Below are positions 1-64,000 of a DNA stretch of 64,000 nt, one piece after another; the first letter of the stretch is position 1, and the number at the start of each line of letters is the position of its first letter. The notes beneath the pieces are model-generated. The model was not told the DNA's origin, did not search any database, and saw only the letters and a list, made by a program, of their open reading frames with translations. The stretch comes from Adineta vaga (taxonomy: Eukaryota > Animalia > Rotifera): positions 5,890,001-5,954,000 of the forward strand of contig CP075495.1 in NCBI GenBank assembly GCA_021613535.1. The letters are read 5' to 3'. A program made the translations under genes and the position numbers.

Positions 1-685
1 ATATAGCGAAAGACGAAAGCAGCTAAGATCATCTATCATCTAAGTGTTATTGACGTCGTTGAAATATAGTTGTTTTGCTATTGGTCTATGTATGTCATGA
101 CTTGTAGAAACAGATAACTATGACATGAATGTGGAAATAGCCAAATACTCTTTGAAGATATTAGAGAAACATAGACTACGGATGGAAGTAGAAAGACAAC
201 AATGTATTTCATCGTTCTATCAACATCATCATTTATATTATAATCTGCTATGATAATTGCTTAGCTTTACGAAGACCAACTCGATATTTTCTCTGACTTA
301 GAATGCAAAAAAACAGCAGCAGTTGAAGGATATTCGATGCCGATCAGAGAGAAAAGGCAGTCGGTACCTCTGTCGCTGCTGCTGGTTTTGTTGTTGTTTC
401 TGTTAAGAGAAAAGTTATCCCGGTAGGCGAGTTTGTTGTTTAGACGAAGAAATATGTCGCCGTTGTCGATCAGAGGAGAAGAAGAAGACGAAGAAAGTTC
501 AAATACAAATGAAGAGAATAGACTTGTTTTCTACGGTACATAATGTAGTACTACAGGAAGAATAGATTATAGAGCGCGAGAAAAGAAGAAAAGAGAGAGA
601 GAGGAGAGGACGAAGAAGCAAAGACGTTAATACATTTATCAGGATTACTTCTATTCTCTGTAAGACTTTAGGGTAGAAATAGCAG

Positions 686-2396
686 ATGATGGCAGGGACA
701 CAAACGATCAAGGTTACCCTTCAACGCGATAGTTTGCAAACTCCATGGGGATTTCGATTACAAGGAGGTGCAGATTTTCGTACACCCTTTACTGTTAACA
801 AAGTTAGTACAGAATCATCGTTACTTACGTTTTATTTTACGCTAATATCGTCTTGATATTTATATAGATCACTGCTGGTAGTCCTGCTGATGGTGTTCTT
901 CAACGTGGTGATATCATTCTTGATATTGATCAAAGACCAACACAAACAATGCTTCATGCTGAAGCACTTGGGCTTGTTCAGCGAGCTGGTGGTCAAATAA
1001 CATTTCTTGTACAAAGGTTCCATTACCGACATAAATGCGAAAATTATTATTTGTGATTAATACCATTTTTTTTGTTTATTTTATTTAGAGGACTAAATCC
1101 TCTTGCATCTTTCATACGTAATCAACGTCCAATGTCAGCCACACCATGGTCTTTAGCAAGTACGCCTTCGTATTTAGACAAGAATTTTACACCACCTTGG
1201 TCTCCATCAGCTACTCCCTCGGGTCCAATGGTACATGGAATAAAGAAGACAATCTATTCCAGATATTCATTTTTTCTTCTTTTTTCTTCAATTTTATAGG
1301 CATTATTTCGTAATCGACCATTGGAACGTTTACCAATTCCCAAACCTTTACTCAGTCAAACAGGTAGTCCTCTTATGCCCGGTCCAGTTCCGTCAGTCTC
1401 AACGAAAACTCGAGGTTTCGTTCAACCACCAGCATTTCACACAGAAGAAAGTGCCTTACATAATGTACCATCGGTAGCTGGCTCATATTCTCCTGCTCAT
1501 TTCACATATCCTGCTTCATCATCAAATAATCGTACTCAATCAATATCAACAACAACAACAACTACATATCATAATTCATATGATACACAAGGATATCAAT
1601 CACCTTGGAAAGATTCGTTCAATCAAGATTCGACACCTTATGTACCTTCTTATCAAAAGAAGGTTCAAATGCATCCAAATATGCAAAGACAATATTCAAA
1701 TGAACGCCCAAATCAACGTCCTCTTCAACAATATCGACCAGCATCAACTCAACCATTAAATATCGTTCATCGTCAATTTAATTCACCAATGTCACTCTAT
1801 TCAAATGATAATGTTCAAGACGTAATGAATAAACATGTTAACCATATCAGTCGTGTCAGGTAAATAAATTCATATGCTAAAGATACATAAGTGAACAAAT
1901 CTATTAACTAAATCATACGAGATAAAAACTTAATCTTTTCTTCCAGTCGTATTGTTCAGGATGGCTATTTGACCGACTTTTGATCATCAACGGTTTTATC
2001 TCATATCTATAAACAGTCAATGTACAAATATATGCGTACATACATACATTTAGAAGAACGTGCTTTCTGTTTGCTTGAAATAGTCTTGATCTCTTCTTTT
2101 TTCCACTAACATACATAATACTGAAAAAAATTGATAAACGCATATGCCGCTCGAGTAGTTAATTCATATGTATTGCATGTCGTCAACAAGAAATACGCTT
2201 AAGTTCAATAAATTAGATAAATATTTATTGATGTAATATTAATTTTCATTCTAGTATTATCCCATCAATGCCTAAACAATTACGCGGTACATATACAGTT
2301 GCTTTACCACCTTCAAATTCAGTATATACAACAGCGAGTACACCTATTTGTTATGTTAAATCACCGAGAAATACATATTATACATCAGATTTCTAA
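686..2396 (+). CDS. PDZ + ZM (Zasp-like motif) protein of the PDLIM/ALP-Enigma/Zasp family, without LIM domains; 5 exons
   Basis: Manual splicing from ATG 686 gives PDZ 'TPWGFRLQGGADFRTPFTVNK|ITAGSPADGVLQRGDIILDID...MLHAEALGLVQRAGGQITFLVQR' and ZM motif 'IVHRQFNSPMSLYSNDNV'. The last exon (~2254-2396) ends YYTSDF*. Confidence 0.85.
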
Positions 2397-3565
2397 TATG
2401 AAAACAAGTGAAATATTTTCAAGTGTAGAATTAGCAAAATATTCAAGTTTTCTTTTCTTTTTTTCTTGTCAAACTAACCCATGAAATCTTTTATACGTAT
2501 ATATTTTTTTGCGTCTTCTTTTTATCCTTTTGTTGGATTGAATCATTGAACATTTTCTTACCATGTGACCTGCAGGATCTCACTTTTTTCTGTGTTCTAT
2601 ATTCTATATGCATGTTCAACAGTATAACGAATTGACTGGTTCAATTCGTTTTTTTCTTTTTGCACAAAAGGCATTTTACTTATTATTCTCACAGAAAGAT
2701 AAAATCATGCAAGAAAAACACTTCAGATGAAAATTAATTATGTAATTTGAAAAGAATTAATCTAGAGAAGTGTCTATGTCTATGATGAATCTGAACTGAA
2801 TATAATTCAAACAGTAGATTTAATTGTATCGACATCTATGATAAAGATGTCACTGAATTTATGAATGACTTTGTTCAACAATGTCGAAATTTTTCCTATT
2901 TCTCTTTCTACAAATTGAAAAAGTATATTTCTTATTCTAGACTTTTTTTTTCAAGAAGTAAAAATATTAAAAATTTTATTACTTAGATGTCATCCTGATC
3001 GAGTCAAATAGCCCGAGTTCTAACATGGCACTAGCACACAGTGACAACATACATTACATACAACATATGAGTGTTCGAAAAGAAATTTTTAGAACATTAT
3101 CGATACTATCTGGTTGTTTTCAATGACTAAATATGTAAAAATGTATTTAGAATATTAACTATGAAGAAAATCATTCAATAAAATTATATTCTTCCTCTTG
3201 GATGTATAGCGACGAATGATCCAAACAAGAAAGAAGCTTTCTCTAAATTTCACCTTTTTATTTTTGTTCTTGTAATTTTCTACGATGTTTGTGTATTTTG
3301 TTATTTCAGACATTAGTCTTTGTGCTCGTTTTATTTACTGCTACATTTATCCGTGTGTGCAGTTTTTGCTCAATTTTCATTTCCACATAATAACATATTG
3401 ATTTGCTTCAACTTCTTCTGTTGTGCATTGATTAAATTAACAAATAAAGTTTTCATATATTTATCTACGTACATTTAAATATATACGCATACACGTACAG
3501 AATTGTGTAAGTATTTGATAAGTACAAAAAATCTCCATGAAAAATATTTCTCTCTAGTTTATACA

Positions 3566-5344
3566 ATGACAACATTAAATTCTGAAAATGAGTATGATTC
3601 ATCTGGTACCGGTCAGACAAAATCATTATCATCAGCTCCTGATAGTGGCTATGCCGAACATCAAAACAATGGACAAGGTGAAAATGGTTATAATATCGAT
3701 ATGAACGATAATCATAATATGAATTCATTTCAAACAGGTTATTCACAAGATAGCGGAAGTGGAACTGGCACATCGACTGGATCAAAACCAGAAGATGATA
3801 GAAAATTATTTGTTGGTAGGTTTCTTTTTATTTACAAAATCATGAGAAACAAATAAGGTTTTTTTTCAGGTGGTTTAACTTGGGATACAACGCAAGAAGA
3901 TTTACGAGAATATTTCAAAAGTTTTGGAAATATCATTGATTGTTCGATTAAACATGACCCATCGACTGGACGCAGTCGTGGGTTTGGTTTTCTTATATTT
4001 GATTCAAAAGATATTGTAGAAAGAATTCTTTCACAAAATGATCATTTTATTAAAGGAAGAAAAGTTGATCCCAAACCAGCACATCGTCGTTTGAATGCTG
4101 CAAATAATCAAATGAGTAATAGCTCTAACAATAATCTATCATCACAATCTTCTTCATATGGTGTTGGTCAATCATCAGCAATGTCCTATGGAAACATGGG
4201 TTCAGGTGGTGCTAATATGAATTCATTTAGTAATAATCGTAAAGTGTTTATCGGCGGTCTTGATCCAACATTTCCTGATTCACAATTACGAGAATATTTT
4301 TCTAGATTTGGAAAAATTGATGGTAAGAAATGAAATCTATTTATATATATTTATTTATTTATTTACTTGTTTTGAATTAGAAATCGATTTACCTTATGAT
4401 AAAGAGAAAAATGAAAGACGTCCATTCTGTTTTATATCATTTCAAACTGAACAAGCAGCACAAGAAGTCCTTCGGTTACAACGACATACGATTGGCGATA
4501 TAAGTGTAGATGTAAAACGTGCTAAACCAAAAACATCAAATAATCAACAGCAACAACAGCATCAGCAATTAAAACAACATCTTTATAATCCTTACGGACA
4601 ATCTGGTGGATATAATAATTATGGACAAGGGGGGGCTTCTTCTTATGGCGCAGGTGCTTTTCCAGCAAATGATGCGTAAGATAGACGTTTTAAAAATAAT
4701 AATGAATATATGAGTAAGCAGAAGTTAAAGACTCATGAGTCTCGTCTTATTGTATGCAATTTGATAACATTCCTTCAATACATCATAAATAGAATCTAAA
4801 ATTTAGAAAAATCTTTGTAATGTAATTATTATCTTTGGTTTTTCGAAGGTATACTCATTGGAATGCTTATACATATAATCAACAAGCAAATCCAGCGACA
4901 TATCCATATGGTAATTCTAATGCATCGACTTCAGGTACATCTTCTTACTCGGAATATCCAGAACATCAATCCAATTCTCAGTATTCATACACACCCTCAA
5001 ATACAGTGAATGCGAATGATTATTATTCACAGTATGGCTATAGTGCTCCACCAGCAGGAAATGTCTATGCTGATCCAAATGGTAACTCACTTTTCAATTT
5101 AATTATTTCTTTGTCTTAATAAACTAACTATTTCTTAGCATACAATGCCAGTGGTTATGATTATTCTTCATATTATCCAACAATGCATGCAGGTATGAGT
5201 GGTACAATAGGTGATAACGGTGTTGGAGAACAATCAGGTAGTTCAACAGGTAATCCAACGGATTATGACCACGATAATCATTATGGCAAAGCCAAAACAT
5301 CTATTGTTTCCAGTCCAACTTATCATCCATATTCTCGAAATTAG
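3566..5344 (+). CDS. hnRNP A/B/D-type (squid-like) two-RRM RNA-binding protein; 5 coding exons
   Basis: RRM1 'RKLFVG|GLTWDTTQEDLREYF...SRGFGFLIF' and RRM2 'RKVFIGGLDP...RRPFCFISF', then a G/Y/Q/N-rich tail ending YHPYSRN* (PY-NLS-like). Confidence 0.88.
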
Positions 5345-5606
5345 ACATTTCTCAAGCATTACATATACACGCATTCATAAAAAAAACCATTTCAATGTTT
5401 CTCTCTCTCTATCTCTCTCTCTCTCTCTTTTATATCAAACTTATCCCGTTGTTACTCTTTGTTTGTTTCACTGATGGTTATTTTTCTTTCGATCAATGAA
5501 TTGGAGAATGTATTTTTTTTTCGTAAAGAAAAACCGAACCGATATTTCTACGTATATGTACACACATACATTTGCAAACAAATGTTCAAAAACCATTGTG
5601 ACTGTT

Positions 5607-5607
<1 letters not shown>

Positions 5608-5641
<34 letters not shown>
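5608..5641. repeat. (TTG)n microsatellite in the 3' UTR/intergenic region
   Basis: About 11 tandem TTG units; they explain the spurious poly-C, poly-V and poly-T ORFs here. Confidence 0.9.
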
Positions 5642-5643
<2 letters not shown>

Positions 5644-6254
5644 TCTTGTTTCTCTCCACAAAAACATCCGGTGTAAATAGGAAAACGATTTTTCTTTTCG
5701 TCTTTTATTGTTGTTTTTCTTTTTTTCCTGTATCACACAGAAGTCTCATCGCGTCTATCTGACTTTGCTCATCCACATTGTAATTTATATATATGTGTGT
5801 GTATGCATGTTTTTTTCTCAAAGGAGAATTTTTTTAAGAACCGTAAGCGATAAAAAAAAGAATAATAACAAAGAAAAGAACGATAGTACAAAAAAAGAAG
5901 TAAAAATAAAAAGAAACAACAGAATTTCATTTTTTTATTCTTCCTCGTTTTCTTTTCATCGTTGATAATCAATGATTCATTCGATGCAGATAAATCAGCC
6001 ATCGAATACATGATTGATTATCCTTTTCTTTTTAGATAAATTTGGTATCGACTTTTATATCACGCTCATCAATACAATACATCACAATGTAAGTGTCAGA
6101 ATGTTTACATTTGAGATTATTCAATCTTTGAATTGATTGATAAATCATAGAGAATACTGCATGTGACCATAAAACAATCAAATCATTTTAGATTGCAATA
6201 AAGGATTATAAATCATCTGTTCGTGTTTTTAATAGATTTTTCTTCCATTAAAAT

Positions 6255-8553
6255 ATGTCATCCATGACTTACAGTAATGGTGGTATACCTCCAACTGATG
6301 ATGCCTCGACATCATCGGGAGCAATTGTTCCAAATTCATATCTGACTTCAAATTCTAATGCAACCTATGTAACCGCTGCCTCATCAGGTCAATATCAGCA
6401 TTACTATGGTCATTCAATACCACCAACACAACAACAACAACAACTTTTACATCTCCGACCATCATCATCATCATCATCATATTCAGTTGCCACACTGAAT
6501 CAACTTCAACATCAAGTTGATTTTAGTAATTCATCATCATCTGTTGCATCTTCGTCAAGTTCATTGGAATCATCACATAAAATAGGAAATCGTAAACGAT
6601 CAAGCGATAGAATTGCCAGTGCAACGAAGACGAGTATGAAACGAAAAGCTGTAAGTTTCATTTCCATATAGAACATTCTGATAAAAATCTACGATTCTAC
6701 TTCTTCTTCTTTTCTTTTCTTTAGTCGAATAACAATGATGAAGATGATGATGATGAAGAAAACAAATATTATTTACGTGGTGGTTCATCATCAAATATGA
6801 TGATATCTACACATAATCATAATCTCAATAGTGATGGAATTGGTGATGAAGATAAAGAAAAACAAGCTCGTGAAAATCATTGTGAAATAGAACGACGTCG
6901 TCGTGTGAAAATGGCCAGTTATTTTGTTGAATTATGCGATATGGTACCAGCTTGTTCAAATTTAGCGCGTAAACCTGATAAATTAACTATTCTTCGTATG
7001 GCAGCACAATTTATGAAAAATATACGTGCTAGTAATCATTCATCAGCATTAAATTCCATATCAATTTCTTCACAACAAGATTTACATAAACCATCCTTTT
7101 TAAATGATCAAGAATTAAAATATCTGATGATTGAATCATGTGATGCATTTTTATTTGCACTTAATTGTGAAAACTTACGCGTCATGTATGTTAGTGATGC
7201 GATACAAAATATACTCTCATATACGTGTCAAGATTGGTATTCAAATTATTTTTATGGTACGAAACTAATTTCAAAGTAATTATTCAATAAGATTGTTGAT
7301 TTTCTATTTTAGATTTTATACATCCTGATGATGTAGAAAAAGTACGAGAACAATTAAACTTACAACCAGTAGACAAGAGTCCAAATGGTTGTACTGTTAG
7401 TGGCCGAGTTTTAGATTTGAAAAGTGGAACGGTAAAAAAAGATGGACATACATCAGGTACAAAATCCAGTAAGTTTCTTTGTTTTTATAAAAATTCAATG
7501 ATGTTTGTATTTGCTAAATTATCCATGGATATAATATTTGTTTTAGTTAGTTCCAAACGTTCATTTATATGTCGTGTTCGTGTTGGTTCAACAAATCCGC
7601 TTGATCATGCACGTCAAAATTCATTTATAAATCCATCAACATTACGTCGTCGTCATCGAATGTCACTTGGACCATCGATTGATGGACATCTGTATGAAGT
7701 CGTACATATAAGTGGTTACATTCGAAATTTAACTACTCATCTTCATGAAAATACGAATCATCATCCATCATCATCATCTAATGTCAATGGACAAATGGCA
7801 TTTGTTGCTATAGCTCGTTTACAAAATTCATGTTTACCAAATGTTAATGATTTGACAAATACTCCGATAACAACATTAAATTCCATAACGACTGAATTTA
7901 CATGTCGATGTCATCGAGATTCAGGTGAAATATTATTTGTTGATCAACGTTGTACACCAATTATTGGTTATAAAACATATGAATTGTTAAATAAAATAAT
8001 CTATGAACAAATTCATCCAGATGATCAAATGAATTTTCAAGATTTTTATCAACGAACAGTAGCACAAAAAGATCTTATAAATACATCTTCAAATTTACCA
8101 AATATAACCATACGTTTTCGTACAAATATCGATAATGAATATGTATCATTGAAGACTTCAATGTATCCTTTCTGTAATCCATGTACGGATGAAATTGAAT
8201 TTCTTATCTTTACATTTCTATCAACTCAATCAACAATAATAAACAAAACATCTGTTATTGCGACTGCAAATGATTACAATCGATCATCATATAAAACATA
8301 TTCAAGATCAAATACAAATCAAACTACGATTGAACAAAATTCCATAATACATTATTCATCACAATTATCATCAACATATAAGAATTCCGAAGGACAAGAA
8401 TATTCTACTGAAAATAATACCAATGATGAACGAACTTATGCAAATAATAAGGAAGGTTCAACATGGGCATCCGTTAATGATAATTGGACAGCAACATCAA
8501 ATGTAAATAATTCACATGTATCTTCTCATTCATTATATGATCAATATCATTGA
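6255..8553 (+). CDS. ARNT: bHLH-PAS transcription factor ARNT/tango; 4 exons
   Basis: bHLH 'ARENHCEIERRRRVKM...LCDMVPACSNLARKPDKLTILRMA', PAS-A 'HKPSFLNDQELKYLM...IHPDDVEKVREQL...RVLDLKSGTVKKDG', PAS-B 'ILFVDQRC...IHPDDQ...FCNPCTDEIEF'. Confidence 0.93.
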
Positions 8554-9427
8554 TAAAACTCTTCATATAAATGAATTGCAATGATATCAAAACAAATTCT
8601 TGTGTTTTTTTTTAAATTGTATATATATCATATTCAGATAGTGTTCGTTCGTTTTTTCTATTGTCTTATTTTTAATTGAATCTCTCTCTCTATCTACAAT
8701 ATACATCTATCTATCTATATATATCTATTACTGTTTGATATATTCGATTTTTTTTTGTGCAGCCGCCTTGAGACAATTGATTTTCTTTCTATGTACGTGC
8801 AGTCATTTTTCATCCGATCAATTCTTGTTCTTTTTTTTTATCTTTATCATTCATCCAGTCAATACATAGTGTTCAGTCATAAAACAAAAATCTGTCAATA
8901 GATAGTTATTGTTATGTTCTTTTGTCTTTGTTATGTTGTTTTTGTATAAATAATCAATCTAAATAATAAATAAATTGTATTCTAGATCGAATAAAACTCA
9001 TTGACATCCTCATAATCAATGCAAAATGTAAACTTTAAACGAAGTAATTATGCTTTTTTTTTCTTCTCTTCGTCTTCTTCCTGGTTTTTTTCCCATCGTG
9101 TCAAATACAGAATACATGAAAGAGCGAGAAAAAACGAAATATACATATGATAGAATATGAAATGAATGCTTGAATAGTTCGCAAAATGTCATGCACGAAT
9201 ATACATATTCTTATGTCTGCGTTAATATTTATGCTCATGCCTATATATTTTGTCACCGATACACGTAACAAATCATGCGTTTCAAACATTTGAGTTGTAT
9301 GATATAAACCTAATTGTTTCTTTGAGAATTCGTTCTCTTTCGCATTCATATTGAAATATATGTGAATAAAATTTTAAAGATAAGTCAAATTAATTAATGC
9401 TTTCAAATATTGAATGATATTTTAATT

Positions 9428-10819
9428 ATGTATCGGTATAAACGTCATCCGTTGTTAATATATGTACCTCGAAAGAACTTATTTCGGATTCTACAACTTA
9501 TTTGTATAACAATATGTTCTTCTTGTTTGATTGTTCAATATTTACTTTATAAACTCTTTCCTTCTAATAATGAATCGGTAGTTGACGGTACACGACTTGA
9601 TCCAAAAAAACCATTAACAATCAGTCTTGGTTCATATCCTGTTTGTCATCCAAAAGAATTACATTTGGATAATTTACTTATACAATATCATAATCGATAT
9701 CCTGATAAAAAGAAACAACCATGTTTTCTCATTGAAAATCTTGACGGTGGACCATGGTGGTCGTATGTTACTCATGAATTTGCCGAAATTCTTATAAATT
9801 TAAAAGAACTTGGTGCGAATGCGAACATAACATATCGATCATTTCCAAGTCATACAAAACTGTTGTATAAAACGAATTTAATAAAATATTTTTTAAATGC
9901 TTGTGATATTGATGAAAATATACCTGCGGAAAGAGAACGTCCATTAATTATACTTCTTTGGGATATTAATCAATTACTTTGGCAACGAATGAAACGACAA
10001 TGGGAATTGTTATTTGCAACTATTCGAACACGTGTTATTGTTTTTATTGATGATCTACATTTTACTTCATCCAACACTTTAGCTAGTCGACAATATGTAT
10101 TCGAATCAGTTGCATCAGAAATTCTTTCAACATATCCATATCTATTTCATAATTATTATAGAAATATATCTTCCGAAAAGATTACATGGGTACCACATGC
10201 AGCATCAATATTAACCAATCGAACAATGAATCAAAAAGCTCACAATACCCTTTTCGTTTCAGGTGCAAATATAAGAGAATGGTATCCTTGTCGTGCAAAA
10301 GCATTTCAACTTTGCCGTCGTTATCCACATTTAACCTCTTGTTTAAAACATCCGGGTTATGGTCCAACAATGAGCAAAGGCAAATCATATTATTATGGTG
10401 GTGAAAGATATTTTTCATATATGAGAAATTTTCTTTTTGGTCTTGGTACGTGTCAATCTGTTCATTATGCTATAGCAAAATTATTTGAAATACCAGCTAA
10501 CGGTCTTGTTCTTGTTACAACTAATGATCTAGTACCGATACTTGAAAGTCTTCATTTGAAACATTATGAACATTTTCTAACTATTAATTGTTCATCAACA
10601 GATAGTTTAAAGAATGAAATAATTCAATTACAAAACGTATCAAGACAAACCATAGATCAGATAAGAAAACGTAGTCAAGAAATAGTTTATGAACGTCATT
10701 TAACCAAACATCGAGCACAATTAATTCATGTTCGATTATTAGCACAATCTTTACTTGCTTCTTCTATATCTATCGAAGGAAATATTCAATGGGAGCAATG
10801 GGGGCGAAATTGTCAGTAG
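9428..10819 (+). CDS. Intronless type II membrane glycosyltransferase, CgeB/YkvP-like GT-B family; probable foreign origin
   Basis: One uninterrupted ~463 aa ORF with an N-terminal hydrophobic anchor (ILQLICITICSSCLIVQYLLY). Motifs 'IDDLHF', 'WVPHAA', 'WYPCR', 'LKHPGY', 'AKLFEIPANGLVLV' and 'ERHLTKHRA' resemble the YkvP/CgeB C-terminal domain. Confidence 0.7.
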   Translation: MYRYKRHPLLIYVPRKNLFRILQLICITICSSCLIVQYLLYKLFPSNNESVVDGTRLDPKKPLTISLGSYPVCHPKELHLDNLLIQYHNRYPDKKKQPCFLIENLDGGPWWSYVTHEFAEILINLKELGANANITYRSFPSHTKLLYKTNLIKYFLNACDIDENIPAERERPLIILLWDINQLLWQRMKRQWELLFATIRTRVIVFIDDLHFTSSNTLASRQYVFESVASEILSTYPYLFHNYYRNISSEKITWVPHAASILTNRTMNQKAHNTLFVSGANIREWYPCRAKAFQLCRRYPHLTSCLKHPGYGPTMSKGKSYYYGGERYFSYMRNFLFGLGTCQSVHYAIAKLFEIPANGLVLVTTNDLVPILESLHLKHYEHFLTINCSSTDSLKNEIIQLQNVSRQTIDQIRKRSQEIVYERHLTKHRAQLIHVRLLAQSLLASSISIEGNIQWEQWGRNCQ

Positions 10820-12182
10820 TTTAATTATGGAATAGAGGAAGTATTTGTATGTGTGTATTTATGCGTCCTTTTTAAAAGGAAAAAAAGGAAAAAGTACATT
10901 TGTTTTACTCTTTCATTCTTTATTTGAATCACTATAACAGAAAATGCCGTACTTTTTTCTCTACGTCATGACCTATTTTTCATCTTTTAAAACTTCCCGT
11001 GTTTATATAAAGTAACAAAAAAGAAAAGAGAAATAGTTTATCGACTGTTTTTCTCAAAGTTCTTATTATGATCTGTTAATATAATAGATAGAAATTATTG
11101 GTTAAATCAACGCATTGGTATGTTTTTTTATTTGTTTTCAACAAACATCATCCATTCATCGATGTTATCTAGTAGAAATCGAAAATAACCTTTTACCTAT
11201 TAATCTTGAAAGCAGACTATAGTTAAATGAATGTCATGATCCTAACGTAATTGTTCTATTATCATAGCACGAAAAAAGTGCAATGCGATTAATTCTATCT
11301 AATTCTTAGTGATTGAGTTTAGATTTATGAAAAAAAACATCGATGTAGATCGTGTTCAATTAATTGAAAAATAGGCCACTAGGAAATGTACTTTTAAACA
11401 AATTTTTTACCACGTTGTTTTCGTATGCATTCCAAAACTCGGAAAAAAAGTGCAACGCATGACATTGCACACGTGCTTACGAGGTTGGTTATTGCTTCGT
11501 ATGGTTTGATTTTATCATATGACTAATACAGTGTGACGTCGGAAACTTGATTTTTGTTTTTTATAAATCATTACTATATGGATGGATGAATGCAATGATA
11601 CAATGCAATACGCATCGGCAGACCAATATTTCATGTCTACGATCATATTTGGTCAAAGTATGTCTAAATATTGTATTACAACTAAACTGATTCCATTCGA
11701 TAATTTCAGTAATGTGAAGATCTATTCAAACTTTGAGAGAAAAGTATTTAGTTAAAAAAGCAAACTGTTTTTCAGTTTGTATGATGTTTTTTTTGAAGAA
11801 CATTTAAATTTTGTTTACAGTAAATTATGTTTGTCTTTTTTGAAAAACAAAACTAAGCACATGCTTTTGAATTCATAAATTTAACTGAATAATTCACTGT
11901 TTTTGTCCTGAAATAGTTTGGATTTTTGACATTATCGATAAGATTAAGTGAATACTGAATAAATCTCGCCATGCAAATTTTTTTTGTACATATTGAAAAA
12001 GTACATTGTATCATTAGAGTCAGTTTTCATGATAAAAAAATTAATGTAAATATACAATGTATTTTCAGTCGTCCTTTACCTAACTTTTCTTCCGACCTTG
12101 TCTATCTAGTAAATGTATGTTGAGTACATTTATAATGTTCTCTTTTTGCTTTCGTTTTTAAGAATTATTCCAGAATACGAAA

Positions 12183-13547
12183 ATGAATGTCGTCCGTTTT
12201 GCTGCTGATGACAATTGGATGACACGATTGATTTTCAATCATATTGGCTATATGTCATTTGCTATTCCAATTGCTACTCTTTTTTTTATTTCAAAAAAAT
12301 CGTCATATACCATATGTAAGTACACACCATATATTCTATTTAAAAAAATGTTTTCCAATTGTTTAAAGGGCCACGACCAATTCGTTGGATCATTGTTCCA
12401 TTAATTCGTCTCTTTATTATGGATACACCTCATTCATCTTCAATAGATCTTAATAACAAAGAAGTAATATCACCAACAACTCAATTAAACTCATCATCAT
12501 CAAGTTTTACTCATCGTCGTATATTCAGATTGATCTTTTCATTTGTTGGTCTACAAATATCCTATCTTCTCTGGGGTCTATTACAAGAACGTATTATGAC
12601 TCGTACATATGATGACGAAAAATTTACAAATTCTCAATATCTAGTTTTTGTTAATCGATGTTTAGCAATGATACTTGCATATATGTCATTAAGAATCTTC
12701 TATCCAACAAAAAAAATCTCAGCTCTAGGGCCACCTTTGTATCAATATGGTGTCATATCATATGCCAATTGTATGTCAACTTGGTTTCAATATGAAAGTC
12801 TTTTGTATATTAGTTTTCCTGTTCAAGTATTAGCGAAAAGTATCAAAACTATTCCAGTGATGATTGCGGGAAAATTTGTCTCAGGTAAAACATATCCTTT
12901 ACGACAATATCTCTTAATGTTAATGATGGCTGCTGGTATTGCATTATTCTTTACTGGTTATTATGAAAATAGTACAAATAATCTAACAACTAAGAAACCA
13001 AAAAGGAATATCACAACATTCAATGGAGTGTTTCTTCTAGTCTGCTATTTAGTAAGTTCAATTTGCTTGTGAAAAAGTTGATTTATATATTATCAAATAT
13101 TCTTAGATCTTTGATGCGTTCACTTCCAATTATCAAAAACATGTTTTTGATCGATATTCAATATCGTTTTTAAACATGATGTTTTTCGTTAATTTCTTCT
13201 CAACAATTCTAACCTTAGCTTCGCTTATTCTCAATGGTACTCTATTAGAATGTTTATCATTCATGCAACGTCATCATTCCTTTGCAATGCATGTTTTTGC
13301 TACATCAATCTGTTCGTCCGTTGGACAATTATTTATTTTTTCTACTATTGAAGAATTTGGTCCAGTCGTTTTTACTATCATAATGACGATGAGACAAGCA
13401 TTTAGTATTATACTTTCGTGTATATTCTACGGTCATCAATTAACATGGTTTTCGATTCTTGGTATTCATGTAGCATTTTTAGCTGTTTTTCTTCATGCGT
13501 ATATACAATTTAAAAGAAGTAAACCTGTGAACAATAATATTGTGTAG
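12183..13547 (+). CDS. SLC35B2: Golgi PAPS transporter 1 (SLC35B2/slalom); 3 exons
   Basis: 'GLQISYLLWGLLQERIMTRTY...FTNSQYLVFVNR', 'STWFQYESLLYISFPVQVLAKS', 'FDAFTSNYQ', 'GQLFIFSTIEEFGPVVFTIIMTMRQ'. Confidence 0.9.
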
Positions 13548-14477
13548 AGATAAGGTTGATTTTCTTGGATATAAAGTCTGTTGCGTGACGATACTTCAAT
13601 TTACATATCGAACTAGAGATGAAAGAAAACGAGCACGAATATCCTAGTTTTATTGTTATTGTTATTGTAAATTATTTTTTCATGCTCAAAATAATATATT
13701 GATTATTTGAATTCTTGTCAAAACTTTTAAAAGATATCAAAATTCCTTTGTTGAAGTTGATTGAATAAATTTTGTAAAAGAAAATGACTTTACAATTGCT
13801 GAAACAGAATGAAAATAAAATTCGATAGAAAGAATTCAGATGAACTATCAATGAACGTTCTTTTCTCTATTTCTCCGTTCTTATCCATAGCATCCATGCT
13901 TGTCAAATTCTGCCATCTATGTCTGCTAAAGGCACGTCCATTAAATGTATACAACGAGTAACTAATCATATTTTTTGAATAGAAAATACAAAGAAAAAGA
14001 ATATTACGCTACTACGGTTTGTTCGATTCTCCTTCTATATATTGCCTTGATTATCTTGTCTTAACTTGAATACAAATACTGTCATTGATACTTTGTTCGG
14101 TTTAATATCTCCATCGATTGTATAAATAAATGACTGTTATATATATTTTTTAACGTCCTTGAATTATTTTTCATGGAAAGAAAAGATACTATGTTCGTCT
14201 AATAACGATGGAAATATATTCAATTGGATGATAATAAAATTCTTTCGTTTATTTGTCATGTCAGGCATCGAGGTAATTTTTCATTTCGAATAAATAACTA
14301 ACACCTGTTTATTTCGCATCGATTATATCATCTAGAGAATACATGTAGGCATTTATTTTACTGCTTATCTTTCTTCTTTTTGCTTCTGAAATTAATAATA
14401 ATCTATTGAAATGCTTTGCTTTTCGTGATATCAGTGATGATGAAGAATATGTAACTTTGTTATATTCTAGATTGATC

Positions 14478-15823
<1,346 letters not shown>

Positions 15824-16228
15824 AGAAAAAAACAACCCAGATCAATGCATTTAGAAAATCTCGTGAAAAAAAGAAAGTATATGATTTGTTATCTGTAGAC
15901 GACGTCTTCGTTTTTATTGTGATTTTCGTTTTTGATCAGTATATACGTGCAAAGTCGTGATTTTAGATTTCTAGTTGTGAAGATTATTCCATAAGTTTTT
16001 CTTTTTGGTTAGGCTTTTTGTTTTTCTTGATAGACATTAGAATAAACCTACGAGGTTATTTTTTTTTCTATTTGTTTATCGAATGCTCAAACAATGCCAG
16101 GATTGTCACTTCAAGAGCATAGCAATCTGTCTGTCTATTTCCTTTTCTTCTAGATGTTTATTAGTGCTTGGCTGTCATTCTTATTATTTACTAACGTAGG
16201 AACAAATTCAATTAAGTAATAATAGAAA

Positions 16229-16904
16229 TTGAACAACGCAATTAAATTTATTCTCTTAATTATGACTAGTTCAACAAGTTGTTTGTTCACAGACGAAGAT
16301 GTTCTATTCGATTTTACCAAATCAACATCGTGTATTAATGATTGGATTGAAATATCGGACACAGAACGAGATGTTGGTAAATCTAAAGGAATACTTGTAG
16401 AACATAAGAGTGAGCAATTTCAACGTGCAATCTTCTTTTCACTATTAAATCCACAACCAAATGGTGCTGGATTTGCCGGTATAGCTTATCGAACGAAAAC
16501 ATTCGATTTAAGTTCATTTTCAGCTCTTAAATTATCCGTACGTGCACAAGGTGAAAGCTTTGTTTATAAAGTTATTTTAAGACATCATCACGACGAATCA
16601 TCATTATTACCATCGTACGAAATCTTTTTTGAAGTAAGAGGAGAACTTCATAGAAAAATTTCGATTGAATTTATCATTTTCTTAGCTACCAAAAAATGAA
16701 ATCACTCAACAATATCTATTATTCAAAGATTTTGAACCCTATAGTCGTGGTAAACGATTAGATCCAAATACAACATTACCATTAGATTTAAAAGAGATCA
16801 CCAGTATTGGTTTACAAATCTTTGGTGGTGTATATTCTCCTATCAAACAACATGGTACATCTAGTCTAGAAATTGATTTCATTAGTGCTGTCAAATGTGA
16901 ATGA
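16229..16904 (+). CDS. Stand-alone CIA30-domain protein; start codon uncertain; at least 2 exons
   Basis: 'VLFDF...WIEISDTERDVGKSKG...LNPQPNGAGFAG...DLSSFSALKLSVRAQG', and second exon 'FKDFEPYSRGK...ITSIGLQIFGGVYSPIKQHGTSSLEIDFISA'. Confidence 0.78.
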
Positions 16905-17860
16905 ATGGTGTGATACTTCTTTATTGTATTTTCGTAGTTCGATCCGGTAAGATTAGAATATACACAAAAATATATTTTGATTGTATGATTCATTTGATAT
17001 GTTGTAATCATGAAAACGACATTAGTTTTGCATATTATTTTTTTGATTCTATTTTGTTTGAATAAAGTCATAATCGTTGTGCGTCACATCATACATATTA
17101 GAAAGAAAAGTACATTGATGAATTCCTTTTACAAACAGGGTATAGATCTATTTTTGTTTCTTTTTTTCTTCCCCTCTGTTCTTTCCTTGTACGTTTGTAC
17201 ATAATTTTTCCTCGATGTCTTAACCTTGATCACCTATGAAATCAAAACAACAAAGGTTTGTTGTTATGGATTATCACATAGAAAAACTCGATTACTTGTA
17301 TGTTTTTTTTTCTAATCATATAATACATTCTATTCCAGATCAAATAACAATGACATTCTTATCATTTGGGCTTTAAAAAATGAAAAAAAAAACCGAACGA
17401 AACTAGAGTCGAATCAAATCTACAAAAGAATGTCTACATTTATCACAGCTATTCTTTCTCGTGAGTACAACAGTGATGTATAGATTTCTTTTCTTTTTGT
17501 CGATTCCTTCTCAAAGAAAAAGGAAGCCTTACAGAGAGTTTTCTTTTGTCAAATTAGTTTGCAAACCATCAGTGATCAGTCACACAGTATGCTTTTGCAA
17601 GAGACAGACAGACAGAGAGAGAGAGAGAGGAAAGAAAGAAAACAAGCGCAAAAAGACAAATCTGATTTTTTTTCTTTTCAATATTCTATCAGCATGATAC
17701 TACATTTTTCTTTCACAATTCATACCTCATCAGAATCATTGAAAAGCAGAAATTAGTAACTCATAACACGTATAGGTGATCTCTGTTAGACTGAATATTT
17801 GTAATTTAGGTTAATTTTTCTTTCCAACGTACATAATCAACAGTAACAATACTAACGACG

Positions 17861-20342
17861 ATGGGTGATCAAGAAACAGAGAATCATTTAACTGGCTTTG
17901 ATATAACAGTTTTAGTTATCTATTTTATCTTATTAATTGGAGCAGGATTTTACTCAATGTTTAAATATAATCGTTCAACAGTAAAAGGTTATTTTCTTGC
18001 CAATAGACAAATGCCATGGATATGTATTGGTGCAAGTTTATTTGCATCAAATATTGGCGCCGAACATTTTATTGGATTAGCAAGTTCTGGTGCAGCGAAA
18101 GGTAAATTGGTTTTTTTCAAAACTCAATATTTCATTTTTCTTTTTCACATAGGAATAAGTGTTGGCGCATTTGAATTGAATGCAATTGGAATTATTCAAT
18201 TACTTGGTTGGGTATTTTTACCAGTATTTGTTGCTACTGGCGTATCGACATTACCCGAATATATGAGTCGACGATTTGGTGGACAACGTATACGTGTTTA
18301 TATAGCTTGTCTTTATCTGATCCTTTATATATTAACGAAAATAAGTGTGAATATTTATGCGGCATCATTATTTATCAACTATGCTTTCCATTGGAATATC
18401 TATTTAAGTGTTTTATTTGTTTTGATTCTAACAGCCATTTGTACGGTATCAGGTGGTTTAGCTAGTGTTATGTATACCGATACAATACAGGCTGTAATTA
18501 TGATTTTTGGTGGATTTGTTTTAATGATTTTATCTTACAAAGAAATAGGTGGTATATCGGAATTGTATCGACGCTATTTAAATGCAATGCCATCACTGAT
18601 CAATGATGAACAAATAGGAAATTTCACAACTATTTCATTGAATCAAACAAGTTTAATGAATACATGTGGTAAACCAACAGTAAAATCATTTCAAATGTTA
18701 CGATCTATATCTGATCCTGATATGCCATGGTTAGGATTCTTTCTTGGACATACACCAAATACTATATGGTAAATATTTAAAAGAAATTTCTATTCAGAAA
18801 ACTCTAGAATAATTTATTAGGTATTGGTGTTCGGATCAAATGATGGTTCAACGTGTCTTAGCTGCGCAATCCATTTCCCATGCTCGTGGTGGTACTTTAT
18901 TAGCTGGTTATTTAAAAATTTTACCTCTTTTTATGATTATTATTCCGGGAATGATTAGTCGAACATTATATCCAAATATTGTTGCATGTAATCAACCATC
19001 TACATGTGAATCCGTCTGTCTTAGTAAACGAAGTTGCACGAATGTTGCATATCCAACATTGATATTAAAAATTCTACCAACTGGTTTCAAAGGTGTTATG
19101 CTCGCTGTTATGCTTGCAGCATTAATATCTGGTTTAACATCAATATTTAATTCTGCAAGTACAATATTTACTGTAGATATTTATCCAAATATATTTTCAT
19201 ATCGTCGAAGAAATATAACAAATCGTGAATTAATGATTGTTGGCCGTGTTTTTGTTCTTTTAATGACAGCTGTTGGAATTGGTTGGATACCCATTGTTAT
19301 ACAAATGCAAGGTTCAGAATTATATATTTACATGCAACAAGTAATTGGATTTTTAGCACCACCCATTGCTTGTATTTATTTATTGGCTGTTCTATGGACA
19401 CGTGCTAATGAACGTGGGGCTTTTGCTGGATTAATGGTTGGTTTCGTATTTGGTTTAATACGAATGGTATTAGAATTTTCCAAGCAACCACCATTATGTG
19501 GTGAGAAGGATACACGATTTTGGTTTATACGAAACATACATTTTATGTATTATGCTTTATTTTTATTTTGGTTAACATTTTTTACATGTGTTATTGTTTC
19601 ATTATGTACACAACCACCGACAAAAGAACAGTTAAATCGAACAACATTTTGGACAAGAAATCAAAAATCCGATCTCGAACGTATGCATATGAAAGATAAT
19701 ATCGATCATAAAACATCTGTTCCAAGGTAAAAAAAAGATTAACTTAATGTTCGAAGAAATTCTTCAAATACATTTCATTCTAGTCATACATTTAATAACA
19801 AAGAAGTAAGTCCATCATCTTCCGTACATTATGATAAAATTACAAATGGAGTTGAACAATCACAACCGGAAATTTTTCTTCCAAAAACATCCTCCTTTGG
19901 TCCTGGAACATTATTGATTAGTCGAGATGGCGAAGATGATGTTAATAGTATTCGTATTAATACGGCACGAACAACTTCAACTGATGATGTATATCGCAAC
20001 ACAAAAATAAACCCACATATGCATTCACAAACATCAATTCCAAATGATTCCTCTGGTCGAATAGAAGAAAGTAAAGGTTGTGATATTTTAATACTTTTAA
20101 AATCATGTTGGACATGGTTTTGTGGTTTGGATGATGGTCAAAATGATTTATCCGATGTTGATGAAAATCATCAACAACGACAAACAATGAATGAAGCACA
20201 TGATTTCATGTTGCAACACCGTGAAGAACGTCCAATTATCAAATGGATATTAAATGCGAATTTAATTTTTCTGATTCTTATTGAAATCTTTTTATTTGTT
20301 GTATTTTCGTTACCTGTTAAGTATACATTTTGGCGTACTTAA
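17861..20342 (+). CDS. SLC5 sodium:solute symporter (SGLT / sodium-myo-inositol cotransporter-like); 4 exons
   Basis: 'STVKGYFLANR...GASLFASNIGAEHFIGLA', 'TLPEYMSRRFGGQRIR', 'IW|YWCSDQMMVQRVLAA', 'LTSIFNSASTIFTVDIY', plus a C-terminal TM segment. Confidence 0.92.
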
Positions 20343-20818
20343 TTTACTTTCATTCGTTCTTTTCTTCTCCTAATATCCAGATATATATTTTTTTTTGATC
20401 TATAAATGTTTAATCTATCTTTGTTTTTAGTTTAATTGTTTTTTTTATATTGTGCACTTACAAATATTTTGTGGTTAATTTAATGAATCAGTATCAGTTA
20501 TTTTTTGTGTTTCGTGAATAAACAGTAAAAGGTGTAAATTCTATCGAAAGATTTCTATCCGTATCCATTCGTACAATCAGACTGTAATTATATTTGAAAT
20601 GAATAGAAAAACGAACTTTTTTTCGAATTTATATGGATCATTAATTAACGACATCTACAAAATGGTCATTCTATTGAAACATTGCTTTTGACCATTCTGA
20701 TGCATACTTTTGTCCCATCATAATTCGTTTGTTCTTCTATTTTTCTCATTCATTTAAACCAACTCTATTTCATCGCGATTGTTGTGGAATAAAAATTGTT
20801 TGTCTTCTTAATTTCGAC

Positions 20819-22161
20819 ATGTTTTTCTCTAAAACTTATCTTTTTTCTCTCCTAATTCTTTTTCTACCGAGTCTTATTTCAACTCATTCACTTCAACTCA
20901 CGGACAGAACATGGAAAGATATGTTATGTGGTCAATGGATGGTGGAATTGTGAGTGAAATTATTTCATTTCATTTCTGTTTAACTTAATATTCATCAAAA
21001 TAATCAATCCTTTTTTCTCTAGTTATGCACCATGGTGTCCATCATGTCAACATTTCACACCAATTTGGACTGAATTTGCTAAAGCAATGACTGCGAAAGA
21101 GATTAAAGTAGCTGCAGTTGATATCAATGATTATCCATCTTTATCCGGTCGTTTTCGGATATCGGTCTTACCGACCATATATTAGTGAGTTTGAAAGAGA
21201 TATGAAATTCTACAACCTTTATTTTTATAATCTAGTGTTCGCGATGGTGTTTTTCGTCAATATAATGGTGAACGATCATTGAATGGATTGAAAAATTACA
21301 TTGAATTTCAAGAATGGCAACGTACTGAACCTGTTTCACCTTATTTTGCTCCAGATAGTATTCCGTATGTAGATCATGTCAATCAAGTTCAATTTGTTTA
21401 TTTGGTTTCTTTTCTCTTTTTCTCTCTCTCTCGCTTAGAATGTCAATGATCAGTTCACTTTTCGACATATCTGTACTTGTGAAGGTCTGTTGGAAGATAA
21501 TAATTTAAAGCGATATTTTCATTTTTAACTATTTAGGATGCATATACAGTTTTATTGGAAAAATATGGATGGCCCGCTTGGCTTATCTATATTGTCTTCT
21601 CTCTCATTGTAATATTGATTGGTTTTATTCTTGGATTTGTAAGTAAACTGTATAAATATTTTTCATGAATGAATTCTGTTTTTTTTTGCAAGGGATTTTT
21701 AATGATTATTGATTATTGTTTAACTGGTACACCTAAGGATGAATTCGATTATATTCCTGATGATTCACGAGATGTTGAAGATTTAGTAAAATAATTTCTT
21801 ATCTATGATTAAGCCATTCCTATTTATTATATTCTAGGATGACAGTGATACACAAAAGTTGTTAAAAAGTAAAAAGAAAACAAAAACAAATCTATTGGGG
21901 CCTACTCTTACCTCATCAACTCCACAACGTTCAACAACAACAACAGCAGCATCTTCAAAAGTCCATTCATCACCACTCGTAGAACTTCAAGATGACGAAG
22001 CATTGTTAGATGAAGTTCTTACTGGCGATCAAGATGATGATGATAGCGAAGGATTGAATACTTCCGATGTTGCACAAGGTACTGATGATGATAATGATGA
22101 CGATGATGACGATGATCAAACAACAAGTACATCAATTCGTCAACGTCGAACAAATAAATAA
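20819..22161 (+). CDS. Thioredoxin-related transmembrane protein (TMX1/TMX4 family); about 7 exons
   Basis: Signal peptide, 'GQWMVEF|YAPWCPSC', 'YPSLSGRFRISVLPTIY|...VRDGVFRQY', a TM helix, and an acidic tail ending 'SIRQRRTNK' (RQR ER-retention motif). Confidence 0.88.
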
Positions 22162-25105
22162 ATTTATCGAAAATGGTCTCAGAAAAACGACTTCTGTGAT
22201 ACTAATCAAGAAAGATAAAAGAAACTCTAATCGAAGTTGATGCTTCTTTGATAATCTCCTTTTTGTTTGTCGATACTGTGTGTGTGTGTGTTCTAAACGA
22301 TTATGTTCTTTCCTTTTTTCGATGAACTTCAAACTAATCTAATTTTCTTTGTACATGAAAATTATGCCTAAAATTATCTTTTCCTTCTTTTTTCTTCGGT
22401 GAATTCTACACAAAATTTTTCTTGTATAGTAAAATAAATTAGATGAAATAGTGAAAGAGATTCATTTGTATTCCTCTTCGTTATTCAAGATTAAACCATA
22501 ACATTTGATCATGAATGTCATCACGTATTACACTGATATAAAAGTTGGTTTCTTTTTTTTGCTCATAGATAAAGGTAAATGACATTGTAGTTAAGGTAAA
22601 TTTATCGGCGAAAGAAACAAGCAGTTTAATAATGTGAACTGAACAGAGAAAAATCTAGAAAAAAAGCACTTAAAGCTACTTAGAGATTTCTTTCGATGAA
22701 AGGAAAAACAAGGGGTGTTAAAGTCAACAAAAGAAATTGAAAAATATATTTACATATAAACGAAATATTATCTCATCAAAATCTATGAAAAAAAGAGTAA
22801 ACTGTTTATCAAGATAGAAGAAAAGAATCATTGGTTTTTCTATAAACCTTCAGGGCAAGAAGTTGCTTTATATATATATTTGTATAATAGGAAGATATGA
22901 GCAACAATGTCAATAAAATACATATGTACGTACAGGTCAAAGTATTTCGAAGGCATCATTTACATTTCACTTATCAAAGAATTGAGGTATACATTACATC
23001 ATTGATCAAGTGGAAATAAAAGATGTAATATGAAGCATTGGATGAAGTTGACAACAACTATTCGATTGGATATTGACCTTCTTTCAGACAATATAAAACT
23101 CCAATCAAGAATCCGTTACTTTTCAACTACTTAACATTTGATAAATGATGATAGCATCAAAATTGATATTTCAATTGACTATTTTTCTTGATGATTTTCT
23201 CATTGATGATTGAGAAAAGAAACGAAATGAACATATTCCCTTGAGCATTTCATGTTGTTGTTTTTTGTTTCGTACAATGTCGGTCGATGAACAAGATGTT
23301 TCTTTGCTCCTCCTTAGTGTCGTCTTTTATCGTTTGAATTGTATGCTTAAAGCGCCGTTCATCTTTCTAGACATGTATGCATGAGATACCGCAACTTAAC
23401 GTTTCGTTTCTTTTCTTCTTCTTCTTCTTTTTCGTCCTCTATTGTTTGCTCATCAACTCATCGTTTAATCGTTTTTGATTTTTGTTAGCGACAAATCATC
23501 ATTATTATCGTCATCAGTTCATCAAGGAAAAAAGAATCGACGTTCACTATGTATATATATCTAAATGTATGTCTAGAGAGGATTGGAGCATACCTTTGTA
23601 CACGTTCATTGCCTAGAGATATGTGCGCAAAAGCTCTATTTACTTTGATGTTTGAATGTCGTCTTTTCTTATGACAATACATATATATGTATATCTTGAG
23701 CAAGTGTATCATGTCTTTTGAGTGAGTGAGTGAGTGAGTGATGGTTGTAATATCGTTTTTCTGTAGTCAATTAGCTTATGTTAGAAATTTCATGCTTATA
23801 TTAATGGATTTGAAGAAGAGGAAGAAGGAATGATTAATTCATTCGTTCGATGATATGTATTTGTATATGTATGTGCATATGCATATATTGAAGAAGTCAG
23901 GTGCAATTGATTTCAATCATTTTCGAAAGAAAAGAAAAGAGATGGATAAGTGAAAAAGCTAACATTTCCGGTAACTCACTTCATGAATCTAAAGAATGTT
24001 GATACTTAACTTGATCCACATAGTTGAAGAGTAGTCTTCGCTAAACAACTGATCAATCTTATAGGTGGAAAAATAGCGACGAAAAGATCGGATATCTTTG
24101 TTATTTTTTCGAAAATATGTTATCTATCTATTGTCCTTCGTTTATTTGTTTAAGAAGAGTCTAGTCATTCATTTCATTTTGTTCTCTTTCAACTTGTCTC
24201 ATTCTTTGTATTCGCTCATTAATCAACATTTTAAAGCACTTTTTGTATATATATATAAATCGAAAGAAAGAAAAGTGGGCAGGCGGTAGTTTCAAGGGCT
24301 AACGAAAGAGATCGATGCTTTAGATACGTTCATATACGTACGATGATGAGTTATAACCCATCAGTAAGAAGAGAGAGAGAGAGAGTTCGGTGGTTGAATT
24401 TGACAACAAGGATCACTTGTACATATACCTCGTAAGTGATAGAGAAAGAGAGCGAACAACTGACCGATCATTTTCACACATCTTTCTTTTTCGACGCGTC
24501 GATAAGTAAATTTTGACATTTTTTTGTGTCGCATTCTATACATATATGTACATAGAAGAACAGTAAGACCGACAACAATTTGTAATATGATTCGTTCCCA
24601 TGTTTGAAGATATATCGTTCAATTCACTTCGAACTAAAGAATCACATTTCTTCCTCTTCACAATAATTATTTGATATTGATCATTGATAACCAGGCACTA
24701 TTTTAAAATAATCTTTCTCTTTTTTTTCCAGCAATGTTTGTAATTATACATTAGTCTATGTATACGAATACTTTATGATATAATTTTTGACAAGAAGAAC
24801 TTTCTAAGATGATCAACAGAAGTGGTATGATGCAAGAAACTAATTTCTTTTTTGCTTCGAACGATAAGTGTGAAAAAGTACTCAATGTTTACACTTGCTT
24901 GTGTTTATCATTTAATGTCGAAAAGAAGTAATGACGATCGATGATGTACTAGTTAATTAGGAGAGCAAAAGTGAGAGACAGACATTTTTTCCCATTATCG
25001 ATCATCGATGTGCTCTATTGATATTGCTGATGTTGCTATACATTCCATCTCGTCAACTGATAGACAGGCGAGAGAAAGGCGTGTCCGTCGATTAACTACA
25101 ATTAA

Positions 25106-26245
25106 CACGAGCACAATTCATTGTATGGTAGCAACAGACGAAAAAAGAAGATGAGGATCATCGATAGTATGTGCGTGTTTAGATGCTTCACCTACCAACA
25201 CCATATATATGTATCTACGAGATAAGTAACAATCACCATACACATTTCAATGTGATGTGATGTGATGTGATGATGATCGCGCGTGCGTTTGCATACCAAA
25301 CAAGTTGACTTTGCTCGTGCACGCACGTGCATATACACATCAGTTTCACTTACACTTTTTGTTATTTCGAGTAACAAATATACATTTCTTATCCATACAT
25401 TCTTTCTGTCTGTCTGCCTGACAAGAGAAAAAAAATACGAAGAAGATAAGTAATATACAATTTACAGATGATGACAATAATAACAAAAAGAAAAAACTAC
25501 TTAATTCTTAACAGATGCAAAAATAAGCTTTTGGATGGATATTGAACCTTGTGTACGAAAGATTTTCTGCTTTATATATCATACATGAAGAAGAATAAGA
25601 AAAAGGAAAAATGGAGAGAATTTGATATGGCTAAATTCTCTTTTATTGATATCACTAACGGATAATGTTCTCTCCATTTACACATCTGAGTAGTGGGCGT
25701 CTTGGCAATTCCACTTGACACGTCAATCTTAAGATCAAATAGTGCTTGCTACCGTTATGATGATGAGGGTGATGATGAACACTGTACGTGTTCTTTTTTT
25801 GTTTTCATGCATCAACGAAACAAAGTAAAAGCTGATGAGATCACCTGCCTTTTAAATCGAATCCTATCCTTTTTCTTCTATTCCCTTAAGATATGAAATA
25901 AAAAGAACAAAGATGAATATACATCGATGTATAGTAATGATAGAATAAGACTATACAATTTCAATTTCTTCTGATGATTTGCCATAGGGTGAATATATCA
26001 TGCCATATTATTCCAGTAAAATCTTGAAAAGAAACGGAATTTATCGATTGGATAGTCAATATATGTAAATGATACTTCTTGCTCTTTTTCTTTTCTCTTC
26101 TATGCACTCTCTTTTTTCTCATCAGAATATTTATTTGGCCAACAGCACGAGTCGTCCATCTTCATCATTCGTTCGTTCGTTTCATTCTTTCTCTGACCAA
26201 CCATACTACATCATACACACGATCTCGCGTGCGTCAAGACACGAG
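25106..26245. promoter_or_regulatory. Clusters of N-box, class C and E-box sites upstream of HES (putative autoregulatory elements)
   Basis: CACGAG at 25106, 25314 (rc), 26146 and 26240; CACGCG (rc) at 25280 and 26226; CACGTG at 25324, all in AT-rich DNA. Confidence 0.5.
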
Positions 26246-26446
26246 AGAAGAGAAGAGAAGAGAAGAGAAGAGACGGTAGAGAGAGAGAGAAAAAAAGAGA
26301 AGAAGAAAGAATAATTATAGTGCAATCGTTGAAACAACGAATCAGAATACATATATACATTTACACATCTACATATACACGACTATATCACTTCTCTAAA
26401 CTATTAGATCCTGTTCACATACTCTCCTACTCATTTATTTCAAACA

Positions 26447-27402
26447 ATGCCTGCTGATCGTTTTGCACCTTATCCAATGCCATCACATCTTGGTCACAGT
26501 GATTATCGAAAGGTACTAGACGAAAATGAAAACAAATTTTTCAATCACTGATTGATTAGTCAGCAAGAAAATATAATTTTTCTTCTGTATTCTAGAATGC
26601 TAAACCAATTATGGAAAAACGAAGACGAGAACGAATTAATCGAAGTTTAGAAGAATTAAAAAATCTTATTCTTGATAATGCAACAACAAATGTAAAATTC
26701 TTGATTGATTTTGTTTTTCTTTTTATATTTTTATAAAAATTCTTTCTCTAGAATGTGCGTAGTCATAAATTAGAAAAAGCTGATATTCTCGAAATGACTG
26801 TTAAACATTTACGAGCAGTTTACAAACATAAACTAGCAAGTAAGAAAAATATATTTTCAATTTTTCATAACAACACAAACATTTTCATCTATCTAGATGC
26901 AGCTGCTGTTGATCCAACTATTGCTTCGAAATATCGTGCTGGTTATGGTGAATGTGCAAATGAAATTATACGGTTTTTAACTACAACACCGAATGCTGAT
27001 TTAGAATTGAAAACAAAACTTATTTCACATCTATCAACTCGTATACAAAATCTTTCTTCACTATCGATTTTACCACCTATACAACCAACTCTATCGCAAA
27101 GTCATCCGACTGCTGGTTTATTAACAAAAACAGATCGTTATTCTGTTAATTCATCAACAAATAATCAATACATTTTTATTTTATCTCAACAAGAACAACA
27201 AAGACAACAACAACAACAAAACCAGCATCATCATTTGCAAAGTACATCAACAACATTTGATGAACAAGATTGTAGTTCAACATCTTCTAATAATTCAAGT
27301 GATTGTGAATCATTAAAATCAGAAATACTTACAACAACACCAACTGATAGTCCGGCAAGTACAATGAATGACTCACCATCAAAAGTATGGCGACCTTGGT
27401 GA
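26447..27402 (+). CDS. HES: Hairy/E(spl) bHLH-Orange repressor; 4 exons
   Basis: Basic region with Pro 'DYRK|NAKPIMEKRRRERINRSLEELK', 'KLEKADILEMTVKHL', Orange 'YRAGYGECANEIIRFL', and C-terminal WRPW. Confidence 0.95.
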
Positions 27403-28192
27403 CCTATAAGACGTTTAATTCACATCAATATTCGTGTTGTTGTCGTTGTTGTTTTTTTGCATTGTTATTTTGTGTACATTTTAACAAAAAAAAGATATGT
27501 GTCTGTATGCAATGTTAATCCGTGTATTCGGCAGTTCATTAGGAAGGTGATGAGATGTGAAAGTTAATTTAAAAAAATATTTACACCTCAATGTATATGT
27601 TGAATATGGTTATATATCTCTTATTCCTGATCTCTCACGGTATAATTCTTATGTATACATCGACAAGGTGGAGAAAAGAAAATGTGTTGAGATGCGCTTA
27701 TTCTAACGAGATTTCAATACATATAAACACTTGACAATGAAATCGAGATGTATGACTTCTTTACTGTCTCAATTAACTTAATGTTTCTTTTTTTGCTTGT
27801 ATTTCGTTTCTATAATCTGACAACGACAAGTGGAGAACAATCAATCGTCACTATTGTCGATAATGAGAACAGCCAATGTTAACTTTTCAAAATCAAGTCG
27901 AAAGGACATAAATGAACGAAAGAAAAAGTTTTGAGATAGATTAGTAATGACTTAAATGAATAATGATTAGAAAATGAGACATCGAAACGAAAGAAAGAGA
28001 ACTCAAACAAATGTACAGTATCGATGACTAAAAGATATGATAGACTTTCGTATGACAAATGGTTGATATGATTCGTTAATAATATTTCCAAAAATGAGAA
28101 TTTGAATCATCGACAAACTCGATAAGAAATCATTCAATGTCAATCAATAATCGATTCGAAATCTATCGTGTATGATAAAGAGAAAAAACTAA

Positions 28193-29021
28193 TTACTTTG
28201 TAACACCAAGTTCAAGGTACATCAAATGTCTTTGTGGTATTAAATGTTTAATATATCGTTTATAAAGAAAAAAATCTTGTAGATTTTCTTCCACTGATAA
28301 ACTTTGATTTGTTGTGAAAAAATTGAATAAATTTTCCGATTCATTTTCGTCGAAAGCATCTTCCATTGTTGATAACATTTGAATGAATAATTTTTTATGT
28401 AGATAATTTTTCTTTGATTGATCAAGTTTTTGAAAACATTTCACAAGAACTTGTTCATCAACAGGTTGATAATTTTGATATATATATTTCGGTAAAATAA
28501 TATCAATATAATCGGAAATATGTATTAAATGATGATCTATGTCGATTTCTTCGCGTTCATTCGTACGTGATTGCGGATGATAACGCATTGCTAATAACAA
28601 AAAACAGTATACAATGAAAAAATTTAATTCCAGTTTAATTGTTACCAAGAATCAATTGATTCATTTCATGATGAGACTAAAGAAAAAGAAAATCGGAAAA
28701 GATTTCGACATTTTTTTTATTTATAAAAAAGCTAACAGGTACGAATTCAAGTGAATAAATAATGTTATGCATATCACGATCAAATACAAAATTTGTTAGA
28801 TGGCATTCATAAGCATAGAATGTTTCAGTTAATTGTTGATATAATTTCAATATATCAAGATTATTCGTTTGTTCAATAGGTAAAGTTGCAATAGTATCAC
28901 GAAAACCTATAATAAATATCATATTTAATGATTAGTTGTAGTAGAACTTACGTTGTTCAATATCCATTGTATTAAGATCATTTGTATCATTTATGATGGA
29001 TTTTTGTTTTTTGGTTGCCAT
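28193..29021 (-). CDS. EF-hand protein resembling dynein regulatory complex subunit 8 (DRC8/EFCAB2); 4 exons
   Basis: ATG 29021; exons ~29021-28952, 28906-28737, 28676-28646 and 28590-28193 splice in frame. 'ETFYAYECHLTNFVFDRDMHNIIYSLEFVPSHHEMNQLI...YQPVDEQVLVKCFQKLDQSKKNYL...EDAFDENE' parallels EFCAB2 as I recall it. Confidence 0.7.
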
Positions 29022-29751
29022 GAAAATGAATGTTAATTAAGTTGAGAGATTTTTCTTCAATGGACTCGATTTCTTTCTTCGATGTTGAGAGATCAATATT
29101 TAGTTGAAAAATTTCCCCTTCTAATTGTAATTGTTTAATTCGATTTAATCGTTGATTTTCCACCAGATTATGCATCCATAAAGAGATCTTATAAGCATCT
29201 GAACTTTTATGTCGAATATAATCGGAAGATATGTCTTGTAAATTAGAAAATTTTGTTCGAAATTCATCCATGATGGTTTCGGATGGTTGATAATTTCGAA
29301 TGATTTGTATGAATTTTTCATTGCTTTTTAATTCTGTGAGAAAATCATGTTTGTTTGTTGAGTATAAATATGTTAAAGCTTGAAAAAATCTTCGTAGATT
29401 TTTCGGTGCTTTACGCCAATGTCGAATATTAAGAAAGGATTGAAATGGAAAAGGAATTGATTTATTCGATATATGAAGATCTTTTTCGAATAATTTCGAT
29501 TGTTTTTCATTCATTAAATGAATATATTTTGCGTTTTCAAGTTTTAAATTCTTTTCATAATCATTCAATAGATCAGTTACTTCTTCAAGTGAATTTCCAT
29601 GATGATGTACTTGATCAAAACGTCGACGAAGAGTTTTAAAATCCTTTCAAAAAAAGAAATGATTCAAAATTTTTAAATGAAATCATCGAATACATACTTT
29701 AATATCATCAACTTTCATATCAAGAAAAGTAGTAATATATTCTCGTTGCAT
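28987..29751 (-). CDS. Divergent dynein heavy-chain stalk/microtubule-binding-domain-like protein; 5' end unresolved and possibly decayed
   Basis: Two exons (~29751-29698 and 29643-28987) encode a coiled coil, then 'NIRHWRKAPKNLRRFFQALTYL...NEKFIQIIRNYQP...ISSDYIRHKSSDAYKISLWMHNLVE', then another coiled coil, matching the dynein MTBD pattern. Confidence 0.5.
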
Positions 29752-30406
29752 TGCTCTGACAAAATAAATCCCGCTCAATTGAATACTAACTAAAAGGATA
29801 GATTCAATATGTTCTTCATCTTTTGTTCTTAAAGTACAATAATCGATTGTGGATCAGATTTTATTTGTATTAAATAAAAGTACAAAAAGAAATCATTTTA
29901 GACTTTGTATCTTATTTTTACTCGTCGGAACATAGATGTAATTATTAATAAAATATATAATCAGTAAGATTCTTTCGTTATTAAATAAAAATATATTGGA
30001 ATTTCTTAGACTTCAATTCGTTCTCTTTTTTATTCATACAAATATATGAATGTGTACATTTTGTTTCTGAAATATGTTTTTAATATTATATAAAAATGAA
30101 TAACGATTCTTGACTTTTGTATTTTAAGATTGTTGGAAAAACTAACTTCGGTCGGTTTGTTTAAATCATTTTCAATCAAGATATGAACCGGATACATTTT
30201 TTCTTTACATATATATACTTGTAGACAAATAGAAGTTTGTAATCATGACGAGTTTCTTTTTTAATACAGTATAACAAATAAAAATTTCCTTTTCTCTCCT
30301 CCTCCTCCTTCTTCTTCTTCTTCGTCTCGTACGCTCTCACTCGTCATCAAATACCTTTACCAGTTGTTTCTTTGCATAATTATATTTCTATTCGAACACG
30401 ATTGCA

Positions 30407-31968
30407 ATGGCAACCTCATTCACATCAGCGAAATTTCAGATTTTGAAAAAGAATAAAACCGGTTTGTCGATTCAATTTCGATTGAATATTCATCTGAAAT
30501 ATTCTTTATTTAAGGAGTTTTTGCTGCCAATAGTATTCATGAACCAAGATCTATCAGCAATCATCATACTACGGGACTAGATCTTCCGAATCAGATTCGT
30601 CATAATAGCGTAGCTAGTTTCTTCTATCCACCATTAGATTCAAAACAACATCATCTTAGTGAACAATATTATTCCATGCCAGATAAGAATGACAATTCTA
30701 ATGATTCATATTTAACTTTGAATAATCGAAGAAATGGTTTTCCACCGTCAAATATTCGTCATCAAAAGATGCGTTCAATGACAAGTTCACCCTTATGTCA
30801 AAGAACCTGCCATCATCCATCTGAAACTAAAGATTCATCAACAAAATCATCAATAATGCAATCACATGCATCAGCACGATTGAAATCTGAAATAGAATAT
30901 CTTCAACATAAATTGAAAAGACAAGAAGAAATGAGCAAAAGTATTCGTCGAGTAAGAAGAAAACAAATATTCTCGATCATACCTAATTAAGAGATATTTG
31001 AGAAAAATACACTTCAACAATAGTAAATATTGACTTTTGATTTCATCGAGCAATTTATTTTCGAAGATGATGATTATGATCATCATCGTCAGTCGTTGAT
31101 GACGTGATCGTCTTGTTCTAATTAATAATCAAGGACAATTTTTTTATTCTCTTCTCAAACATAAGAATCTTCACATGTTCGGTTATTTTACAATAGTACA
31201 ATTTTTCTATACTCTTAGGACTTGAATAGTACTTCACATGCTACTCTATCTTATTCAACTTCCTGTCGTCGTCCATCTGCATCTACCATATTGACAGCTG
31301 ATCGTATTCATAAACGTTTTTCATCAGCTGCAACTCATCAAACAACAAATACATTAATAACAATGCCTACAATCAATGATGCATCCACTCAAACAATACC
31401 AATTTATTCCAATTATATTTCATCAATAGTGCCTCCAATTACTGAAACAGATAATGATCAACATATACCAACAACAACAACAACAACAACAGAATATCGA
31501 CCCACATACGCTTATCAAATACCTCAACAATCAAATGTTGGCAGTGAAAGTATATTTTTAACAAATTCATCATTAAAAACACGTTCAATGAAAGTTAATC
31601 GACAACATCAGGATTTAAAATCTCTCTCTTGTCCATTTTATGTGATGTATTTAACAAATTTAACTACGCAACAAAATCAAATTAAAGATGATATAACACA
31701 TAATAATGATCATGAAATAATACATAAAGTACCAGTTAATTCTAGAACAACTACAGTTAATCTTCAACATCAATCAACTCGAAGACAAGTTAATAGTCGA
31801 TTAAGTTTAGACACTTATATTACTATTGCTGATAATGATGATGATATTTGTACAACAAAATCAACAATGCCTTCTCGTCATATACGATTCTCAACAGCAG
31901 ACAATGAAAAATCATCAAAATTACGAGATATTCTTCGTACATCATCATGGAATCGTGTTAAAGTTTAA
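30407..31968 (+). CDS. Uncharacterised S/T-rich protein with a short coiled coil; 3 exons
   Basis: ATG 30407; GT-AG introns at ~30462-30514 and ~30952-31218 join the ORFs in frame. No recognisable domain. Confidence 0.6.
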
Positions 31969-32125
31969 AATTTGTATTTTTTCGTATTTTATTTCAAAAA
32001 TAAGTTTTCTTTTGATGTTCGATGCTCTTTGTTTTCTAAAACACATTCTATTATCGATGTACACGTAACAAAAACTACACAAGTTTGATGTAAATTCGAA
32101 AGATTTTGTTTGTTTTTATTCAAAA

Positions 32126-34141
32126 TTATAACGATTGAATGATTGTTCTCGATGGTCGTGAGACTGATGAACGATAATTTGAATTGGGTTGTTGTTGAAC
32201 TTGTTGCGTATACATATAACGTGGATTTGTTGATATACTTGATCTTTCTGTTGCACTTAATCGATATGACATCGTCGTCTTATCATATTTCTGAGCTGAA
32301 TAATGATTTTGAAATGATGTTGTTGAATTTGCCTTATCTCGACACCAACAATTTAATACTGATGGTACAAAATGTGCTGATGATGCACAAATCATAAGAA
32401 TAGATCGACGAAATTTGTCACTTGTTAATAAATATAAGAAGAAATTCGTTGCATGTTGTAAATCACTTAATTGAAACATAATAGCACTTATAATCGTAAA
32501 ACGACGATAACGTAACCACTGATAATAATCATTATTATTTGGTGTTTTACTAAAACCATATTTAAGATCCAATACAAAGTAGACACTATTAGGTAATGTA
32601 ACAAGAAGAAAAACAACAGCTACAGCAAGTAACATCAATGTTATATGACGTTGTCTTGAACGTATAACTTCACTTTTCTGAGTACTACGCATTTCGAGTC
32701 CTTGATTTTCCGTTTTTTTCTGTTGCTGAGATTGTTTACTAAGACGTTTTTGACTGGAAACTAGAAATTTAAAAAGTAAAAGATGAAATTTTTTTACTTC
32801 ATGATATTCTATGTTTTCTTTCCTTGTGAAAGTCATGAAACAAATCGAACGCTTTCAATAGAAAGTCAACCCTTCGGGCTAAAAAAAAAGATTTTTTTCC
32901 TTTTTAGGTTGATAATCAAAATAAGTACTATTTATTTTGTATGATTAGAGATACAATCGTCTACTGTAACAAGGAACTCTCTTACAATAGCTAACGGCTA
33001 TATAAAAGACAATTTTGATGACAATATAGTCTTCATAAGAAAAAACAAAACGAAACAAATTTGTCAATAAATTTTAATAAATCAGTTCATGTTATTAACA
33101 AAAGATTTATGAGTATTGAAAAAGATAATATAATCGACTACAGTTATATATATAATCTCTTCAATGCCTAGAGGAATTCTTATAATTAGGAATAAAATCT
33201 TCTTCGTCATCACACTAGTGTTATTATTATTATTTTTATAAAGATTTCTTTTCATCGATTACTCTGTCTCTTTTTCTTCTTCTATCTATTAGTTAATATG
33301 ATGCATTAGTCCGTACTATTATTATAATATTTTACAATTCATTTCATCGTTACATTTATGTTTGTCTAGAAAAAGAAAAAGCTATGTTGTCTTTCTTACC
33401 TCTTTCATTGTTTAAATTTGTACTAATTATATGTCGAATATTTTGATGAGAATTTTGTCCTTTTTGTCGTAATTTATAAATAATTAAAACACTTAAAGTT
33501 AATATGAGAATAAATGGTAAAAAAAACCAAATGACAAAATCAACATAACGCCAGACACTTTGAATTGATTCAAAATGTTTTGTACCATAAAAACAAAAAC
33601 GTTCATGCGGACGTTTATGATGTTGTAGACTATCAACAGTCCAAAAATGATGAAAAGATATCATACTTGTCATTGCAAAAAGAAATATACAAACATATTT
33701 CGCTCGAGTTATAGTACAAAAATATGATACTTTCAAAGGAAACCAAACAGCAAAAAATTTGTCAGCTGTCATAATCACAAGTATCCAAACATTGGTATAA
33801 CCAAGTACATAGATGAGAAAATAAAGAATTTTACATGCTATTGCATGTGCAGCAATGAATGTTGAGAAATAAACAAGATTCTTTGTTATTAATACAAGTG
33901 GATCAAGAACACTAAGTGCAAGCATAAAAAAAGCTGTTGATGTTCCACGCATATGACGACTTCGTAAGGCAGCAAATGATAAAAAATTACAAATAAGTGA
34001 AATAGGTAAAATAATTAATGGTAAAAATCTTCGTAAAACATTATTTATATGTGCTTCCGTCCAACATTCGGATGACACTTCATAGGAAGTTTCATTGGTA
34101 GTTGAAGAAATATTTCGACAAAAATCTGGTACATTACCCAT
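32126..34141 (-). CDS. Rhodopsin-family peptide GPCR (FMRFamide/sex-peptide receptor-like clade); 2 coding exons
   Basis: Seven TM segments: 'CNFLSFAAL', 'FMLALSVLD', 'CK...WILVIMTADKFFAVWFPLK', 'FFLPFILILTLS', 'FLLVTLP', 'ATNFFLYLLTSDKFR'. Intron ~33399-32762. Confidence 0.88.
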
Positions 34142-36983
34142 CTAAAATATTGTTTATATTGGTAATTATATGACAAGCAATATTTTATTAATTAGTTTGA
34201 TATAACGTAAAGGTTAAGCGAACACAACATATACCAGACCTTTATGTTGTCACAAGTTTCGAACTCTCAATAAATCAAAAAAAAGAAAAGAAAAAGGTTT
34301 CCTTAATCAATATCTTCAGGCGACTGTACATGTCATCACAGAATATATTTGTATCAAATGAAGGCGCTATGACAAATATATTATTTTGCTAAAATCCTTT
34401 TCTCGTTCTCTAATCTTATTTTAGCTTATGTTCTGTCCATATTTTATGTAACAAACTAATCATTCGTTCGTTTCTTCGTCTTCGTCTTCGTCTTCTTCTT
34501 CTTCTTTTTTGTCTAATTGACATTCGTATGGAAATATCTGACTTTGCCGATTAGATATGCAAAGAGCAATCATATCTTGTTCTTCTCTCGAGAAAAAAAC
34601 TGAAGAGATGATTTAATGGAACCTACTTCATCTATAATTCTTCACATCTAAATTATGGTGATTTATCACAGTGAGAAAAAGAAACTATTTGGAAAAGCTT
34701 TCATGGGAATAAGTATATATATATATATATATATCGGCGAATGAATAAATAGGTTAGGCAAATCTCAGGATACTCGATAGAAGATTGAACTTCTATTTAG
34801 ATATATCATATTATGTACTTGATTAAAAAAACAACAACAAATTCATTTTCGGATACTCATCAATATGTATAAAAGAAACTTTTCCAAACGACATCTTTTC
34901 GATTAGATCGAGTGTAAATTTCATTTTCTATTAATGAAAATGTATGTATATATAGATATATATATAATTTGATCATCATACATTTCTATAATAGGTTTTC
35001 CTTAATCTGATTCCCTCAAGTTAAATTTTTAGGGATATTTAGTTACACTTTTGAAAATTAAAATGAAATATTAATTAGCAAAAGAAGAAAATAAGTAGAA
35101 ATGATCAGAACGATAGCAAAATTTTCAATACACAAATGTAGTTCTATGCAACATATCGAATGACAAAAGATGAAAGAATTTTTATACAAACTTTGATCTA
35201 TTATCAAACGATCGAATGGAAAAAGTAAAGCTTCATTTGTTCGAGCAATCGTTTTTCAATCATGTATAAACATTGTTGGTCTAATGTGCAACTGATGTTA
35301 ATAGTAATAGTTCCATAAGCACTTGTGACTTGTCTGTCAACGAAGATAAACTAATAGATATATCTCTTTATGTATTCAAGAGTTGAGAGAAGCAAAACGA
35401 GAGATTATAACTATCAGACACAGAGAAGAAAAAGAAAAAGAAGAAGATAGCGTGTAAGAGAATAAGAAAAAGAAGAGTAATGTCTTCTGAAAAGAGAAAG
35501 AGACAGAGATAGAGAGAGAGAGAGAGAGGGAGAGAGTGAGAAGAAAAAAATGTAGATCGTAAAAACGGAAATTGTCAACGACAATGTTCAACTTATCAAA
35601 AATCAGATTAATACAAGAATTATATATCGTATTCTGGTTTATACGCCTTTATCGACATCACTTGAATGTCTCTAGAATACCAAAGATTATTCTCTAACAG
35701 TTTTTTTGACTTCCTTCTTTCGTAGTTTTCATCAATCCGTAAATGATGAAATATCTCTGACAAGTAGATAAACAGAATAAACGGACATTAGGCAAACGAA
35801 AAAAAAAACTAATCATTTAATAATCTATAGAATGATACTATTTACAATAGATTCTTTTTTTCCTTCGTACGAAGTAAGAACACATCGAAATTAAATTATC
35901 AAATTCAACACTTGCTGTTATTCTTCTTCGTCGACAATTGATTGAATAAATCAAAATTTAGTAGAAGAGACGTTTTTTTAAGCAATATATCATCAAGTCA
36001 ATATTGGGAAAAACACACGCATATTTTTGTTTTTATTATAAGCTAAATAGAAAAACAAACAGAATATGTTCTGCCTCATTTAAACTATTTAAAGAAGAAT
36101 AGGGTTCAATTACTTTTATATGGAGCCAAAAATATCATTCATCGACAAAATCCATCTTATAAGTCATTGATATTCGTTTGATAAATGTTAATGATAAGGC
36201 TTGAAACTAATAATTATGTTGATTACAAAACAGGAAATAATATTATAGAAAATTTCTGCTCTGACCAAGATTGTTTTGTTAGACAGTTGATGATAATAGA
36301 CATGATTCTCCTTTGAGTTTCAGTCATGAAAGGAGGTTGAAACTTGCCAAAAAGTTGAACTAGTTTTTACTCAGTTGACAATGCGTGAGTGAAAAAAAAG
36401 ACGTTTCCTGATTATTGTCGTGGAAAATCGTTGATTGAACATAAATAAAACATGTTGCCGAAAGAAGAAAGTCGGACATTTTTCTTCCTTTCTCAGTCCG
36501 GATAAACCTACCAACTCACTTCCTTTTGATCAACGACCATGATAGTGAATTATCGAAGACAAATGTTCTATCTCATGAGAAATAGAGCCCATTGATGATT
36601 TGTTAACAGACATAGTCAACTGTCATTGCCTGCAATCTGACTAGTTTATATTTCTTGTCTCTAAGTCAAAGATATTAGTCAAGGTTAATTTTTCATATCG
36701 ATCTATTATGGAACTTTTATTTATTCAACTAAAAAAAAAACGAATCACGACAAATATGTATATACAGATGAATATATATGTGTATGATATTACTTCGAGA
36801 ATAAACATATGCTACACAGGAACACAAAAGGAAAAGCTGGATTGTAATATAGACAAAAAATGGATAAAGAAAGAAAAAAAATACTTCCATGCTCTGATGT
36901 GAATCGAGCAACATCTGACAAAACACGGTTTATTTTTTTGTTGTAGATTCTCATGTCAGATAATAACATGTATATGACATTCT

Positions 36984-38365
36984 TTATACACCAGTATAGA
37001 GTTTTTCGTAAGGTGGTGGTGGATGTTCAATATGAAAATGATTATTTGGTTGAGGTGGTGCACTTGGTTGTGGTAACATTGGACGACTTTCAGATGGCCA
37101 AGATTGTGGAATCTGTTGTTGATAATATTGTGGCTGATAACCTGAAGGTCCCGTGTGAACATAAATCGGTTGAGGTACTTGGATAGTTGTTGGACCTAAA
37201 TTTTAGATGGGTCTTAATAAAAACAAAATTGAATTTTTTCTTTACCTTGATTGCGTTTTCGATTCTTATCTCTACAACAACATTTCGCACAAATAACTAC
37301 TATTATTATTAGACAACAAACGCTGCACAGAGAGACAATAACTATCACTGTAATTGCCACCTACAATAACAATTATAAAAGTATTTCAATGAATTCAAAT
37401 AAATTTATTCTTATCTACACTATTCGATACATACGAATGAATCTGATATGAATATTTACAATTCAAAAAACGAAACTGATACTAGTTAGTTCTTATCAGA
37501 GTGCAAATCACATCGAATATTCTCTTGCTACTCAATAATGACTTTTTATTCTTACCTTTTTTGCCATTCCCAAAATTTCTTCGCCACTAAAATAGAATAA
37601 GACAACATGAGTTAATATAGTTTTAAAATAATGCAATTAGAATAGCAAACTAAATTAATTATTCGTTAATAGAAAAGCAAATGACTCAGTAGGGAAAAAC
37701 TTATTGGAAGAAAAATGTATGGAAAAAGCAGAATCATACGTCAGTAAGCTTAGTTGAAAGGTTATTTTGAACACATTCTTTATATTATACAGTACATTTT
37801 TTCATAGTCGTTGTTCTCACTATAAAAGAACACTGATGTGAAAGAAGAAGCTGTAATCTAAATAATTCGATTAAATTTGACTATATTATATACCTTTCTG
37901 TATTTCGCATTGCTTTAGCAACATTCATAACAAAACCGGCAGTTTGTATAGCTCTAAAGGAATAGTTTGTTATTATTCTCCTTGAAATATAATCAAACGA
38001 ACATACTCGACTATTTGACGTCGTTGACGTTTATTTGATTTAGGTTGTTCAGTATTTGATTCAAGACGAGTTACTCTATAATAAATTGTATGAATAGTTT
38101 TTTTTTGTTTATTTATATACTTATTGTTTTTTTTACCTAATTAATGTTCGTTCAGTTGTTGTTTGCCAAGATTGATCATGAGAATCATTCGCAATCGTAT
38201 TACTTAGTTCATGTTCATTAACAGCTATGTCTGAAAATATAAAATTTTAAAAAAATAATAAAAAATAACATTGGATATTTTATTCTCACTTATCACTGAT
38301 TGTTGAGCATTGACAAACACAATAAATAAAAGACTAATTGTAAACATGAAGCAATCGCTCATCAT
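36984..38365 (-). CDS. Small type I membrane protein: signal peptide, furin site, TM, Cys cluster, PSAP/PPPY tail; 7 short exons
   Basis: Manual splicing gives MMSDCFMFTISLLFIVFVNAQ...KSNKRQRRQIVEAIQTAGFVMNVAKAMRNTESGEEILGMAKKVAITVIVIVSLCSVCCLIIIVVICAKCCCRDKNRKR...PQPSAPP...HPPPPYEKLYTGV*. All six introns are GT-AG and in phase. Confidence 0.75.
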
Positions 38366-39710
38366 GATTTTGAATACAATGAATTCTAATCACTATTGTT
38401 CAATTTATAAATTTTCTTTTTGTTTCTACACAGTACTATAATCAATGAGTAAGTTTGAGGTCATTGTGCTTATATCATCATCATCTTCTATGAATCATTC
38501 TAATTCTATTGAATGGACCAATCAATCAAATTCCATAAAAAAAGATGGCACTGGTATAGTGCTTAAACAACACAATCGATGTACTGATGAAAATCTTGTG
38601 ATTTTTCTTTGGATTAATCAATATCAGAAGATCGACCATATATTTCATATTCAATTATGATCTACTCTTAGCGTCAGTCGTCAAAACCTATAATAGGAAA
38701 AAATAACATAATCGAATCTGTCTAGTGGTCATCATGAACTTCAAATTAGTAGATACCCTCTATTGATCCACATATGTGTCATTCCGAATAGTTCTTGTTT
38801 AGATTTCTTGCTTTAAATAACAGCACGTTGAAATCAATGACAATGATGTTTGTTCTATTTTTTTATCGATCAAAGAGATGAATAACTCAAATATGTTTGT
38901 GACTTCCGAATAGAATCTATTCATTTGGTCATGTGCCCTTACTATGGCAGTACGTGCTAGGACACTCTGTCTTCAATGATTTGATAAATTAAATACTAAC
39001 TATTCTATTTCATAGTTATTTCTATACTGTATTATCTTTAATTACTGAATAGATAGATATTGAATAAGACGAAAATACTATATCTGTAAGATATCTACTA
39101 AAACGAAGTCTTATAATTTCTTTTGTTGAATTGATATTCATTTGTTTCTAATTTATTCCTAATAGAATAAGATAAAATTCATTGATATACTTACAAATAA
39201 TATTTCGTATGCATCATTCATTTACCACTATTATTTGACTTTCAATTAAATAGATCTAATATCCAACGTATTATTCGTCTATATACATATCTTCTTGAGA
39301 CGATGTCTTCACAGAAATTTCTCCTTATTTTACTATATCTAATAACGTTCGTTCAATTCATTCTTCTGCTAATCCTTGATTTTCAATTAGGATCGTACTT
39401 GACGTAAATAGTTATACAATATACATGTTAATAAATGCATATATATATATACATATTCTTATCTTTTTTCTCTGACAAGGCAAAAACCTCGTTATCGTTT
39501 CTATTTTGTCACTTTATCATTCATTTATCAAAGATATCTATTTGTCATCAGTGATTCTTTCTTCCACATATCGATTATATTGTTATCTGATATGTTAATA
39601 AATCTAATCAACCTTGATACTATATATCTCAACATCATCGAAAAAAAAGACAGCATGATTGAAATATATTTGCTTATTTATTTAAACACATGAACAACAC
39701 ATATATTCGA

Positions 39711-39941
39711 TTATTTAATTTTTTTCAAATCATCAAATTCTTGTTTTTCTCCATCATTAATTCGAGAAAATTTTCGTTGCATATATTCCTTCATTTGATC
39801 AACACTGTGTGAAAGTGTAGTCGAACGTTGTCTATAATTTTCAAGTGATCGATGTTGATTTACTACATGTATTGTTGACGAACGTTGATTTTTAATTTGT
39901 TTCAAAGCTTGATTTTCATCATCGTATCTTGTTTGCGACAT
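39711..39941 (-). CDS. Short orphan ORF, 76 aa
   Basis: ATG-initiated, with coding-like hydrophilic composition and RxxS/T motifs (QRSST, QRSTT). No homology recognised. Confidence 0.4.
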   Translation of the reverse strand: MSQTRYDDENQALKQIKNQRSSTIHVVNQHRSLENYRQRSTTLSHSVDQMKEYMQRKFSRINDGEKQEFDDLKKIK

Positions 39942-40555
39942 AGAGCTTGTAGCGTTAATGTTATTCCGAAAGAGAAAAAGAAAGAAGAATAAAAAATAAA
40001 TGATTAGGTTTGTTAAAGAGGATTTTTTGTTTTTTTTTTTGCATAAAAAAAATATCTCTTTTCATGGGATTACTTAAATGAACTACATAGTCGACTAACG
40101 AGGGAAAAAAGGTGGAGAGATAGAGATGAAATTTTTTTTCTTGTTTTATCCACTCAGCATGAGTTTAGTTTACGAGTCGATAAGCGGGAGTTTAATTATA
40201 TCAAATGAAAATCTTTCAAATTTTGCTTTGCTTGTCAATTTATTTTACGATCGTACATAAATAGGAGAACGAGGTGTTTTTTTTTCAATTCTTAATGAAC
40301 TATTCATAGTAGTCAACAGTTTACATGTCGAATATTTTCACAGACTAAAGAACATTAGTTTCAATTAACTAGTTTTCCCTGGAAAACATCATTATTATAT
40401 AATTATAAATCTCTGTATCGACGCAGTATGTTGGTAATAGTTAAGCATACGTTTATGTATATATATATATTCTGTTTTTATTCAAGAACAAACACAAAAC
40501 AAAGATTCACAATAGAAAAAGAAAAGAATCTATAATAAAATTTATCTTTTATTGA

Positions 40556-41856
40556 CTACTGAACTTCTTGAAAGGAAGGTGATGCATTAGCTTTGTTTAG
40601 TTGAAAAAGCCATTTAATGATTCTTGCATTACGTTCAATCACAGATAATGATGTTGATGGAACAACTGTTCTTCTTGTATTTGATGGACTATTAGCACTA
40701 TCCAATGTTGTTTGATCAGAAAGTGATAGTAAACTTACACTTTCAAATGCGCCACAATCAGAAAAATGAGTTGTTGAATTCGGTGCAGATATCGGAGGTG
40801 TGGAAGATCGTAATGGAATAGTTAAAGAATCAGTTTGAAACCGGTCTTGTTCACATTGATTATCTTGATAAGGAGATCGACGAGGTTTTCTAAACAAGAA
40901 GAGAAAAGAATTGGATTGCTCCTAAAATCATTTCATTAAAATCTACATACGTTATACGCAATGAAGGTGTTAACTGTTGCTGTTGTGGTTGTGGTTGTTG
41001 TTCGTTTAGTGTTTTATTTTGTAGAAGTGATTGTCGATTATGTAAAACTTCTTGACTTTTAACAAAGAATCCTTTAGATTCATCTAGTAATTCTGTTGCT
41101 GATCGTTGTGAACACTGTTCTATTAATACAAAGCAGAAAAGAAACTAGTATTATCTTCAATCATAATATTTCAACTCTTATCAGACAAAATCAATTACAG
41201 TTATTGATTTCATTTAAATGACTCTCTATCAACAAGTGTTCAATGATTTATGAGTTAGACAAGGTTAGTTGACATTTAACAGACATGATCATAATGATAA
41301 CATGCAGATTTCGTCTGCTTATTTTTTTTTCATACTGACATGAATTAAATGACATTTTATTACATCATCTGTCTATATTAAGATGGGTGTCAAACTGAAT
41401 AGTTGACTTAACCGATAATCATTCGCGTCAAATTTTCTTTGTCTTTTTAGTTACGTTGACGATCGTATAGAAGATAAATAACATAACAGATCATTTAGAC
41501 ATGATAATCACGACGAGTTGATAAACATATTTGCTTCATTAACATTTCTCATGTAAACATAAACGACCTAATCATCATCCTTTACAAAGCCTTCGTCTCA
41601 TCATGATCTATATGCAATGATCATCACAGTGATCAATGGATATGAAGAAGGAGAAAAAGCTTTTTATTTTCTTGATATCGACTAGTTTTAAAATTACAAC
41701 TATAGTTGAAGATAAAAACTTACTAGTTGAAGATGCTGCAGCAGTCAGACGAATCCGTTCTAATTTAGTGTAGAAGTCATCGATACGAGTCTTATGACTA
41801 CTGTCCATCAGTCGGGGTCGTTGTCTATCAATATAGTGATGCTGATGTTGTTGCAT
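40556..41856 (-). CDS. FAM110: FAM110 family protein; 3 exons
   Basis: N-terminal motif 'RSATELLDESKGFFVKSQEVL' (exon ~41119-40951) and C-terminal motif 'SVIERNARIIKWL'; the exons splice in frame. Confidence 0.8.
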
Positions 41857-44800
41857 CCTCCTCTTATTCTTCTTTGTATATGTATATGTTGTGTGTGTGT
41901 GTGTGTGTGTTCAATCGTTCGTCGCTTGCTCTTACTACTCTCTTAGTTCACCGACGATGGTTGGGGTAATGAGAAAAGTGACTATGAACGGGCAAAGAGA
42001 AGAGAGTAGATGAGGAGAGAGAGTAGAACAACAAAACACGGAGGGAGAGAGCAAGGAGGAAGAAAATTTGTTCAACCCAAAGAAAAAAAAGAAAAAGCGA
42101 GGATGAAGAGAAATAGCCGATTGTATGTCTACCTTGAATCCATCCATTCATAGGAAAAGTAAGAAAGGATAGCCTTCATAGACGCATTTCCTAGAAATAA
42201 TGAAAAAAGAATAAGCAAAGATCTATCGCATGTTTTTCTTTATATTACATCATCTTTCATTCATATTGTTCAAATCATGAGACATGTAACGGCTCTGGTC
42301 CAACATGTACATGTATATCCATCTGTTTCATATGTTTATATGTGATTGACCATTCATCAATTTCATACGACACATGTGTAACGAACATTTATAGGCTAGT
42401 GAATGAAATTAGCAACAACTTATATATAGGCGTACATTTTACTATTGCAATATTGAAACTTTTTAAAATTTTTTTCCTCTTCTCTAACTGTTAAGTGTCA
42501 CTATATTACTTCTAGTGCATGAAACAATCAATCATGATTATAGGTTAAAAACTTTTTGTTCTCTGTAAATTTTTATGTTCAAAAAAAGCATATGCTATAT
42601 TTGTTGTGTTTCTAAACGAAAATATCCAGTTGTTAAAATGATTATTTAATTGTATAATGAGAAGAAAAATCTAATAAATATTGTACAGCTGTTCTATGTC
42701 ATCATTTTGTATAAGAGATTGTTTCTATCAAGTGATCGATCGATATGAATTGCCTATTGTATATATATGGGACAATAAAACGAAGGAAGACTTTGACAGC
42801 TCTCTTATTCAAATGGTGAATTGAACTACTAGATGACGTATTCTTGACTGGCACTTTAGTGTGAATAAAGAGAAAGTGAAGAAAAAAGAGATATTGTAAC
42901 TTTAAAATAGAGTGTTAACATGTCAGTGATTGTTATACGAACTATAGTTGGTTGAGAAAAAAAGAATGTTTTTCTTCCTAAAGGCAATATGGCTGTAGAC
43001 ATTGTTCACACGTATCAAATTACTTCTTGATATTCTTATTGAACGTAATTGATAAAAATAAAATGTCTATTGGCAAAGTATTCATTGATTAAAAAACAAT
43101 GAAATGAATAAAATATTTAAATTAAATGATATATGAACAAATGTAACAGAACTTTACATCTATATCTGTTAAAATAATACCTTAAAGTTGTGTTATGTGT
43201 ATATGATGACTAAAAAAACCGCAAAATGTCAAGTTTTATTCTTTGAGCGATGAGATGGTACAAAGGTCGAATCTTTTTTCTTTGTTATGATGAGAAAGTT
43301 CAAGAGTTGAAGTAAAATTAGAAATCTATTTATGATTATATATCAGTTGAAGGACGAACGAAAATACTAGATCATTCAACTGTGTAATTAGTAACGCATG
43401 AAAAGTAAGTAGTGTATTCGAGTCTTCTTTGCAGTTATTCGCTAATGGATTTATGATGACTCTATGGTCTTTTTGAATCTTTTTCTAAATTTTAAATGAA
43501 AAAAGAAACCGAACGATCTTTCTCGTACAACGCTGGATTTACGGATGTAAACGAAATAAACTTTTTTATTCAATATAAACGGTCAATAATATAAGCACAT
43601 TAGGCCACTAAACATCTTTTTATAATTTACTCTTAGTATTTCGATCCTCCCATTATATACTAACATGCGATACTTGCACTTGCACTATTACTCCTTGTAT
43701 CTGTGGGTTTATATAATTATTTATTTATATATACAGAAATAGATGTAAACTTTCACATATCCTTGTTTTTAAATTGATTGAATCTTTCGATTTGAGGAAA
43801 TTTCTATGTTGCAGAATATGTAATATTAGAATTGGTCACCATTCAAATAAAAGAAAGCTGATTAAAAAAAGGGAAATTTGCATTTAATAGTTTGTATATT
43901 AGTCAAAAAATGTTTAGATAAAAATTATGAATATGAATTCGAATAGTATAACCAACAAAACTTTCAGATTATTCAAAATTAATATTCAGAAGAATGTAGT
44001 TTATTCAAACATATAACAAGTCCATAGTTGGAATGTTATCTTCTATATATTAGAGAATTAAGCTTAAAGCATAGATTGAGAGTAAAGAAAAAAAATCTTT
44101 TTCTATGTGTATTCTAATTTCTCATTTATGTTTTTATTTCAAATTTTCACGTATCTCTCCATAAGCTGTTAAAATCAATGTTATAAGAAATAAAGGTGAT
44201 GAAAAGAATACAATCAAAATGGAATATTTATTTGTTTCGAATTTCATCATTGTGTATCATTTCAATAGTAGCATGACAATAAGAATGAAGAAATATTAGA
44301 AATTTTTACCGAAATACCATCATCTTTTTCTCGAAGATCTATGTCAAAATGTTTATGTTTGAAACAAAGTGTCACATAATTGTGTCTAATGATGCTTGAG
44401 AATTTCTAATTTTTACTTTGAACAAATATGAATAATAGCTCTAATGTATTAGAAAAACATTCATTGAACATAAGTATTTTTTTAACTTCTTTCAAAAATT
44501 GATCTTGTCAAGATAAACATTTCACTAATTTACTATTTAATTATATTTTGTTCGACGACGATCTTTGAATAAGATACACATATGCAGATTACAAAATACA
44601 TGTTTTTATCAAGCTGCTTGTTTCTAATCAAGAGAAACCATTGGTATGTTGTTGATTCGATGCCATAAGTTTTTATTTTTCAAGTACTAGAATAATAGAC
44701 ATGAATGAATGTTTTGATATTTTAACAACTGATTAGTTGTGAAGTAATATTGAATGAATATTTTTGTATTACAGAAAAACGAAAACATACATAATATGTA

Positions 44801-46188
44801 ATTTTGAATCACTGCTATTATTGATGTCTTATTAAAAGCTTATTGTTAGTGTTATAGAAGTCTGTTTCAAAGATGTAGAAGGCTTATTATTCATAGATTT
44901 ATTTGTTGTACTACACTATATCAAAATTCCTCTTTGTCTTCAATACATATTTACAGTTTAGAAAAAGCAACATCATATTTATAAAAAAATTTCCTCTTTT
45001 ACAGTTGATGATTTTATTTATTCTAAAACTAACTATCATTCTAAATTTACTTCACCTATTCTTTCAGTCAAAAACATCGTAAATCATACTTGCACAATAT
45101 GACATAATCATAAAAAGACTGAAATGATAGATGTACAACAGAAAATAATTTCTTCTTTACTCTAACTATTATATTGTTTTGACGTACAAATATTTTGACA
45201 GTGAATTGAATCGATCCTGATAAGATGCAAATTTATCTTTAGAAAAAAACATTTTCAAAGCAGCTCACATAGATTCCATAGTATCTAGAGATTTCATTTC
45301 ATTTAAAGTTTAATTTGATGGATTTACATGAAAATGATCTTTTTGTCATTCATATTTTTACTCATTGATAGCCATGAACCACGTCATATTCACGAACAGA
45401 TTTTTACTCATTTTATTTGATTTAAATTCAGTTGTCAGAAAAATCTTATGCCAACTATAGCATTCACATCATTGATATCAGTATGTAAACTTGATCTAGA
45501 TTAACAATAATTACAGTATATTATGGATAGTATACGCATTGTCTGTTCCGAAATATTTCGAAAGACTACAATTAGTATATATATATATATATATACATCA
45601 CTAGATTATTTCACATGAGATTATAGACAGAAGGAAGAAAAAGAAAACGTTTCTGACTAGTTTAATATTGACATAAACACATGCACATGATCTAAAGTAC
45701 ACTAAAGATCTCATTACTATTTTTTCTTCTTTTTGAACAATTAATTTTTAATGCGACATAAAGTTATCTCAATTAGACATAATCCTTTCATTATGATCGA
45801 GAAATATCTATCTAATTTGTTTTTATGATGATTTACAAAATATGATAGGAGAGAAAAACAGTAGAGAAAATGAGTTCTTCCTTCTTCTGTTGCTTCGGCT
45901 TCATTTTCTGTTGCTACTTCCTGTCAGTGTAATACTGAAACAACAACATCAAAATTGTTAACGTTCTCCTAGTGAGAGTTTTCCTCTCGTGACAAAAGAA
46001 AGACTAGCAGAAAAAAGGAATAGATAAAAAGACCTGCGGAACATTAGCAGAAAAATATTCACTGATAACAGACAAAAATTAAATAATTCTGAATGGATAA
46101 ATGAGAAAATTAATACACATATAAAACATTTACAGGTGATTAGATATTGTAAATGAATGTTATGAAAATTACATTTTTTCTAGATCAA

Positions 46189-47826
46189 ATGCGTTCAAGT
46201 AAAACCGTGAAATTTGTTGATACGACGATAACAAATGATTCTCGTGTTATTCTTAATGTTGGTGGAATGCGATTTGAAACTCAACGTGCAACACTTAAAA
46301 AATTACCCGCAACACGTCTTTCCAAATTAACTCCACAATTATCATATTATGATCCTGTTTTAAACGAATATTTTTTCGATCGACATCCAGGAGTTTTTTC
46401 TCAGATATTAAATTATTATCGCACAGGCAAACTTCATTATCCGACGAATGTTTGTGGACCTTTATTCGAAGATGAACTTTCATATTGGGGTATACAACGA
46501 GAAGAAGTTGAACCATGTTGTTGGTAAATAGATAATCAAATTTCTCTTCGTTTTTGTTTTTATATCAATTGTTATAAGGATGACGTATACAAAGCATCGA
46601 TCAACTCAAGAAACACTTGAAACACTTGATTCATTAGGATTAGATACTGTTCGATCGACGCCTGATGATATTATAAAAAAATTCGGTTGGGAAAATGATT
46701 TAAATTTAATAACAACCGGTCAAGTGAATACTTATAAACGTATTCGCTCATTAATTTGGCAAATTTTTGAAGAACCACGATCTTCAAAAGCATCAAAAGT
46801 AAATAAAAAACCCGTTTCAATCTTCAGAAGAACCGTTTTTTTTCTCATTCGAAGGTTATTGCATTAATTTCAATCTTTTTTATCCTTTTATCTATTACAA
46901 CTTTTATAATTCGTACATTAACAATCTTTGAAATAACTGAATACGATTTCATTGATGTTTATATTGGTGATAATACAACTGAACAAACATTGATCTATCA
47001 TCATGGTCGGGGAGATACTATTGCTGGTTTCAACACTATTGAATGGATTTGTACATAATCAATAATTAATATTCATTCCATTTTTCGAATGGATTCTTTT
47101 CATTTCAGGTAATTCTTGGTTTACATTCGAAATAATTCTACGATTTATTGTTGCTCCATCGAAAAAAGCTTTCGTTTTCTCTGTACTTAATTGGATAGGT
47201 AAATAGATTTAATTCAACCTTTGTTTTTTCTCTATCTTTTAATAGATTTTTTGGGTACATTTTTATTTTTTTTTACATATATCTTATACGATATTTATGA
47301 TTATGATGGTCATTACGCATCCTTAGATTTACTTTCAACAATACGTGTTGCTCGTATGTTCAAATTAATTAACATGCATCCACGCTTAAGAGTCATCACC
47401 ACAGCAATATCATATTCATCATCATTATTAAGTTTAACAATATTTTTTTGTCTACTTTCAATATTAATTGCTGGCTCATCATTATATTATATTGAAAGAT
47501 TATCTAATCCAGTAGATAGTCAAATACTTTCTGTTATTGACGGTATATGGTTAGCATTAACAACGATAAGTACACTTGGTTTCGGTGATATTGTACCTAA
47601 ATCACTTCTTGGAATGATAGTTGGTGCCATAACAACAGTTATGGGTGTTTTAATTATTGATTTACCAATGCCAATTATAAATGAAATATTTGATAATTTT
47701 AATCGACATTTATTAGCAAGACAACAATTACCTAAACAACGAAGACGAACGACACCAGCTATTGTTCCACGAAAAATTCAACCATTAATGTCAACAAATG
47801 GACATAGACATCAACATCAACACTAA
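46189..47826 (+). CDS. Shaw/Kv3-family voltage-gated K+ channel subunit with atypical pore and S6; 5 exons
   Basis: T1 domain '[13 protein letters not shown]...[12 protein letters not shown]...[44 protein letters not shown]...EPCCW', filter 'TISTLGFGD', S6 'IDLPMP'. Confidence 0.9.
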
Positions 47827-49014
47827 TCAACTCTATTTGTTTTGTTGTTCTTTGTTTTTGATTATTTCTAAAAACGAAATAAATATCTACCGGATTCTTT
47901 CATAGATAAACAAGAGAAATTTCTTTGTTTGTTAGATAAAAGATTCAATTAATTATGAGTATGCTTAGAATATCTTTTCAATACATCACAACAATGAAGA
48001 GAGTATAAACATTTTTGACATACAATGCATGAATGAATAGATCTGTTCAACTGATTTTCTGCTTGATGTTAAAGAAGAAAACCTTTTTTCTTTCTACTTT
48101 CTATTTTGACATATCTGTCAGAGATAGTTAAGTTTTCTAATTACATACGTCGAAATGAAATGAAACTTTGAAAAGTTTTCTTTAGAAAAACTGTCATATG
48201 ATGGTGTATGCGACAAAAGAACAGATTAGAATTCATATAGTGCTCGTTATTTTTAGTAGAAATGCTCAAAGAAATATATTTATATTCCGCCAACAAATTA
48301 TGTTCGATGCTTATGATAATAAAAGTGTAAGATAGAATTAAAAAGAGCGAATCAGTGGAAAACATGATTCTACTACATTGTAATCTAATTATTATAAAAA
48401 AGAAAGAAAAATAATGTCACAGATGTTATTTATTTTATTATTTGAGCTAGAAGTTTTGTGTTCAATAAAGATTGTAGAATACAATGTAATTCGTGAATGA
48501 AAGATCAATTTTATCTCTTGAGAGTTTCATATAAATGCTGTCAAGGTAATATTATTTCATAATATAAAAAAATATCTGTGTGATACTCAATGTACTTCAG
48601 GAAAATATCACGAGAAAACTTAAGTTTGAATAATAATGATACTTCTTCAAGTTTCCTTATAGTTCTATTTTATTGTGTGTCATTGTTGATTTATCATTAG
48701 GAATTAAATAAAGGAAATATTTTGTAATTGGGAATGTAAAATAGAGTTTAAAAATAGATGAAAGACTAAAATCTAGCTCTACCAATCCTTTCAATTGCTA
48801 TTGATTTCGAATTCTTGTTTAACTTAGACGTTTTAAGAATGAATTCCTTTTAAAATTGATTGAAAACATGTATATCTTGTTTCATCTGTTTGTTTATTAC
48901 TTTTCTAAGACCTTGTTGATGTTAATGTGTAATAAATAGAAAAACTAAAAAACAAACAACAAATAGCCATTGTTTTGTTGACGTTGGCATAAACAATTAT
49001 TTTTGTTTCGATGA

Positions 49015-49291
49015 TTAACGAAGTCGACGAGCTTCACGTTCAGATTCAAGAAGCACGAGTACATCATCAACACGTCTAAATCAAAAACAATAAATTTCTA
49101 TGAGAAAAAAAGAAGGATTTTAATTCGTAAACTTACACTGGACCTTTAACATTACGAATAATTGATCGTTTTGATGATGAAGTATCGATAATTTCGACAC
49201 GAACTTGTGTACATTGGCCCTGACTGCCAGTACGACCAAGAATTTTCACTACACGAGCCATAACACCACCAGTAGTTGTATTTTTTTCCAT
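49015..49291 (-). CDS. RPS28: 40S ribosomal protein S28 (eS28); 2 coding exons; absent from the ORF track
   Basis: [35 protein letters not shown]...[11 protein letters not shown]|[19 protein letters not shown]. Confidence 0.95.
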
Positions 49292-49450
49292 GATGATTAT
49301 TGAATGTGTCTAAATGGATTTCAAATAAGAACTGAAATCTAAAAAGAAACAAAAGATTTTCAAGAAAATAGATCTATCTCTTAGCTTTTTCCAGTGAAAT
49401 TTCTAATAACTATAGACGAAGAAGAAAAATTAAGAACAAGCTAAGTGTGT

Positions 49451-49459
49451 CGCCATCTT
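49451..49459 (-). promoter_or_regulatory. YY1-type motif (AAGATGGCG) in the RPS28/GRASP divergent promoter
   Basis: CGCCATCTT on the + strand, ~160 nt upstream of the RPS28 ATG. A similar AGATGGCG lies at 56695-56702, upstream of MTMR14. Confidence 0.45.
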
Positions 49460-49677
49460 GAACGTTTTGTACTTTGACCTTCATTAAATAAATTCATTTA
49501 TTTCATAAATTCTTCGTTAAACTTCATCAATAATCTAATTGATTTTCATTTATTAAATTTAAATAAAAACATTTCTTACTAAACCAATCACATATTTTCA
49601 TTCATCTATATTTTATTAACTGGATATATTTGACATGATCACGAAAACAACATAATCGAATATAATCCATATTTATA

Positions 49678-50935
49678 ATGCTTACAATATCTTCTTCTTC
49701 ATTAACACCGACGATACGTCGACCTATTCTTCCTCGACATTATTCTACATCATCTGAACTCTATCGTCCACGTACAATTCTTATTGAAAAACCCAATAAT
49801 ACAATATCCTATGGTTTTTCAATTCAAACATATGGTTTTGCATCATTAAATCCCTTATCAACCGATGAATCAGGTTGTTCACTCTTATCTTTATCAACTG
49901 AAAGTATTCGAAGTCGACAATCATCAGCATCGACTGACTTTTGCTTATCATCATCTCAAATCGCACCTATTCAATTAGTTACATATGTTGATCATGTGCA
50001 AGAACAAAGTCCAGCATGGCATGCTGGTTTACGTGCTGGTTCAGTTATCTTATATGTTAATGATGAAACTGTTGAACAAGATGATCATGAAACATTAGTT
50101 AAACGTATAACACAAGCATCAACAACACAATTAAAATTAGTTATTATTCAACAAAATATCAATAAACAAATCGCATTATGTGAACAATTGCAAACATTAC
50201 ATAAACAATTGCAAGAAAAAGAAGAAGAATTCAAAGAATTATGTAAACAAGAGAAAATTAATGATGAAAATATTTCCATCAAAGGTATGAAAAACAAGTA
50301 TTTCATTCTATATGCATGTAGATTTTTTCCTCTATTCTTTCAAAGAAACTAAATCTCCTTCACCTCGACTTCAACATCTATCATCTGAAACATCTGAATG
50401 TCCAACAACTGCATTTTGTCATGATAAAATTCCATTAGATTGGCGTCAAAGTGTCACAACCTTTGCTCATCAACAAAAATTAACAATACGAACTTTACCA
50501 CCAATCTTAACATCAACATCGTCCTCTTCATCATCATCAAAATATATTAAAAAAAATCAATTGATTCCTTCACATAATCATCGACGTAGTTTATCTCTAT
50601 CAACCATTGTTTTACAATATTCCAAACCATCTCTCTTTCGACATCATACTTCACTAAAACATCCACGTCGACCCTATCATCGACGAGCACATTCTCATGA
50701 AGAATTCATCACATTAGAGAAAACAACTGATCTTTCAAAACATCCTAAAGATGATAGTATGATTGCATCGGGTTGTTCTTTAGCAATGGATTTATCAAAA
50801 AGTTTTGACAAAAAAAATTATCAATCATCATCCTCATCATCATCAGAAAATAGCGATGAAGATGAAGATCATTCTCGAGATAAATTCGATAATCAAGTCA
50901 AACAATTCAAATGGAAATTAAAAATAAGCAAATAA
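49678..50935 (+). CDS. GRASP/tamalin/CYTIP-like PDZ + coiled-coil scaffold; 2 exons
   Basis: 'RTILIEKPNNTISYGFSIQTYG...VTYVDHVQEQSPAWHAGLRAGSVILYVN...HETLVKRI', followed by zipper 'LCEQLQTLHKQLQEKEEEFKELCKQE'. Confidence 0.78.
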
Positions 50936-51359
50936 ATAAATAACAGTATTTTTTTTATTATAAACTTGTCTTGTTTATTGTATAACTTCATTTCTTTATT
51001 CTGAACATGAAACAAAAAGAACTTGGTATGTATATATAAATTATTTTGAAAAATCTCTTTGAAAATTATATGAAAATATTCCATCTTTTGAATTCTCATC
51101 CTCTCTCTTTCTTTTTTTTGTTGCTTTCGTTTTTCAACTCGATGCTTGATACGACAATATCTTCTATTACATTCATCGTTTTATCATCGAAAGTGAATTG
51201 AATCTTATTCAATTGATCTTCGAGAATTCTATCTAATTCGTTATTTTTTTATGTAGATCATCAAATGTATGTGTTTCTTTTTTTTATTTCATATCGACTT
51301 CAAATAAAAGCTAATTTATTGAAAATCTTTCGAAATTATTAGGAAAAAAAACAGTTATA

Positions 51360-53420
51360 TTACAAAGAAACAACTAATGAATCATCTATCAACGAAGTTT
51401 CTTTATTCAACACAGTAGAAACACGTTCAATATCTTGAGTAATCTGAAGCAGATTAGAATGATCTGAAGAGAATGATTGTCGATATATGGCAGCGATTTT
51501 TGTATAATATACAAGAGCTTGCTTTAAATTACCAAGTTTTTCTTCTAGAAATCCCATATTTCTCAATGTTAATAATACATCAGGATGTTTTGAAGAATAA
51601 CTCTTTATTAAAATCGAACAAGCCAAATCGTAATGACGGAATGCTTCGTTGATTTCATCCATCAATACATTGACATCAGCGATATGATTGTGTAGCTTAG
51701 CTAAATCAAATTGAGCACATGAAAGATTCTTTTGTCGAATGATTAATGCTTTTTGAAAATATTCCAATGCTTTGGGATATTGTTCTTTCATTTGAAAAAT
51801 ACATGCCATATCTTTATAACATCCCGCAACTTTTGGATGTTCTTTTCCTAATGCTCGTATCCATATCTGTACAGCTTGTGTATAGAATTCAAGTGCTTCA
51901 TTTAATTCGCCTTTCTTAACATGTACACTTGCAAGATCACTATATCGTGATGCTATCTCTGGATCTTCTTCTCTTAATACTAATTGATTAGTTTCAAGTG
52001 CTTTTCGATACCATTGTAAACATAAATCATAATCTTGTTCTTCCATAGCAATATTGCCAAGTCCTTGATAACAATTTGCAACTGAATGATAATCATGTGG
52101 TAGATCATGTAAAATTTGATGAAAATATTTTTCAGCATCATCAAATCGTTTCATTTTTGAAAGTATATGAGCAAAAGAAAGTAGATTTGTTTCACCACGA
52201 TCACATTTGCTTTTCATTTGATCGATGATTGTTTTGATCTTTCGATGATTATTACGACATACTTCCATACGAATAATAAGTATATCATCTTCTTCTGAAA
52301 TTTCTATTTGATGAAAAATTGTTCCAGCCATAAAGAGTATTATTTCCATACCATGAAAATAATTCCAAGCAGTTATATTGGTAAATGGTTTGATATCGTT
52401 CAAGTGAGAATCAGCATTGATTTCGAATAGAACACATTTGAAATCATTCGATACAGTAGTATTATGAAGAATTGTTATTGCTCGTTGACGATTTGGAATT
52501 GTTGAAAGAAATGTATTAATAGAAATAAATCCTCCTATGGACGATTTCAATAATTCTATATCACTGTTTGACATTAATTGCGAACGATAAGTACAGATTG
52601 GTGATGAACATTTTGTTTCATTTAATTGTTGATGAATATCACTAAGGAAAAAATGAGAATCATATAAGAAATTGACATCAAGAATATCGAATGCATGATT
52701 TAATGATTGACGAAGAAAACAATCTCTTGTAAACCACCATATTGCTCGATCTGATGAATATGTACTTTCGAATTCAGCGATTACATTCATTTGATCTTCA
52801 TTATCTTTATATTTTTCTTTACATAATGAAAGAAAATGATTTTTATCATTATCATTTGATTTCATTCGACTTAAACAATCGATTAATAATTGGAAATGAA
52901 AGAAATCTTCGTCATTTATCGATGATAATTTTGGATGAAATACACTGAATGGAAATCGTTCATCGATTTGATATTCATCATGTTGAATTTGATCAGATCT
53001 TATTCTGGATATTAATATCTTTAAATCAACAATAACCTCTGTAACCTAAAATCAAAACATTGCATTTGTGAAATGTGTATTTAGATGAATAATATTTACA
53101 TGAATAAAATGTTTCGCCCATTCTTCATTTCGTTTCTTATCAGAACAATAAACATAGATTGCAATGATATGTGTAGATGGTTGAATACGTGGTACTATTT
53201 CTTGTCCCAGACGACCATTAACAATCAAAACGATATTTTCGTCGGAAACTGTTTGTTGAATATATTCCAAACATTTTTCAGTACTGTCAAATGCTTCGAA
53301 ACAATCATTTATTTTTCGAAGTAAGACTTGTGTATCGAGATTTTCTTCAGAACTATTTACTGAACTATCCAACCAAATAAGAGTGAATGTTCGAAGATTA
53401 GAATTTGAAGTTGTAGCCAT
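51360..53420 (-). CDS. Receiver-like domain + ADP-ribosyltransferase-like domain + TPR repeats; 2 exons
   Basis: Exon 1 'FTLIWLD...IVLIVNGRLGQEIVP...IAIYVYC' is spliced (~53099-53047) in frame into ORF 52865. ART region 'AIWWFTRDCF...YRSQLM...INTFLST...LFEI', then about 6 kinesin-light-chain-type TPRs. Confidence 0.85.
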
Positions 53421-54182
53421 TGTACAGAATTTGCACGCAAAAAACTCACACGAAATTGTATATTTACGTATGAATAAAAGTTACACCTTATTGAAGTTAT
53501 TAATACAATAATGCTAAAGCAATGGAAGATTCTATGACGTTATGATTCATAATCATTCAAGCGTGAAAATAATAAAAAAGAAATGCGTCATAACGAAATT
53601 AGTACTAAATAGAAACTAAAGGCTAGCTATGATTTATTTACGTATAACGTAAAATATGACTCGGAAAGTTCTCTGATGTATATAGTTACAAATTATTGTC
53701 AAACGCGATCAATTGATAACAAATATTTAGAACCTAGCTCCATCAACTTGTTATAGTAATACAATCCACATGGTCTTGAGATGTACGTTTAATCAAATCA
53801 TTATTTATCATTCTTTGAAAATGCCGATGAATAAAACCATGATATTTCAAACTATTCTAATAGCACAGTTCAGAGAAGAAAACTGTTCATTTTGAATTTG
53901 TTTATATTGAAAGCAACCGAAATAGTATTGTTGTTTAATTAAACATAATTTAACTTTTACATATCCACGGTGACAAAAAAAAAACATAACAAGAAAATTG
54001 GAGAAAAAAATTTCGACGTTCTTATATGTCGTCTCTTTGGTTTGAAATAAATTATACATATTCGTATTTCTATCCGTTCAATTAAGACAATCACAGAATC
54101 AGAAAATAATCAAAAACTCAAAAGATAAATAAAGTAACTAGATGTCATGAAAAAAATAGGTGAATACACAAATATGTATCTG

Positions 54183-56542
54183 TTATGAACGAGGTTGTGT
54201 ACGCCATTGACCAATAAAATTATTGATTGAACGTGCTATTTCTCGTCCTACAAAAGACAACAATGTTTTCTTCTTTCGAACGAAATAAACTTCATACCTA
54301 TAGGTCGAGGATTGAATGCACTTAAACCTTGTGGTAATAGATTTGTATTTGAAGCAACTGGAGGTGGTCGATTGGGTATCACAGTTCGATAACATAGTTG
54401 AAAAAGGCGAGAGACGGCAAGTAATTTTTCTTCACGAACAGTTTTCGGTCTAGAATTTGTAATTTTATCTTCGTCATTTGGATCTAAATCGGATTTCTGT
54501 GCGAATGAAATCTCATCTGAATTACGACTAAAATTAATCGTTCCATCTTCATTAATATCAATTGGAGATGATGAATTTGAATTATTCAAATGTGTTAATG
54601 CACTGAAATAATCAGTAGAGAGAAATGAAAATATTCTTTGACAACATACCTAATAGAATAAACACTTTCGGAATGATTTGGCACGATGTTTGACTGTGAA
54701 TTGGAAGGACTAGAAACAACGAAGAAGTCATAATCTATTTATATTAATAAACCTACTTATTTGATCGTTTATAAACAAATTCATCTGAAGCTAAATATGG
54801 AAGAATCATGAATGAAAAGTAAAGAATCTATAAAGAAAAAAAATAAGAGATATTTTCCCTAGATTTCATTTCAATCTAAAACTTACTTCTTCACCGCGAA
54901 TTAATCTTTCGGGTAAACAATGTCTATTTAGAAAAAACATTTATTTAACATTTAATCAGGAAAAAGAAGCTCCTTTTTCTTACCCGAATAAATACCAATC
55001 GTAAGCTAAAGTTAAATAAAGTATTTCTTCAACAGTCAACGATTGATGAATCCATCCATCAGCCCATAATGATAAACGCAATAAAGAGATATATAATGGT
55101 GTACGATCCCAACCGGATATGCAATGTATAAGAAGTCCATGATCATCTGAAGATCATCAACACTTTACGTTAAATATTTTCATCGAAGAAAAACTGAATA
55201 TTTACTTGTTTCTAAATAACGAAGAATTAATTGAAAATAATTTTTCGTTAGATCAATTGAATTCCAAGACTATTGAAAACAAAAACAATAGATAAACATC
55301 TATAGATATATTCAAATAAAAGAAGAAAGAAATTACTTTCCAAAAAGACCAATCTGTCGAGACAAGAGATGAAACATGATCAGGCACATGAAATGATGAA
55401 TCATTTAATGGTAATGACCAATCATAGAACATTAATTCACCATTATATTTTTGTACTGAATAATCTCGAAAATGTTCACATCCTATTATTGACGAAACAG
55501 AAACTAAATAGAATTTCTTTTACGAACGATATTTGTTTTAACCTGGATATGGTAGAATTAATAGTTGAAAATCTCGATAACGATTTTCTTTATCTGAATT
55601 TTCTGATGATGTCACACTAAAGAAGATAAAATTTCAGATTTTTATATGACTAATAAGAAAAACGATCTAACTTCACACCGAACATTGTTTTTCGTTTTTC
55701 TACCATAAGATTCACGATAGAACCAACATCAAGTATTTTTAATAAATCTATATCAGCACCACGAAGTTTATCGAATATATTCTGTTGTTGAGGTACTCCA
55801 ATATTTGATGCTGCAGCAGCAGCGGCAGCAGCATCTTCAATAGCAATATTTGGTGGTCCATCCAAATCATTTGCCATACCAGACGAGTTCAAAGGTGTCT
55901 CAACTAATAATTGATTCGTTGTTCGACTACTTGTATCTAATAGACGATCAACACCTGAACGAGAATAAACTTCACCCCATGATGCAACTGTGGAAGAACG
56001 ACAAATGTACTAGAGAAGAAGAAGAGAATGAAATATTGTTTAAATAAATAGAAACAAACTTTTCCATCAATTAAAATGGCAGGAACAACGAAACGTGAAC
56101 GACATCGAGCAATACGAGATCGAACAAAATAATCACGAATATCGATTGATGGTTGTAGTTTGGGTGTTTTTATATTTGACCATTTATCAGTTGTTGGAAC
56201 AAGAATACGTCGAGGATAATATAGAGACAATTCACCATTTGTATTAGAAATTAACTATATTAAAAGGAAACAAAACATGAGTAAATAAAGACAATCAAGT
56301 TCGTCATTAAACCTGAGAATCAAAATCTTGTCCAAAGAGATTAATTACATTTAATTCAAGTGTTGCGACCTAGAATAAGATAAAAGTCATTCTTTTTCAG
56401 GAAAGAAGAAAAATGAATAGAAACAAACATTTGTATGAAGTTCACGTGCATTATATTGATTTTGTGTACTAATACGAAGAACAGCAATGATATCATCGAT
56501 ATTTATCGTTGTAGATCTTGATGAAGCTGTGACTTGTTGCAT
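54183..56542 (-). CDS. MTMR14: Myotubularin-related protein 14 (Jumpy), phosphoinositide 3-phosphatase; many short exons
   Basis: 'SLYYPRRILVP', 'SRIARCRSRFVVPAILIDGK', 'DKLRGADIDLLK...LMVEKRK', catalytic 'LIHCISGWDRTPLYISLLRLSLWADG', 'LTLAYDWYLFG'. Confidence 0.92.
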
Positions 56543-56970
56543 TTAAATAGATATACGACAATATCTTTCGAAATCATAAACTATTAGTGAATAATCATCA
56601 GCTGAGCTGCTGATTATATATATAGAGAAAAATAAAAGTAAGAGCGGATTCGATTCTTCTCGCAGCCATGCAAAATTGATGTACTTGACATATCAGATGG
56701 CGCTGGGTTCCTGTCGCAGAATAATTTCGAAAAACTTAGTCTTGAAGAAGATTCTTACCGTAGTCACAAACATCTTTAGTAACATAGGAACAAATAATCG
56801 AACTGTTTATCTGTGAAATACAGATGATAGAAAATATCGATAGTCTATATTCTATTTTCTTATTGAATAACAGTTGAAAACGAAGAAAAAAAAGGAAAAC
56901 AATCACAATATTTGTTAAAACAGACAAGAACAACAAATGATACATCTTAAGAAAAACTAAGAAATTTTAT

Positions 56971-59603
56971 TTAAGAATCCAATATGTTGTTCTCTTCATC
57001 GGCCATTAGTCTTTCAAGTTCTTCACCTAATTCACTGATTGCTTTTTGTTGTGAAACTTTTGTTTTAACATATCTTCTATACGAACATGTATGACCATAA
57101 CGATTTAATAATGTAATAACTTGTCTTGGTGTACAACAAAAATCTTCTTTAGCTATTTCATCAGCTAGAAGATAATGTTTTTGTGAAATTCGATGATCAT
57201 GTCGAGCACTGATTATATCTGATGCTAAACTTAATATTCGCACATTTCGATCTGAATGATTCGATATTTTATTATTGTTTTCAGTTTCGAATAGATCATC
57301 ATCAATCATTTTATAAAAATCATATTGATGAAGAATTTTATCAAATTGTCGTTCACTGGCTGTAATTAAACCAATGGTATTTCGTAATAATAATGGTGGT
57401 AATCTATGAATCTGTTCAGAATCACGAATATAGAGACGAATTTTACGAATAGCATTCATAACTTCTTCACATGTTTGACGTTGTAAATCCATAGGTGTAG
57501 GACGAGTAGTCGTAGTTGATGAAATTAAAGGCTAAAATTGAATGAATGATCGTTATTATGAAAGAATCTAGAAGTAAAAAGATATTACTTCAATAATTTT
57601 CTCTTGCTGTTCTTTGCCATATTTAATTGCTAATTCTACATAACGATCAATATTATTAATGGCAATAAATGTTCCTTCAGATCTTTTTGGTGTTACAAAG
57701 ACAAATTTCTTTGGATAAAATTTTTCAATTAAATTTTTCACACGTTCACGTTTTGCACTTTCACGTTTTGGATTTTCGAATGATGATCCATAATTTTCCT
57801 TACATAATTCGATGTATTTTTTCGATACATCACCCATTGAAAGGGGATTTTCGGATGAATTGAATTGTTCCATCAACCAATCAAATAATTCTTCTATTTC
57901 CGGTGGTGGTTTTGGTACATAGGTAGGTTTTGTGAAGATATGATCATATTGAAGTGGATTGGTTGGTTTAGCTAACGGTGGCGGTTTCATATGTCGAAGA
58001 CGGATAGCAGCAGTTGTATTGATCTTTTAATTCGAAAAAATAAAATAAAACGAGACTTGTATGAAGTATGAGAAGATCGAATTGAATGAATTTCGTAAAT
58101 CATCAAGAGCGATTATGTTTCTCTACCTGGACGAGCTTACCTTTTGTGAATTATTGACTGTTGCATGAGACACTGAAAATGTATCTGGTTCATTTATACA
58201 ATCATCATCAATGGCCAAATCATTTGTTACCAAATCTATAGAGAATAGAATTACAAATCAATATTGAAAAGTTATCAACAAAAAATAATAAACCTGTTGT
58301 TGTTGTTGGAATATTATCAATTTCAGTCAACTCCAATCTTTTACTTCGTTTCGTATAAAATTCAATTTCTTCTGGTTTAAGCTAACAGATGAAAAATGAT
58401 GACGAATGATCGAAATGAGTGTACATAAAAAATACGAACTCGTTCCATACATGGTCGAAAAAGACACGATAAAGCACTAAGTTGAAGTTCAGCATTGTTT
58501 GTTTCTATAAATTGACCACTGGCATTGTAGACGCTGTTTCCATTGAAATTATCGACCTTCCGTCGGCATCTGATTGTGATTCATTGACATTTGAACAATT
58601 TCTTTCATCTTCTGCACATGACGTAATATATCGTGATTGTTTTTGTTCTATTGATTTACTCTTAACATGATAATGATAATATCGATGAAGTTTTCTCATA
58701 CATGTTTCATGTATATAAGCATCAAGTAAAGATTGACTCATTGATCTTCCGTATTTAAGTCGAAGTGCTTCAGCTATTTGATTAGCCATATAATTCGACA
58801 CGATTTGTTTTATTTTATCACGTAATGTGGAATTATATCGATTACATACTACACAAGCACGTTGACGACGTTCAATTAAATGTTTATTTACATGTGATGG
58901 TAATGGCATTCGTGAACGATTTTGAATGATTGGTGTCTAAATTTGATAAAGTAGAACAATGACATATCTTAGAAATGTTGAGATTTATAAATTAAATTTC
59001 AGTTTTGTTTTAAATATATTTTAACCTATAGGAAAGACAATATGGCGTAGTTCGACATATGTCCATCAAACTTTGCTATTATCGATGTTAATTATACTTT
59101 CAGTAGTGTGTCAACATATGTTTTTCTGTCTGCTTGCTATATCATATTAGACAGTGTCAAAAACTATAGTGGATAGCATTTGTCAAATCAAGGTCTTACG
59201 GTTGGATAAAAAATAGTAATACGTCTATTCTTTCTAAGTCGATGGAGTCTTTCGTCGCGACTAATATAACACTAGATTCTACTATATCAGTAGCATTTCA
59301 AAAGTTTCTAACCTGATCTTGTTCTTCATCGCTATCATCAAGTTCGACATCTAGAAGATCGAAAATATTGTTTGAAGTGTCGGGATCGTTTGCAACGCAT
59401 ACATTGCGTACGATATTGTTGTAACATTTTTTATGTACAAGTTGATTGAATATCGGTTGATCTAGTTCTTCTCCATTATGTTGTCGTCGATAACCTTCAA
59501 GTAATTTTTCAGCACGTTCCATTGGATAAACACGTGTGAATCTTGATCGATTAGTTCGTTCATTTTTCTTACAGAGAATACAATGACGCTGTTTATTTGA
59601 CAT
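56971..59603 (-). CDS. Six-exon gene (~630 aa) with two C2HC-type zinc-finger modules and a domain resembling the N-terminal, non-catalytic part of Academ-type DNA transposases
   Basis: Exons 59603-59313, 58936-58517, 58381-58294, ~58235-58141, ~58023-57589 and ~57531-56971 join in frame via GT-AG. Motifs 'CILC...VHKKCY', 'CVVC...IHETCM', and 'RILSLASDII...QKHYLLA...VITLLNRYGHTCSY'. Confidence 0.65.
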
Positions 59604-59945
59604 GAAGAGATTTTTTTTGTGAAACGAAATGAAAACCGTTGAAAGAACAGAACCATTCACATAATGAGAAACGTATTAGAATACGAATATAATATTGATT
59701 TTTTATCAAAACATTATTTTTTTAACTTAATTCACAATTTATCAGAACATTTTCTATACCAATTTTTATTATAGATGTCAATCTTCCTTTTTTTTCTCGA
59801 ACAATAAAGAGATCTAAAGTTTATATTTGATTGGTCGATAATATGAGTCAATGATAAATTTAGAAGATCTGGCGTTTCTTTTTCCTTTCCAGCAGACTTG
59901 ATTAATGTACGTTTCCTTCATTATTTACTAAGACTTTTCTCAAGA

Positions 59946-62900
59946 ATGGGTAGCTGTCCTAGTGCTCCCACTGAATTCGCGACGAATAGTCTCGATCCCT
60001 TATGCAATGGTGAACGAATGTGGACAACATTTTTGTTCTCATCATTATTTACACTTTTCGGCGGATGGTTCATTATTCTCATATATGATTTTACCAAAGC
60101 ATTAATTATAAAACCACGTCGATTAAAGCTCATCGCAGCTGTAAAACATCTATGTCGAGTAAATGATGTAAGTTTGAAAAGAAAAAGTATCTTTCTTATT
60201 GCATATTTAATAAATTCAATTTCTATAGTTCTCTGTAAGACGACCGAGTCTCCCATATACAGTATCAAATCGAGGAAATGATGAAACGAATGAAGATTAT
60301 TTCAGTTGGTTACAAGCAGTTAAAGAATGGGAAAATAACTTAATATCAGGTCAAACAAAAATGGGAAAAACATTGGTTTGATAGTTTACATTTTATCTTT
60401 TTCGAAAAAGCTTCTTTTCATATGTTATCAGGTTGGAATTATCTTCATTGGTAGTATCGCCTCATTGATACTATACTTCGTTGATACAAAAAATGCGTAA
60501 GTTTCAATGTAAAACCTTATTTCAAAACAAAAAATCAATTAATTTAACAGTCTATATGAAATCCTCGGAGAGTTTGTTGTTTAATCTCAAATGTATCGTA
60601 TTTTCTTTCGTAAAAGTACTTTTTATTAAAAATGCAAGACATGCCTTGTGTTTAATATAGTTCACATGAGCATAAATTTGACTGATAATTAGTTAGCTTT
60701 TTCCATCATGAAATCTGACGTAAAACATCTGTTTAATGAGAAATGATTGATGCGAAACAGAAAGCAACATTTACCGTTCTTTCTGTCGTAAATGACAAGT
60801 TTTCCTGTTGCATATTTTAAACAAACTAACAGTGCACACAACTACTGTCAAAGAACATAGAAAGAAAACGTTCGCTTTGACTATTTTAATAGATCATTTG
60901 GAATGCATGAGAAAATAATAGATGAAACAAACGACGTGTGTTGTAATGAAATATTTATGAGAGAATCTATTTGAATAATTGAAAGTTTTTTCACTTAACT
61001 TATGATGGAAAAAAGTTAAATATAGAATATTTCAATGAAATAATAAAATGGAAATCTAGTACTTTTGTTAAATAAAGATTTTTCTTTAGATATATCGAAT
61101 CATGTACTGATATCAATAAATCGTTTACCATGCAAGCTGATCTTGGTCTAAATGTTCTTTTTTTAATATATTTTTTTCTACGAGTTCGTTCATTAAATTT
61201 CCAGGTCATTCAATTCTATCTTCCTAAATATTTAGTTTACAGCATCACAACATAAACGACGCTTCTGGTTTAGTCTCTACTCAATTGTTGATATGTTTAC
61301 TATTCCACCATCATTTGTAGCATTATATCTCAATCGAAATTGGATTGGTAAAATAAAAGTCTTTTCCATGCATTTCTCTTCTCTATATATATATATATCA
61401 TAAAATATAGGTTTTCGTTTTCTTCGTGCAATTCGTATTATGAATACTCCAGATATTCTTCAATATATGGGTTTAATTGAACGACCACGAACGATACGTA
61501 TCGTTCAATTAGCTTCTCGTTTTATTGCAGTTTGGATTGCATGTGCTGGCGCAGTTCATCTTGCAGAAAATTCGGGTGACTTTTTTTGTAATTTTGAAAA
61601 TGCTCAAGAAATTGACGTATTCAATGCTATCTACTTCATGATTGTAACAATGACAACAGTAAATGAAATTTTCTTATCGAATTCTTTATTTTTCTATCGA
61701 TGAAAAAACTCATTTATAGGTTGGTTATGGTGATGTTTATTGCAAAACATATATTGGCAAATTTTTTATGCTCATGTTTCTTATTGGTGGATTGGTAATG
61801 AGAATAAATGGAGGAAAGTTTGATGAAATATATATGAATTGTTTTTTATAGGCATTTTTTGCAACAATGATCCCTGAATTTTCGACTTTATTTGGGAATA
61901 CTGGACAATATGCAGGTCGTTATCGAATTGTTAAAGGCAAACGGTAAGAAAATAACTTCCTCTCATGCGAACAATAAGAATTCTCGGCGAAAACAATCTT
62001 TTGTTTTGTTCTTATTTGTCGATGAGAAGATCATTTGAATGTCACGCAATTATTATGTATATAATAATATAAATATTCATCATGAAAAGAAATTTCCTGG
62101 AGAATTGAATAAACAATATCAAGGTTTACGGAACTTTATGCATGATTGATATTGTTTATTCTATGAAATGAAAGTATTATCATTAAAAATCTTCTCTGCT
62201 TCGCATCAGTCTCAAGAGATATTGACGAATGCACAGAAAAAATACATCTTCCTATCGTAATAGAACTCAATTAAGAATAGCTTAGTGGAGAAAATTATGT
62301 TTGAGATATTCAATAGAGGTACCCGATGGAGAAGAGGAAACTAATTTCGAATATTGATTGATTTTGTTTTTGATGAAAAAAACATAGATTATATTGTTAT
62401 TAACATAGTTAATAAGATAAAACTGAATTTGACAGTAAATCAATTAATAATTCTCATTACTTTCGTTTTATGGTGAATCATCAGATGAGAAAATAACTTT
62501 CATAATCCGAAGTACATTCATTATAGCTCACTATACTATTATGAATGAAAAACAAATACATGAAGTGTTGAAATTGTGTGTTTGAAAACTGAGAATAAAT
62601 AAATCTCATTTCATTGCCTAATTCAAATTATTATTTTAGCCATGTAATCATTTGTGGTCATATAACACCACATTCTATGACGACATTTCTACGTGATTTT
62701 CTACATAAAGATCGTGATCAAGCTGAAGAACTTGATGTTGTCATTATTAATAAGTATGATATCGTATGAACTCAAAAAGTCAAAATATATTAATTGTTTT
62801 TTTCTACTTTGTTTAAAGAAAAACACCAGAAATTGAAATGGAAGCTTTATTGAAACGATACTATACGAAAGTTCAATATTTTGTCGGAACTGTCATGAAT

Positions 62901-64000
62901 GTTGCTGATTTACATCGAATACAGGTATAGTTGTATTTTTTTAGTGACAATCCAACTGTTTTTTTCTTTTCGATGATAATTATGTTCAGGTTGATAAAGC
63001 AACTGCTTGTTTAATCATTGCTGATAAAGAATGTCCAGATCCTGATGGTGATGATTCAGCTAACATAATGCGAGTGATTAGTTTGAAAAATTTCAATCAA
63101 CGTACTCGAGTGTTATTACAACTTTTACACTATAAAAATAAAGTAATATTTTACAGATAGACGAGTTCTAAACATATACAAAAAAAATCTTAATTTCTAG
63201 ATGAATGTAGCTTCAATACCAGGTTGGAGTGCTAAAGATGGAGATGAAATTATTTGTATTGCAGAATTAAAACTTGGTTTAATTGGAATGTCGTGTACTG
63301 TACCTGGATTTTGCACAATGGTATCAAATAATCGAATGTGTAGAAATTTTATTACAAATAAAATATTATTTTCCTAGATGACGAATATTTTCCGTATGTC
63401 AGCTTATAAAACACGTTCATCACAAGAAATGGTACGTTGAAAACATCATCTTACATCAACATAAGTTCTCTATGTTGTTAAATGTTTAATTCGTTTCAGT
63501 CAAAAGAGTTAGACTTTTTGAAAGGGGGGCATTAATGATGACCAACATTTTCATTTATACAGTAAAATCAAAATTCTTCTCATAGTTCTACGTATGTCAT
63601 AAATTTTCAAGTTTCGATGATGAGAATGTAAGTTCATATATAAACGCCGGGAGTTTTGTATGCTTTTTGTATATTATTATTTTATATTATTATGGGGATA
63701 TAATTTATGACCAACAGGAAAATATGACTGGTCAATTTCTTGTTGAAATCTTGATCTTTCTATATTTTTGTTGATTATTCAAGAATATGCTTATAACACA
63801 CTGGATTTATTTTATAGAATGCTTATAATAATAATAATATTGATCGATTAACTCTTTTTCGTTTTTTTTATCGACTAGACACAAGCTTGGCATTGGCGTG
63901 AATTATATCATCGTGGCGCAGCAATGGAAATGTATCTTGAAGAGTTGCCACATTCATTTTATGGAAAAACATTCACCGAAATGGCATTGTATGTTCATTT
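59946..64000 (+). CDS. slo: Slo1/BK-family calcium-activated K+ channel alpha subunit, truncated by the window end
   Basis: S0 '[18 protein letters not shown]', '[31 protein letters not shown]', 'HLAENSGD', pore 'TMTT|[10 protein letters not shown]', RCK1 'HVIICGHIT...[10 protein letters not shown]', '[13 protein letters not shown]', '[11 protein letters not shown]'. Confidence 0.93.

What the first reader, a model, noticed from the sequence alone, without database searches (positions are those of the whole stretch)
56971..59603. Probable domesticated Academ-type transposase: intron-rich, catalytic core lost, zinc finger duplicated
Seen in sequence: four unannotated ORFs join through five in-phase GT-AG introns into one intact ~630 aa gene. 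It has two copies of a CxxC...HxxC module, then a helical block (LFDWLMEQF...SMGDVSKKYIELC...RERVKNLIEKFYPKKFVF), then 'ILSLASDII...QKHYLLA...VITLLNRYGHTCSY'. From memory, this order of motifs marks the N-terminal region of large Academ-type transposases, just ahead of the catalytic RNase H-like, XPG and Cys-rich domains. Here the protein stops ~35 aa after GHTCSY, and I see no TIRs. It sits tightly between MTMR14 and slo, head-to-head with slo across ~340 nt. Inference: a host DNA-binding or chromatin factor, or a repressor of its parent transposon, exapted from a TE.
Basis: partly seen in the sequence, partly recalled or inferred. Interest (0 to 1): 0.8.

Follow-up and report, generated by a model that had tools for sequence, protein, structure and literature searches.

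The report
Transposase-derived DNA-binding gene in rotifers
This is a real, expressed, six-exon host gene, kept next to the same neighbours in several bdelloid rotifer genomes, that was made from the DNA-binding front end of a large Academ-like transposase and has lost the whole cutting machinery; it is a clear new example of transposon domestication, and its job is still untested.

Summary
The gene is real. An RNA contig shows six exons and five GT-AG introns on the minus strand, giving about 655 aa. The window also lacks one base in exon 2 (at 58518) that RNA and full-depth DNA contigs carry, so the assembled frame is broken there.

The gene is single-copy in this genome. Four Rotaria species have full-length orthologues of about 700 aa, and three metagenome contigs keep the slo | gene | MTMR14 order. 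dN/dS is 0.16 for the one unsaturated pair.

Anatomy: two homologous CxxC...HxxC fingers, a predicted winged helix, and an all-helical domain ending in the GHTCSY motif.

The finger, winged helix and GHTCSY domain match, in the same order, the first ~580 aa of 1,100-1,650 aa bdelloid proteins. Those proteins continue with an RNase H-like core with conserved D, D and E positions (nearest fold: P element transposase, Z 7.9). A FEN/XPG-type nuclease follows (Exo1 Z 13.4, XPG Z 10.4), then a CXC cysteine cluster. This is the AcademX architecture. The gene stops about 36-45 aa after GHTCSY, just before the first catalytic Asp.

No core or nuclease of this family was found in the window's own genome.

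The Academ name rests on architecture only, and the function (DNA-binding factor) is inferred.

The parts
59313..59603 (-). Exon 1 (97 codons from ATG 59603), holding zinc-finger module 1. The 5' UTR reaches at least 59634.
   Evidence: ORF and frame. RNA contig X1 record 2 covers 59332-59634. 50-59% identical in orthologous loci.
59424..59582 (-). C2HC finger 1: CxxC, about 45 residues, HxxC.
   Evidence: Alignment A7: the second Cys of CxxC and the His and Cys of HxxC are the same in all 13 rows. The first Cys is missing only in P0042.
58937..59312 (-). Intron 1 (376 nt, GT-AG, phase 0).
   Evidence: X1 record 1 ends at 58938 with 16 loose letters identical to 59315-59330, plus 2 ambiguous letters. 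Support is short but exact.
58440..58936 (-). Exon 2: finger module 2, a variable Ser/acidic linker and a conserved '...CLFRPC..R' end. The window lacks one base here.
   Evidence: The RNA contig is continuous over 58446-58938. The orthologous exon is one open frame of 183-192 aa. The stretch after the shift is 52-61% identical in orthologues.
58518..58519 (.). One-base gap of the assembly relative to reads. The frame changes here, so the assembled sequence reads into TAG at 58505-58507.
   Evidence: 'T put in behind 58518' in RNA contig X1 and in DNA contig X9 at full depth (153 of 153).
58700..58855 (-). C2HC finger 2, a duplicate of finger 1.
   Evidence: Exon 1 matches the orthologous exon 2 region at E 8.7e-4. 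Exon 2 matches P0036 residues 6-64 at E 2.7e-6. Alignment A7.
58382..58439 (-). Intron 2 (58 nt, GT-AG, phase 0).
   Evidence: Joint 58381/58446 in X1, with 6 replaced letters that keep the length. Orthologues end this exon at the same '...PC..R|GT'.
58294..58381 (-). Exon 3 (88 nt), a linker with a poly-Thr end.
   Evidence: Joints at 58381 and 58294 in X1.
58236..58293 (-). Intron 3 (58 nt, GT-AG, phase 1).
   Evidence: Joint 58235/58294 in X1.
58141..58235 (-). Exon 4 (95 nt), an acidic linker.
   Evidence: Joints in X1.
58024..58140 (-). Intron 4 (117 nt, GT-AG, phase 0).
   Evidence: Joint 58023/58141 in X1.
57589..58023 (-). Exon 5 (145 codons), with the winged-helix domain at about 57667-57900.
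   Evidence: AF2 model of the Rotaria orthologue. All 50 best VIA matches are to winged-helix-type domains, Z 5.8-7.4. The Foldseek rows are mostly of the same fold class but weak. Homologous to the long forms.
57532..57588 (-). Intron 5 (57 nt, GT-AG, phase 0).
   Evidence: Joint 57531/57589 in X1, X5 and X6: three studies, two organisms.
56971..57531 (-). Exon 6 (186 codons plus stop): an all-helical domain with GHTCSY at 57079-57096 and an acidic tail. AATAAA overlaps the stop, and the transcript contig ends at 56948.
   Evidence: Thirty-five orthologous hits at 52-73% identity, all ending at the same place.
59604..59945 (.). 342-nt divergent intergenic region shared with slo.
   Evidence: slo ATG at 59946. 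The head-to-head arrangement is conserved in L007, L008 and L010.

Best explanation
The locus encodes a host protein of about 655 aa, exapted from the N-terminal DNA-recognition part of an Academ-like (AcademX-type) transposase, i.e. RNase H-like DDE core plus FEN/XPG nuclease plus CXC cluster. It keeps the transposase's C2HC zinc finger (now duplicated in tandem), its winged-helix domain and the all-helical 'GHTCSY' domain that in the parent sits directly before the first catalytic strand. Everything from that strand onward is gone, so it cannot cut or join DNA.

Shown: splicing and expression, single copy, conserved synteny, purifying selection, same-order homology to the long proteins, and the fold class of the lost domains.

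Inferred: the protein binds DNA through the fingers and the winged helix. It acts as a sequence-specific regulator or chromatin factor, probably with a conserved acidic C-terminal tail as the interaction end. Because no long form was found in this genome, a host function is more likely here than day-to-day repression of an active parent element.
For: Gene and expression: a spliced RNA contig with five GT-AG joints. Intron 5 appears in three runs from three studies.

Copy number: single copy by DNA and by exon proteins. There is one distant paralogue on contig 6.

Orthologues:
- 35 exon-6 hits at 52-73% identity.
- Complete orthologues of 699-749 aa in four Rotaria species. Each has two fingers and ends 45 aa after GHTCSY.
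- Three contigs keep all exons open and keep the order slo | gene | MTMR14.

Selection: dN/dS 0.156 over 476 codons for L007 vs L010 (dS 0.86). In the saturated pairs pN is about 0.3 against pS about 0.8.

Tree: the orthologues form one clade (100/100) on a long stem, apart from all long forms.

Ancestry:
- Profile hits to bdelloid proteins P0039, P0042, P0050, P0059 and P0060 at 1e-10 to 1e-24.
- Same-order matches of exon 1, exon 5 and exon 6.
- The long forms continue with ADNFD, VVDEK, GDFHL, LDQTIE, then EADTR, DTDV, SGCDT, then CXC.

Folds of the long form:
- The nuclease domain matches Exo1 (Z 13.4), XRN1 (12.2), FEN1 (11.4), GEN1 (10.9) and XPG (10.4). The top 17 matches are all of this superfamily. 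Foldseek agrees, with Xrn2 at 5.9e-5, Exo1 and Rad2.
- The core region matches P element transposase at Z 7.9 over 273 residues, plus other RNase H-fold proteins.

Winged helix in the gene's own orthologue.
Against: - No DNA-binding or functional test exists.
- The Academ label could not be checked against Repbase or Dfam sequences or the published Academ profile.
- Pfam finds nothing in the gene itself. It gives only sub-threshold DUF6589 hits in 2 of 12 long relatives.
- The model of the long form is poor over the first 205 residues (pLDDT under 50). The RNase H match is therefore of middling strength.
- No TIRs were found around three long-form loci, so their status as mobile elements rests on architecture, varied genomic contexts and multi-member clusters.
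- The winged-helix Z scores (up to 7.4) are in the range the tool calls common.
- Window vs L008 gives dN/dS 0.54. Within-species variants are 12 non-synonymous to 10 synonymous, so constraint is moderate outside the folded domains.
Confidence: 0.72

Rival explanations
1. It is a trans-acting repressor or guardian of Academ-like elements. A catalytically dead protein that still recognises the element's ends would compete with or poison the transposase, as KP-type truncated P element proteins do.
For: The gene keeps exactly the parts that would recognise transposon DNA and loses the catalytic parts. Long forms and the short gene co-occur in Rotaria. The window's genome has the short gene but no detectable long form, which could be the end state of successful repression. 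[quoted passage not shown]
Against: With no long form in this genome there is nothing to repress now, yet the gene is expressed and intact. The orthologue clade sits on a very long stem (2.7 changes per column) from every long form, so its binding specificity has probably drifted from any living element. The long-form ends (TIRs) are unknown.
Confidence: 0.15
2. It is a decaying or non-autonomous transposon fragment, or a pseudogene, not a host gene.
For: The window as assembled has a frame break in exon 2. Other truncated relatives exist that end at about the same point: the contig 6 paralogue, P0047, P0049, P0051.
Against: Single copy, no TIRs. Same neighbours in three other genomes. All exons are open in every orthologue. 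dN/dS is 0.156. Spliced RNA is present. The frame break is absent from the RNA contig and from a full-depth DNA contig of the same organism label.
Confidence: 0.04
3. The direction is the reverse. An old host DNA-binding gene was captured by a transposon, so the short gene is the ancestor of the long forms' N-terminus.
For: The tree is unrooted, and the short-gene clade is simply one side of a long branch.
Against: A single C2HC finger followed by GHxCSY and then directly by a DNxD strand is also seen in a wasp protein, P0063 (Polistes). The crab cluster P0119 and cluster P0118 share only the nuclease and CXC end of the long forms. The short syntenic gene is seen only in bdelloid-type sequences. 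So the N-terminal module appears to be an old part of the element, although this rests on one non-rotifer protein. The duplicated finger is the derived state.
Confidence: 0.05

Closest known systems
AcademX lineage of the Academ DNA transposon superfamily (Kapitonov and Jurka 2010; Kojima 2020, cited in PMC10045372)
   Same: The long bdelloid relatives have an RNase H-like core with conserved D, D and E positions, followed by a FEN/XPG-type nuclease. Kojima is cited as saying AcademX encodes a nuclease beside the transposase (PMC10045372). That this nuclease is of XPG type is from my own memory of the literature, not from a paper I could read. The gene shares their N-terminal finger, winged helix and GHTCSY domain.
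   Different: The gene has no core, no nuclease, no CXC cluster and no TIRs. It is single-copy and syntenic. No direct comparison with a named Academ sequence was possible. No 3-4 bp TSDs or TIRs were found for the long relatives either.
Domesticated transposase genes that keep only the DNA-binding front end, e.g. THAP-domain genes from P elements and KP-type truncated P repressors (my own knowledge)
   Same: It retains the N-terminal zinc finger and HTH-type domains and has lost the RNase H-like core. It is a conserved single-copy gene with introns under purifying selection. The nearest solved fold to the relatives' core is P element transposase.
   Different: The finger is C2HC (CxxC...HxxC), not the THAP C2CH pattern, and Pfam finds no THAP. 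The source superfamily is different. The finger is duplicated in tandem.
Pfam DUF6589 (PF20231), an uncharacterised eukaryotic family reported as enriched in rust fungi
   Same: Two of 12 long relatives hit it, over the region holding the conserved Glu motif (best E 8.3e-6). The Atlas's nearest Pfam-bearing cluster to exon 6 also carries it (score 0.84).
   Different: All hits are below Pfam's own cut-off. The gene itself gives no hit, and none is found in its genome.

Membership tests
Academ (AcademX) transposase | RNase H-like DDE catalytic core | tested here: not met
   The gene ends 36 aa after GHTCSY. In the long relatives the first-Asp motif ADNFD starts about 46 aa after it. The core profile A5 matches nothing in the locus. 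In the long relatives the core is present: nearly invariant D, D and E positions, and P element transposase at Z 7.9.
Academ (AcademX) transposase | FEN/XPG-type nuclease domain after the core | tested here: not met
   Absent from the gene and, with profile A4, from its genome. Present in the long relatives: Exo1 Z 13.4, XPG Z 10.4, Foldseek Xrn2 5.9e-5.
Academ (AcademX) transposase | Terminal inverted repeats and 3-4 bp target-site duplications | tested here: not met
   No inverted repeats beyond chance around the gene. For the long relatives the result is inconclusive: nothing convincing at L018, L019 or L020.
Academ (AcademX) transposase | Sequence similarity to named Academ consensus proteins or the Yuan-Wessler Academ profile | not testable with these tools
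   No Repbase or Dfam library is available. Kojima 2020 and Yuan and Wessler 2011 are not held.
Domesticated transposase-derived host gene | Homology to a transposase family | tested here: met
   Profile E 1e-24 to 1e-10 to the long forms. Same-order matches of finger, winged helix and GHTCSY domain.
Domesticated transposase-derived host gene | Single-copy orthologue at a conserved genomic position, without transposon ends | tested here: met
   (copy number). (slo and MTMR14 flank it in three other contigs). (no TIRs).
Domesticated transposase-derived host gene | Purifying selection and expression | tested here: met
   dN/dS 0.156 (L007/L010, 476 codons). Spliced RNA contigs in three runs.
Winged-helix DNA-binding domain | H-H-H-strand-strand fold | tested here: met
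   Model residues 50-127 at pLDDT about 85. All 50 top VIA matches are to winged-helix-type domains (Z 5.8-7.4). Z is middling, so the fold class is likely but not certain.
Winged-helix DNA-binding domain | Binds DNA | not testable with these tools
   Needs EMSA, DAP-seq or ChIP.
THAP zinc finger | C2CH signature (Cys-Cys-Cys-His order) and a Pfam THAP match | tested here: not met
   The order here is Cys-Cys-His-Cys. There is no THAP hit at E up to 1.
DUF6589 (PF20231) | Score over Pfam's gathering cut-off | tested here: not met
   No hit in the gene or its genome. Relatives score 24.5 bits against a 27-bit cut-off.

The most novel reading that the evidence does not exclude
The gene is a long-lived 'guardian' that bdelloid rotifers made from an Academ-like transposase. 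It still recognises that family's ends and keeps the family silent or drives its loss. That would explain why this genome has the short gene but no detectable long element. It would give a concrete, testable molecular route by which ancient asexuals hold DNA transposons down.
Probability: 0.15. Interest if true: 0.7.

Novelty: new member of a known kind. Interest (0 to 1): 0.5.

Why it matters
Transposase domestication is a well-known route to new DNA-binding proteins. In the literature held here I found no report of a host gene made from the DNA-binding part of an Academ transposase, and none for this gene in rotifers. The only Academ-related co-option I found concerns helicase domains in fungi (PMC10799480).

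The case is clean: parent-like long forms and the truncated gene coexist in related species, and the break lies exactly before the first catalytic strand. It also gives a first structural outline of an Academ-like protein: finger, winged helix, helical domain, RNase H-like core, FEN/XPG nuclease, CXC cluster.

For bdelloid biology it offers a candidate regulator that can be tested for a role in transposon control. In practical terms, the reference assembly probably carries a one-base error that would break this gene model.

Tried and rejected
- Pfam on the four ORFs: nothing meaningful.
- ESM Atlas by features. Exon 6 found only unnamed eukaryotic clusters, with a weak DUF6589 lead. Exon 1 scored 0.77 or less, which is uninformative.
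- Sequence searches of the long forms' C-terminal parts against PDB and Pfam: nothing significant. The only hint was 5_3_exonuc_N at E 0.03-0.04. The fold search settled the question instead.
- Atlas fold search of the exon 5-6 model: only weak winged-helix rows. The all-helical GHTCSY domain has no match; it was barely tested, because the winged helix filled the lists.
- TIR search around the long forms: chance-level AT-rich pairs only.
- Apparent hits of P0039's C-terminus at six places in the own genome turned out to be an unrelated short repeat fused to the end of that partial protein, not transposase.
- THAP and PARP-type fingers were considered from the Cys/His pattern. THAP is rejected by residue order and Pfam. 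The PARP type (CxxC, 28-30 residues, HxxC, from my own knowledge) differs in spacing and was not supported by any search.
- The search of earlier findings: two notes near the window, both unrelated.
- Kojima 2020 and Yuan and Wessler 2011 could not be read.
Full report
**Scope and rules kept.** The gene is spliced, so I searched it exon by exon, by reference. I never built or sent a joined protein of the window. For whole-length questions I used natural database orthologues (P0036, P0158 and others). The assembly has 100.8 Mb in 6 contigs, and every named relative is a bdelloid rotifer (Rotaria, Adineta steineri, Didymodactylos). I therefore treat the genome as bdelloid, by inference.

**1. 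The gene is real and spliced.**
- Open segments on the minus strand between 59603 and 56971 lie in three frames.
- Laying four public runs on 56800-59800 gave a 1,718-nt RNA contig (X1). Its joints are 57531/57589, 58023/58141, 58235/58294 and 58381/58446, each with GT..AG ends on the minus strand.
- That contig also has a loose end at 58938 whose 16 letters equal 59315-59330. This places intron 1 at 59312-58937.
- The 57531/57589 joint is also in X5 and X6, which come from other studies; X6 is another organism label. The DNA run X9 shows none of these joints.
- The model is:
  - exon 1: 59603-59313
  - exon 2: 58936-58440
  - exon 3: 58381-58294
  - exon 4: 58235-58141
  - exon 5: 58023-57589
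  - exon 6: 57531-56974, with the stop at 56971-56973
- AATAAA overlaps the stop codon, and the contig ends at 56948. A second contig covers 59332-59634, which is the 5' end.

**2.
- The RNA contig is continuous from 58938 to 58446. The real donor is at 58439, and X1 has six replaced letters there that keep the length.
- Read this way, the assembled window meets TAG at 58505-58507.
- Both X1 (RNA) and X9 (DNA, 153 of 153 depth) carry one extra base behind 58518. With that base the frame runs on to '...CLFRPCMER' and the donor.
- In L007, L008 and L010 the same exon is one open frame of 183-192 aa ending '...CLFRPC..R'. The 23 residues after the shift are 52-61% identical (E down to 7e-7).
- The window therefore most likely has a one-base assembly or haplotype defect.
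- The protein has about 655 aa (97 + 166 + 61 + 145 + 186). Intron 3 is phase 1.

**3. It behaves as a host gene.**
- DNA and exon-protein searches find one copy in the genome. There is also a 28%-identical paralogue on contig 6.
- The word search with exon 6 found 35 proteins at 52-73% identity, and all end where the window protein ends.
- Complete annotated orthologues exist in Rotaria magnacalcarata, R. socialis, R. sp. Silwood1 and R. sordida (699-749 aa). Each has two fingers and ends 45 aa after GHTCSY in an acidic tail, 'SSDSEMDL.EF'.
- Three metagenome contigs hold the whole gene with every exon open. slo lies head-to-head upstream and MTMR14 lies downstream, as in the window.
- Nei-Gojobori counts were made per exon and summed. 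They give dN/dS 0.156 over 476 codons for L007 vs L010 (dS 0.86). Pairs with the window are saturated (pS about 0.8, pN about 0.3). The exception is window vs L008, at 0.54, where both genomes are AT-rich and dS is probably underestimated.
- Variants among runs are 10 synonymous and 12 non-synonymous. About half of the non-synonymous ones lie in linkers or at exon 6's variable start.
- There are no TIRs or notable repeats around the gene.

**4. Anatomy.**
- Fingers: exon 1 and the start of exon 2 each hold CxxC, about 45 residues, then HxxC. The two modules align over their whole length, with a shared central 'KL.EGY'. They also find each other by BLAST.
- Linkers: the rest of exon 2 and exons 3-4 are variable and Ser/Thr/acidic. 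The conserved 'CLFRPC' stretch is the exception.
- Exons 5-6 were modelled on the Rotaria orthologue (P0036 355-671, 35-row alignment, pLDDT 74). The model gives a helix-helix-helix-strand-strand unit at residues 50-127, a long helix, and then eight helices ending after GHTCSY.
- All 50 best VIA matches cover residues 43-132 and are to winged-helix-type domains (PefI, kleisin, ORC, Fur/PerR, MarR, MCM8, Cdt1; Z 5.8-7.4). The Foldseek rows are mostly of the same class but weak (E 0.1-0.5).
- The helical GHTCSY domain found no match and was barely tested.

**5. Where it came from.**
- A profile of exon 6 orthologues was run against 1.84 billion representatives. It found 57 proteins, among them long bdelloid proteins (names):
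  - P0039: 1,082 aa
  - P0042: 1,560 aa
  - P0050: 1,348 aa
  - P0059 and P0060: about 1,650 aa
  - P0111, from Adineta steineri: 1,607 aa
- Exon 1 matches P0042 residues 1-69 (38% identity, 2e-11). Exons 5 and 6 match P0042 at about 300-583, in the same order.
- After GHTCSY the long forms continue with these motifs:
  - about 46 aa on: 'ADNFD'
  - about 170 aa further: 'VVDEK', then 'GDFHL'
  - about 220 aa further: 'LDQTIE..IN'
  - about 400 aa further: 'H.EADTR..LH', 'DTDV', 'HALSGCDT.S' and 'LPPTS'
  - finally a CXC cysteine cluster
- The AF2 model of P0111 230-1340 has pLDDT 64. It is good over residues 720-1090 and poor over 1-205.
- Its C-terminal domain matches the FEN/XPG/Xrn 5'-nuclease superfamily. 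Exo1 scores Z 13.4 over 261 residues, XRN1 12.2, FEN1 11.4, GEN1 10.9, human XPG 10.4 and T5 exonuclease 10.2. The top 17 matches all belong to this superfamily. Foldseek gives Xrn2 at 5.9e-5, plus Exo1, Rad2 and FEN1.
- The region with the three acidic motifs matches Drosophila P element transposase (Z 7.9, 273 residues, model 28-508). Its strand part also matches other RNase H-fold proteins such as TerL nuclease, integrase and the Cas12 RuvC domain.
- The predicted secondary structure places the motifs as follows:
  - ADNFD just after a strand
  - VVDEK at the end of a strand
  - LDQTIE in a helix that follows an all-helical insertion
- From my own knowledge, this is the usual layout of eukaryotic DDE transposases.
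- The long forms are thus an RNase H-like transposase plus a FEN/XPG nuclease plus a CXC cluster. It fits Kojima's description, cited in PMC10045372, that AcademX encodes a nuclease beside the transposase.
- DUF6589 gives sub-threshold hits over the Glu motif in 2 of 12 long forms.

**6. Are the long forms mobile?**
- They occur as several diverged copies per species, next to different genes. The fused Pfam domains differ among the Rotaria sp. Silwood1 models.
- More distant relatives form clusters of 23-28 near-identical members on different contigs, one of them from a crab.
- I found no TIRs at three loci, and the genes have introns.
- Mobility is therefore likely but not shown.

**7. The own genome.**
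- Five queries found no core or nuclease in this genome: the P0042 C-terminus, the P0111 core, profile A5, profile A4 and PF20231. The only match was the GHTCSY motif of the contig 6 paralogue.
- This is 'not found with these queries', not proof of absence.
- The hits of P0039's C-terminus are an unrelated short repeat.

**8. Tree.**
- On the exon 6 domain, the 41 orthologue rows form one clade (100/100) on a stem of 2.7 changes per column. Internal branches are short.
- The long forms and other short forms lie outside that clade.
- The nearest group, with weak support, is the P0039/P0093/P0103 set.
- This fits one old domestication before the sampled bdelloids diverged.
- The contig 6 paralogue belongs to a separate clade of short forms (100/97).

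**9. Mechanism and rivals.**
- Most likely (0.72) this is a non-catalytic DNA-binding host factor built from the transposase's recognition module.
- A present-day repressor of Academ-like elements is possible (0.15). It is weakened by the missing long form here and by the long stem in the tree.
- A decaying fragment or pseudogene (0.04) and reverse capture (0.05) are unlikely, for the reasons given under those rivals.

**10. Limits.**
- There was no Repbase or Dfam comparison.
- No joined window protein was used.
- Only Logan contigs were laid, not raw reads, so transcript ends and expression levels are not measured.
- The model of the long form's first 205 residues is poor.
- The function is inferred.

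Noticed in passing
window 58518-58523: The assembly lacks one base that RNA and full-depth DNA contigs of the same organism label carry. A linked C>T change lies at 58523. This breaks the frame of exon 2 in the reference sequence.
   Followed up: partly
G000:C6:7095581-7095889 (L003 1369-2335, minus strand): A second, distant (28% identical) truncated relative in the same genome. It has a winged-helix-like ORF and a GHTCSY ORF, and it also lacks any core. It groups with other short forms (P0044, P0038, P0046) in a separate clade. Whether it is expressed or selected was not tested.
   Followed up: partly
P0047, P0049, P0051 (P0049 from Rotaria sp. Silwood2; the other two unnamed): Further short proteins of 386-461 aa that end 31-38 aa after the same domain. 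Truncation just before the first catalytic strand seems to have happened, or been annotated, more than once.
   Followed up: no
P0063 (Polistes dominula LOC107073427, 523 aa): A wasp protein with one C2HC finger, GHCCSY and the first-Asp strand (YDNYD). It then ends in a long acidic tail. It may be an independent truncated derivative of the same transposon family in an insect.
   Followed up: no
window 58294-58309: In DNA run X9, a half-depth contig carries a 3-nt insertion and three non-synonymous changes in the poly-Thr linker at the end of exon 3. This looks like heterozygous allelic variation in a disordered linker.
   Followed up: no
L011-L016 (G000 C1, C3, C4), e.g. L012 1522-1620 and 1678-1785: A short repeat encoding '...YGPVP.GKHRKS.E.GSSIP.G.F' occurs as inverted pairs at six or more places in this genome. 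It is also fused to the end of the Rotaria protein P0039. It looks like a MITE-like element shared between bdelloid genera.
   Followed up: partly
window 51360-52865 (minus strand): An intronless 501-aa ORF with a TPR-rich C-terminal half lies two genes downstream. It was not examined.
   Followed up: no
L020 180-1620: A piggyBac-type transposase gene (DDE_Tnp_1_7) lies about 4 kb from the long Academ-like gene P0042 in Rotaria magnacalcarata. This hints at a transposon-rich neighbourhood.
   Followed up: no
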